64,000 nt of DNA, taken from Sarea resinae. Lineage: Eukaryota. The translations under genes and the position numbers were made by a program. Where the stretch lies: the NCBI GenBank assembly GCA_026026165.1, contig JAPEUD010000011.1:310001-374000 (forward strand), given 5' to 3'. Positions 1 through 64,000 of the stretch are shown here, one piece after another (positions within the stretch are counted from its first letter, which is position 1; each line of letters opens with the position of its first letter). Under the pieces are notes generated by a model. That model saw only the letters and a program-made list of their open reading frames with translations. It was not told where the DNA came from and searched no databases.

Positions 1-2091
1 CTCTATCAAGCGGTCCTGGAAATGGTAAAGCTCTGCCAAGGCGCGCTCACGATCTTTGATAAGCTTGCTCCGGAGTACGTGGATGGGCTGCTTTGTGATA
101 TCACAGAAGGGGCCATCAATGATTGGTGGACCGAAATCGGCACCGAGTTCTATAATGTTGAGCCGAGTGATGGGATTCTCGGGCCAACAACGGTCGCTGC
201 GCTTTTGGGAATGCTCATGGGCGCTCGGAATCGGTTAAACGCGTTTGGTGCCCCTGTTGCAAAGGATGCTTTCGATCTCGAATGTCTGAAACGAGGGATT
301 GCATATTTTCAAAAGGCGCAGAAACTGCCTCGCACCAGGCGATTGGATCGTCAAACGATTGACAAGCTGCACAGAGCCACAGCAAAGGCCGCAAGTGGGG
401 ATGGATGGCAAGTGCCGAAGGCGGTAAAGTCCACCATGGCTGAACTGAGCGGGAAGGGCGGCGAGATGATGATGGAGATGGTGGGAGCTCGAGAGAAGGC
501 GGGAATCGCAGATATCGAGACACTCGACATTGAGACTTTCGTCCAGCTGATCCATGGAGAGAGGGGCAAATGGCTATGGTATGGAAAGCCACGGAAGGGT
601 GTCGCGAATGAGCCGTTTGGTCCAACAGCAGAAGACCGAATGGTGTTTGGTAAGGATGACCAAGGTGGATACATATGGTCTAGCAGGAAGAAGGAGAACA
701 CTTCAGATGAACCTGGCTCTCGCAGGATTGAAGATGACAATGATACGGATATGAGACGACCATCCGATTCGCAAGGCAGTCTCGATAACATTGACCCAGA
801 TCCCTATCGGAGAAAGCCTATGTTTCGAAGTGTGACCGGGCGGATGAGCGATGCTCGCAGCGGTTTTGGTCGTTTCAAGGATGCCATCAGCCGCTCCGGA
901 ACTCGAGGGCATCAACGCGGCTCGAAATCCGACATGCGATCGCAAAGGTCAAACGACAGTCCGTTCTCATCAGCACAAGAGCAACAGAGCGATCTCAGTC
1001 TGTCTCCCACCAAATCCTATCAAAACTACAGTCAGAAGGAAATCAAAAGGTCGGAAGATGGATCATTGAAGCAACAGCCTATCACAACGAGCAATTACAG
1101 ACCGAGTCAAGACCGCGAATTGGAATATCCAGCAAACAGTGCAGTGTCAAAGTTGAAAAATCCCGATCTCTACGATTCTCAAAACAGTCTTGCCCTCACC
1201 GAAGGCAGCTTGAGACCAACTAGCAGCACCGCCAAGCCACCTCCCGTCGACGTCGAAGGCATTCAATCCACAGGAGGGAATCTGCCGGGTTCTAGTAGTC
1301 TCCCATCAGACCGCTCGGCTGCTCCTTCAGTTCACGACCCCGAGCCGGACGTCTCAGCCTCAAAGCCGCCCGCGGAGACGGCTGGTGGTGCTACCAGCCT
1401 CCTCCTCCGCCACACCCAGAGCGCGTCTTCCCTCGTACCGAAAACCGAACTAGCCAACAGAGCCATCGCCAAAGACGAAAACCGCTACCCGCGCCATCTC
1501 TCCTTCAGTATGGTCGAAGACGCGGTCCTCCCATGGACAGACATCTGCGCTCCTACTTCGGTAGATATCTCCGACCCCATTCAAGCCTATAACGCCCAAT
1601 CCTACCTCGCCACCACGGCCAACCGTACCGCCAACCGCATTCACCACCTCGAATCCAACATCGCTCCCTGGGTGGAATCCAAGCTGGCTGCCGTAGAGTC
1701 CCTCGACGCGTACGGTGCTCAGAAGCAGGAGGAACTGCACGCTCTGTATATGCAGCGTCTGGACGAATATCGGGCCCTCCAAGCTGGATCCGAGGATCTA
1801 ATAGCGGCGGAGAAGTCGCATCTCGAGGACGCGATCAAGGAGGTCGAGACGCTGGGTGCGAAGCTAGAGTACGAGCTCAGTAGTCTGGTGAGTAAGGTTG
1901 AGGACGTTGAAGATGGTGTCAGTGAGTTTGAGAAACAGGTCCTGCTCGTTGAAGCGAGGGCTAGGCACTTGGAGGATGAGGGCAAATCCAACTCTGAGGG
2001 ATGGGGTCAGTGGTTCTGTAGGGTCATGCTAGGTTATGTTATCGGTGGTGGCGGTGGTGGTGGTAGTACTGCTGCTGCTGGGGGAAGGTAG
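1..2091 (+). CDS. Sin3-binding Stb2/Stb6-like protein, 5' end outside the window
   Basis: Frame is open from base 1 to TAG 2089-2091. Motif GLLCDITEGAINDWW..EPSDGILGPTTVAALLG plus a C-terminal coiled coil resembles fungal Stb2/Stb6 homologues (recalled family). Confidence 0.75.
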   Translation, partial: LYQAVLEMVKLCQGALTIFDKLAPEYVDGLLCDITEGAINDWWTEIGTEFYNVEPSDGILGPTTVAALLGMLMGARNRLNAFGAPVAKDAFDLECLKRGIAYFQKAQKLPRTRRLDRQTIDKLHRATAKAASGDGWQVPKAVKSTMAELSGKGGEMMMEMVGAREKAGIADIETLDIETFVQLIHGERGKWLWYGKPRKGVANEPFGPTAEDRMVFGKDDQGGYIWSSRKKENTSDEPGSRRIEDDNDTDMRRPSDSQGSLDNIDPDPYRRKPMFRSVTGRMSDARSGFGRFKDAISRSGTRGHQRGSKSDMRSQRSNDSPFSSAQEQQSDLSLSPTKSYQNYSQKEIKRSEDGSLKQQPITTSNYRPSQDRELEYPANSAVSKLKNPDLYDSQNSLALTEGSLRPTSSTAKPPPVDVEGIQSTGGNLPGSSSLPSDRSAAPSVHDPEPDVSASKPPAETAGGATSLLLRHTQSASSLVPKTELANRAIAKDENRYPRHLSFSMVEDAVLPWTDICAPTSVDISDPIQAYNAQSYLATTANRTANRIHHLESNIAPWVESKLAAVESLDAYGAQKQEELHALYMQRLDEYRALQAGSEDLIAAEKSHLEDAIKEVETLGAKLEYELSSLVSKVEDVEDGVSEFEKQVLLVEARARHLEDEGKSNSEGWGQWFCRVMLGYVIGGGGGGGSTAAAGGR

Positions 2092-2555
2092 GATAGGAGT
2101 CATGAAAGGTGTTTGGGTATTTCGTCGTGCTCATGGGGCTGGAGTTGGCATCACCGATTCTGTTTATCTTCCTCTCACACCTTCTTCTCCATGTGATGTC
2201 AAGGCTACATGCATGACGATGATGATGATGATCAATTCCCTCCGCAGTTCACGCGAATGGGACTGGCGCTTGTTGAAGCACGATAGATACGCAAACAAGA
2301 ATTCAAAAAGGGCTGGGCTTTTTCCTTTCGCTTTTCTTTCCCGAAGGTCAAGATTATCAAGCCTTCTACCCAGACAATCGCCGTGACCAAGTGGGCGGAA
2401 TTGAAGCGACTGCATTGACATGGTATATTCGAAGCTTGATATCCACTTCACTAGCTTGCCAACACTAGCTACCTACCTACCTTAGGTAGACTTTACATGA
2501 AATAGCCCCGTATCATATGTTACCCTTACAGTAGATCAATGCGACGAAAGGGTAT

Positions 2556-2587
2556 GGGCTGTGGGCTGTGGGCTGCGGGCTGCGGGC
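2556..2587. repeat. heptamer tandem array GGGCTG(T/C) x4
   Basis: Read directly from the sequence. Confidence 0.85.
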
Positions 2588-3597
2588 CGGGGGAAACCGA
2601 AGGGGAAAAGGGGAAGAGGATATAGACGGAAATCATAACGGCCTCTCTGCTGCAATAAACGCACTCACTCACTCAATCACGGTGGCCCCCTGCGTCCTAC
2701 CTGTGTGGGTTGGTAGGTGTGTAGACATGGATGGTCGGGAGCATGGACGGAGGCGTGTGGGACGGGAGTCTTTGACTCATCACAGCCCGACATCGGTGCA
2801 GCAGCAGCGGCAGCAGCAGCAGCATCGCCGTTGGGCGGCGTCCAGGACATTGTACTACATGGTATGTACAGCATCATGGCCTTCTCTGGAACGGGCAAAA
2901 CAACGTGGGCAGCATCAATCACAACACCAACCTCTCCACGTCAGCTTACCGACCTTACCAAGGTCCCACTCACTCTCCATACTCGGAGAACTCTACTACG
3001 TACGCACTCTACTCTACCCCATGCAGACACCTCAGTCACTGCGGTACTCTGCAGTACCTGAGTGTGCGATCCTGATCGGGAGCATTGGAGCTACGAGACG
3101 TCCGAGCTGGGATCAACGACGTCCTAGACACCTTACGTAGTAGATCAAGTCAGGCCGGAGTGTCGGGCGTGTCAGGCTTGTCAGGCTAGACACGGCGGTC
3201 GCCCGGCATGTGCAAGTGCTCGCCATCTCGGCCGCGATGATGATATTGACGACGGGGCCGTACGCGGTCGTACTCCGTACTATGCCGTGAAGCCACCATG
3301 TGTCTCCAATGTCATGCGGGTAGCGGGCAATCATGAGTACGTAGTGGACGTTAGCATAGGGCGTGCGGGTTCGTGCATCCGTCAGCGGTACCGCATCGGT
3401 ACCCAGACGAGAGCCATCTCGGCGGGCATTGCGCATACGTGGCTCGCGCGAGGGAGAGGTCGATGCAAGTACTCGGAGTAGCGAGGAGGGGAGGGGGCCT
3501 TGGGGTTGATTAGGGCCAGCGGCTACACACGCCCAAGCGTGGTTGGCGAGGGCATCCGCCAACTCGACGGGGCCGTAGTGGAGGTTTACGTAGGAGA

Positions 3598-3645
3598 GCC
3601 ATCAGCCATCGGCCATCAGCCATCAGCCATCAGCCATCAGCCATC
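3598..3645. repeat. heptamer tandem array GCCATC(A/G) x7
   Basis: Read directly; about 380 bp upstream of the arrestin-like ATG. Confidence 0.9.
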
Positions 3646-4026
3646 TTGACCTGATCCTGTACGAGTACGGAGCTTGGAGAGCAATCGCAATCGAGTCAAT
3701 GTCAATCGAGTCATTTGATGCCGTTCCGCTTGCGTGTAGGGCGTGTGTTGCGTCGGGGCCGTGGGCGGGAGACATGTTCACTCTTCGCCGTATAAGATCG
3801 GGCTCTGCTCCTCTCCTTTCTTCCTCGATGAGACAATTGTCCCACACTCCTTGCGTGCAGGTGTATCAATACAAACAACAATCCCAGATGCACATATCAT
3901 ATCATATGCCTCTACCCCGCCCGTTGCTTCTCGCCGTGTCTGATTCCGTGCCGCCTGTGCATTCTTCCCCATTTCTTGCCTCGTTGCTTTCTTCCGCTTC
4001 ATCAGCTGGAGATCTTGTTCTCCATC

Positions 4027-5748
4027 ATGCTGGCCGAATCAATTGCATCGCATACGACCCTGGCGTCGCAGGCCCGGTCCTTGGTGCAGATGCGGAAGCC
4101 CATCATCGAGATTGCCCTGAAGAATGCCGATCGAGGCTCTGTCGGCTCGTATATCGGGTCATATACCACGTTGGACACGATCGAGGGCCAGGTTGCGATC
4201 ACGGCGACTCACGACACCAGGTTTGAAGATGTGCAGATCACTTTCGAAGGTCCGTCCCTTTCTGTATTTTATCATCAAATATGCTGACACCATACAGGAT
4301 CGATGCGAACCTCGGTCGAGAGGATGAGTCCCACGCCGTCGCCCAGCTCTGGTACGGAAGCCTCAAAGACCTTTCTGAACCTCTCCCAGCCCGTCGACGA
4401 GTCCTGCTACCCGCACCCGCGAGTCGCAGAAGCAGGCCGGACCTACAGGTTCCCCTTTACCTTTGTCGTGCCCCCACAACAGCTCCCCAGCTCGTGTCCG
4501 CACCGGTGCGAGAACCCGCAGCTCCACGATGCGCACCTGCATCTGCCGCCCAGCTTGGGCGATCCCAGCCTCTCGGGTAATGGGAAGCAATTGCTCGACG
4601 ATCTCGCGCCGGACATGTCCAAAATCTCGTACGCCATCAAGGTCCGCATCACTCGAAAGCGCGAGTGCGATGGGAAGCGCATCTCGGTGACTGAAGCGAC
4701 GAAGAAAGTCCGGATCGTGCCAGCGTTTGCGGAACAGCCTCCCTTGGCGATCACAGAGGGGGGGGACGAAGGAGATTATGTGCTGCGGCGAGAAAAGGCC
4801 GTGAAAAGGGGCCTCTTCAAGGGCAAGCTGGGCCACTTGGTGATGCAGACATCGCAGCCCAAGAGCTTCCACCTCCCGGCGCCGAACTCGCTCTCGGCGT
4901 GTCCGTCCAACACCATGGCGACCATCAAGTTACGCTTCGACGCTGCCGACCAACACAGTCTGCCACCCCGACTCGGCCAGCTCACCGCGAAGCTCAAAGC
5001 CGTGACGTACTACAGCAGTTCGCACATGAGCCACGGCCCGTCGAAAGCGGCGGTGCTGGCATCGCCCTCGCGAGGCGTCTATATCGAGACCGTGCCGCTG
5101 TCGAGTCGCAGCGTCGAGTCGGCGCGCTGGGAAAAGCATGAGGGGGGGTCCGACTGCCCGAACATGAGTCGGCGCGACTCGGCCACCTCGACGACGTCGT
5201 GTTCGGACATTATTGCGCCGTCTTCCTCCATCGCTAATACCAACAGCAGCGGCGGTGGAAAGCCAACCCCCTTCTACACGACTACCGTCCTCGTCCCGCT
5301 GTCTCTGCCCAAGAGTAAATCCTTTCCGCCTTCCTTCCACAGCTGTCTCGTCTCGCGTGTGTACGTGCTCGATCTCGTGCTGGCGTTCCACCACGTCGGC
5401 AATAGCAAAAACAGCGCCAGCAGCAACATCAGCACCATCAAGAGCGGCACCACGATCAACTCCGCCACCACCAAACCCTCGCTCCTGACGACGGCCACAT
5501 CACCCTCCCTGCACCTCAAAGTGCCCCTACAGATCTCATCCGCCGGAAGTCACGCACACACCCTCGCCACCAAGGAGGCGGCATCCGAGCTGGACCAACT
5601 GCTGGCCCTGGGCGTGCTGCCCGAGGCCGATGAGTTTTTCACGCCCAGGGCCGTGGGTCCGTCATCTCTGCAGTCCCGGCACGAGCAGCAGCAGCACCAC
5701 CACCATCCGCGTCACCCAACCCAATCGCACCACTATCACGATCAACAT

Positions 5749-5783
<35 letters not shown>

Positions 5784-6027
5784 CCACTATCATCAACGCC
5801 AAGGTCAGCAAGCCAGGCGGACGGGAAACGCACACGCGCCTGCCTATGACAGCACCTCGGCCGACCTATCCGCCGTCCCCGAAGCCTCGCCACAGCTACA
5901 TCCACAATCACAATCACAACCACATCCAGAGACTCTGCCAGCACCACATTCAGCCTCGCCGTCAGCGCCACCACCCAGATACGGCAGCTGTTATTACGCG
6001 CCCCGGCCGACGGATTTCAAGACGTGA
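4027..6027 (+). CDS. arrestin-like (arrestin_N/Bul1-type) adaptor, 2 exons
   Basis: ATG 4027; intron 4250-4297 (GTCCGT..CTGAC..CAG) joins YTTLDTIEGQV..ITFEG to SMRTSVER. Motifs TYRFPFTFVVP, HLHLPPSLGD, PSFHSCLVSRVYVL; C-terminal PPPRY/PAY motifs and a poly-Q/H tract. Confidence 0.85.
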
Positions 6028-6491
6028 GAAGACTTGATTCGTCCTCCCAATCGAAAAAGAGGAGAACATCGATCGACGAATCCAAATGTAGCGAATTCCC
6101 CTGCTTTTCTCGTACCCCCTTTCTTTCCCCCTTTCCCTTTATTTTGGCGGGCGAAAAGGCGACAAGGCGGAATCAGTGTTCCGCGCTCTGTCGCTCTGCC
6201 GACCATTTTTATTCTTTTCCCTTTTCTTCGAGGGAGAGGAGAGTCTCTATCTATAAGTCTCGGATACACTCGTTATGCTTGGACACTACGTGCTTCTTGG
6301 CTAGTGTCTTATTACCGTCGACTTATTTTCCTGGTGTCAAGGGAGGAAAAGAAGACGTGTTAGAGAGAGAAGAGAGAGGGGTGGGAGGGGGGTTATACCA
6401 CTGTTTGTCCTGCTGTTTTCTAGTGCTATTGGTATCGCTATTGCTATTTCCGTCACGATCTCACGATTCCTATCACGATTCCTATCACCGA

Positions 6492-6512
6492 TACTACTAC
6501 TACTACTACTGT

Positions 6513-6599
<87 letters not shown>
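6492..6599. repeat. compound microsatellite (TAC)6-TGT-(TAC)11-(GAC)18
   Basis: Counted from the sequence. Confidence 0.95.
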
Positions 6600-6659
6600 T
6601 ATAATTATAACGACAACAACTATCACAACTGTTCTCCATCACAACCCACTAGTACAATC

Positions 6660-7300
6660 CCCTACCTACCTCTCTACCTAGGTACTTGACCTAATATCTC
6701 TAGTCTTCTCCCTCTTTCTTACTCTTTTTTTTTCCTTTCTTGAATCTCGATCCTTTTGGCTTGCGGTTCATATAATCTCTTCATCTCGATCTCTATCTAT
6801 CTATGATCTATCTCTACTCGAACTTATCTCTAGAGCCTATATATACGTCTTTTGCTAGAGTGCTCTAGTAGTAGTAGTAGTATGATATAGATATTAGCTA
6901 ATAGATATTAGGTACTAAGATAGTTAGAGAGTTAGCGAGTTAGACATTTAAGAGGTAGTAGTATATAGATATATAGATATATAAGTATAAGCGTTAGTAA
7001 AAGCGTTAGTAAAAGCGTTAGTACAAGTGTTAGTACAAGTGTTAGTGTTAGTATAGAAGTAGAAGTTAGAAAGAGAAAGAAAGAGGTAAGATAGGAAGAT
7101 AGAAAGATAAGAAGATCGTAGAGGAGTAAGATAGACTTGTAGAGAAGAAGGATGATTAGAGCGGATAGGAGAAATAGAGAGGTCAAGAGGTTTAAGAGGA
7201 TAGAGGTTAGAGGTTGGAGGTTTAAGAGGATAGAGGTTAGAGAGGTTAGAGGTTAGAGAGGATAGGAAAGTACGATAGTATTACAGCGTTTCTTCTCGCA
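6660..7300. repeat. TpA-rich, CpA-poor low-complexity island (RIP-like) with tandem repeats
   Basis: Dense TAG/CTA/TATA. GYGTTAGTAMAA repeated about 5 times at ~6991-7046; GAGGTTA-type repeats at ~7187-7265. Confidence 0.65.
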
Positions 7301-7525
7301 CCCAAGGTACCTAAGGGAGTTGGAAATCTAGAATCACTCAAGTGGTCTAAAGGTGTCTTGTCTCTTGTAGACTAGGTACGTCTCACTCCTTTCTACCTCT
7401 AGCTCTCTCTTTTCCCCCTACCCCTTTCTCCCCCCTATTAAACCCCTTATTAGACCCCTTTTCTTCTTCCCCCGCCCCCCGCCCCTTGTCCTTCCCCCTC
7501 ACCCACCCCTGACTCCCCCACCACA

Positions 7526-8950
7526 TTACCCACCAACCACAACCTCCACCCGCACGCCCTCCCCCCAAACCCCCACAGCAGCATAAACGTCCCGATCACC
7601 CGCCAGCCCTCGCCCAGTCTCGGGGTGATCGAGCTCGGCATCCAGGGCCTCGGAAAGAGCCCAGGAGTGCGCGGGCGCGGAGACGCCGTTGTGCGTGAAG
7701 AAGACTTCTGTTTGTATTTGCGTTTGTGTTTTTCTTGGTGTGGGGATGGCGGATGGGGTAGGGGTAGAAGTAGGAGTATAAGCAGGCGGCTTCTCCCCCA
7801 CCCCGCCTCCATCGCCATCATCAATATCGATATCAATGTCATCATCATGAGGTGAAGACGTCGTCGTCGTCGTCGTCGTCGTCGGCGCGAAAAACCTCAT
7901 CCCCAAGCCGACGGTATCGCCGGCCGCAAATGGCCGCGCGAAGGCCTTGCCGCCCCACGGGTCGCACACGTAGCGGCGGCCGTCGTCGGAGTGGATGGCG
8001 AGGCTGCCGCGGTGCCAGCCCGGTTGGCGGCCTGGTGGGTAGGGTGGCGTGAGGTAGCCGATTGCGATTGTGGAGAGGGGGTCGGGAGAAGTAGAAGTAG
8101 AAGTGGAGGTGGAGGATGGGGTTGGGGGGGATGGTAGAGAGAGGATGCGGATTTCAAAGTAGATTGTTCTTGTCGGTGGTTGGGTTGGTGGGTTTGGGAT
8201 GTGGGGTTGCGCGGCGGGCGTGGTGGATGAGGTGGACGAGGAAGACGAGACGGAGGCGTTGTTGTTGCTGTGGTGCAGGACCGAATAAAGCGGCAACGCA
8301 GACGTGACGCACGAATCCGCACACCCCCTCCCCGTCTCGATCCTCCACACCCCTTTCCGGCCTCCCGTCCCCCGCGTGACGGTCCCCCGAAACCCCCTCG
8401 GCGCGACGAATCCCACGTCCCCGCTCCCGACGCGTGCAAGGTCCTCGGGGGATAGGCGCGCAGGCGGGGCGAGTGGATGCTGCGCGCACCACCTCTCCGC
8501 AATCTCGTACTCGGACGACGAGGCATTCGAGGCGGGAGAGGTATCGTAGCCTAGGACGGGCGGCGGCGGCGGCGGCTGCGGCTGCAACAAGGCGGCCTTC
8601 GTCTTCGGTGGCGGTCGGGAGGCCACGCACCAAGCATCCAAGTCCCGGTCGCCGTCCTGGGCGAGGGGATACAAGGACTGCCGCTGTGCCTGCTGCTGGC
8701 TCGCGCGTCTCTGGTTCTGGGTCCGTGGTTCGTTTTGGTCGTGGTTGAGGTCGAATTGCTGGAAGACGTATGAAGGTGGTGGTGGGGGCCCCGCCGGAGG
8801 CTCGAAGATCTCTTGCGTCGTCGAGCTGTGCGCGCTTTTCGCTGCTTTTTCCGTAGGCAGGTAGGTCGAGGACTGGCCTTCTTCTAGGAGCGAGGGCGAG
8901 GTCAAGCCGTCGGACGCTCTTCTGAAGAGCCGGGGAAGGCGAAACGGCAT
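7526..8950 (-). CDS. SPRY-domain protein (Ssh4-like)
   Basis: Single long ORF; likely start MPFRLPRLF at 8950. SPRY motifs TIYFEIRI, IAIGY..PYP..RQPGWHRGSLAIHSDDGRRY, GDTVGLG, EVFFTHNG, DVYAAVG. Confidence 0.85.
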   Translation of the reverse strand: MPFRLPRLFRRASDGLTSPSLLEEGQSSTYLPTEKAAKSAHSSTTQEIFEPPAGPPPPPSYVFQQFDLNHDQNEPRTQNQRRASQQQAQRQSLYPLAQDGDRDLDAWCVASRPPPKTKAALLQPQPPPPPPVLGYDTSPASNASSSEYEIAERWCAQHPLAPPARLSPEDLARVGSGDVGFVAPRGFRGTVTRGTGGRKGVWRIETGRGCADSCVTSALPLYSVLHHSNNNASVSSSSSTSSTTPAAQPHIPNPPTQPPTRTIYFEIRILSLPSPPTPSSTSTSTSTSPDPLSTIAIGYLTPPYPPGRQPGWHRGSLAIHSDDGRRYVCDPWGGKAFARPFAAGDTVGLGMRFFAPTTTTTTTTSSPHDDDIDIDIDDGDGGGVGEKPPAYTPTSTPTPSAIPTPRKTQTQIQTEVFFTHNGVSAPAHSWALSEALDAELDHPETGRGLAGDRDVYAAVGVWGEGVRVEVVVGG

Positions 8951-9344
8951 TTTGATTGTGAGGCGTGAGTTCAGAGGGTTGAGGTGTGCTGTGTCGTGTG
9001 AGATGAGTGGTTGGATGTATTTGTGGTGAATAAAAAGAAAAAGCCTGGTGGGCCAGAGTAAGATATATAGAGCTGACGGTGTTGTGGCAGTGTACCTGGA
9101 TGGGCTAGACATCGCCGGATTGCGGTGTAATGCGATACGACGATACGACGATACGACCGATACCGTTGCGATAGCAAAGGCGGTGAAAAGTAGCGTCGCT
9201 TTTTGCCGGCCTTATTCGCCATGGCCGCTTTAGGAGAACACCATCGTCACTATTAGCTCTTCAAGACTGTCGACTAGGCACAGCACTGCTGCATTCATAA
9301 AACTGCGATGGATTGGAAATATCGAATTGACGCTGGTGTCAGAA

Positions 9345-10487
9345 TCACTCCAAGACCAGGCTCTCGCCATTCCCCAACTCCGCAAACCGAACGTCTTTGA
9401 TATCCGCCAAGTCGCTAGTATCTGCCACCAAGCCATCATTCTCGCCCTTTTCGTTCTCCAGCGCTTCTTGCAACGTCAATACTCTCCTCCTTAAGAAAAA
9501 GCTGATGATACCCCCGCCCTGCTTGATCTCGTCGTGGGTGCCGACCCAATATTTAGCTTCTAGAAGCCTCTGCGCTTTTAGTCCGTTGTGTGCGCCGAGG
9601 TTGAGTTGCTGCTGGCGGCCAATTGACACATCATGGAGACCGTGGAGGAACGCGACGGTTCGAATCGGGGGATCCGCTGCAGGGATAACCCGAATATCTT
9701 CGGCATTGATGCCGTGGGGGGTGTAGATGATAGCTTCGGCGGTAGGCCTCCTTTTCTTTGGCAGGCCGGTCGCGGCGTCCGAGTCGAAAGTGATAAGAAT
9801 GGCAGAATGATAATAGAGAGCATCGGAGTTGGAGGTGAGTCTGGCAATGCCAATCCAATTTGGTAAGGGTTTTAGCGACGTATCTCTCCAGTCGCCGCCC
9901 GTGAAGCTGGGAGTGTCTTGCACTGTCGAAAAGTGTTTCCACGACCGTATGAGATCCGCCGCTTTCTAGGTATTGTTAGTCGAGATGATGAATCACTTCA
10001 CGTTCAATCAACGTACAGTAGTAGCAAAGACAGGAACATCCTGGTCAATCTCCATCAAAGTATCCTTGTGACAGTGATCGGTAAACTCGTGCGAAATGAC
10101 AACCGCATCGATCAGAGATTGCTTATCCGCAGGAGAATGCTTGCGCCTTTTACGAATCTGTGGCTTCGTGCTAGTCTTCTCAGCTAGCAGTGCAACCTCG
10201 CGCACCAGCTCTTCAATCTCTTTGATACTTTTGACGCTGCTATCGGTAGAGTGCCATTGCTGACTGAACCAGCGCGCTACATCACTCTGAGGGCCAACAA
10301 GCCAGGGGTCGATCAGGACGTTGAAATATCTGCGATGTATCGAAGGTGAACTTCCGGCGGGGTAGGGAATTTGAAGGAGCCAGGTAGTGTCTGCATTGAG
10401 GTGAGTTAGGAGCGGGCGTTTGCTCTCTAGAGCTCGGATGACGGACGCGCTCAGATCGTCTTGCAGCTGCTTTGACGGATCACTCAT
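9345..10487 (-). CDS. conserved fungal hypothetical protein, metallo-beta-lactamase-like fold, 2 exons
   Basis: Intron 9966-10016 (GTACGT..CTAAC..TAG) joins PVFATT to KAADLIRSW. Motifs LTHLNADTTWL, LIDPWL, AVVISHEFTDHCH, THDE. Confidence 0.8.
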
Positions 10488-10883
10488 GGCTATAACGGCC
10501 TCAAGAGAAAGCAAAATCGGGATAGAAATGTGAAATTAGGCAATATTCACTACTCATTAAATTCATGACTGATAGTAATGTGATCTGACATATTCTTCAA
10601 GGTAGGGACGGGAGTGTTGTGAGGTGGTACAGACCCATGGATACACTGACGACATCGATAAATCTACCTAACAAGTGGCGACGAGATGTCAACTTCTACG
10701 CTCTATCATCAAAAACTAATGCTTCGTAAATTGCAAAGCCCCTCTGCGCTGAATCAAAAAGCTCTATCAAATCGCTTAGATTACAGCACTGCTGAAGTAG
10801 ATGATGATCGTGAAATCTAGAGAATCCAATTAAATGCTATTATTATAGGAGTCTAATCTCTCTAGCTTTACCCTTCTAATCCC

Positions 10884-12080
10884 TTAGTCTTTACTCTGTA
10901 TCTGAACCTTTATGGCACCCGTCTTTGGATCGGCCGCCGTCTGGAAAGCCTTGATAGCATCACTCAGATCGAAGCGGTGCGTGACCAACTTCTTCAGATC
11001 AATGACTCCATGCTTCACCAACCTGATCGCTCTCGGCCACGTATTGCAGTATCGGTACTGGAACTGCAGGTCGATCTCGCGCGTACTGAGCCGCATGAAG
11101 GGAATCTTCATCTCGTTCTTGCCAACGCCGATGACGAAGACCTTTCCGCCGAACTTGACGCTCTGGATTGCCCCCGCCACGCTAGACTCGACACCCGTGC
11201 ATTCTAGAGCGATGGCGGGTTCGATGCCTTCGGTCGCAGAGAGGATGGAATTTGCAAAGTCTTCGGATGATGCGCCGATAACGACCTTGTGCGTCAAGAC
11301 GCTGGGGACCAGCTCCTTTGCAAATGCCAGCCGGCCTTCGTCGATATCTGTAATGACGATCGGCTCTGCCCCGGCAGCCCTCGCACACAGAAGCGTGATC
11401 AGGCCAATGGGACCCGCGCCGCAAACCAGAACCGGGTCACCGAGCTTGACACCCGACCGCTCTATCGCAGCTAGCGCAACACTGAGGGGCTCGAGCATGG
11501 CACCATCTTCAAAGCTCATGTCGCCAATCTTGTGGCACCAGATTGCGGGATGATTGACATAGCGTCGCAACAAGCCATTGACGGGGGGCGTCGAGAGGAA
11601 TTGCACACGCTCGCAGCCGTTGTAGCGGCCTGTAAGGCAGGGTTCACACTCGTGGCAGACGACGTTCGGCTCGACTGCTACGCGGTCGCCTGGTTTGAGT
11701 TTGGTGACGGAGGGGTGGACGGCGAGCACGACACCAGCGGATTCGTGGCCGAGGATGTGGTCGTGTTCTACAATCATAGGACCTATGCAGCCGGCATGCC
11801 AGAAGTGGACGTCGGAGCTTTGAAAAGGTCAGGAAGACGGCTCCTTCATATGAAAAGGTCGACAGATTGAGGAATAGATTAGCTCGGATGGAGCTCACCC
11901 GCATATTCCGGTGCTCTTGATGCCGACGGAGACTTCGCCGACCTTGAGACCCTCGCCTTTGGCCACATCATCAGCCGTGGGGCTCGCTTCTGCCACCCAG
12001 AGGTCATGTTTCGGGTTGGTGAAGACGCCGATGTTGGCCTTGGAGGGCTTCACGGTTTCTACTGTTGTTGTTGTGGACAT
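10884..12080 (-). CDS. lad1: L-arabinitol 4-dehydrogenase (Zn-dependent MDR family), 2 exons
   Basis: N-terminus [14 protein letters not shown] is typical of fungal LAD. Intron 11818-11898 restores [16 protein letters not shown]. Also GHESAG, structural Zn C-x2-C-x2-C-x7-C, GAGPIG and [12 protein letters not shown]. Confidence 0.92.
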
Positions 12081-12990
12081 GCTGTGTGTTCGGGGTGGTG
12101 ATAGAGAGAGGCAGGGCAATGACAGACAGCAATCGCCGAGAACAATTGACAGTGAGAGGGATGAGGTCCGGTCAATGGCACAGGTGGAGGGGCTGCTTCA
12201 CGATAAGTAATGCAGAAAAAACGGAATACTACGTAGTAGATCTGCCTCTGGACGACTCCATGGGCGCCGTTGGGACCGTGTTCCACCGCATCCACGACTG
12301 ACCCGGTGACCGCATCGGCGGCCGAGATCCCGCCAATGGGGGCAACGGGTCCATGGCCATGTTCGGGGGAGATTTCGCCGTGGCCTTGCCTGTCCGAGTA
12401 ACGAGCTCGAGGGCGGTTCTCTCTAGGCGCGGGCTCGCAGACAGTCGGCCAGCGTGACGGTGCTTAATGCAGCAATTAATATGGATCATGGCGGGGTACT
12501 GCTCGTTAGCAGAGTACATGGGGGGATTCGATGCGAATAGGTGGGGTCGGGTCGGCATCTGCCCTGCACGGCATTATTGGGCCACTCCGGATCCATTCCT
12601 CCACTGCGATCGACTCGAGATGGCGGAAGTCCGCAAAGAGAAAGTCCTCGAGTAACCTAGGTAGCTGGAGCCCTGCCTTTGTATCGAAGAGCGGGACAGC
12701 ACTTGGGGCTTGCTTTGGTGCGGACAGAGTGCACGGCTTTGATCGAAGTCGATACGTGTGACGAGGTACGAGGTAGAGTAGGTAGTGCCATGTACGAATA
12801 CTATGAAGTACGTCGTCGACGGCAGACGAAGGGATGTGCGGTAGGGCTACCGCATGGATGCGCATTCAGCCTAAAGTCTGCCCGTGCCCTAACCTTCGTT
12901 TCCCTCCCCATCTCATCATCCATGGGCATCGTCGTGCCTAGATCGTTTGGATGCTGGATCATTGCGGAGCGTAGCACGACCACGGAACAT

Positions 12991-13036
12991 GTCGCAGGTC
13001 GCAGGTCGCATGTCGCATGTCGCATGTCGCATGTCG
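12991..13036. repeat. heptamer tandem array GTCGCA(G/T) x6
   Basis: Read directly; lies in the divergent region between lad1 and the LOV-like gene. Confidence 0.9.
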
Positions 13037-13747
13037 TCTGAGGATGGAACGCACCTTTACGATGTATCCGTGGCAGACAACCTGTGCGACTCCCGTGTCT
13101 CGTGCCACCGAAGATTTCCATGTGATATGTTCTACGGCGTCGTATCGGATGCCTTGGGTGCGCGACATCTCTGTCCGAATTGGTAATCATCTATTTTCTT
13201 GATTCGCAGACGGCAGAGGCCAGTGGCCAGAGCCACGGCAGGGGAATAAGGGCGACTCTACCTACTAGATCCCTGTCCATCCTACCTCGTCGTCGATATC
13301 GTCGTCGGATGTCTACGAGTAGATCATCTTGATACTAGATCACTGCTCATCATGGAACGGCTGCGTGTTACTTGCTTCTCGCTGTTGCACTTACCATTTC
13401 TGACCTTGGGTATCATATCTGCGCGCATTGCTATCGTGCCACTGTTCAATGGAATCAAAGAAATGCGGAGGCTGTCTGCAATGCTTGGCTTGTTTTCATT
13501 GTCGCCGGAACCAAAGCACTAGCCCCATGAAACAGGATGCAACTCATGAACAGAGAATTGAACACAACATCCACGGCCGACGAGTGACTCTGCTGGCCTT
13601 ATAAAGAACTCGATGTCGCTGCCGAAAGGCAAATCTTTGCAATAACTACCGTTGACCTCTTCATAATCTTACAAATCTTATGTCTTTCCGGGAATCTCAC
13701 TACACGGAAAATATATAACTCGTTCCGAAAACGAGAAACATTGAAAA

Positions 13748-15370
13748 ATGGCTGAGCGTGGTAGAAAGACTAAAGTAGTGGATTGTCCCTATACTATACC
13801 CAGGCGGACCTCTTCCCTCAGATTGGGAAAAAAGAAGTCGCCCAGTTCATATGTCGAATCGTCTCTGCCACCTAAACCCAGAAGGAAGGTGGGGGGTTTC
13901 CAAGAACCCTCCAAGGCAGTCCAGCGGCTGTCCCGTTTCGATCCTGGCGCTCGTCCTGATTCCCCTACGCTTGGATTAGCCAAGTTGTTCTCTCGAATTG
14001 CTGTGCCGCGTGTTCTGGCGCGTCCACCTCCGTGTGTGATTTATGCCACTGTTAAGAACATTGCTGGCCTTCCAAAGCAAAGGCCCGCTCTGAGGAAGGT
14101 CTCAGGTAACGCCAGACTGCGAGATGTATCAGGCCCTTTTACGGCTAATTTCAGGCGGGGATCCCAGTGTGGTCAGGCTCGCGACAACTCGACTTCAAGG
14201 CATCGTAAGAATTTGGACGAATTCTCTACGGTCAGTCAACCCTCCCTAGACTCCCCACTGACCCAACTAGAAAACAACTTCAAGCTCGTCGACTTGTGGC
14301 TAGCCCAAGCCGTTCACGAAGAAGCGCAGCGAGAAACCGATCTTCTTCTAGAGCTAGTCGGCGACGCAACATACCGACTGCTTGGACCACACGCCAGTGC
14401 TGATCCACTCCAAGCTTTGGATTTCAGTGCCGTCCAAGCAGCCGTAGACTTCAGAATCTCTTCGAGCGATGGCGGGTTGATGAACGCAAATTTCTTTGGT
14501 AAAGCCGAAAATGCCAGAAAAACTCTACCAAACATCTTCCGATCTGTCTCGGTCTCTGACCCCCGGGATCGAGACAATCCCGTCAAGCTCGTGTCTGGAA
14601 AGATATCTGCAGTCCCAGAGCAGGAGACCCTCCTCTTCCGAAGCTCTTCTGGTGACATGCTAGAAAGTTGTCTTCTGCTGGTCAATCATGCTGCGAAAGG
14701 CGGACTTGGCTATACGCTAGCTTTCACCAACAGTCTAGTTTCTCAAGACGACGGACGCATAGTACACGTCCTTACCTCGGACATTGACATTACTCACTAT
14801 CTCAGACACGGGGTCATTGACGATATTCTAGGTCTCAACGTCAACGCAACTGGTGAATCGCCCAACGGGCATGAGGCAGGAAGTGATATTTACCAGGGAA
14901 ACCGGCATTCGGCTTATTCAATCGACTGGCTCGAGGTTGCCAACGAAGAGAAGTTGAAGACTCGCCAACAAGGTCATAGCAGCTCTTCTTGTGCGAACTC
15001 CTCGCAAAAAGCTGTCCCTCTTCTAGGAGAGAACTCGGAGCTGGCACTGTTGATCCGGCAGATCAAGGTCTTGTACAAGGACTATTTCGTTCTCTGTCCC
15101 TCTGACGAAAGCGGATGCTTCGAGATCTCATATATATCGCCTGCCACATTCCAGAGTGGCGATCACGTGGACGGTCACCTGCGGCACACATCGCCCGAGG
15201 TAATCCATCAAATCGGCGAGTGCATGGCCAGACGTGAAGACGCCGTGTTCAAGATCAGATGGGGTCCCCTGGGAGATGATAAGTGGATGTATTGCACGCA
15301 ATTGTTGGGTTCTGGGCCAGAGTGCTGGCTATGCATCCTGACCGATACGGTGTCTCCTTGTTTCTGGTAG
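13748..15370 (+). CDS. degenerate LOV/PAS-domain protein resembling fungal RGS-LOV-DUF proteins
   Basis: 540-aa intronless ORF. SVSDPRDRDNPVKLVS and LLVNH..DGRIVHVLTSDIDIT resemble the first and last strands of LOV domains. C-terminal YKDYFVL..ISYISP..KIRW..KWMYCTQL..WLCILTD resembles the C-terminal domain of RGS-LOV proteins. No GxNCRFLQ. Confidence 0.65.
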   Translation: MAERGRKTKVVDCPYTIPRRTSSLRLGKKKSPSSYVESSLPPKPRRKVGGFQEPSKAVQRLSRFDPGARPDSPTLGLAKLFSRIAVPRVLARPPPCVIYATVKNIAGLPKQRPALRKVSGNARLRDVSGPFTANFRRGSQCGQARDNSTSRHRKNLDEFSTVSQPSLDSPLTQLENNFKLVDLWLAQAVHEEAQRETDLLLELVGDATYRLLGPHASADPLQALDFSAVQAAVDFRISSSDGGLMNANFFGKAENARKTLPNIFRSVSVSDPRDRDNPVKLVSGKISAVPEQETLLFRSSSGDMLESCLLLVNHAAKGGLGYTLAFTNSLVSQDDGRIVHVLTSDIDITHYLRHGVIDDILGLNVNATGESPNGHEAGSDIYQGNRHSAYSIDWLEVANEEKLKTRQQGHSSSSCANSSQKAVPLLGENSELALLIRQIKVLYKDYFVLCPSDESGCFEISYISPATFQSGDHVDGHLRHTSPEVIHQIGECMARREDAVFKIRWGPLGDDKWMYCTQLLGSGPECWLCILTDTVSPCFW

Positions 15371-15729
15371 TGAGAGAATGTATCCATAGAATTTTTGGAA
15401 TGTCCCTATCTCCCTATTGTAATTCTTTCTCATGCCCGAGATCACGATCGTTGCTCGTCCATTATGGGCAAACTGAATGTCCTCCGTGTCGAAAGGGGAG
15501 CAGTCGAACGCAGGAACGGAGGCTGCTGAGTCAACCAATCAAAAAGCGAGCCACCTCGCCAAGCACTTTCTTGCCGGAGCAGGGCTCGCTCACATCCTCA
15601 TCTTCCCGCATCAGAACTGAACGACTCTCGTTGACTTCAATCTCCGGGCCAATTGATCCTCCATCTCCACTCATCCTTTCCATCCCTTCTTCCCTTCCTC
15701 TCGTTGCGCTTCCCGCCACATCTGCTGCA

Positions 15730-16627
15730 ATGTCTCTGTCTGTTTCCCGCGTCGCCATGCGACACACCCAGTCGGCCTTCGGACGGGTTGCCGTCCGAAA
15801 CGCCTCGACCACCACCGAGACCGCTCAGGCAGCATCCCAAGGAGCTGCCAAGGCACAAGCAACAGCATCGTCGGCGGCATCAAAAGCATCGGAGGGTTTC
15901 TCGAAAGTCACAGCTGCAGCTGGTCCTGCGATTACCGGCGCTGCAAAGGGCCTGACCACCGCTCTCGGACGTGTCGGCGGTCGCACTGGGCGGTTCATCA
16001 ATTTTGCTCAATGTGAGTTGTTGAAAATGGCTGTCTCGAGAATTCAATCTTGGTCTTGAACGGATCATTGGGTCGCCCTTGGCGATTTGAACATCACCGT
16101 GGAGAGCTTGACTCTGGTCTTGAAGCCGTGTCTGGATCTTCCACGACTGTTCTCTATATTTCACAATTCCATCCTTCTGGGAAGCACATACTGACCACTT
16201 CTTCTTCAACCAGCTCTGGTTCCACCTACCATCTACTATTCCAAGGTTGGCTTGGAGCTTTCCAAGCTCGTCTTCGAGTCCCGCAAAATGAGCCCTCCGT
16301 AAGCCCTTCCTGAGGCCTCCACACGCGATGTATTGCTTCTACACTACTAACGCACTTGGATATAGCTCGATTGCCACCTTCCAGACCTACCTAGAACCCC
16401 TTACGAAAGCCCTCAAGCACCCCGCCAACTTTTTCACCTACTTCACTACAACCACCGGCACGCTCCAGCCCACGAACGTGCTACAGCAGGTTCGGAACTT
16501 GAACAAGCAGCAACTGGCCAGTGCCGGCGTTGTTGCCGCTGAGGTCGTTGGTTTCTTCACCGTGGGTGAGATGTTGGGCAGAATGAAGGTGGTGGGATAC
16601 CGAGGCGACACTGGAGCACACCACTGA
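15730..16627 (+). CDS. ATP20: mitochondrial ATP synthase subunit g, 3 exons
   Basis: Introns 16013-16213 and 16299-16365 give LVPPTIYYSKVGLELSKLVF..KMSPPS..AEVVGFFTVGEMLGRMKVVGY; Arg/Ser/Ala-rich presequence. Confidence 0.93.
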
Positions 16628-16845
16628 GGGAAGGTTGTTGAAGGGGGGAGGGGAGAGGAGCGGAAGATGGGTACGGTGCATGTCTGCACGGTGGATGATG
16701 GAGACTGACAGGCCGGCGGAACGGAAACCAGGGCGAACAGCGACTCCGTGCAGTTCCCAATTGTACCGGCTGCATATACTTTGCCATTAGACACGGTGTA
16801 TCATTGTAGAATAAAACAGATAGCAGCAACATTATTCGATATCTT

Positions 16846-16854
16846 CTCATCTCA
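16846..16854 (-). promoter_or_regulatory. possible PAC-like element (TGAGATGAG) upstream of ROK1
   Basis: Matches the yeast PAC consensus, about 270 bp upstream of a ribosome-biogenesis gene. Single short match, could be chance. Confidence 0.25.
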
Positions 16855-17126
16855 CGCAATTGAGTTGCGGACAGCTTGATACTGTAGAGCGGTAAAGGCG
16901 GAAGGCGAAAGAAAATGCGTGCTTCAGTGTACAGAGTGCTTTGTACATTGTGTGCATCGGTAGAGCTATGGAACTTGCCGTCATGCGTAGAAATGCTTCA
17001 AACAAATACTTTCCACCAAGAAACATTTGCCCGCGTAAAGAGAAATTAAAGTCTTTTCGCAATGGCTTCCAACGGCAGGAAATAGAAGTCGGTTCTGCAA
17101 AGAGCCCAAGAGATTATTGGAGCATC

Positions 17127-19667
17127 ATGGACGCATTCAGAATATTGTCAAGATCGACAAATTTCAACAGAGCTGGCGCTGCTAACGCGAAGCCATCTGC
17201 GCAAAAAACGCCCTCAACTGGTGCAGCTGTCAATCCGCAACTTTTTGGCCATGATGAAGATCTTACCAGTTCTACCAAAGTGAAAAACGGCGCAGAGAGT
17301 AAACGCAAGCGGAAGAGAGGCCAGGATGATCTTTCAGCGCCCTCAGCCCAGATTCCTGAAGAGCTAGACTTCTTCGGCGATCGGAAGCATTCTACGAAGA
17401 AGCCTGGTCCGGTAGAAAAGTCAAACGGCGAGCAAAATCATTCGCACACGCAAAAACCTCCAGAAGAGAGGGACCTGCAAAATGGCGACTCCGGTAGGCT
17501 GGAAGAGGAGGACTGCAAAAGGATCCTGAGGGCACATAAACTCAAGGTTACTCTGCTCAGTTCTGGGCAAGAAGAGGAGACGCGCAAGGCGTCCAAGGAT
17601 CGAAAGAAAAAGAAGCACAAGAAGGAGGCTAAGAAGGAGTCGGCCTCGGCCAAGAAAAGCAGCGTCCAGCTTTATCCTCAACCTTTGACATCTTTTAGCC
17701 AGCTTCGCACCCGGTACAGAATATCGAAGAGACTGGCCGAGAATATAGTCGCGCAAGGTTATACCGTACCTACAGAAGTCCAGCTCGGCACTCTGCCGTT
17801 ACTGCTTGCGTCTGATGGCGGGTTCTCGAGGGACTCGGCCGAGCAGGCTCCGAGAACGAATACGAATATCGACTTGCTTACGGTGGCTCCTACGGGCAGT
17901 GGAAAGACCTTGGCTTTTCTGATTCCGGTGCTGAACGCTCTTCTACGTGACAAGCGATCAGAAACTCCTCAGGGATCCAAGGCCGATGGGCAGAGCCAAA
18001 CGGAGCAAGGGGTCAAGGCTATCGTTATCGTTCCAACAAAGGAATTGGCCGGCCAGATTGTCAACGAAGGCAGAAAGCTAGCTTTAGGGACAGGAATCAA
18101 GGTCTCTCTCATGCGTAAAGGCATGCGAATATTAGCAAATGTGGAAGATCAGGACCATTCGGAGCAGGAGGAAGACTCTAATGAGTCGGAAGCAGAAGAC
18201 GCCAAGAACACCACGAATGGCTCGAGGTCAAAGCCTGTTACAAAAGCCGATATTCTCGTCACCACGCCTCTAAACCTTCTCCATGCCATCACGAACAGCG
18301 CAACTTCCACAGCCTTGCCGATGCCCTCGGTGCGATATCTCATCCTCGACGAGGCAGACGTCCTCCTCGATCCGCTCTTCAAAGACCAGACGCTCGGCAT
18401 CTGGAACGCCTGCGTCAACCCTTCTCTCCGGGTGAGTCTCTGGTCGGCAACGATGGGCTCGAACATTGAGACTCTTGCCCAATCCACCATTCAATCGCGC
18501 CACGAATCCCTCCTCGCGCCCAACGACGCCCCGGAATTAAGGTCTCAACTCATCCGCGTCGTGGTCGGCCTCAAGGACGCCGCCATCCCCAACATCTCGC
18601 ACCGCCTGGTCTACGCCGCGACAGAACAAGGCAAACTACTCGCCCTGCGCCAACTCCTGCACCCGACCTCGCCGCTCTCCTCGTCCACAGGCAGCAAGGG
18701 GGGTGCGCAACCCACTCCAGCGCCAGTCCGCCTCCTCCCGCCCTTCCTGATCTTCACGCAGACGATCCCGCGCGCCATCGCCCTGCACGCCGAGCTGCTC
18801 TACGACATCCCGCCCGAAGCGGGCGGATCGACGCGTCTGGCGGTGCTGCACGCGTCGCTGTCTGCGGCAGCCCGCGACGCCATCATGGCGCGCTTCCGCG
18901 CCGGCGAGGTCTGGGTGCTCATCACGACGGACCTGCTGGCGCGCGGCGTCGACTTCCGCGGCCTCAACGGCGTCGTCAACTACGACATCCCGACGTCGAC
19001 GGCGGCCTACGTGCACCGGGTCGGGCGCACGGGCCGCGGTGGCCGCCAGGGCGGCGTCGCCGTCACCTTTTACACCAAGGAGGATATTCCCTTTGTCAGG
19101 GGCGTGGCGAATGTCATTGCTGCTAGCGAGAGATCGAGGTCCGGCGGCGGCGGCGGTGCTGACGGTAGTGTTGATGGTGGCGGTAATGGAGAAGCCACCG
19201 TCCAGCAATGGCTCCTGGACGCCCTCCCCACGCCCTCGAAACGCACCAAGAAGGATCTGAAACGCCGCGGTGTCGAGGCCCGCCGGCCGGCTCCAGTCAT
19301 ATCTACATCTACACATGCACATGCACACGCACACGCACATACCCACACCGGCACCAAGGACACGCACTCGGAACCCACAGCTACGGCCACATCTACAGCT
19401 GCACCAGCGGCGCGCGCCCGGGCCCAGGCCCGGGCCCGCATCAGCACGAAATCCGGCTTCGAGCGCCGGTTGGAGAATAAGCGCAGAGGTGCCGTCGAGG
19501 CCGCGCGAGAGCGAGGCCGAGGCCGCGCCGGAGGAGTACGCGCGAGAAAGCCCTCCGGCACCGGCGGTGCAAAGACCGGACACGGACGCGCAACCGATCT
19601 AGCTACGGCCATGGCTGAAAAAGGCGCGGGGGATCAAGTCGTCGAGTGGGACGGGTTCGACGACTAA
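17127..19667 (+). CDS. ROK1: DEAD-box RNA helicase Rok1 (DDX52)
   Basis: Start MDAFRILSRST; PQPL, PTEVQ, APTGSGKTLAF, PTKELA, LDEAD, WSAT, YAATEQGKLLALRQL, ARGVDF, YVHRVGRTGR. Confidence 0.93.
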   Translation: MDAFRILSRSTNFNRAGAANAKPSAQKTPSTGAAVNPQLFGHDEDLTSSTKVKNGAESKRKRKRGQDDLSAPSAQIPEELDFFGDRKHSTKKPGPVEKSNGEQNHSHTQKPPEERDLQNGDSGRLEEEDCKRILRAHKLKVTLLSSGQEEETRKASKDRKKKKHKKEAKKESASAKKSSVQLYPQPLTSFSQLRTRYRISKRLAENIVAQGYTVPTEVQLGTLPLLLASDGGFSRDSAEQAPRTNTNIDLLTVAPTGSGKTLAFLIPVLNALLRDKRSETPQGSKADGQSQTEQGVKAIVIVPTKELAGQIVNEGRKLALGTGIKVSLMRKGMRILANVEDQDHSEQEEDSNESEAEDAKNTTNGSRSKPVTKADILVTTPLNLLHAITNSATSTALPMPSVRYLILDEADVLLDPLFKDQTLGIWNACVNPSLRVSLWSATMGSNIETLAQSTIQSRHESLLAPNDAPELRSQLIRVVVGLKDAAIPNISHRLVYAATEQGKLLALRQLLHPTSPLSSSTGSKGGAQPTPAPVRLLPPFLIFTQTIPRAIALHAELLYDIPPEAGGSTRLAVLHASLSAAARDAIMARFRAGEVWVLITTDLLARGVDFRGLNGVVNYDIPTSTAAYVHRVGRTGRGGRQGGVAVTFYTKEDIPFVRGVANVIAASERSRSGGGGGADGSVDGGGNGEATVQQWLLDALPTPSKRTKKDLKRRGVEARRPAPVISTSTHAHAHAHAHTHTGTKDTHSEPTATATSTAAPAARARAQARARISTKSGFERRLENKRRGAVEAARERGRGRAGGVRARKPSGTGGAKTGHGRATDLATAMAEKGAGDQVVEWDGFDD

Positions 19668-20026
19668 GTGTATGGTCATGGTAATGGTAGTAAAGTGGGG
19701 GAAAAGAAAGATGCAAAGGAAGAGAAAGAACTCGGCTTTTTCTGTCTCGGCCTCATCTTTGTACGGACTATGAAGTATGAAGTGCGAGATATGAAGGACT
19801 TGCTGCTGAGGAGGGATAGAGAATTAGAGTAAATGCACTAAAGCGGAGAATGGATCAGATATCTTTGCTATTGATCTGTCCGATTAAAAGTGACACGAAA
19901 GATAAGACCAAAGAACATCGAACCCATTCCCCTCACTTTTCCCCAGCGAACATTTCTAGGAGATGTCGGTTTTGTTTTGTTTTGTTTTTTCCCCCAAAAC
20001 GTGATCCCGCTCCGTTCCCTCACCAC

Positions 20027-20027
<1 letters not shown>

Positions 20028-20068
<41 letters not shown>
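20028..20068 (+). repeat. poly-C tract (C41), followed by polypurine/polypyrimidine low-complexity DNA to ~20475
   Basis: Counted; lies between the convergent ROK1 and amidase 3' ends. Confidence 0.95.
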
Positions 20069-20069
<1 letters not shown>

Positions 20070-20483
20070 CGATCAATATCCAAAAAAACGGAAAGAGTTG
20101 ATACTTACCACCGCCTCCCTTCCTTCCTTCCTCCCTCTCTCTCTCTCACTGACTTGACAAGAGGTGCGTAGTACTAAGGAGAAGGCATCAGTCTTCCCAG
20201 AAGGGAAAAGAAAAAAGAGAGAGAAGAGAAGAGTTGGAGGGAGATAGCGATAGGAAGGGGCACGGAGAGGGAGATAGGGATGGAGATGGAGTTGAGGATA
20301 GAGGTGGAGATGGAGATGGAGATACGAGGAATGCTGTCTTACCAGACGCTTGGGAGATTGGGGGATGGATGAATACATGGATGGATGAATAAGAGGAGTG
20401 GATGGACGGAATCGAGAGAGAAAGAGAGAGGGAGAGAGAGGGAGGGAGAGTCAGAGGGAGAGTCGGAGAGAGAGGGGGCGCTT

Positions 20484-22613
20484 TCACAACTCCATCTCAT
20501 CCGCCGTATGTCTCTCCTCGACAGAGGCCTTGCCCGCCACACCACCAGCATCCCTCATTTTCTGCTCGGCTGCTTCGAAGACATCAACCCAGCTCCTCTT
20601 GCCCTGCGTCTCTGTGTCCGGTCTCTTTCTCCGCGGTCCGTCCGCCGCCGCCGCCGCCGCCGCCGCAGGTTGCACCTGATCGACACCACCGCCAGCACCA
20701 CCATTCAAGCGTCTCTCGGCCCACTTGCCCAGGCCCAACAACGACTCCTCGGTGCCCCACTCGCTCATGCCCATCATGCCGATAGGGATCTCGCCCTCAC
20801 CACAGCCGGCCGCAGGGGCCGCGTACCCAACCGGAAACGAAATAGCAGGACATCCGGAGAAATTGGCCAGGAAGACGTAGGCCATATTGGCGAGGCTGGT
20901 GTTGGCGTCGGAGACGCCGTGGGCGTCGGTGTCGGAGGGGCGGGCGCGCGGCCAGCCCGCGAGTGGCGTCGTCGGCGACATGATGATCAGGCCTGGGTGC
21001 GTCTGGAACAGGTGCGAGAGGTGCTGCATCAGGATGTTGCGGAGGCGTTGGGCGGAAAGGAGGTCGGCGGCCGAGGTGCGCGAGGAGACGGCGGTGAGGA
21101 CTTTGTTGGCGGGTGAGAGGCGCGGGAGCATGGTGCTGGGGTTGAGCGATGAGGAGATCTCGGCCAGGATGGTCATGGCGTGTGCGGTTTGGGCTTCGGG
21201 GAGCAGCGGCAGCGAGATCGGGACGACGGTGGACGCGTACGGTGTGTGGCTTTGGGTGAGGTAGTCGAGCGCCGCGTTGCAGTGGTGGAGGACCTGTGGG
21301 TCGGCGCGGTCGAACCAGGGCTGGTAGACGCCGAGGGGGATTTCGATGCGTGGTGTGGGCAGCTCGGGCGGGATGGTGATGGTGTCCGGCATGGACTCTG
21401 CTAGAACAGTGGAGATAGGTGGCGGGTGCGGGAAGAGAGAGGAGGTTGGGTGGGATGGGTCCGGAGTGGCAAGGATCCGGTAGGCGACGGCGAGGTCGAA
21501 CATGTTTGCTGCTAGGGGGCCGAGGACGCCGTTGCTGGGTGCCAGGGACGGTGTGGGAAGGCCGGATATGCGGCCGTGTGACGGCTTGAGGCCGTAGATG
21601 CCGGTAAAGGAGGCAGGGATGCGGATGGAGCCGCCGCCGTCGGCGCCCACGGCGATGGGGATCAGGCCTGTGGCGACGGCATATGCGGAACCGCCTGAAG
21701 AGCCGCCTGGGTAGTAGGAGAGGTTATGCGGGTTTGGTGGCGTGCCGTAGTGCGGGTTGTTGTTGGTTGTGTCTGGTGGAAATTAGAAAGAGAAAAAGAA
21801 AGTGGAAAAGGGTGGGAGTCACCAAGTCCAATCTCGTGCATGTTGAGTTTCCCAAGAATGACCACGCCCTGTTCTTGCCATTTCCTGACACACCAGCTTG
21901 TTGCCTCGGGGTCTTTACTTGTGAAATCGATGGCCGACCCTAGATGCTTCGAGTAGCCGGCCAGATCGACCTCGTCTTTGACACCTGTCGGCACGCCATC
22001 GAGCAGACCAATCGATTTCCCATCTCGGTACCGCTGCGTAGATGCCTCTGCTGCCTTCAACACCAGGTCTTCTCTCACCTCGATGAATGCGACCGAGTGC
22101 TGCCCTGGCGGTGAGGTATCTCGGCGAATAAGCGGGAGAAGAGCCTCCGCGACGGCCGTGGGAGTGAGTTTGCCGGACGTATAAGCCTCATGGAAGTCGT
22201 ACACAGAGTAGTATCGCCCTTCTGCGTGTTGAAGGGGCGGCAGTAGTGGAGAGTCGGAGCGCGGGTGTCCTAAGATGTCCTGGGAGGAGCTGGAGCCAGC
22301 AGCATTGGGTTCGAGGGGGATGACGGTTGGATCGAATCGGGGTTCGACGCCGTCGAGTTCCCTGATACTGCGAAGAGAATTGAAGCCGGCATTGTTGTAG
22401 AGGTACTGCTGAATGGGCCCAGCCCAGGATATTCTGTATGATGGTTTAGTACTCTGGGGGCTTGAGACTCGAACCCAGCGCTTACATGGATGCGCCTATG
22501 GATAATGGCCGACCTCGAATGACCGGATTTGACTTTGGATCGTTCACGTATGGCGTCTCAGGCCCTTCTTTGGATTCCGGATAGTTGTAAAAGGACACAA
22601 TTCGAGACGGCAT
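20484..22613 (-). CDS. amidase-signature family enzyme (FAAH/GatA-like), 3 exons
   Basis: Introns 22434-22485 and 21773-21822. Motifs [10 protein letters not shown] (catalytic Lys), [37 protein letters not shown]. Confidence 0.9.
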
Positions 22614-23649
22614 TTTGAATGGGGTGGTTTCGCGAACTATGGTCGGCGCATCCAATTGTTGTTGTCGTTGATGCTGAGCTTGGCTCGCTTTCGTAGACGT
22701 CACATATCGCAGCGACCTAGGTAGGTTAGTAGTTGTCTAAGATAATCGGGCCCCTGCACATCACGCCTTATCACCTCTCCTTATCGTGATATAAACGTAT
22801 CAAATTTCTCGAGACCAAGGTTCATGAATATCTACTGCTTCACTAATGCCACATCGCACTGCTCCATCTAGAGGCTGACAGCTTACGACTATCCGTATTC
22901 AACCAAAAAAGTGGGATAGAGTAGCACTCACGGACTAGGTAGTCAAGATGGAATGAATGATTGGAACTGTTGCTCCACGACCCCGCCCCTTCACCTGCCC
23001 TAGACGTCGCACAAAATCTATAGTATTAACCATCATAGTAGATGAATCATTTTATTGGTCGGTCACCATCCCAGGAGAACGAGGGAGAGAGATGAAAAGC
23101 TCTGTAGCATCACGGACTGCATCAGAGCACAAGCGCGGTAGTCATGTCATCAACCTACTAGGAAAAATAATAGATTGGAAAAATCGAACGAAAACTTCTA
23201 AAACGACCGTTGGTATCCCCTGACCATCTAGTACTAATCTAGAGAGGATCTGAAAAGCAAAACCCCGTCTTCCCGACAAGTTAAACACTTTTTTTGACCC
23301 CAGAAAGCAAACGAGAAAGGGGAATCATTTCAAGAAAGCAACAGACAGTAACCCGACTGAAAGGGAATGGACGGCAATAGCAGTCGTTATCAAAAGCCAG
23401 ATTAAAGCTCTCTACCCGATCGCCAGATTAGAAACAAATTCCCTGTCCCAGCAACACCAGCAATGCAAAGATGACGAAGAAAATATATTGCCACGAGGAC
23501 GCCAGTCAGCCAGTTGCCGATAAACCTAGCAGATAGCAGTCCCTATTTTGTAAGAGAATCCCAACACACAAAATCGGAGACGAAAGCAAAGGGTGCCATA
23601 ATCCGGAGAAAAAGGAAATGCAGTGAAGAACAGCAAACATTTCATGTCC

Positions 23650-25671
23650 TCATTGCACCATTCCTTCCTCTCCAATACCTGTCAGGCCTATGCCCGCAAC
23701 ATTGACATTCATGCCCTGCATGCCTATTGGTGCGCTTGGTGAACTGACTGGTGCGCCAACTTTGAGATCTGGAATGCACATTGGTGAGTGGGCCTTGTGA
23801 TACTTCAGCCCATTCAGATTTTTGTAACGTTTGCCGCAAATCTCGCAGCGATATGGCTTTTCTTTCTCCATGCCCAGCGTGCCTGGGTACGGGACTGAGG
23901 TTTCGGGGTTGACTATTGAGAAAGTGCCGTCGGGGTTCTCATGGAGTTGTTGATTGGTATGTCCATGCTTGAGAGGAAATCAGTCAGCGGACAAATGTAT
24001 TTCAAGGGAATTAGGAGAGACTGACTGTTTTATGATATTTCAAACCGTTTTGGTTCTTGTATGCCTTTTCACATCCAACGACTGGACATCTAAATGGCTT
24101 GGCTTCATCTCCCGCCATGATTCCACCTCCAACCGTCCCAGCCATTATCTGCTGCTCTCGTATTCGGCGAGCTAATTCACTGCTGTTTCCAAATTGATTG
24201 CCCATCCGTGCATGTGCAAAGTGCCCATTGTTGAAGCCCCCATTGGGGCTGAAGAGTCTCTTAGCTGGTTCGTCAATACACAGGTCCAGCATATCGTTTC
24301 TGGTGCCAAGGTCGTATCCGAAGCCCCCGTTATTACCCATTAATTGTTGGTTTGCGGGCAAGTTCATATCGCCGAGGCCCATAAAGTCCACGTCTAGCTC
24401 TCCCGGCGTTCCCGGAACCGAAGAGTCCGGCGAGTTGAATTTATTCTGCTGTTGCAGCCCCTGGCCGCCAAAAGTTGGGGTATTCACAGACGACACGGTC
24501 GGATTGTTTTGGAATGGTAGAGTGTGGTGATTCGTCGCCGCAGGGGTGCTCGGCTGTGACGTTCGAAGCCCTTGGTGATTTTGCATCGCTCCAAGATTCA
24601 AATTTAGTGATGGCACTCGGGGCTGGTTGGCCCGGTTGAGTTGGGATGGCATCTGCTGTTGTATTTGTGCCTGCTGGTGAGCGGATGGCGGAGGCGTTGC
24701 ACTGTTGTCATTCACATCGTCCATCTCCATATCCTCCACGGCATCCATGTCATGTCCGCTCTGCATTGAAGGCTGATCTTGCTGCTGTCGCATCGACGAG
24801 ATACCACTCACGCCACTAGGTGTGCCAGACAGAGTGGGATTTTGGTTGGGCTGAAACCCATTGTTCTGATTGCTAGACTGCTGCTGTTGCTGTTGCTGCT
24901 GCTGTTGGTGGGTGTGCTGCTGCATGCCTGTAGCCGTTTTGCTGTTGGGTGGGGCATTTCCCTGGCCACCCTGACCTGCCTGTGATGCCCTCTGTAATGA
25001 TTGCGGTACTTGCTGCGCGTGGGATTCTTCGTAATGCTGCAAGAGGTCATGCAGGGACGGAAGGGTAATTCCACAGCATGAGAAATCGCGCATAAAGTTG
25101 GCCTCTAGTTTCGGCAGATAAGACGAGGAATGATATGACGGCGATTGGTATGCAAAAGGTGACGTTCCCGCCATGATGATACTGCATTAGGCGTCAGCTC
25201 AATCATTTTTTGGCATGACGTGCGATGCGCTCGCGAGCCGCCACTCATAATTTTCCACCTGCGAAACGTTGGATTTTTGGGACGTGTTGAGGCCACTTAC
25301 TCATCGCGAATCCAGCTTCCGACCGATACTCCTCCCCAGCTCATGCCGCCTACTAGGCTGCCAGCAAGACTTTCACGGCGTGGGTTTTCTCTATTTGGAT
25401 TGTTCACAGATATGGGCTTTGCGCCACTGCCCCAGTGAGAGCCCATCCCGGACAGCCCTCCACTGACGGAATCCTGCGGTCGGCCGGAAGAATTATAGAC
25501 ACCACCATTCGCCTCCCCAATATTGATCGCAGAATCAGGGCGCTGAAGGCCTGCATCGGAACCCTGGAGGGCCGAGGTGAGATTCGAGGCCTGCCGATTC
25601 CTTCCCGACGGCGATGCGGACCCGCGGCCGGTCGGCGTGGCAATATCTATCGGCGAAGCATGGGTGGCCAT
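23650..25671 (-). CDS. SFP1: split C2H2 zinc-finger transcription factor Sfp1, 3 exons (the start may lie further upstream)
   Basis: Introns 25182-25300 and 23968-24025. Motifs [84 protein letters not shown]. Confidence 0.93.
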
Positions 25672-28600
25672 CTTGGACGAAATATCCTCGGGTGGCGACT
25701 GAGGGAACAAGGGAAACGAATCGTCGTCGAAATCTGGCTCGAAGAGGGTCGTGTCGGCGTAAAGACTGGGGTGGCCAAAGAATCCGTCGGCGGATTTGCG
25801 ATGCCTCGAGTGCAGAAGATCTCTCTCTCTGTCTACTCTCCGTGGATTGGGCACGGCCAAGCCAACAGGTGTCCCCACGGGCGTGCTGTCCGCTGTAGGA
25901 CTCCGCCTAAATTCACTTGTCGTGGGGGAGTAGTAGAGAGGCGGGGGCGTCTCGGATGAATCCAGCTTCTCGGTAGGTTGGGTAGTTTCTGATTGTTTGG
26001 AGGGGGCAGGCGAGGACAGCGATACGGGATGTCGCGATAAAGGAATGGTCCAGGCTGTCCGGATTGTTTGGTCTTCGACCGTCGCCGGTTCAGAGGATGA
26101 TGATTCTGGGGTGCATGTAATGATGTCTGAGGAGGTTGCGACGGTGGACAAGAATGGGCCGGCGGTCTGGGTAAGGTATGATGGTGGTAATGGGAATAAT
26201 CGATGACAATACAAGCGTAAAGCGCGGCTCGACCAGGCCGTCCTCGGTGACGGCAGCGCCAGCGTATATAACCCAAATCCCCAATACGACCAGGCGAGGG
26301 TCAGTGACTGGGTACCTTCCGTGTCTCCTCTGCACGGCGACGGATGGCCCATGTACTCTGGAGGACGATGTACTCCGATGTACTCACTCCGACTCCGTAC
26401 GCTACCCTACGCATCCAGGACGGGTCGAGTACCCTAATGGCGATCTCCAGCTCCAGCGGTGCGATGATTTCGTACAGGTCGACTGCGGACGGCTACGTAT
26501 GGCACTAATCGTAATGGAGCAAAAGAGTGTGGGTGACGGGGACGGAGAGCTGGCGGAGGAGTCCCCGGGTGTGTGTCTGTGGGCAGTCTGTACTTCAGTA
26601 CCAAGTACTCTGGTTGCTGGTGCCCGCGCCCAAGACGCTCGGCGCAGGGCATGATTCCATGAATGCCAGTCTGCCGGGGGGGCGAGGGGGAGGGCGAACC
26701 CCGAGTCGAGTCATTTCAGTCGAGTGCCCATTATTGGCATGGGCGATGGGATTACTCGAGGTCCAGCAAGGTACCCGATACCAGCGTGTCGGACGGCAAA
26801 GGTACCTGGCCGAGATGGTACCTGCCGTCTACCTGCCTTGCCTCCAGCTGCCTACCCACTGCCTCCCCTCTCCTGCGCAGTACTTGACCTCCCGCAATCT
26901 GAGGGCGGAATGATGGAGAGAGAATCATGGAACGATTATGATCGCCATCTCAACACCACGACTCTGCTAAGCCCAGTAGAAGCAAACCTAAACGGGGAGC
27001 CGGTATCAGATTGCTGATTCGAGTCTACTCCGGAGTACGTCGATGGAGGCCTACCTCCCTCACTGAGCTAGGTACGGATGATCCTGTACTGCGCAGCAGC
27101 TAAGGTCGTTGATTTACGGCGTACGTACCTGGAGATTTAAAGTATTCGGGGTACAGTAGTGGTATCATCTGCTCCCGGCCTGGTAGACGGAGAAGCAACC
27201 TGATGTACTGCTTGTACGCAGTACTTGACATGACTGCGGCAAGCTGCATTGTATCCCGCAGTATCCCGCAGTATCCCGCAGTGCAGCCTGCCATGTGCAG
27301 ACTAAGGCAGGCAGGCAGGCAGACAGACAGCCAGCCAGATTTGATGAAAGATGGATGACAGATGAGATCTGTCCCATTTGGACTTTCTTGTTGCCTCTCG
27401 CGCCATCAGTCATTGGACACGAAGCAATTCCATCTTCCTCGACGACGGATAGGTCAATAATACCCAAGAGATCACTATTGATACTCCAGAAGCTCGCGGG
27501 GATACCTTGCCACTGTTCGACGCCTCCAATTTGGCTTCCCTAGGCGGTCAAGCGCCAAATCGACGCCAAATCCCAGGCCGGACCGGGTACCATCCTGGAC
27601 AAACTTCGCCCTTTTTCGCCTCGGTCAACCCGGCCGACGGGATGTGCTCTCAGGGCTTGAGAGCTTGTCGGGTATCAGCTCCCCCCAGTCGCTAGTCTGC
27701 GGCCGAATGACGGATCGTAGAGTAATGCATGCTTGATAATTGTTCCACGATGAAAAGGTGCCTTGTCCGATCTCAAAAGGAGGAGCTCGACTTCTTCAGA
27801 GTACTTGCTCCTCTTGTCTCCTGGATAAAATGCGGATCCCATTCGTAATAATAGGTGGCGACCGATCAGAGCAGCAGCACTAGCCATTGGAGATCTCAAT
27901 ATGCTGTCAACGAGAGGTCAAGGGTGGAGTGTCAACAGTGGAGTTGGGACGCTTCGTCCGTGGCTAAGGAGGAAGCTAAGAACATTCGAGCGAGTGACGT
28001 TCATCGTTCACCTCGAGGCTCTTGACGGCCCCGGGGGGTATCCAGGATGGCAGGCTACTCATAGTACAGCTGGTACCTGCCACCATCCATGGCTCTGTCG
28101 TCGAGGAGGAGGTATCAAGATGTTTTGGTACCTGCCGTGCTTTCGAGTCTTTTCTGCTCGACCAGACGAACACATGGAGGGTACTGAGCACGGTACCAGC
28201 GGCCTCACCGACACAGCTAGAGCACGTCGTCTGTGCACCCTTTCGAGACAACCCCGTCCGTCTCCAATGCGTCTCGTTCCCCATACCTGTCGGTTTCATA
28301 ACTTGCAATCAACCTCATCCATCAATCCGCGATCGAAGGAGAACAGGGATGTCTTCTCATCCGAGACACACAATGCTGCTCTTCAGAGAACCTTCTTGAG
28401 TAAAGACTTCCACGACCACGCCATAGGTCTTGACCTCTGCCTACCTAGTACCCTCACGACGCTTGTCTGTCCTGTTCGAAATGGCCAGTCATCGAATTGC
28501 TTGATGCAGCTTGGCTCTCTTGACAAGCGCGTTACTCGCGGGAGATTAGTGTGAGGTCTTCTCCCTCAGCCGTGGAGACGGTGGCTTCGCGTAAACGAGG

Positions 28601-31600
28601 CCAGGGCAGGGCATACAGTAGCTCCATCGCGCGGTAGCTTTTTCCAGAACATCGGCCTTCCGTAGTTTGCTTCTCATTAGCGAGCGTAGTTCAACGGGGC
28701 TCCACTTGATGCATCCGTCGAAAAGCCAGTCGTTTCGGGTATCGAATATTGTTGCTTACTACAACTGCTACTTGCGAACCGGGGCGTTACATGGTGTGTA
28801 TTCAGACCGGCGACGCGATTCAGGGCGCTTACGGTGTGGTAGTCAGGACCCGAGAGGCGATTGGCGGATAGGCTCTGAGGTGAGATGATGGTGATGGTGA
28901 TGATGATGATGCTTCACTGGGGATGGAGCGGCTACCCAAGCACTTGGGATGATCGCTGGCCCCCCTCGCCCCGAATCAAGTCCAGACCTCAACAGCTTGC
29001 TAAGATGTGCCTACTACGTACCTCTTATGAGGGCGATGATCATTCTTACCACTAACCATATCCGGCATGATGAATCACAATGGAATGTGTCACTGGAAAG
29101 TGATGTTTTCACTCAATTCATGGATTGACGCCCCTCGCAGGACTCGTGCCTACTGAAGAGGCAGCCACAGCTGAGCTTTTGGCTTCGACATCACATCAGA
29201 GTGTGAAGCTGAAGGTGACCACACCAACAACAACAAAATATTAATTGGCATCAAGAACGATGCTGATCTAGAGGGTTTCTCGCTCGACGGGCCTCTACTT
29301 GACTAGGTTCGAAAACACGTGGTGGCGCTTATAACGTTGAGCTCGGACCAAGATTCCAGTCAGCCTAAATGTCGGCCGGCTCTCCGTTAGGGCATCGACT
29401 TACTCGTTCTACCAATTCAATCAACCGCAGCCGTTCGGATCGAGTCCGTGTTCGCCAAATGAACCGTCCGTCTTGGAGTCATGGAGCGGAACGGGGACTC
29501 GGCGCTGTGGCCAGGCATGACTCGTCCTATCGATATACAGCAGGTATGTTGTGGTATTATGATTAAGCAGCCATTAGAGACGATGCTATTGTTGTTGCAA
29601 CTCTAGTTCCAAAGACCAACCTGTCAAAACAAGGCCACTCTAACTTTCACCCGTAAGCCCTCGGAAACTGACTTGGACACCGATAAACACTTCGGCTCCG
29701 AAGGATTCGGGCACTCTACGGAGTACACGGTATTGTTCCGAGAGCAGCATTCATCAGGAAATGACATTGGGAATATCTACGGAGTATCCACCATATGGAT
29801 CGAGATTGAAATTGAGATTGAGATCATGGCGAACGTCATTTGCTGGCGAGGCGGAGGATACCTGGAGATGAGGTCGATCGTCTTGGCTAAATGATCAAAT
29901 TTCGCCTGCAGCGACAAATATGCAACCCTACAGGATGAAGTACCTGTACTTCCAGTCTTCGCGATCATGGTTGCGAGATCCGTCTGCACAGAACGGATGT
30001 GAGTTCAGGTACCTACACGCATGTCGAGGCATGTCCTCCTACTGCATCCGACCATCTGCCAAGGGCGAGAAATTTCCGGTAGCATCGGCTCCGTGGCCTT
30101 CTTGAGCCACCTCCGAAGAAGCCGACATGGACCCGTATGGATGTGGTGGCCTCGTCGACCGTAGCTATGGAGGCTGTCAACCGTACAGCCTTCTTTCCTC
30201 TGATCCATGGATCTCATCGCTGTATGGACGCTGGGGCCCTGGCGGCTTCAGCTCGTCTCTCTACAGATATCTGCTGCAGGCGCCAAGAGTATTTGATGAC
30301 TTGGGCCCCCAGTCGTCGAAGATTCCACTGGACAATCATCTGAAGATTCGGGCCGACATCGTCAAGTTCACATGCACGAGTGCATATGTATCACAGATCC
30401 TTCCATGCTCGGCAGTGCCGCGGCAAATGGATGTTTGGTCCTCGAGTTGTGATCGCAATAATGCATTGGCCATGCCAAGAGACTTCCATCCTTGGCCACT
30501 ACAGCGTTACCCGGTGTCCAGTCAGATTCCTATGCAGTACACTGGAGCAAAGAGAAAGCAAAAAATGAACGGTACTCTCACTAGCGTGGAGGCAATACGA
30601 CCCCAAACTTCTATTTGTGTCTCGTTGGGGACGGTCCGTTTGGGTGTTCACCTTATTCAACCAGTTGCTGTGCTGAGATGGTCAAGCAAGTCTTGAGATC
30701 GCAGATGATACGCGCGGCATTGCATAAGCAAGACGCGCTACGCTTTCGCCTCTGACAGGCCTGCGTCTAGAGTGAATGGATGGCAGGCGAGCAGCTACCG
30801 TTTCCATTACCATTACCATTACCACGGTATTGCCATTACTTCATAGTAATCCCACACGACCCAGCGCCAATGTGTCAAGCCTTTCCAACTGAACCATCGG
30901 CAGTTGAATGGTTGGTCCAGCTCGAGTGTTGTACCTAGGTAAACAATCATTGCCGAACGAAAACAAAATAGAACGACGTTCATAATCAACAACCCTTCGT
31001 CATCGCGCCTCGGTATGTCCGAAGCCAAGGCTGTAGCGGTCTATCGATCGGAGACCTTGCTCTGAGAAAACGGAAACAGCGCCGTCTGTTCAACTATTGG
31101 ATCAGACCCTTTGTCAATCGAACCAAGGATCTCCATCCTTGATATTAACCACAGCAAGCCAGCCAGCCAGCGAGCGAGCGAGCGAGCGAGCGAACGAACG
31201 GACGAGCAATCAGAACGCTAGACCGGCAGTGATCGACAAGAGGATCACGACCATCTCTGGCGGAGTCGTAGTGCAACTTTACCAAGGGAGTTTCGCCTCA
31301 AATGCTCATCGTTTCAGGGCCGCCATCCCGCGAATAGCATCAAGTCCGTAGCGCAGCGCCTTGACGTCTGTGAGTTCCGTCCGTACCGCCTCGAAGTGTG
31401 TGCGTCGTCTCGTCTCTCTGTCAGATGATATGCTCTATTCTACTCTTTTTGATCTACCTACTCTAGATTACTGCACATCTCCCGCACACCTTCCCCTTAT
31501 CCCCCCTACTTACCCCAGCGTCCGAAAGCCTCAGATCCACTTTGACTTGCCAGGGCAATAATGAGGCTCTAGAGGACTCTGAGAGCCGTGTTGTCTGTCA

Positions 31601-31614
31601 GATTACGATGCAGC

Positions 31615-32010
31615 ATCCAGCCTGTGCCTCATTGTTCAAAGGTCTCTCAGATGTTCTGGGCATGCCTCAGCTGGGAGTGGCGCAGTGACCTTGTGGTTAT
31701 GGAAGGAGATCCTGCAGCACCTCATGGTGGTGTTACTGGACGCGTTTATAGGAGGGTTTTAGCAGAACACCTGCCTACTGTGCTTGAAGATAACAGCATT
31801 TCCACGAACGCATGATAATGCTCTTATTCACAGATCTGTGGTGGCTTGCGCCTGGTTGCAAGAACAAGGCATAGATCTTGACCATATTGAGATGCTCTAG
31901 TTCACGCTCAAGGAGACTATCTACAGAATGCACCCTGAGCTTCTTACCCTTCGTGGTGCAGGATCCATCAGGGCTTTGATAAATGCAGCAATTGAAGCAT
32001 GGGAGAATAC
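31615..32010 (+). mobile_element. Tc1/mariner (DDE_3-type) transposase relic
   Basis: Fragments MFWACLS..DLVVMEGDP..GGVTGRVY..VLAEHLP, then (frameshift) HDNALIH..AWLQEQG, LDHIEML*FTLK..HPEL and ALINAAIEAWE follow the order of the Tc1 catalytic domain, broken by frameshifts and a stop. Confidence 0.8.
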
Positions 32011-33069
32011 CATGACATACCGGTTTCAGGTAGTTTTCAGGGCTCAAGGTTGATACACTAACTATTAGAAGTGTATCCAACAAATTCTTTACCATCTCAA
32101 GACCTTTCCTATTGATTCTAGGCACTGTAGAAGCCATGGCTGTGGCATACGACTATTTTGAACCTCTCGATGGGGGGGTGGTGCTCCGATCGATGGGTTC
32201 GCCAAAACTCGACCGTACGCAGACTTATGACCACCCACGGTAGGTGGTAGCATTTACAATGGCTGGCGAGCGTGGCACTTGTATAAAGATCAGCGATCTG
32301 ATCCGTCGACTCCAGAATCGGCCAGCCTGTCCGTTTTAACTTCTTGTCGTCCAGACAGACGTTCATCCGCGTGGCGTCGCAGCGGCTTTGCAGCAACCGT
32401 TACGCCTGTGCTTAGTATCTGGCGTGCGCCTGGTTAACCGTGAACGGCTTCACTACCTCTATGGCGCGCATATGCTCGCTGCGCGTCTGTAGGTCACTCG
32501 ACATCTGGGTCAGGAAGTCGTCAATGATCGCGGCAGCGTTCTAGTAGAGATCAGTCTGGTTCTATGGCCCGAACGCCTCTTCCAGGATCTCCAAGACTCG
32601 ATCCCTCAACATACAGTGGGTTCTTGTCAGGAACTCCACTATGGGCGTGCTCTAGTGCTCTATGCTCTTCTAGATCAACTGCTTGATAGCCATAGGGCTG
32701 GGCTGTTTTGTTATGCCTGGTATCTGTGCGTTGGCTTTGACTGCCCTCAACTCCGCTATGGTGAATCGCTGTCGCCAACGCGAAACCTCAAGTTAGCATC
32801 AACGTTACCTTTGGTGATAAGATTGAAATAGGACGTTAATCGTCACATGAATCGAGCATTGTACTTCATATAAATTCCCCTGGCGCGACTGATCAGGTAT
32901 AAAGTTGGCCTCGTTTCCTGTACCCAAAACGAAAGGGCTTGGATTCTGTTCTGTTCCGATCAACGATGATATTGACCGTATCCTGAGGCATCATTTCTCC
33001 TTGCGAATCGAGCGCAGACGTTGGCGACCCTATTCGACTCATTCAAGCGTCCGCCTTTCCTTGCTCATC

Positions 33070-34027
33070 ATGTCTTCTCTAGATCTCAAACTGGAGGACC
33101 CCCCAGGCCATGCCCTCACCGACAAAACCTTTCGCCTCCTCCGCGACTTTCTCCAGCCTGACACGGTCTTGACGATGGAATCTACTGCCGAATCGATTCT
33201 GGAGCTCTTACCGGAGAACGCTCCTCTGTCAACCGATATCTGGTCCTTTGGCGAAACTTGCATTGAACTTGCCGAACAGATCCCCTACTATCATCCCTCT
33301 CAGCTTAAGCTTGCTGCGCTGTTTGAGCATCTTGGCCAGTCGGCAAAGCTCGGTCAGACATGCAAGTTTAAGGCAAGTGGCGAGGCACTGAGTACTATCG
33401 ATTACTGTTGTTGACGGTTTCAAGGAAATGAGCTCGGGCCAATACGTTCGGTACCAACGCCTGGGCGAGTCCCTCAAGGAGTCCTTCTCCGGTATGTCCT
33501 ATAACTACTCCTCCCATCACTTCCAGCGACTGCAAATTTTGTACAGGTGGCTAATCTTTATTCTTAATACAGGCCCGGATCCCGAGAACCCAAGCGCATA
33601 TATCAACTTTCATGCCTTTGTGGCCAACCTCCATGAGCGTCGCATTTTCCGTACGGATCATACGTGGGCTATCTGGGCACAGCGCGATGCTCTCGAAAAC
33701 CCCCAGGAAGATCAAGGCGTCATCCGTGACGCTTACGTGTTGGCGGCAGCGCAATGGATTCTATGGTACGGGCAGAGCCTGTTCAAGCAGGTCCTCTCCC
33801 ACGGAGAGGTCTCCCCCAAAGACCTACAGTATTGGAAGCCAGGTCCACTTTACAACGGCAAGGCAGACCTTTCTCTCCATAGATGGCATTTCTGGAGGGA
33901 CGCGTTTGCGGCTGTCGCCTCTTCGGAAACTATAGAGGAGAAGGGAGGGTACGGTCAAGAGTGTAAGAACGTGTCCGCGAAGGTGGCGGCGATGATGGAT
34001 TCGCTTGAACAGAATATGACCTTTTGA
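33070..34027 (+). CDS. DUF3632-like fungal protein, 3 exons
   Basis: GC-AG intron 33373-33424 and GT-AG intron 33492-33572 keep frame. Motifs ELAEQIPYYHPSQLKL, YINFHAFVANL, WAIWAQRDALE, AAAQWI, GPLY, RWHFW. Confidence 0.8.
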
Positions 34028-34147
34028 ACAGGTGACTGGCTCACAATTTTATGATATACCATTTATATGCAGTCTAGTGCGATGTTTTTTTGGCAGTGCT
34101 TCTGTACTATCCTCTCTGCTATCCTCTTTATTTTCTTCTGCCCTCAT

Positions 34148-34251
34148 CTCTGCTTTTACCTCTGCTTTTATCTCTGCTTTTGTCTCTGCTTTTATCTCTG
34201 CTCGCCCATTCTTTCCAGTACCGCTTCCCCCCCCCCCCCCCCCCCCCCCCC
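34148..34251 (+). repeat. 12-bp tandem repeat (CTCTGCTTTTRY, about 4.5 copies) followed by poly-C (C25, 34227-34251)
   Basis: Read directly. Confidence 0.9.
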
Positions 34252-34619
34252 TCTTTGTCAATTAGTCTTCGTCCAAACAGCACAGCAAATGAATCACGAC
34301 CCACATACAATCATCATTGACCGAGATGTCTACGCTGTTGAGACCAAATCCGACGAGAAACTCCCAATTCAACTGATGAGGCCCCAACGATGATCACCGA
34401 GGCTCAGAAGAATGACCAGACTGGACTTGTGACCACCCCTTGTTTGATATGGATTTCTCGTCGGTCGTCCTCCATCCCCATTTGCTTAGCTGAAATAGAC
34501 AATCTGAAACAAAAGGGAAATTCGTCAACGATATATACATACCTACCGCATTTCTCTCCCGCATCAAATGTATATCTCGAGCACAGAGAGGCAAAGACGC
34601 AGAAAGGAAAGGGAGACTG

Positions 34620-35520
34620 AGGGAAAGGGGGCGATTAGCGGAACTGAATTATAAGAGGTTAGGGGATACTATACTATATACACTATATTGATATCAGTAA
34701 CAGAGTAATATAGTAATGTAATAACACTGTAATACACTATATCCAATAATCAAACAATAGACTAGATACTAGATATAAGATATAAGATACTATTAAACTA
34801 CTATAATAAAGCTCTACTTACTACCTTATATACTCTATACTCTTACACTCTATATCCTACATCCTATACTCTATACCTCTACACTCTTTACTCTATACCT
34901 CTATAGAAAGTTAGTAAAAAGACAGGGAGGCCTTGAATATAAGGACTAGTAAATAGGCAAAACTGTTCCTACATGCGCTAAAAAGACTACTATAACCTAG
35001 CTTATCTAGGCTATACTAGGTATTTGCTTGCTATTTAGTGTAGCGCACCTTATATTAAAATAGCTTTAGTATATTAGAGTAAATAGCCTAGACAAATAAA
35101 TAAATAAAGAAAGAGAATAAATAAAGAAAAACAAGTGATACTATAGTATTCTAGTGTTAAGTGTATATATATATGTATATATATATATATGTGTATATAT
35201 ATATATATGTGTATACTTTAGAGTACTACTATTATACTACTTGTAGTCTTCTTTAAAATTAGGATAGGCTTAGGTAGGTAGGTAGGTAGGTAGGTAGGTA
35301 AGAAGGAAACAAATAGAGTTTAGCCTCTCTTTTTAAGGGTAGGAGAAGAAGAGTAGAGAGGGGAATAGGGCAGGGACTGGGATCTTATAGATATCTTATA
35401 AGGAGTAATACACTATATAGTAGGCACGTAGGCATAGCCTAGACAAGCTAGGTTCTAGTAGTCTTTTAGGCGCACGTAGGAACAGGTTTGCCTATTTTAC
35501 TAGACCTTACAGATAGTTCT
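34620..35520. repeat. AT-rich, TpA-rich (RIP-like) island including (TA)n and (TAGG)7 runs
   Basis: Strong TpA excess; (TA)n at ~35165-35213 and TAGG x7 at 35271-35298. Confidence 0.75.
34940..35509. mobile_element. MITE-like non-autonomous element with ~75-bp terminal inverted repeats
   Basis: 34940-35014 aligns to the reverse complement of 35434-35509 with about 8 differences in 76 positions (manual alignment). Interior is non-coding and AT-rich. Confidence 0.75.
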
Positions 35521-35927
35521 CGCAGATATTTATGTATAGATAGTCGACGTTTAAGAGGGAGAAATGATGAGTAGGTGGATCGTGAGTCTTGTTCTCTCTT
35601 CTTTTTTTAGGGGTGCTTTTGGCTTTGTTCTGTTTGTTTTCTTGACTTTGTGTTCGCTTGGGTAGGTTATGCCTTGTTGTCTGCTCTGTGCTGTGTGCTG
35701 TGCTGGCCACTGTGTGCTCTACCCCTTAACGTTCTGTGCTCTTTACTTTCTGCTGTGTGCTATATACTTTGCACTCTGCGCTCCTTACTCTCTGATCACT
35801 ACTCTTATCTAATGATGATAATGTTTGTGATATCGTTTATATGCCCTACAGTCTATAGAAACAAGACAACACAGGTCGGCAGCTTAGTATACACCAACGA
35901 CGACGACTATATCATCTCTTACAACAA

Positions 35928-37924
35928 CTATCTCTTCTTCTCCTCCTCCTTCTTCCCCTTCTTCTCCTTCGTCACCACCACCTTGTCCTGCCCAGCCATA
36001 GCACTATTTCCAGCAGCAGCAGCACCACTACTGCTCAACCCAACTACATTCCTCAGCGTGCCAAAAGACAGCACATCCCGGATCGAGTCGGCCCCGCTGA
36101 AGACCATGGCCAGCCGATCGACACCGCAGCCCCAGCCGCCCGTGGGAGGGAGACCCCATTCGAGCGCGTCGACGTAGGCTTCGTCGACACTGGTGCCTTC
36201 TTCGCCCGCGCCGTCATCTTCGGCCTTTCCCGCTGCGACCCGGGTCCGCGTCTGTATATCTGCCGAGACGGCCTCTTCCTTGAACGTAATCTGTTCCTCG
36301 AACTTGCGCCGCTGCGAGAACGGATCATTCTCCTCCTCGTACGCGTTGACGAGCTCGCGGCCGCCGACGAAGAGCTCGACGCGGGCCGACACGGCGTGAT
36401 GCGCGTGCGGCGGCGCCGGATGCGGGAACGATTTCGAGAGTGGCGAGAGGCACGCCGGTGGGTGCAGGATGAAGGTTGGCTTGGCGCCGCATTGGGGCTC
36501 AAGGTAGACCTGGCAGAGCTTGTCGAGGAGGCGCGGCGGCGTCGGGTTGGGGGGCACGTCTTGCTCCAGGGCGGCGAAGAGGGAAAGGAGGGAGGCTGTT
36601 GTGAGATCTTTCGGCAGGGGCCGTGCCATGGCGGCTTCGAGGGCGGGGATGAAATCGATGGTGGGGTAGGGAGGCGTGAATGCTTCTGGGTCGTGTAGAG
36701 GCAGGGAGGTCAGGCGTGTGCATTTGAGCATGGAGACGTGGGAGGAGAGGCAATGCAGTAGAGACTCGGTCATGGCGATCAACGAGGTCAGGTTGGCGTA
36801 AGATTTGTAGAATTCGCAGGTGGTGAATTCTGGATTGTGTGTTGCGTCAAGGCCTGTATAGAAAATCAAGTTAGCGGGATGTTGTGCCAATAAGTAGAGC
36901 ATGGCGACGCACCCTCATTTCTAAACGACGGCCCGATCTCAAAGACTCGGTCCATTCCGCCTAGGACAAGCCGTTTGAGCCACAGCTCCGGCGCGATGCG
37001 GAGGGTGATTTTCTGCTGCGGGAACTCGGTCGCCGATGTGATGAATGGTCTTGCAATCGCCCCTCCTGCGTCACCTGCAAGGATCGGAGTGCTGACCTCG
37101 AGAAAGCCATCCCGGAGGAAGAACTCGCGCATGTGCTGGATGATGTATGACTTGAGACGCAGAGTATCCGCCGCTCGCTGATCGATCAGGAGCTCCGTGT
37201 GCCGATTTCGGATGAGCGTTTCCTTGTTGCTGATGGACGTCGGGAGCACATGAAGACTGGGTGAGAGGAGTCGAGGGAGCTCCGAGGCGGAGATGGAGAG
37301 TTCGCCTCTTTTCGTGCGATGGGGATTGCCCGTGATAGCTGTGCGCGATCAGTATAAAGTTTCTAATGCATCCGCATGAAGCCTACAGAATATGTCACCA
37401 CGGCGCAAAAGCCGATAGAACTGCTTGAAATCTTCCTCCGAGGCCCCTGACGACTGTAATTTTTTGAGGTCGCACACCCCCTGAACGCGATTTCCATCCT
37501 GGACAAGGTCGAAAAATACAAGCTTTGAGCCCGCTATTCGTGATGAGTACACCCTTCCTGCAAGCGTCAATTATGGCATCTTTGCATGATCCACGATAGC
37601 TAGCTTACCCCGAATGGTGACGACCTCCTCTTGACTCTGACCACGTTCTATGAACTCGTATTTGCTTCGAAAGCCGGAGCAAGTCATCGATCGCGAGTCA
37701 CCCGTGATGCGTGGGTAGAGGTTGGCCCCCTTCTCGCCGAGCTCATTGATGCGTTGCTGAACATCTCCGCTCCTTGATTGTACAGCAGTGTTGCTGTCGG
37801 CAAGGACGCCGGAAGCCTTGCTAGCAGAGTAGAAGCGCGCGTGGGCGGAGAATGCTGGTCGGCAGATGCTCTGTAGCTCCTTGTTCAGGTAGGGCCGTAG
37901 GAAGCGCAGGCCCGTGCCAGCCAT
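35928..37924 (-). CDS. MSK1: mitochondrial lysyl-tRNA synthetase (class II), 4 exons
   Basis: Presequence MAGTGLRFLRPY..ARFYS; introns 37558-37608, 37339-37386, 36854-36912. Motifs GGAIARPF, LRIAPELWLKRL, FRNEGLDATHNPEFTTCE, GLPPTGGWGCGVDRL. Confidence 0.92.
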
Positions 37925-38479
37925 GCTTTGGACACTGTTAGCAGAGTGCTTACGAGGAGAGAGTATCTTGGACGGATAAAGAATGAGGGACGGGTTCAAT
38001 TTCAGAAATTGAGTGTATATAGTCACGCACTGGTGTGAACCAGAGTCATTCGCAACGGTTCTTATACTTTTAATTCATCACGAGAACGGAGCAATGGGGG
38101 CATGATAAATCGCCAACATACCTTTGGGGTTTCATGACATCTGTAAACAAGACATGACAGAGAGGATGTTTTGAGATGGTCGAGGTAGCTGAGGTGAAGT
38201 TGATGAAGTGAAATTCTCCTGCACGCGAGATCGCCAAAAGCCTCGGGCCAAGCCAAGCTCAAACAAGCTCCCAAAATTCTCGCCAACGACAGCTAAAATA
38301 ATGACGGAAGAACCTCCAAGCTCAACCACCATCAGCCCCATCACCAGCACCACGATCGCAACCACAATTTGATAGCCCAGCACCTCTACTAGACCCGAGC
38401 CACATCACCAGTGTCACGATCCCATCAACGTCGGATCGCAACTTCAATCCCCTCAATCTCCAAACCCAACCAAAGAAAG

Positions 38480-38939
38480 ATGTCGTTCCTCTTCGGCGGC
38501 CGCCCGCAGCCCTCATCTGCCGAGAAGATCGCCGCCGCAGAAACAGAAGTCGAGATGATCTCAGACATGTTCAACCGGTAAGGGCTGTGCTTCGCCTTCC
38601 CCTTCCACACCTCATCCTTCCAAGCCCTCCCCCCTCCCCCCTATGCCCCATTGAACACGACCCATCCAACACCACGCCTCCCCCAACGACCAAAAATGAG
38701 TTCCCACAAAACTAACGCCCCTACCCGTCTCTAGGCTCACTCAATCCTGCACATCGAAATGCATACCCGCGGATTACCGCGAGGGCGAGCTCAACAAGGG
38801 CGAGTCCGTCTGCCTGGACCGCTGCGTGTCGAAGTTCTTCGAGGTCAACATGAAGGTCAGCGAGAAGATGCAGGGCGAGGCCGCGCGACAGGGCGGTGGC
38901 GGCGCTCCGGGCGGCGGGATGGGTGGTTTCGGCATGTAA
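38480..38939 (+). CDS. TIM10: mitochondrial small Tim chaperone Tim10, 2 exons
   Basis: Intron 38578-38734; [42 protein letters not shown] (twin CX3C). Confidence 0.95.
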
Positions 38940-40104
38940 AATTGTGAAGAAGAAAGAAGGAAGGGGGAAGAGAGGGAGAGAGGGAGAGGAAGGGAGAGAT
39001 CAAGCAAAATACTTTGATCGTAAAGGTCATGGGAGCTTAAAATCTACCTGACCTTTCCCATGACAGCGATACTTGGCCGCATTGTGCGGCGCTATACTGT
39101 GCTGGTGGTTGCAATAGTGATGGTGATGGCGATGGTGTGAAATCTACGTGTACGATAGGAACTCTACTTTAACTTCAAACAAGTCTACATATTGAAGATC
39201 GGGTCTTAAAAGGCTCGACGGGTCTCAGAGGTTCTCCATGGGGCCCCAGACATCGATTGCGCTGCAGACGTTTCGTCAGTCCGCAATATGTCATCCATCC
39301 ATGCATCTGCTTGATCTCCCTCATCTACGCAAACACCTTACAACACAATGATTCCAGATTCGGAAAAGTATACGACGAATCAAATCACGAAAGAGCTGGA
39401 ATAGCCCCGAATCTATGATGACCAGACCAGACAAGAGCAGACAGACCCTCGAACCCACCTGACCCAAGAAAGCCGTTGCTCTTGTCCGTAGCTAGAGCTT
39501 CTAATTAAATCGAAGCCATCGGACTCTTCAATAGAACGCGACAGAGCCACACCACCCCATATTTGAATCGAACCGACTCGCATTTAAATCACTCTAGACA
39601 TGCATCATATACCGGGATGAGGGAGCGGGAGTGGGGTTATGTGGGAAAGACCCCAGAGTTCCTCACTGGTTGATTGATTGATTGATTTTCATCGTTTTCC
39701 AGGTTCCAGGTTCCGTTTCCATTACTCTAGATTGATCGGGGAAGATAGAGCTTAGAGTCAGGAGAAACAGCAGGATAGAGAGAACAAGAAAAGGAAACAT
39801 TAAATGGTGATCTAACGATGCGTATGTGTGTATGTGAATATGCGCAAGGAAAGAGAAGAGAACATGAGAGGGAGGGAAGGGAAGAAAAAGAAGGAAGTTC
39901 GGCGGACAAAAGGGAAATCAAGAAGAAAATGGGAATTAACAACGCCTCCAAGCCCACCCAAATGCCCATCATCACTCTATATCGCCGCGGCCACTGCGTC
40001 ACCGGAAGATCGAACACTCCGGGACAGAACACTCCTCGTAGAGATGTCGCTAAAGGAGACTCATAAAGATTCTAAAGAAGTGAAAGTGAAGGTTTCACGA
40101 ATTG

Positions 40105-42545
40105 TCAGTCCGCTTTGATCGCCCTGCAGTCACCAATATATCAGTATGAATAAGAATCTTGCTGGATTGGGGCCAGAAAGAGCCTGAAAATTAGAGGCAT
40201 GACTGCAAGCAAACAACTTACGTGTAGATCCTTCTAACAAAGGTGTATGCAGTCAAGAAGCCAACGGTGCCAGTCAGCAAGCCGTAAACAACGCAAGCCA
40301 AGAAGCTATAGCTAAAGAACAGCATGCTGGATACGAAGCCTTGAATGTGCAGCTTGGTAAAGTAGTACCAGACACAGGTCAAGAAGACCCAAACCGAGCT
40401 CCCACCGCCGATGAAAAACGATTGCCACCACCAGTGATAGTTCTAGAGTTCCGGGTCAGTTGATTCCCTGTAAGGTAGCACAGAAAGGGAAGAAGCTCAC
40501 CTCGGAGCAAAGTTGCATATACGTCGCCACAATGGTCACCTCCACAACCGTCACCATCAGCACAGAACTAACGGCCCCAAGGAACCCAAAGAGATAATAG
40601 TAGCCACTCTTATCCTGCCATAAGCTCCTAAAGACGAACAAGAGCTCGATGAAGATGACGGCAAAAGGAATGAGACCGGCGAGTAGAACGCTTTGGAAGC
40701 TCTTCGTATACCAGGACTGCTGAGGTATTTGTCGTGGTATGACGTTTGTCTTGACGGGATGTTCCCACGGTCCGACCTTGTTGAAGCCGTACCAGCTACC
40801 CACGTAGACGAGAGGAAGCTGTACGAGCAACCAGAGGAGAGCGAGGGCAACCAGGGTACTGAAGGGAATGGCGGTACTTGATGCTTGTGCCCAGACGAAG
40901 AGATTGAGAATGAAGATCAAGGAGAATAGTAAGCCTGGGAAGAGCAGTGCAGTCTATCAATTGATTAGTAAAAACTCAGGCGAAGGGGGCCAATAAGGGA
41001 AGATTACCATAAGCGCATTCTTCCTCAGATTAGTGCCGCCGAATGTCCTGTAGATTCTTCCGGAAAAGTATCCAGAGAAGATACCTGCAAAGACGAACAA
41101 GCCCACGCCGACACTGACGAAGCCACCCCTGAAACTTGGATTTAGGACACCGAAGCAACTGAGTAGAAGGAGGCCGCAAGCCATGAAGACCAGCTGCATT
41201 CCAGACCCAACCAGAGGCGCAAGCAATCCCCCATAGGGCGGGGGTCTAAAGACGTCCCCATGAACGAGTTTCCAGCCCGTAATGTCCTCTAGCGAATCAT
41301 CGTCCGACGAGATGTCTGCATCGTTCTCGACATCCCCGTTCTGCTCCAACAAGCCTTCTTTTGATTTCTCGCCTAGTCTCGGCGATTTCGTCCCGTTGGG
41401 ACCTCGCTTGCGTTTAGGCTTCAGCTTTCCATCTTCAATACTGCCGTCCTTGGTATATCCTTTGATATCACCGTGCACCGCTCGCGCCAAGATGACAGCA
41501 ACAACCGCCGTCAAGAGTCCGGCGATGACGAGAGAGTTCAAGATAGCTAGCCAATGGATCCTCGAGCTTCTTTCTTGGTTGACAAAATACAGATCCCACC
41601 GATTGCCCCATTCTATCTTGTCTTCCTCTCGGAAATAGACGGAATAGGTGTACGGTATTGTAAGAGTGGCTCCATCATCCAAGTCCTCATCCTCTTCCGG
41701 CGGTTGATAAGAGGAGAATGGGTACTTGTTCTCCACCGACGTAGTGTTGCGAGGTATATACAGCTCCATTCCTTGCTCAATGTCTTGGAGGTTATTCGGG
41801 CATCCCGTCGTGTTTCGATCTCCAGGCCCAATACTCTTCGTATAAACCTCAAAGCCCACAATGACCTTGGCCCCATTCTTGCCCTCAGAGTTGGGAGCTT
41901 TTCTCCACCGCAAAACCAGGGTCACGTGGTTGTTGATGAAATGTCTTGGCTTTCCTGTCGTGGGCGAAAAATCCTTATATCCCATCTTGAAACCCGCAGC
42001 ATAGTATTTGTGGGTCTTGTCCACCGTCATGAAACTTGTGGCACCAGGGAGATTATCCACGATCCATTCGGCCACGTATCCATCTGAGACGATGTCTTGC
42101 GCGCTCTTGATGCCGCGACGGTCGACTTCATGACTGCACAGATATTGGCATTCAACATCCTTGCCCATCGTGATCTCGTAGTCGGACATCATGATCCGAT
42201 CGCCCCGAAGCACTTCACCGAGGTTCAGAGAGATACTGCTTCCGCTGGTGAGAGGAGAGCCGCCATGCTTCCGACCAGTGGGGGGACAGACGAAGGGCAG
42301 GTCATAATATGCATATTGAAGTTGTGTGTTATCGGAATAGACCTTGTTCACCTGGAGCGGAATGGATTCGTCGTCCTTGTAGCTCTTGACCGACCATCCT
42401 TTATGGTAACAGACGTCAATTAGCATCCTATGAAGAACCACAAAAAATGATCCGTCTTACCTGGTATGTAAAAAGCATCTGTGTACGGCACGAATAGAAG
42501 CGCAGCGATCAGGCTGCCAAGGCCTATCCGAAAATCTGCGTGCAT
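40105..42545 (-). CDS. nonaspanin TM9SF/EMP70-family endomembrane protein (Tmn3-like), 5 exons
   Basis: Signal peptide and AFYIPGW; introns 42399-42460, 40954-41007, 40443-40500, 40124-40221. Motifs LNLGEVLRGDRI, WIVDNLPG, IHWLAILNS, GWKLVHGDVFRPP, NYHWWWQSF; C-terminal AIKAD. Confidence 0.92.
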
Positions 42546-44123
42546 TTTCCCTCTTTGCGGCCTGCTCACCTCTTTGCGATTTCGCACCCCGTCGGAGGTC
42601 ACGGTGTCCTCTCTGACACCAGCCGACACTCCCGAGTCTCTACAGCAGAGGGAAATGGGCGAGGGCAACGCGTCAGGCTTCTCACGGGAGATGGCCAGGT
42701 AAACTGATAGCGGCGCTTCTTCTCCGAGATGGTCGTTTGCTGACCTCGAAGCTGAACGTGCTGAGAGGATGTAGGAGCAGGTCGGGGGGAGGTAAACGAA
42801 CGGAATTGGCACCGAGTGCCGGAGATCGTATAAGACGCTGCAAGGCAATGAAGGCGAGTCAATCGGAGAAGGAGAAGGAGCTCCTTTTCCTTGTCTACCT
42901 CGGAGGCACTCTAGAGCGTCAAAAAGGAAAGGATGGCGGACGAAGGTTTGAGATTGGGATGTTGTTGAGGAAGGGATCGAAGGGTTGTAGCAGGCCGTGG
43001 TAGCGTGTGAAGACGACTCCGGGGCAGGTGGTAGCAGGTACGTGTGGCAGGTAGCAGTACTTGGTCACTCCGAAGTAACCATTGAGTAGCGAGTACCTTG
43101 TATCTAGGCACTTCGCACCCAACAAGGCAGAAGAGCGGGCTCCGTCCGAGGTATCGTCTACTCGACAGTCCCTCGTCGTCTCCTCAGTGGCTTCTGCTCT
43201 CGGTACCAAATTCCGTACAATTGCATGTCCAGATTAAAGAGTCCCTTGATCCTTTTCGTTAGATCTTGCCGCGATAGACTTCTCATTGAGCTTGTCTACG
43301 TCCCGTCGTACTCCTAGGTCGTACCTAATCCAAACGATCGTTGCCGCAAACGAATCCAAAGTCATCAACATACCGGCCACCCTTTACCCCATTAGGAAGC
43401 TTTGCATGCCACTCTCCAACGGCGCCAATCTTGGTCATCATTGCTTATCTCGTTCCGAAACACCTGTCAATCTTATTTCCTACTCTCTACTCCGTACATG
43501 ACCTTCGCCAAGTAAGGTAGGCTCGAGAGAAAGGAATACTTGGGCGGAAGAGGCGGCAGCCCGAAACATATCTGGACAGCACCACATGGAGAAAAAGATA
43601 GACGCTTGACGCTTGGCGCATCAGCGCTTTGGGCTTTCCTGTTGCTTCGTATTCAGCTGGTGGATCCCTGTTGCTATACGACCACTTCTTACTGCGTGTA
43701 TGCACCGCTGTCGTTTGTGGCGTGCTTACGGGTCCCGTCATCCGCCCCTCGCCGGTGACGCCGGTCGTTCAAGGCGGGGTGCATCAAAATTTCATAACTC
43801 ATTGCAGACACAAGTCACCGCAAGGAAAAGCCAACAAAATGGACGGTCATTGAGAGAGCGTAGTACCATGGCGGTAAGATTTATTTGCGACAGTTCGCCT
43901 GCCAATTATTGCATTCTATGAAACCTGAAGCGAAAAATAGTCTGTGCATTAAAACACTCATAACTGACAAGTTTTAAGGAGAGTCGTGAAGCCATTTCCC
44001 AATCAATGGCAACCATAAGTTTTGTAAATCACAATTCAACGCCGGAAGCTATGCCAGTATAAAAGGATCGTAAGGGTAGGATAGAGGAGGGATCGTCAGG
44101 ACACAAAATCCAGATGGACTCCT

Positions 44124-45278
44124 CTACACCATTCTGGGGTAGGCAGAACCGCTCGGCAAGATGGCGCCACTAGCAGGGCCACCTGGGTTAATGGAAGCTG
44201 TTCCATTGACGTAGGCGGGAACGACGGTGACCGGGTAAGGAGTCTTGGAGGGCTTGGTGATGGTAATGATCGTTGTCGTGCCCGAGATGGTGGCCGTGAC
44301 CGTCTCACATGGCACGCTGGTGATAACAACAGGGGCCGTGGAGACAGGGACCGTGCCACTGACGTAGACAGTCTCGACGACGGTGGAGTAGATAGTCTCC
44401 GCTGCTGGGCAGGTGCCGGAGGGCGCACCGACGGAAGTCTGGGGTGCGGGCGTTGGGATAACGACGACAGTAGTGCTCGCTGAAGGCGGGGGCAGATTCG
44501 AGCTGCCCGTTTGGCTTGGCGAGGGGGCAGAGCTGAAGAGACCCGGACCGGTAGTTGGCTTTGGCGCGACGGATGTAGCAGGGCTAGTGCTCGGGCACAC
44601 CACAGTAACGACGGTTGATGTTGAAGTCGTCGTAGCGGTATAACTTGTGGGCGTCAACCAAGTTGAGAAGTACGTCGTGCTTGACGAGGTGGCAACAGGG
44701 GTCGAGCATGGAACCCAGGCAGTAGTTGTGTAGATGATCGTACTCGTCCCAACAGAGGAAATTGTGGTGGTGGCAGTGACTGAACCTGTGATCGTGACAG
44801 GAGGCGTCGTGGTCGCTGTTGTCGGGCCCGGCGGAGGGACAGAGCCGCTTGCGCCGGACGCAGAGGGTGGAGGAGGCGGTGGAAGATTCGGAGTAGTAGT
44901 GCCTGTCCCTAGCGGTGGCGTACTGGTCGTGCCGGACCCTAGTGGAAGAGTGCTATTCACTGTTGGCGCAGGCGTCTTCGTCTTGGTCTTGGTGCATCCT
45001 CCCTTGCAGCTAGTGATGGTCAAGGTTGATGTTTCAAGGGTTGTGGAGATGACTACGGAGCTGGCACTGGTATAGGTGCTGGTGACCGGGCAGACGGTTG
45101 TGGTGGTATAGGTCCAAAGAGTCGTCTCAGATGTCGAAGGAGCTGTGCCGGCAGGGGCTGTACCGGAAGCTGACGAACTCGTTGGGGCCGTAGGGGCGAC
45201 ACTCGAGGTGGTGTTCTTTCCCCAAGCAGCGGCTGAGCCGGCAAAGGCAGCAGCAACGAGAGCTAGTGATGTGCGCAT
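44124..45278 (-). CDS. secreted Ser/Thr/Pro-rich mucin-like or cell-wall protein
   Basis: 384-aa ORF; signal peptide MRTSLALVAAAFAGSAAA; T/S/P-rich with TTVCP- and VPC-type cysteine motifs. Confidence 0.85.
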   Translation of the reverse strand: MRTSLALVAAAFAGSAAAWGKNTTSSVAPTAPTSSSASGTAPAGTAPSTSETTLWTYTTTTVCPVTSTYTSASSVVISTTLETSTLTITSCKGGCTKTKTKTPAPTVNSTLPLGSGTTSTPPLGTGTTTPNLPPPPPPSASGASGSVPPPGPTTATTTPPVTITGSVTATTTISSVGTSTIIYTTTAWVPCSTPVATSSSTTYFSTWLTPTSYTATTTSTSTVVTVVCPSTSPATSVAPKPTTGPGLFSSAPSPSQTGSSNLPPPSASTTVVVIPTPAPQTSVGAPSGTCPAAETIYSTVVETVYVSGTVPVSTAPVVITSVPCETVTATISGTTTIITITKPSKTPYPVTVVPAYVNGTASINPGGPASGAILPSGSAYPRMV

Positions 45279-48259
45279 ATTGACTAGGCGAAATTGAATT
45301 GCAAAGACGAGGAAATGAAGTCAAGCGGTCGATGAAGCGATAGACGGAAAACGATAATATGTCGATAAAGCGAGTGTTAGGTCTGCGAAGAGGAGAGAGA
45401 CCTCTGTACACTTCTGGATGATGGAGCTATGGGAAGAGAGATGCAGAAAAAGAGTGACGGGAAGAAGCCTGTATACTTATATCCTCCAACCTGGACATGC
45501 TGGACATGCTAGAAATCGTATTCATGGACTTGATGTGTACCACTGATAATGCAACCCTGCCGTTAGCTAAGGAAATGGTGACAAACAGAGCCTGCCCGGT
45601 TGAGCACGCTCTGCGAAGAAGATCCTGGCTAGCTGAGATGATGAGATGAAGCTGCGCAGCCAGCCCTATGCCCGTTCACGAGCAGGCCTTGGCCTATTGA
45701 GGCAGCACTGGGCACGAATGAGGCCAGGATTCTTCTGCAGGGTTACATCCATCTGGGGGGGGATTGCCTTAGCAGTCTAGGGTAGATGATGACAGGCTAG
45801 AATACTGCCCCCAATGTTTCTCGCATCTGTTTCCCATTCGCCTGCAATGACGGATGCGTGAGATGGATGGAAGGCAGCCCTGGAGGATCCGAGGATGAAG
45901 TCAGAATGGATGAGAGGGCACAGTAGGTACATAGTACGTATTCGCGTGCGGAGATATCCATGGATCCCTTGGCACTGTCGGTAGTGCCGTCGATGATTAT
46001 TATTAGGCCGCCAAGTCAGCCGGCACGCACGAAGAGCACACCACGATGACCGTTTCGGTAGGGCAGTGCAGCGGTAGGTACGAGAAGTTCGTGAGAGGGA
46101 GATTCGTGGGAGCTGCGATGTCAACACACGCCGCATCTCGACTCCATCTCCTAAGCTGAACGTGGCTAGAGAGGGTCATATCCCGAGAAGACCAGCACCG
46201 TCTACCTACGAAGTCCTCGTAGAGTACTCTACTCCGAGGATGCCACCGTAGTACCCTTGAGGTAAAGATCGCTCGATGCTCGTATTGAAGGGTACATCCG
46301 ATGGACTACCTCTGGTCAAATCCCTCGTCCCTCATCAAGCCATCGAGCCGTCAAGAAGGGACTTGGAAGCTTCCAGCTCGACGACGGACGCCTTGAATGC
46401 TCGTACTCGTGCTCGTGCTCGTCGAGTACTATTCCTGGCATACGCTCCCAGAGCTTCCATTCCTTGGCACAAGGTAGTCACCAGTCGAGATCTTCTAATG
46501 TGTCAACGGCCATAAATCAGTAGCTTCCGATGGGCCCTACTGCGACTCTGCTCGAGAGTACTCCGTATATCTCCAAATACGAGAACTCCTTGCGTAGAGG
46601 TATCCGTCACGGAGGGGCAACTGTGCCGTGCTTACTGACAGCAGCACTACTGCTGCTGTTTCTTGTCCATACCTACTCTAGAGAACTTCGTACATATCGT
46701 CGAATCATGCATCTCGCGTCCGTGTGGGATTGGCCTAGTGAAGGAAGACGCTTATGATGTGGCAAGTCGACAACAGCTCGCATGTCAAAATACGAGAACA
46801 CCATCGACAGAGTGCTAATCCCTACCCATCGCTACCTTCCTAGTACTCTGGCTACTGCAGCTACTCAGAGTAATACGGAGCACTTCGTAGATGCTCATCA
46901 GCGACCACGTCCCGCCATTTCCGTCGTTTACGAGATGATCAACTTCGGCCTTTTGGATCTGCCTTTCTCGACGAATGGAATTTCCAAATTCCCACCACGG
47001 GCAATGACGACCCTTCGATCGTGATCTGACCTTTCCCTTATGGTCTGAGGTTTGCAGAGCCAATCAACCGAGTCATGCTCTGCCGTTGTTACCTACCTAT
47101 GTATGCCATCTTCGAAGCACTCCATCTGCCTCTTGCTCCAGCCATTCGAATTTGGAGATAGCTAGACGTGCTATCGACGGTGCTGTCGATCGTGCGTTCT
47201 ACTGCCGCTCTAGCATCCATTTCCTTCTCGACTTTGTAGTATATAACATGGCGGATTTTTTACCTCTCTGGCCCAAGCTTTTGGGAATGCCACCGGCCTG
47301 GCATGTCTCCACCTGTTTCCTTTAGTGAGAGTCCGGGGATCGACATTGCTCCGGATCTGACGATTATTCACGACCTACCCTTTCTGTCCAAAGATCATCG
47401 GGACTTCCGTTGCTTATCTGCTGCCAACTGGAGCCTTGGCCTCTCCCAAGTAACATAATGAATTCAAAATCGGGATGATGGCATATCCAGTGCAGTCAAC
47501 TCCGCCCTGCAACCAGTTCGTTTGTGCCGCGCGGCTCTTGCGATCGGGATGCCACCACAGTTCCAATGCCCCTGGCCCCCATGCATATAGTGGGGAACAG
47601 CTCCGTCAATTATCATCAACTCTTCCAACATCAACCGCGATAGCCACCAGAGACCGCACTCAAAGGACCAATAGGAGAATGAGCAGATGTCACACTTTCA
47701 TTGCGTGAAGTAGCTTTCACGCCTGAATCTACGCCTTCACACCTCCTTCTCCCTCTGGGCCTTGGAGCAAATATTCAGCCCTAGTCTGGGGGCCTCATCC
47801 ATACAGGCTTGCCCTAGACTTCTCCGTCCCGCTCTAACATAAAGCAACGTGCGCTGACTCTGCCTGGCTCTTGCATACGGCTTCGACGCATTGCCAATAC
47901 GTCATTTCATTCATATGTACGGTACCTAAGGCGTCCAGCAACAAGCTGCAAGGCTGTAACCTGCAACTTTCCATCCATGTAACTAATTGATAGCTATCTC
48001 GTCGTCGTATCCGTGCGCATATCAGCGCACGGGGCACAAAGAAGAAGAAATCACTGAGTCCCAGCCATCTCTAACATTTGCATCATGGAATTGCAGATAG
48101 GATTGTAAATATATTGAGCTTTACAGGCAATTCGTAATAGTTACGGAGCTCCTGAATATCTAACGCTCCTATACTGTTAGGAATTAAGCTTGACTAGACT
48201 TTTATAAACAGATTGACTTGCTTCGCGAATTGTACTCGTACTCCGACGGTAGGATGACT

Positions 48260-48900
48260 GATAGCGAGTCAATTGGAAAAGAATCAAAAGGAAGATGATA
48301 TTCTGGAGAAGAAAAATAAGGTCATGTCTTTGATGCAAGTGTATGTACCAACTTTAATTCGACATTAGCCTACCTTATATATCCTTCACTGCAAATGAGA
48401 AATCGAATATACCATGCCAAACTGATACTAGCTGGCTACAAGCTTGATATCAAGCAGCAATACGCATAATAAATATAAGAAAAAGAGCTTAACAACTTGT
48501 CTAGAGATTGATGGAAACGAGTCCCGAGGCGTTCAGGAAGCTCTATACAACTTCCTTGGTAGGCAAATGTTCAATCTGAGTGCTAATCACGTTTCAATTA
48601 GACTGATGCGATTCGAACCAGAAGAGATCTCTTGATCTTAAAAGCCAAGAGCACTGCGGGCTCGGCCTTCTATAGGGAGATCCTAGTGTTGAAGCCAGGA
48701 TTGCGATACTCCGCGAGTACGAAGCCCAAGATATTCCATTCAAAAGACGTTCATGGACTATCTGCTATTCAGACGCAGTCAAATACCTACCTACTTCGGA
48801 GCGATTGATACCCGACAATGTTTCTATGCTGATGCTGCGTCTCGCAGAAGGACTTCACCGCCGAAAACATCACTATTTTACTGTTTACAAGCTTTCGCAA
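48260..48900 (+). pseudogene. possible decayed intron-containing gene of unknown family
   Basis: Two intron-like units (GTATGT 48341..ACTGAT..TAG 48431; GTAGGC 48559..GCTAAT..TAG 48601) flank a frame GYKLDIKQQYA**I*EKELNNL whose TAA stops would be CAA before C-to-T change. Confidence 0.35.
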
Positions 48901-49370
48901 GAAGTCTTTTATAAATTTGTACAATGAATTCGAGATTCACTGGCGTGTTGTTTCTACCATTGCCTTGGCGATTTGAATCTCGAACTTGTTTAGTCTTGAT
49001 ATTGTCCTTATAATGGTCGCTATCCTATTTTTCTTCTGCAACTTCTTTGCTATTTCCGCTCGCTATTTCCGCAATTTATCATGACTCCAGGCCAATTCAA
49101 TGGTCGCCTAGCTAAGTAGGTACGTACTCCGGAGCAGTACTCCGCACTACCAACTACCTTATCTAAGGTACCCAGGTACTTAGCTACCTGGTAAGGTACG
49201 GTGTCCTTGGTCGAGGATTCGCGAAAGAGATCCGCACTAGCGCGAGAGCCGAGCCGAAACGTCGACTCGCCACACCAAATGCCCCCTGCCTCCTTTTCTC
49301 CTCACACAACCACCCGCCCTTTTCTCCCTGACATAACCACCTTTAGCGGCCCGATTTTCATCAGCGGACA

Positions 49371-49460
49371 GTCGCTTTAGCTCAATTGGGAGAGCGCCAG
49401 ACTGAAGTTCCACCTCGGTCATTAATCTGGAGGTAGTGTGTTCGATCCACACAAGCGACA
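49371..49460 (+). tRNA. tRNA-Phe(GAA) with a 17-nt intron (49408-49424)
   Basis: Acceptor stem GTCGCTT/AAGCGAC, D arm GCTC/GAGC, anticodon stem CCAGA/TCTGG with GAA at 49404-49406, T arm GTGTG-TTCGATC-CACAC. Confidence 0.97.
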
Positions 49461-49466
49461 TTTTTT
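49461..49466 (+). terminator. RNA polymerase III terminator (T6)
   Basis: TTTTTT immediately after the tRNA discriminator base. Confidence 0.85.
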
Positions 49467-50528
49467 GCCCCTTCTCCTTACTACCATTGAAGAAGGAATC
49501 ATTGTTTCTCTCTATCAATTAGGGAGCGGAAAGAACTCTTTCGTCGTGCATGAATGATTGGTGGTAGTATTGATCTCCCTGGCTGGCAAGGAGGGGCTGC
49601 CGTGAATTTTTTGGAGTATACTTCTCTAATTGATCGCAGTGAGTAGTACTGGATAGTACCTGTACGAGGCAGCTCTGCCGGCCAGGGAGATAGTGGTGCG
49701 TTTTTGAGTGTGACGAGGTGGCTTACGATATGCCAATGCACAATATGTGGGATTCGATAAGTCTTTCTCTCTTCTCTTGACTTCCTCTCACGCCTTAAAT
49801 TTGATTTATCTACGATCTATCTTCTCTCTCGGATTCGCTCTCCCAGGAGCAGATTTTCTCTCTGGGTCTAATATATATAGATCTGTTGTTGGCTGGAAAA
49901 AGGATAGGTAATAGGGAATAGAGAATGTAGAGGGGGTACGAGACTATAGAGAAGATAGAGTGTGAAGAGGGAACGAGGTATAGTAAATTCGTGCTCTCTC
50001 TCTTTCCTTCCTGTCCCTCGCTTTTCTTCTTCTCACCTGTTTCCTCGTTACTTGTTTCTTCTCCTGCGCTCTACCCCGTTTTTCTTCTTCGGTGGGTTTG
50101 CCCTGCTCTGCCAAACTCTTCTACGCCCAGTAGCGAAGCCTAGTGTCCGTACGCCCGCTCCGCTCCCTCTGACTAACTGACTACTCGAATATTCAAGTAG
50201 GTGGGTGGGGGTGGGGCGGACCATGAAGTCTGCTGAGCGAGCGAAGAAAACGAGTAGTAGCAGTGCGCAGGCCTTAGCCCGAGCACGCGGCGTGGCAGCA
50301 CATTCTCTCTCTCTCTCCTGTCCAGGTAGATGAGTCTTCGATGCTTCTTATCTATCTGGATTTCGGGGTAATTGAGCCCGAGGGTATCGATGGCATGGCA
50401 TGATGATCGCACGCTCTTGTGGAAGTTTGATCTTCAGCGATCCTTTCTTGTGTCGTTGGCTTACTTCTCCTTATTCTTCTGATGGTTGAGTACCTGGATG
50501 ATGGATGGACCGATTCGAATGTGGGCTA

Positions 50529-50724
50529 TTAGCTGCTCCCGCTTGCGCTGGCTTGCATTTGAAGGCCCGAGGGATGAGGGGCTTGGCTTTGCGATTGTGA
50601 GAGCGGGGTTTGTTGAGTGGTTTTGTAGCGTTTTTTCTCCTTTTTGGCCCAACGGACTGCCATAGATGGGTGTATTAGAGTTGTAGATAGCATGCATTGG
50701 AGAGAAAAGAAAAAAAAGAAAGAA

Positions 50725-50783
<59 letters not shown>

Positions 50784-52194
50784 CACGTCCACAGGCATTG
50801 CACAGCGTCTTTGGTCCATTCGGACCCTTCCTCCACTCGGGCGAATCCAATGTCCCGCAATCTGTGCACACGTACTCGTCTGCCACCTTCAGCTTCTTCT
50901 TTTTGTCCCCCGCGCTCCGCGTGTCTTTCTCTATCGGCAACGCAATGCCCGCGTCGCCCCTGATCAGCGCCGGACTGGCGTCTCCCGTGGAGATACCCTG
51001 CGAGCGCTCGCCGTCACGATAACGGAGTCCGGTCAGCATTTCTATCGTCTCGATATGGTTCGCCCCTTCGTAGCGCGCCATCTTGTCGTTGATGCTGTCA
51101 GGTTTCGACGACGCGTTGGCTTCGTTGAGCGCCTCGGCGGTCAGCGCTGTGCTAGAGTTCGTTGGTTTAGCTGGCGGGGGCATGCCGCTGTGATCCGTCG
51201 AGGCCGTCATTATAGATGCGGAACCCGGCGTTTCGCTTTCGGTGCGGGCGGTGTCGGAGGCGGTGACGCTGCCTTGCTGACCGTCGGCTTTGCCGCTCGC
51301 ATTGTTCAAGTGGCGTTGCTGTGATTCGATTTCCTCGGCCTCTTCGCGCTTGAGGTCCGCGATGCGTTTCGTGAGCCGCTCGTTCTCCATCTTGTGCTCG
51401 AGGAACGTATCGAGCAGGGCGGCGTTCTTGGTGGGATACGGCCGCGCCATCATGAAGAGGCCTCTGCAGAACCCGGCGGCATTGTTGGGCCCAAATACTG
51501 CGGCCTCCGAGGTCAGATGCGGGTGGCCGTGCGATTCAAAGATGGTGTAGGTGCCATCCTTCTTGCGGAAGCGGTAGAAGAAGCGCAGCGCGTTGCCCGA
51601 GGCGATGGATTCGTTGAACTCGCGCACAAAGATGCCGCTGTCGTCCGGGTGTATGAAGTCGCCGATGAAACGGCCAACTAGCTCGTGGGGCTCGTAGCCC
51701 GTCAAGGACCCGACGGACGGGGAGACGTAGAGGAGCCGGCCATCGGGCGTCAAGATGTGTAGAAAGTCTCTGAGCTCCTCCAGCACCCGCTGAGACCAGT
51801 TGCGCCGCTTTGTGAATTCCGTAAGGGTGCTGCCGCTATGGCCGCCGGCCTGGGCGCCGAAGCTCGTGGGGAGAGGGCCTGCCCCTACCCCGCTCATTGG
51901 ATTGCCTGCCACCGCGGCTATGGCATCGTTGCCATCATTGAGGGGCTGCTGCTCTTGCTGGGCCTGCGGTGGGGGTGCGTCTGCAGAAGGTGGCTGTGAC
52001 TGCTGCTGTGCTGTTGGAACAATCGGAGCATACGATTGAGAGTCGGGATCGTTGAATTCGAGGCCCAAGCTCGCAGGGAGCAAATCGACGTCCATCTGGC
52101 CCATCATCTGGCGATTTCGGGCCGGGCCTTGGCCGAGCATGCTGGTCATCGTGGCGACATGGTTATTGTGCAGTCCGAAACCGTTGGTGGACAT
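50529..52194 (-). CDS. wc-2: white collar-2 (PAS + GATA zinc finger) light-response transcription factor, 2 exons
   Basis: [14 protein letters not shown] domain (DFIHPDD), [20 protein letters not shown] and [27 protein letters not shown], joined to LRWAK by intron 50657-50786. Confidence 0.95.
50729..50780. repeat. (AG)26 microsatellite inside the wc-2 intron
   Basis: Counted; starts immediately after the GTGAGT donor on the minus strand. Confidence 0.95.
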
Positions 52195-52850
52195 CTGTTC
52201 TCGAGATTGAATGCGCCGAGAGAGGGATAAGGGGCCACTTGGCCAATGTGTGGTGGAGGTGGTTTTTGACGATGGATGGTGTTGGGGGTGGAGGAGAGAG
52301 TCAGTGGTTTCAGGTGCGATATCAATTCATTCATGGACAAGTACACGAAGTAGGCCGGGACAGCCGGTGGCCGCAGTCTTACGGCGTTTGCGTCCAGAGT
52401 GACTTCGACGGGTAGAGAATGCGATTTCTTCCAAGATCATCCACGGTAAATCTCATATATCCTTCACTCTATGGAGACTCAACCACAAATTGTCTGATTT
52501 TCGACCTCACCAGTCGAGCGCCTGCATCACCTTCCAATCTCTCAATAGCAACGATTGTTGCTGTCAAGAGCTCGATATAGCGAGGTGTGAGGTGAACCAC
52601 TATCCAGACCTTGACCTTTCGCTTAGGCTCTCACCCGCCTGCTTGGTGTATCTCTAGGAGCTACCTTGGTCTCTCTACCGCGACTGTTGCCTTGACGGAC
52701 GCCCATTGTTTGGTTTGCGGTCTTGATCGTTGCCTCTTTCACCATTCACGCAGTCATCCGGAGGGGAAGGAGACGATAGCGGGTGCACAGCAGTGGGCAG
52801 ATTCGACTCTTCAGCTTCTGGTGTGATTAATCCCACCGATCAGAAGCATC

Positions 52851-55800
52851 ATGTAAGTCTGAACGGATGGTCCTGAAGGCGAGCTCGACTAACTATTTGC
52901 AGGTGTAAGTGTCGTGCACCTATCTAATATGAGCTTGATAGACATGCCAATCAAAATGCTTTGAGATGGTACTGATCGTAGTCCTCTAGCTAAAATTGAC
53001 AAGCTGCAAATCCTGGGGTAACAAAATATCTTCTGGGTTCTCTCTCATTTACTTATCACGTGCACATATAGGGTCCGCTCCTTTGACAACACCAGGAGTG
53101 AAACAATCCAATTCCACACTCCTCTAACCCTCATTGTTGGTTACAATGGCTCTGGGAAGACCGTAGGTTGATGTTTGAGCTTTCGTTGAGAGGTCAGTAT
53201 TGACTACGATCAGACAATCATCGAATGTCTCAAGTATGCTACGACCGGCGATCTCCCCCCTAATAGCAAAGGCGGCGCTTTCATTCATGACCCCAAGGTT
53301 TGCATATTCTCGAATATTCCCATCATATCTATTAATATCATTGCAGCTTTGTGGAGAGAAGGAGGTCCTGGCGCAAGTCAAGCTGTCGTTCAAGAGCACA
53401 TCAGGAGCGAAGATGGTAGCGACGCGAAGCTTGCAGCTCACAGTCAAAAAAGCCACTCGACAGCAGAAGACGCTAGAAGGATCACTGCTTATGCTGAAAG
53501 ATGGCGAGCGTACGGCGATTTCGTCGCGTGTGGCAGAATTGGACCAGATTATGCCCCAATATTTGGGTGTGTCCAGGGCAATTCTGGACTCTGTTATCTT
53601 TTGCCATCAAGACGAGAGTCTATGGCCAATGAGTGAACCTTCAGTGCTGAAGAAGAAATTCGATGAGATTTTTGAAGCGCTGAAATACACCAAAGCTATT
53701 GACAATATCAAAGTCCTCAGGAAGAAGCAGAATGAGGAGCTTGCCAAATACAAAATCATGGAGCAGCATTCAAAGGAAGACAAAGACAAGGCCGATAAGG
53801 TAAGGACTACCACATTTTCCGCAGTCGGACGCTTACAAGTAACAGGCGGAGAAACGATCCCAAGAATTGGCTGACGAGATTGAGGCCCTGCGTGATGAGA
53901 CCTTGGACCTCAACCGACAAATCAAGCAGATATCGGAAGAATCACAGGAGTCCTGGGACCATGCTCATTCTTTCACTGGTGACATTGAGACCCTCAAAGC
54001 CAAGCGTATTGCAGCCCAGGCAAAACAGGAAAGCGTCAATGATCTTCGGCTACACATCAAAGAGATGACGGATACAGATGAGGAGCTTACGTCCATCCTT
54101 GAGCAGTATGAAGATCGCATGTCTTTGTACGAAGGGCAAATTGCTTCCCGGAGAGAACGCTATGACGAACTCAAGGGTGATATTGAGCAAAATCGACGCC
54201 TTTTAGGCGCGAAACAGACCGAGGTCGGCAAATTTGAGGCGGAAAAGACGCATTTCGAGCAACAAATTGCAAGGAGAGAGAGCATGATCAAAGAGACTGC
54301 TCGAAGACACAATATTCGGGGCTTTGACGACGAGCTTGACGACCCTCAGATTCATGATTTCATGGAAAAGATTAGCAAGATGTCTAGGGATCAGAACATT
54401 CATCTCGAACGAGCTCGCGCAGAGACAAAGAATCAATTGCAAGACGCCCAAGATGTCCTTAATCAGCTTGGGCAGCGCAGGTCTGCTCTGAGCGAAAGAA
54501 AGAATGCTGCCAGGCAACAGATTGCCTCCAACGACAGGAAATTTGAAGAGTTCCATGCAGAGCTCGACAAAATTGACATCGATGAAGGGGGCAAAGCAAC
54601 TCTAGAGTCCAGCCTACATGAAGTCGAGTCAAAATTAAGAAAGTCCAAGGAGGACTACGACGCTGCAGCGTGGGAACAGAAGATTCAAGATGCGAATGCC
54701 GAATTTCGTTCGTTAGAAGATGCCCAGGAGAGGCTAAAAGCCGATATGTTGCAGGCCTCCCGGCAGGCCGAGCAGTCGGCGAGGCTCAATTTCTTGAAAA
54801 AGGAAAGGAAAGAATTGCAACAGAGTCTTGATGTGATGGTGAAGACTCATGGCGGTAGGGTTACCGACATGATTGGCCACGATTGGGAAATCCCGAGCTT
54901 GGAACGTGATTTCCAGGCAGCTCTCGAGCTGAGGAAGGCTGCTCTCGATGAAGCAGAAAAGCAAAGGAGCGGCATCTCAAGGGAATTGGAGCAGGTGGAG
55001 TTTAAGCTCGGCGCCAGCCGCAACGATCTAAAAAAGAAACGCGAAGAGGCACAACGCTGCGAGTCACATGTCCTGAAAGCCATGCAGGATGAAGGGCCCA
55101 TTGAGTCGTATCCAGAAGTGCTCGCGGAGGTACAAGATGGTCGCGATGTCCGAAAGCATGATGTCGACAGTTTCGGCCACTTTCAAAAGTTCTACCTGAC
55201 ATGCATCAGTAAAGCTAAAGATGAAAACAAATGCCATCTGTGCACTAGGCGCTTTGACGTTGTTAAGCAACGTTCCGATTTTCTAGCAATGCTCGAAAAG
55301 TTGATCTCCAAAGGGGGTCAGGATATTGTGGAAAAAGAATACAGAGAGCTTGAAGAGGACCTTAAGAGTCTTAGGGAAGCCGGTTCGAGCTACGACAACT
55401 GGAAGAGACTTTCTGGGACAGAACTTCCAGCTCTGGAAAGGGAAGTGAAAAAACTAGAGTCCAGGCGAGAGACATTACTCAATGAAATTGAGGACCACGA
55501 CAGAGTCGTTACTGAGAAGGAGGACGCCAAGAGGGACGTCGAGGCCTTGACTAAGACTGTGCAGAATATCGTCAAGATTAGCGTTGACACTGCCAGTATG
55601 GAAACCCAGATCCGTGACCTGTCTTCTCAGCAAGAGAGTGTTGGCTTAGCAGTCTCACTTGAAGAACTTGACGAACAATCGAATTCGCTGGGCGATAAGA
55701 CACGTTCAACGAGGGCTTTGATATCAAAGCTCACGGCAGACAAAGAGCGAACGAGAGGCCAGATCAGCGCATTTGAATTGGAATTAAGCAACCTCAAGGC

Positions 55801-57265
55801 TAAGCTGGCAGGTGCTACTCATCAGCTAGAAAAGAAAACCAACATCGTAGCTCGAGCCGAAGAGTTGAAACAGCTTAATTTGCAGCAGAGAGAGACCATG
55901 AAACACGCGGAGACTGACATACAAGACCTTGTGCCTCAGATTGCCAAAGCACAGAGTACCTATGACGATATCAGTCAACGCGCTGCTGAGAAGGAGAAGA
56001 AGCTGCAGCAGGAGGCTGCAAAGCTTTCTGACAGCGTACGCCAGCTCAATATGGCAGACGAGGACATCAACGCATACGTCAAAAAGGGGGGCCGTTCCCA
56101 GCTTGAAAGATCACAACGTGACGCCAAAAACTATCAGCAAGAAACCGATCGCCTTGAGCATGAGCAACGTCAGATAGTGGTTGAGATCAACAAAGCTACA
56201 GATCAGCTCAAGAACAATGAGGAGACCAAGAGAAGCATTTCGGACAATCTCCGATTCCGTCGAGACGTTCGAGGTCTAGAGGCAATAAACGTTGAAATCC
56301 AGCAGCTCGAAGAACGTAATGCGGAAGCAGATCGTGGCCGATTCGTTAGAAAGGCGCAAGAGTTGGATCTACGGCATTCAAGACTCTCAGCTGAACAAGC
56401 GAGTAAAATGGGAGCGATGAAGTCGAAAGATGACCAACTCGCTGAGCTGCTTGAGGACTGGAATACCGACTACAAAGATGCAGGAGTCAAGTTCAAGGAA
56501 GCACATATCAAGGTTGAGGTGCGTTGGTGCGCTCAGTAACTCCCCGCTGGCTTCGCTGACCACACACAGACTACTAAAGCAGCTGTTGAGGACCTAGGTC
56601 GCTATGGTAGTGCTCTTGACAAGTACGTGATTTTCCATCCTATCTTTTCCATTGTCACTAATGGAAATTCAAGAGCCATCATGAAATACCATGGCCTCAA
56701 GATGGAAGAGATCAACCGTATTATCGAAGAGCTTTGGAAAAGAACCTATCAGGGTACCGACGTCGACACCATTCTCATTCGGTCGGATAACGAGAACGCT
56801 AAAGGAAACCGATCATACAACTATCGTGTTTGTATGGTGAAGCAAGACGCCGAAATGGACATGCGGGGACGGTGCAGCGCCGGACAGAAAGTGCTCGCGA
56901 GTATCATCATCCGGTTGGCGTTGGCCGAATGCTTCGGGGTCAACTGTGGTTTGATTGCTCTTGACGAGCCGACCACTAATCTCGACCGCGATAATATCCG
57001 CTCTCTAGCGGACTCACTCCACCACATCATCACAGTGCGACAGCAGCAATCCAATTTCCAGCTCATCGTCATCACGCATGACGAAGACTTTCTGCGGTAT
57101 ATGAAATGCAATGACTTCTGCGACAACTACTACCGCGTCTCCCGGAACGAGAAGCAGAAGTCTATCATCGAGCGGCAGTCAATCAACGAGGTAAGTGCCC
57201 CCACCAGGTCTGATGCCTCAATTTGCGCGATGAGTGCTGAGATGATGATCTTCAAGGTCATGTGA
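52851..57265 (+). CDS. RAD50: DNA repair protein Rad50 (MRX/MRN complex), 10 exons including a 2-nt microexon
   Basis: Introns 52853-52902, 52905-52989, 53018-53071, 53163-53213, 53298-53346, 53800-53845, 56519-56569, 56623-56673, 57191-57256. Spliced product: [15 protein letters not shown], Walker [16 protein letters not shown], Zn-hook CHLC, signature [20 protein letters not shown]. Confidence 0.96.
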
Positions 57266-59568
57266 GCTCGGTTGGGTGGGAATTGAGCGGTCAGGACAAA
57301 AAATGTACTTTAGCATCGGTGACGACATGTACTGCGTATCTGGTAGGTGCTAGCACTCGGCGATGGCGGCGTTTGAGGGGCTTTCGCAGGGAGACAGCGG
57401 GGACAAGGGAACGCGTCGCGGCGTCGAGATTGGCGTTGACGATCGTCGGCAGCAGACGACGATAGAGCAAACTACCTTGCGGAGTAGCGCGCAATCAAGC
57501 TCCGAGGGCTACAAATCAGATGAGATGGCTCCTCGCTTCTGACAGAGTGGAAGCACGGCTGGCGCAGTGATACTCTATCGAGTGGGCCGAAGGGTATGCC
57601 AACGCTCAGGGGAATTTGTGGGGAACGAAACCTAAGACGCACTACGGCACGGTCATCACAATAACAATCAGTTCGTAGCCCCAGCCCTGGAGCACCACCC
57701 ACTTGGTCGCCTTGCTTGGCTTGCTTGGCTCGGGTCGTCGGGTGCCGTAAGCTAACCAGTCCAGTACCATTCCAAACGTTGCCAGGGCCCCCAGGCCAAG
57801 CCAAACAAGCGCGAGCCTGAACGACGGAAACAGGCTTTCTTTGCTTCCAAGGTTCTTTCTTTTTTGCTTCCGTAGTGGGAGGAATCCAAAATGCACGGTC
57901 CGGTATCTATCATGGCTTGTTTTAACTTTTCCTCATGTGAAGCTGCCGCTCGGCTCGTGAGTCTGGGTGAGTCTGGCCCCAGGCCCGAAGTGTGAAGAAT
58001 GGACGGACGGACAGAGGCCGCAACGAAGGAATTCTTTCTGCGGCTCGAGCAACGGTCGATGGATGCATACTTGAGCATATCCTCTTACAGCTTCTCTATC
58101 CGTCCCTCGGGTCGGCCCAACATCCCAGAGCGCCTTGGGCGGCGGCTGGCTGAGAAGTGGCTTTGGTGCGAATGTAGAGTCAGAAGTCGTAGTACGAACG
58201 ACGGCAACGTCAAGCACACCAAACAGTCTTCGAAACGATCAAATGGCGATGAACACATGGGATTACCGCATGCAGCATGCGGCCAGCGCATCATCTCGCA
58301 CTTGCCAATGGGAGGCGGCGAGGAGGGTGATGGATCGAGAGCCTGAGACTTGGTGACGCCGGAGGCTGGCAGGGGGAGATGTAGAGTCGGATACCATGGG
58401 GATACGTGGACGGTACTTGAGAATGGGGGGTCATCACTATGGCCCCGCCGAGTATCTGTTGGTCATCTTGTGAGATCTTGTGTTTCTGTTCCTGGCGAGC
58501 TGAGACACTGACAGCGGCAGAATCACAATCGGGCTAACGGAATCGGGCGTGAGCGTACTTGTACTGATCTTTTTCTTAGAACACTGAGCACCGTCTTCAT
58601 CTTATTCTATTTCTGTTTCCTCTTTCGGTACTGCGCAAAGTACGCAGTGCGTCCTGTTTGATGTATCACCCTTTGTATCATCCCTCTCCTTTTTGTTGCT
58701 TCCAGTCTTACTCTTTGAATGTCCTACCAGAGACGATGATGATGATGAAGCTGACGGGTGGTGATCGAGGGTACCTACCGACTGCACCGCTCTCGGGCAA
58801 TGATTGTCAGGGACCGACGGGCTAAACTCGTCACAGACAGGGATTAGACTTTCTCTAGGGTACCGACTCTGGAACTAAGCAAATTACCCCATGCGTCTAT
58901 CAGGAATGCCCGCGGCCATCTCCCTTGCTTCTTAGCTCTCGATGATGCTCTCTCCCATCCAATACCTCCCACTACTGTTACTGCAGACGTGCCGTATCGT
59001 GTCGTCTTTCCTCAGGCTTTCGTCTCGGATGCAATCATGATGCCTGTTCTGGTCTATCCCTATCCCTGACTCTCGCTGCTCTAGGGATGTTCTGCCGCTT
59101 TCAATCAAAATGCCTTACCCACTCACTCACTCACTCACTGCCGTGCCCACCCTGACCGGGGCTGACCCACCCACGCTCCGATATGTGGTTGTCGTCTAAG
59201 CTTGCTCTGTGCATGCTATGTCCGTCCGCATTCTTGTCTGTTGCCATGTCCGTCTTTCTACATTTCTTGTTTCTGCTTTCTTTTCGACCGCATCCATCCA
59301 AACCAAAACACTCACTTTGCTGTCTTTAGCTTTGGCATCACTCTTTTCCGCCGCCATAACTAGAGCTTCCCCTCTTTCTCTCCTGCCATTGTCTTCCTCT
59401 GTTTCGCCTGCTTCCTTCATTCCTCTCGAGCTGCGACGGACGACCGGCTTTGCTTCTTTTCTCGGTCCTGGATGATCTGTTGAGTGTTCGGACTGCTTGT
59501 GCTCTCGTTCTTTTCATCTCCTGCACTTTGCGAGCATTGTCTCCGAAGAATTCTTCTTGACCATCAAC

Positions 59569-61036
59569 ATGCTGTTCAACTGTGTGGTCTCTACCCTCCT
59601 TGCCGCTGGAGCGGCATTTGCTTCTCCATTGTATGTGGCGCCTATTCGAGCTGGGGTTCTATCTTCGTGCTGACCATTGCAGAGGGCGTAATTTTAAGCG
59701 CGATGCCAGCTTCGCATATGGTTCGACGGTTGTTCGAGGCGCAAGCATTGGCGGATGGCTAGTCTTAGAGCCGTAAGTCTTTATAGCTCTTCTTTGGAGG
59801 TGCCTCTTCCGTTGACGATTATTCAGATGGATTACTCCTTCTATTTTTCAAGCGCAAAACGGCTCAATCGTGGATGAGTGGACACTTGGCCAATATCTCG
59901 GTGAAGAGGCCGCGCTCGCGGTCCTTACCGAACATTGGAATACTTTTACCGGACTCGCCGATTTCCAGAAGCTTGCGGATGCTGGCTTCAACCTTGTGCG
60001 CATACCGATTGGGTACTGGGCGTATCAAAAATTCGACGACGACACATACGTGCAAGGCGCCGCTCCTTACCTCGATCAAGCCATTGGTTGGGCGAACCAA
60101 ACTGGTCTCAAAGTCTGGGTGGATCTGCACGGTGCCCCAGGCTCGCAGAATGGATTTGACAATTCTGGACGTCGCCAGGACAAGCCGGGCTGGCAACAGG
60201 GCGACACGGTTGATCAGACACTGCAAGTGCTTCAGACAATCATCGACAAATACGCCCAGGAAGAGTACAATGGCCTTGTTGTCGGTATCGAACTAGTCAA
60301 CGAGCCTTTCTCCCCCGAGTTGGATCTGGATATTCTGAGGCAATATTACCGCGATGGCTTTGGTAAAGTAAGGGAGGTCAACCAAGACATGCCTGTTATC
60401 CTACAGGATGGCTTCAATGACGATACTTACTGGGACAACTTCTTGACGCCCGACGACGACAACGCTAAGAATGGTGAGTCTCTTGCCGGTCGGTTTTGCG
60501 GGCTGAAACTAACGGAAATCCAGTCGTCCTCGACCACCATCAATACCAAGTCTTCAACGACACCATGGTCGCTTGGTCGAACTGGGTATGTTGTTACGAA
60601 TCGCTAGACATCCCAGCATGATGACACTAACAACCTCTAGCAACATCGCCAAGAAGTTTGCAACATGGCATCTTCCTACCAAAACGCCGACCACTGGGTC
60701 GTCGTTGGCGAATGGACCGCTGCCCAAACCGACTGCGCCCCCGCCCTGAACGGCTACGGCATCGGCGCACGCTACGACGGCACCTACCCCAACTCGACCT
60801 ACGTGGGCTCCTGCGCCGGTCTCAACGACATCACGACGTGGTCGCAGCAGCAAAAGGACGATACCCGAGGCTACATCGAGGCCCAGCTGGAAACCTTTGA
60901 ACGGTACACGCAGGGCTGGATCTTCTGGAATTTCAAGACCGAGGCGGCCGCGGAGTGGGATCTTTTCAGGCTTCTAGATGCCGGCGTCTTCCCGCAGCCA
61001 TTGACCTCGAGGAAATTCTCCAGCATCTGCTCGTGA
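59569..61036 (+). CDS. EXG1: secreted GH5 exo-beta-1,3-glucanase, 5 exons
   Basis: Signal peptide and KR site; introns 59631-59682, 59773-59826, 60474-60523, 60586-60640. Motifs GGWLVLEPWITPS, RIPIGYW, DLHGAPGSQNGFDNSG, IELVNEP, VVGEW. Confidence 0.93.
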
Positions 61037-62599
61037 TTACTCCGTTCTCGTTCGGCCATTATTTCGACGACATGGCGGATTGACTGATACGGGACCAACC
61101 GCCGTTCATAAACGGCTCACGACCTCCCAAATGTCACCACCATCTATTCACCAACCCACACACTTTTAGACTTCGCCTCGCTCTTTTTCTCCGGTCTTGA
61201 TACTCGAGAATACTTAATACCACGACTCCTCCTCCGGGAGACATCCTTTTCTTCTGTTCTGGTTCCAAACGATGGGGACTTTTTGTGTGGATAATAGTCT
61301 GACTAGTACAAGATATCCCCTCCCCCGCCCCAATTGTATATTATCTGGACGGGAGAAAACTGCTCTGTATAATTCAAAATATCATGGTTCTCCTGGTTGG
61401 AAAGACTGGCTGATCTATCAGGCCTGATGAAGATTCTCAAGTCTGTTCAGGTTCATTGCGTTAAGGTGCTTGACATTTATGCCGTATAGACAAGTAGTAA
61501 GTATCTCCTTCTAGCACGAATTGCCGTTTCCCTTATTGCCTTGGCAAATCCTATCTTATAAAATTATCTGAACTGCCTCCTAGATTTTGGAGTATCTTCT
61601 TAGTAGGGTTGCGCAAGGAAGTATAGTGAATCAGTAGCGTTACGTCGTGAAGTAGGTAGAGTTGCATTCACTTCTAGCGGGCCTTTGTTAGAATCTGGTG
61701 AATGAGTAGGTAGCTGCCCCTCTTATAATTGCTATTGCCCTCGCACTTCTTTCCTTGCACCTCTTAACCTCTTTATCCTCTTATCATTTCATTTCACCTC
61801 TTAATTTCTCTATCATCTCCTTATCATCTCCTCATCATCTCCAAGGTTCTCTACTATCTCTATACAACTCGAGAATAGCGTTTTCTTTTGCTATCTCGGT
61901 CGACTAGTAAGTATGGCGGGATATGGATCGATTCGATAAAATGCGGCGAGAGCAGGTAATACTGCCCCAAACGCCACTCACCCGTCGTGGTCGTCGAGTT
62001 CGCCCTAGAGCTTGCCGCCCCCAGTGTCATCCCTCTTCCCGCCATCAGCCCTGCCGGTCTAAGCAGCTCTATCGTCAAAGAAAACAACACCGGACAGCGT
62101 TCGGAAACTCTTGAGCGTGCCCAGACTATTTATAGTGCAGTCAGCAACGGCCGCTGCAGCAACTACGCGGTCAAATATCAATCAAGCACTCTGGATGTGA
62201 AAGAAAGAGTAGGTTAGCAACAAAATATTCATAGGTCTAGCTAAACATCGCCTTGCAAAAGGCCTCGCCGAGGCTCCTCGCTCGCAGATCTCTCACCAAA
62301 CTCCTACTTGATCGCTATGTCTTCGCCGATCAAGCAAAAGACCAGCACGGAATTACTATATATAAAGCGAGCAAGGCTAGATCCTCGAGCAAGCGCCTCG
62401 GATGAGGTTATATTCAGTATATATCAAGAGAGAGTTTCGTGCCTTTTACCAGACGACCGTTACAATATCTACGTTGTCATGGTATCCATCGAAACTGTCG
62501 AAATTACATTCGCAATATAGAAGAGGTGATCCGCGAGCTACTACAAGATATAGAGAAGCTCAAAGAAGCCATCATTGACTACTCTAAAACTGACTCATT

Positions 62600-63350
62600 T
62601 GCTAGTTTAGGCAACGCACAAAGGAGCGATAGGTTAGACATCAGCATCACGAGGGACCTTAGAGTAGTAAAGCTGCCCCCGTAAGTCTTTCTTATCCTCG
62701 TTCTTAACGACGTTTCTCAAAGTTAGTTCATCTAGCGCATCGACGAGCGAATCAGTGGACTGTAAATCAACTAAATCGTTGTCTTCGAGGTGAGTGGTTT
62801 GCATCTCTGCTTTGACTACCATGGCTAACCTTAACTCTTCACAGGTCGCTGACGGACTTTCTAGCGGAATTACTCAGAATGATATGTGACAAATACGTCA
62901 AGGATCTACCGACGACGATTGTTCTGTGCCTAGCCAGCAAGCATGCCATCAGCCTCCTCCACGTGAGTAGGACGTCCCGCTAACTCGTTGGCCGGCGACT
63001 CGTCCGCCAAGCAACTGTGTACTGTCTGTCCAGCGAATAGGTCAGAGCGCGCTTCCTTAAGAAGGTATTCAAGGCTGCCTGGCCAATCTGTTCCCCTTGG
63101 CCACAATGTTCGGCAAGATGACAGTGATATGGATCGATATAGAAGCCGATCTTGCTCTCAGTCCATGGGGCTCGAGGCTAGAGTCGTCACTGAGGAGCAG
63201 AAGCTAGCTAAATACATCACACTAGCAGCTACGAGGGTCTTGAGGTCCGTTTCAGACACTTCTCTCCACGATTCAGGGTCTCCCACGAATTAGCCAAGGC
63301 TCTTCGTCATATCTTGCAATTCCGATGCCAAGAAGCGAAAAACCTCCAAA
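62600..63350 (-). pseudogene. possible mutated coding relic of unknown family
   Basis: A minus-strand frame reads protein-like (ELQDMTKSLG*FVGDPESWREV..LEYLLKEARSDLF) with scattered TAA/TAG stops, in a TpA-enriched region. No family recognised. Confidence 0.25.
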
Positions 63351-64000
63351 AAGCCAACAGATGAAAACTAAGACTTATAATAGCCTCTATAAAGACTAAG
63401 AAGCCGCAAATGTCTAAGAAATACACAGGCGCTCTGAAGCCTTAGGACAGCTGCTACCGAGATGAGAAAGACGCTAGTATTTCAAGTATAAGAGGCTGTA
63501 GACCTCCAAAAAGCAAGAAACCCCCTGACCGTTTCCTCTTTATAGGTGGATCATATGCATGGAGGTTCTATAAGGCTACCATATCAGATAAAGCCGTTAT
63601 GTTGCACGTCCCAGCGGCAGGAGAGGGGTACGAAATTGCCCTTGACATGCGGCCGGGAGGCATCAGGCGTATGGCAGTCAACATTTTACATCCAGAGGCT
63701 GTTTTGTGAGGCATGACCCAGCTTGCCATGAAAGCAGATTGCGTCACGAATCTGTTCCTTGCAATGGCAGGCGTGCGATCCGATAACTTGTCGGAATGTT
63801 ACTTTACCGAGCTGTCTTTGACTCGAAGTTATAACTCCTCGAGATTGCTTTCGACATGGCCGACGAGTGCGAGAGGACACGCGTGGAAAGCAATGTCTAT
63901 TCAAAAGCTCGAAGAGTAAGTGAACGTGAACGATCTGACTGGAAATTTCTACAGGTTGTTGTTTATCGTGGGCCGAGGAATACATTGGCGTGTCGTTTGA

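Follow-up and report, generated by a model that had tools for sequence, protein, structure and literature searches.

The start codon of RAD50 in the Sarea resinae genome is very probably built only in the mRNA, from three pieces: the bases AT that close exon 1, an internal exon of 2 nt (GT), and exon 3, which opens with CT. The locus lies on the forward strand of the 64,000-nt stretch of DNA analysed here (the window), where AT (52851–52852) is followed by a 50-nt intron, GT (52903–52904), an 85-nt intron and then CTAAAATT. Removal of both introns (52853–52902 and 52905–52989) yields ATG-TCT-AAA and the N-terminus Met-Ser-Lys-Ile-Asp-Lys-Leu. Every coordinate and motif in the original prediction of this arrangement was reproduced from the sequence, as were its four translations (fully spliced, unspliced, intron 2 kept and GT skipped). 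Its structural reading, AT/GT/CT, is the best-supported gene model by the in silico tests described below, with the splice junctions themselves being predicted.

Exon 1 would end in the A and T of the start codon (52851–52852; context agcatcAT, with A at −3), and the putative microexon (52903–52904) would contribute both the last base of ATG and the T that opens TCT, the codon for Ser2. In the list of ATGs for positions 52474–52866, 52851 is the sole site at which this triplet is formed, and unspliced RNA reads AUG-UAA there. When intron 2 is kept, an 8-codon peptide results; when the GT microexon is skipped, AUG is absent, and codon-by-codon reading of the skipped form finds its frame open back only to TAA 52828 and free of ATG. 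A zero-length alternative, with GTGTAA at 52903 as donor, produces the same AUG-less join. The in-frame ATGs of intron 2 (52929, 52944 and 52956) had been expected to be blocked by a TGA, and all three do end at TGA 52962; this stop shuts the frame of exon 3, and there is no ATG beyond it. The wider claim that only double intron removal gives a usable start holds for the unspliced, intron-2-retaining and skipped forms, all of which are unproductive, but it overlooked a path that combines ATG 52867 with an intron at 52905–52981, which is weighed below.

By its sequence features, the locus is RAD50 of the Sarea resinae genome. It encodes a Walker A motif (GYNGSGKT), a CHLC zinc hook, a signature motif and a DEPTTNLD region, and its 898-aa exon matches fungal Rad50 proteins with E values of 0 to 1e-68. 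The Pfam family AAA_23 is detected on exons 4 and 6 (for exon 4, E 2.1e-8 over profile positions 7–33), and solved Rad50 chains align with the ortholog P0007 along its whole length. The 10-exon model encodes 1303 aa without an internal stop, and its sequence from residue 92 onward matches the 1212-aa deposited protein at every position. This deposit, ‘hypothetical protein M1819_000737 [Sarea resinae]’, is the sole 100% match in the protein collection, where it forms a 1-member cluster; the Sarea resinae record is a metagenome-assembled genome (MAG). The deposited protein is missing the first 91 residues, including Walker A, as foreseen in the original prediction, which held that gene predictors would likely miss this structure. 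The loss is attributed to the start codon being stitched from three pieces, one of them 2 nt long.

All features of the model lie on the forward strand. Exon 3 (52990–53017, 28 nt) starts CTAAAATTGAC and supplies the last two bases of Ser2, followed by Lys-Ile-Asp-Lys-Leu-Gln-Ile-Leu-G(ly). After intron 3 (53018–53071, 54 nt, GTAACA...TAG), exon 4 (53072–53162) carries strand beta-1 and the Walker A motif, as recognized by tblastn to orthologs and by Pfam AAA_23. Intron 4 (53163–53213, 51 nt, GTAGGT...CAG) separates it from exon 5 (53214–53297), placed by ortholog tblastn and the gene model, and intron 5 (53298–53346, 49 nt, GTTTGC...CAG) leads to exon 6 (53347–53799), inside which the deposited annotation begins, at model residue 92. 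Intron 6 (53800–53845, 46 nt, GTAAGG...CAG) is consistent with the deposited protein. The coiled coil and the zinc-hook CxxC are encoded by exon 7 (53846–56518), which is followed by intron 7 (56519–56569, 51 nt, GTGCGT...CAG), exon 8 (56570–56622), assigned from the gene model, and intron 8 (56623–56673, 51 nt, GTACGT...AAG). Exon 9 (56674–57190) contributes the signature motif and Walker B; intron 9 (57191–57256, 66 nt, GTAAGT...AAG) is in frame and stop-free, and exon 10 (57257–57265) encodes Val-Met-stop, which equals the C-terminus of both the deposited protein and the ortholog P0036.

Both flanks of the microexon are canonical U2-type introns, with donor, branch motif at normal spacing and YAG acceptor. 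Intron 1 (52853–52902, 50 nt) combines a GTAAGT donor with GACTAAC at 52887–52893 (branch A 52892, 10 nt from the 3′ end) and a GCAG acceptor; intron 2 (52905–52989, 85 nt) combines GTAAGT with TACTGAT at 52970–52976 (branch A 52975, 14 nt from the 3′ end) and a CTAG acceptor. The other introns of this gene measure 46–66 nt, and in introns 3–8 the branch A lies 10–16 nt from the 3′ end, values with which the length and spacing of intron 1 agree. Intron 2 also contains a nearer TAG that could compete as acceptor; it ends at 52981, 6 nt past the branch A, and its combination with the microexon gives a stop after 3 codons. Introns 1 and 2 both have a perfect GTAAGT donor, whereas introns 3–8 begin with GTAACA, GTAGGT, GTTTGC, GTAAGG, GTGCGT and GTACGT. 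The hexamer GTAAGT occurs eight times per strand in the 64-kb window, and the full pattern GTAAGT...CTRAY...YAG is found twice on its forward strand, as introns 1 and 2. An Rfam scan of 52200–53400 with E up to 1 returned no matches, leaving intron 2 without a known RNA, and folding of 52841–53017 (−38.7 kcal/mol, z = +0.96, with 162 of 200 shuffles equally or more stable) revealed no unusual structure.

Chance is a very poor explanation for the microexon arrangement. With intron 2 and exon 3 held fixed, the upstream 300 nt were shuffled 200,000 times, dinucleotides being preserved. The strict arrangement, defined as AT followed by GTAAGT...CTRAY...YAG and a GT abutting the donor, was found in 0/200,000 shuffles, a lenient version in 45/200,000 and any GT...AG version in 994/200,000. 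Enumeration of splice paths points to the same structure: of 133 permissive GT/GC–AG paths that place ATG and a single further codon ahead of Lys3, 40 encode Met-Ser, but just one of the 133, the AT/GT/CT model, has introns that all combine a donor agreeing with GTAAGT at ≥5/6 positions with a branch motif and YAG.

The predicted N-terminus is that of Rad50 orthologs. Residues 1–60 of the model are identical to five orthologs at 52–58 of 60 positions, ungapped from Met1, and the solved chains 7zr1_C, 5da9_A and 9bi4_C have Met-Ser at residue 1. The beta-1 motif is kept in 38 of 96 homologs, 29 of which (29/38) start with Met-Ser and have exactly 8 residues ahead of the motif. This is the unbiased figure; the 20 orthologs in alignment A1 were picked for their Met-Ser start, and the invariance of M1 and S2 there is by selection. 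With the microexon kept, Met-Ser falls in the ortholog register; with it left out, the AUG is lost.

Ortholog annotations are themselves frequently defective at this end. Among the 30 NCBI-named orthologs returned, the N-terminus was counted as truncated or spurious in 20, and in five of these 20 the spurious lead ends in Ala right before KIDKL. Such an Ala is the signature expected of read-through of an AG/CN acceptor; intron 2 is therefore probably conserved in position (phase 1, codon 2) among orthologs, and a tiny first coding exon probably confounds Pezizomycotina RAD50 models. Seven ortholog annotations carry N-terminal extensions that are mutually dissimilar, as would be expected of read-through artefacts.

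The path overlooked in the original prediction would dispense with the microexon altogether: translation would start at ATG 52867, inside intron 1 as defined here, and 52905–52981 would be spliced out, adding or replacing 16 N-terminal residues that end in Ala before KIDKL and reducing the signals of 52853–52902 to coincidences in a 5′ UTR or first exon. The intron that it employs is in itself canonical (GTAAGT...CTGAT...TAG), 12 open codons run from ATG 52867 to the donor in frame with KIDKL, and the start context, gaacggATGG, offers a purine at −3 and G at +4. Its ad hoc path score equals that of the AT/GT/CT model (9.0). However, an open ATG path of this kind arises by chance in 9,320/20,000 shuffles (47%), which makes its presence weightless, while the perfect signal set of intron 1, which would have to be fortuitous, appeared in 0/200,000. 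The splice also requires a 6-nt spacing between branch A and acceptor, as against 10–16 nt in introns 3–8, and, were transcription to begin upstream, the AUG-UAA at 52851 would come before the AUG at 52867. Although extensions of similar style exist in the seven ortholog annotations, their mutual dissimilarity argues against a genuine counterpart, and the unconserved 16-residue lead would displace the Met-Ser found in 29/38 orthologs and in the solved structures. A start at ATG 52867 is accordingly rated unlikely. Highly improbable is a start of some other type, whether by a non-AUG codon reached after removal of 52853–52989 as one intron, by a coding exon farther upstream that escaped recognition, or through faulty local assembly of the MAG. 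Although the skipped form has an open frame from 52831 onward, none of the eight open codons in 52831–52852 plus CT was read as a near-cognate start. Permissive enumeration of upstream paths is generous, giving many with multiple introns and 1,055,229 in total, but among those inspected after ranking by the ad hoc score (the best 25 of 1,055,229 and the best 12 of the 133) donors are poor or branch motifs missing, and unconserved residues are added. A MAG source would make a local error conceivable, but elsewhere the 1303-codon reading frame is unbroken and agrees with the deposit without exception.

A different question is whether a real microexon serves as a regulated gate, such that an intron is kept or GT skipped under some conditions and Rad50 synthesis is turned off. 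All partially spliced forms are indeed non-productive (AUG-UAA, the 8-codon ORF or AUG-less), a WC-2-like PAS/GATA gene lies divergently next to RAD50 (an adjacency only), and a regulated microexon in a filamentous fungus is reported for Trichoderma Xlr2 (PMC11121469). Against this, introns 1 and 2 hold the strongest splice signals of the gene, with GTAAGT twice against the weaker donors of introns 3–8. Regulated retention usually accompanies weak splice sites. The pre-mRNA structure is ordinary (z = +0.96), an Rfam match is absent, and ‘splicing-dependent’ describes any intron-containing gene. Regulation of this kind thus seems improbable, and the on/off switch proposed in the original prediction is unsupported and, in view of the strong signals of introns 1 and 2, mildly contradicted. 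Lower still is the likelihood that the AT/GT/CT split is a maintained gate on Rad50 and not an accident of one lineage, with ordered removal of the two introns being rate-limiting and a regulated non-productive pool tuning Mre11–Rad50 dosage. Were this reading to hold, dosage might be tuned in, for example, meiosis or after DNA damage, and the tiny first coding exon would be conserved across Pezizomycotina for that reason.

In the preferred AT/GT/CT model, splicing is most likely constitutive, efficient and unregulated. Transcription would start upstream of 52851, and a contiguous usable initiation triplet, absent from the DNA, would be assembled by removal of two complete canonical U2-type introns. 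Two spliceosomes cannot fit on a 2-nt exon simultaneously, which makes sequential removal of the introns, by intron definition, the most likely course. Whichever of them goes first, the second reaction would keep a normal substrate; the short intron 1 is probably excised first, co-transcriptionally. The resulting Met-Ser-Lys-Ile-Asp-Lys-Leu would lead directly into strand beta-1 and the Walker A loop.

The RAD50 layout is rare, yet of a kind known in fungi. In Coprinopsis cinerea, long reads identified 57 two-nucleotide exons, spread over 50 genes, and 13 single-nucleotide exons (PMC12230235), and Fusarium CYP621A contains a 1-nt exon with RNA evidence (PMC12940212). As described there, these exons resemble that of RAD50 in lying between canonical short introns, in keeping the frame of a conserved motif and in having been missed by automatic annotation; even the sequence setting is similar, with AG-G-GT in Fusarium and AG-GT-GT in RAD50. 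By contrast, the Coprinopsis and Fusarium exons are situated inside coding regions and are RNA-supported, whereas the RAD50 microexon, predicted from sequence, would provide the third base of the initiation codon. Its skipping would remove the AUG itself, and a frame shift is not the effect, unlike for the Coprinopsis and Fusarium exons.

Removal of neighbouring introns one by one has been argued for the constitutive 1-nt exon of Arabidopsis APC11, which is likewise backed by RNA evidence and for which exon definition was considered impossible (PMC4674806). The same logic is proposed here for RAD50, but the APC11 exon differs in belonging to a plant, in measuring 1 nt, in its mid-gene location and in having been tested with reporter constructs. 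Introns that split the start codon are likewise documented: Yarrowia lipolytica has 42 introns within or directly after the start codon, with high splicing efficiency (PMC13309789). RAD50 conforms to this type, with a donor directly after the T of ATG and splicing that is predicted; in Yarrowia, however, a lone intron splits or follows ATG, whereas in RAD50 a second intron begins 2 nt later. The adjacent U2 introns of RAD50, with neighbouring GTAAGT donors, also recall the stwintrons and complex intervening sequences of fungi such as Lipomyces, in which neighbouring U2 introns with duplicated or neighbouring donors of this sequence are removed in consecutive reactions and the smallest intron is defined first (PMC7138796). 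In a stwintron, according to that report, an internal intron disrupts the donor, branch or acceptor of an external one, which comes into being only after the first excision, and the mRNA retains no base from between the two. Classification of RAD50 as a stwintron was rejected: neither intron interrupts the signals of the other, both are complete and intact in the primary sequence, and GT 52903–52904 would stay in the mRNA.

The ratchet points of recursive splicing present another arrangement in which an acceptor stands next to a regenerating donor. A ratchet point is AG/GTAAGT, that is, a zero-length exon. Stepwise removal is common to ratchet points and the RAD50 proposal, but the RAD50 donor lies 2 nt past the acceptor and 2 nt would be retained; recursive splicing is also mentioned in the APC11 report (PMC4674806). 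Exact-phrase matching of the literature, with subscription journals outside its scope, found no report of a microexon helping to form a start codon. The matches listed for Sarea resinae bear titles on taxonomy or ecology, with no genome or transcriptome paper among them. Because 2-nt exons and start-codon introns are each already documented, RAD50 represents a tidy curiosity and a lesson for curation, not a new principle. On the short list of sub-codon exons, it would be one that falls in a start codon. An initiation codon created only once two neighbouring introns have been spliced out would put intron definition, and the sequence in which introns are removed, to an extreme test.

Comparison of the 20-ortholog alignment with bacterial and archaeal contigs identified 48 loci, all of them prokaryotic Rad50/SbcC by record title.

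The start codon of RAD50 in this window is predicted to be assembled from three exons. Its first two bases, AT, lie at 52851–52852 on the forward strand and are followed by a 50-nt intron 1 (52853–52902; GTAAGT donor, GACTAAC at 52887–52893 and a GCAG end), a 2-nt microexon, GT, predicted from the sequence at 52903–52904, and an 85-nt intron 2 (52905–52989; GTAAGT donor, TACTGAT at 52970–52976 and a CTAG end), all on the same strand; exon 3 begins at 52990 and reads CTAAAATTGAC. This layout, put forward in the original prediction for 52851–52990, matches the window sequence exactly, and translation reproduced both its fully spliced reading and its non-productive forms. Joining AT, GT and CT gives ATG-TCT-AAA-ATT-GAC, encoding Met-Ser-Lys-Ile-Asp-Lys-Leu; RNA from which neither intron has been removed reads AUG-UAA, retention of intron 2 leaves an open reading frame of eight codons, and omission of GT yields a spliced RNA without AUG. 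Three ATGs within intron 2 share the frame of exon 3, and each ends at the TGA at 52962, which blocks them as had been proposed. Because this TGA closes the exon 3 frame upstream and is followed by no ATG, the start of RAD50 must come in via splicing.

The open reading frame at 53843–56539 matches fungal Rad50 proteins (96 hits, E values from 0 down to 1e-68), with 100% identity to ‘MAG: hypothetical protein M1819_000737 [Sarea resinae]’ (1,212 aa; P0001), the deposited protein of the locus. A gene model built by tblastn of two full-length orthologs and inspection of exon boundaries comprises ten exons and nine introns, with 3,912 nt (1,303 codons plus stop) and no internal stops. Beginning at model residue 92 and continuing through the C terminus, the deposited protein equals the model letter for letter, which independently confirms introns 6–9. 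Its start falls inside exon 6 (53347–53799), and residues 1–91, including strand β1 and the Walker A loop, are missing; the expectation that gene finders would miss this structure was right for this record. Exon 4 by itself (30 aa) matches Pfam AAA_23 (E 2.1e-8) from profile position 7, so few residues are expected ahead of it. A tiny coding exon is also present at the 3′ end of the gene, where the final exon encodes only Val-Met-stop; the last intron (57191–57256; 66 nt, GTAAGT...AAG) keeps the reading frame and contains no stop codon, so its retention would add 22 residues.

A permissive enumeration over 52195–52991 (any GT/GC...AG, 35–400 nt, at most three introns and at most 80 extra codons) returned 1,055,229 paths initiated by AUG, so that the existence of a path is in itself weak evidence. 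Paths were ranked by an ad hoc score combining the match to GTAAGT, a CTRAY-like motif 6–40 nt from the 3′ end, and YAG. Among the best 25 of these paths, which were inspected, two tied at 9.0: the joining of AT, GT and CT, and a start at ATG 52867, inside intron 1, with the donor at 52905 joined to the proximal TAG ending at 52981. The latter is open for 12 codons up to the donor and continues into Lys-Ile-Asp-Lys-Leu, replacing Met-Ser with 16 residues. Despite its equal score, this start is unlikely. Its branch A at 52975 lies only 6 nt from the acceptor, whereas the same A is 14 nt from the acceptor ending at 52989 and the best branch motifs of introns 3–8 are 10–16 nt from the 3′ end. When the 300 nt upstream were shuffled with dinucleotides preserved, open ATG paths of this type arose in 9,320 of 20,000 trials, which makes the presence of one uninformative. 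A start at 52867 would also render coincidental the full signal set of intron 1, together with the AT before it, the GT after it and the next donor abutting; by chance, the intron 1 arrangement occurred in none of 200,000 shuffles in strict form, in 45 in lenient form and in 994 with any GT...AG. GTAAGT is found only eight times per strand in the 64-kb window, and the two forward-strand occurrences of the full GTAAGT...CTRAY...YAG pattern are introns 1 and 2. A focused enumeration gave 133 paths with ATG and exactly one codon ahead of Lys3 (40 of them Met-Ser); in one alone, the AT–GT–CT joining, does every intron combine a donor matching GTAAGT at five or more of six positions with a branch motif and YAG. 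The claim that only removal of both introns provides the start did not take into account the equally scored, though unlikely, path from 52867. The 3′ part of intron 6 (53830–53845) supplies an in-gene case of a skipped proximal AG, which bears on the proximal TAG of intron 2: an AAG 4 nt past the branch A is bypassed and a CAG at 10 nt is used, as confirmed by the match of the deposited protein to CAG use.

Conservation likewise counts against the start at 52867. Of the 96 homologs, 58 (fragments, prokaryote-style ORF calls and truncated models, the deposited protein being one of these) lack the N-terminal β1 motif in their first 120 residues; among the 38 that have it, 29 begin with Met-Ser exactly eight residues ahead of the motif, seven have longer leads and two have short starts other than Met-Ser. 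M1 and S2 are invariant in an alignment of 20 orthologs (A1), but these were picked for a Met-Ser start; without that selection the count is 29 of 38. Residues 1–60 of the model are identical to five orthologs at 52–58 of 60 positions, ungapped from Met1. The solved Rad50 chains 7zr1_C, 5da9_A (both presumably from Chaetomium thermophilum) and 9bi4_C begin with Met-Ser, their residue 1 aligning with the first residue of ortholog P0007; the N-terminus of 9bi4_C differs at several positions. The seven longer leads show no mutual similarity, and five (P0002, P0003, P0020, P0034 and P0063) carry Ala directly ahead of KIDKL, as follows from read-through of an acceptor ...AG|CN, in which G + CN gives GCN, whereas T + CN gives Ser. 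The residues preceding this Ala are Ala, Arg, Lys, Ser and Ser; judging from the genetic code, all five can be encoded by a codon that ends in A, as AG requires. This signature leads us to infer that the phase-1 intron in codon 2, represented here by intron 2, is old and occurs widely across Pezizomycotina, and that such N-terminal extensions are annotation artefacts of the same type as a start at 52867. The spurious leads ending in Ala would then point to systematic misannotation of RAD50 5′ ends in Pezizomycotina around a conserved intron; by hand count, the N-terminus is truncated or spurious in 20 of the 30 NCBI-named fungal Rad50 entries among the hits.

Introns 1 and 2 appear to be complete U2-type introns, and as short fungal introns would be recognized by intron definition. 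With an exon of 2 nt, the intron 1 acceptor and the intron 2 donor would lie three bases apart; because two spliceosomes could not act together there, the introns would be removed one after the other, and the same reasoning is proposed for an Arabidopsis 1-nt exon (PMC4674806). Were intron 1 removed first, intron 2 would meet an ordinary 5′ exon ending in ...CATCATGT; were intron 2 removed first, intron 1 would meet an ordinary 3′ exon starting with GTCTAAAA. The 50-nt intron 1 may be favoured as first out, given its earlier transcription and the analogy with Lipomyces complex introns, in which the smallest definable intron is removed first (PMC7138796). By translation, mis-splicing from donor 1 to acceptor 2 skips GT and leaves no AUG, and use of the TAG at 52981 after the AT–GT start brings a stop after three codons. 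Within RAD50, GTAAGT donors are confined to introns 1, 2 and 9, the remaining six being weaker; the strong donors of introns 1 and 2 fit selection for efficient and accurate removal in an awkward layout.

Sub-codon exons are already established. Long reads from Coprinopsis cinerea give 57 two-nucleotide exons, distributed over 50 genes, along with 13 exons of one nucleotide and 27 of three (PMC12230235), Fusarium CYP621A has a 1-nt exon backed by SRA reads (PMC12940212), Arabidopsis APC11 has one exon of 1 nt (PMC4674806), and Yarrowia introns within or directly after ATG form a class of 42 (PMC13309789). Narrow phrase searches of the literature found no report of a microexon completing a start codon. 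A stwintron reading was ruled out, as neither intron interrupts the signals of the other and 2 nt are kept, and a zero-length recursive site was also rejected for this structure.

That the microexon serves as a regulated on/off switch of Rad50 synthesis, as originally suggested, is very improbable and finds no support in the sequence: the splice signals of both introns are strong, folding around introns 1 and 2 gave no unusual RNA structure (z = +0.96), no known RNA element was found around the RAD50 start, and in Yarrowia it is the introns at the start codon that are most efficiently spliced as a class (PMC13309789). The divergent upstream neighbour of RAD50 is a WC-2-like gene (50461–52326, reverse strand) in which a PAS fold (E 8e-16) and a zinc finger of the GATA type were recognized; its adjacency lends the switch no support. 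All eight forward-strand GTAAGT sequences lie at or beyond 52853 (three in RAD50, five at 59773–63916), and the initial 52.8 kb of this strand is devoid of them. The match to the GATA profile extends no further than position 27 of 36, the point at which the ORF translation runs into a Ser-Leu repeat, so that an intron probably splits the finger. This presumed intron contains a perfect (AG)26.5 microsatellite (50729–50781), with an AGAAA repeat alongside (50703–50721).
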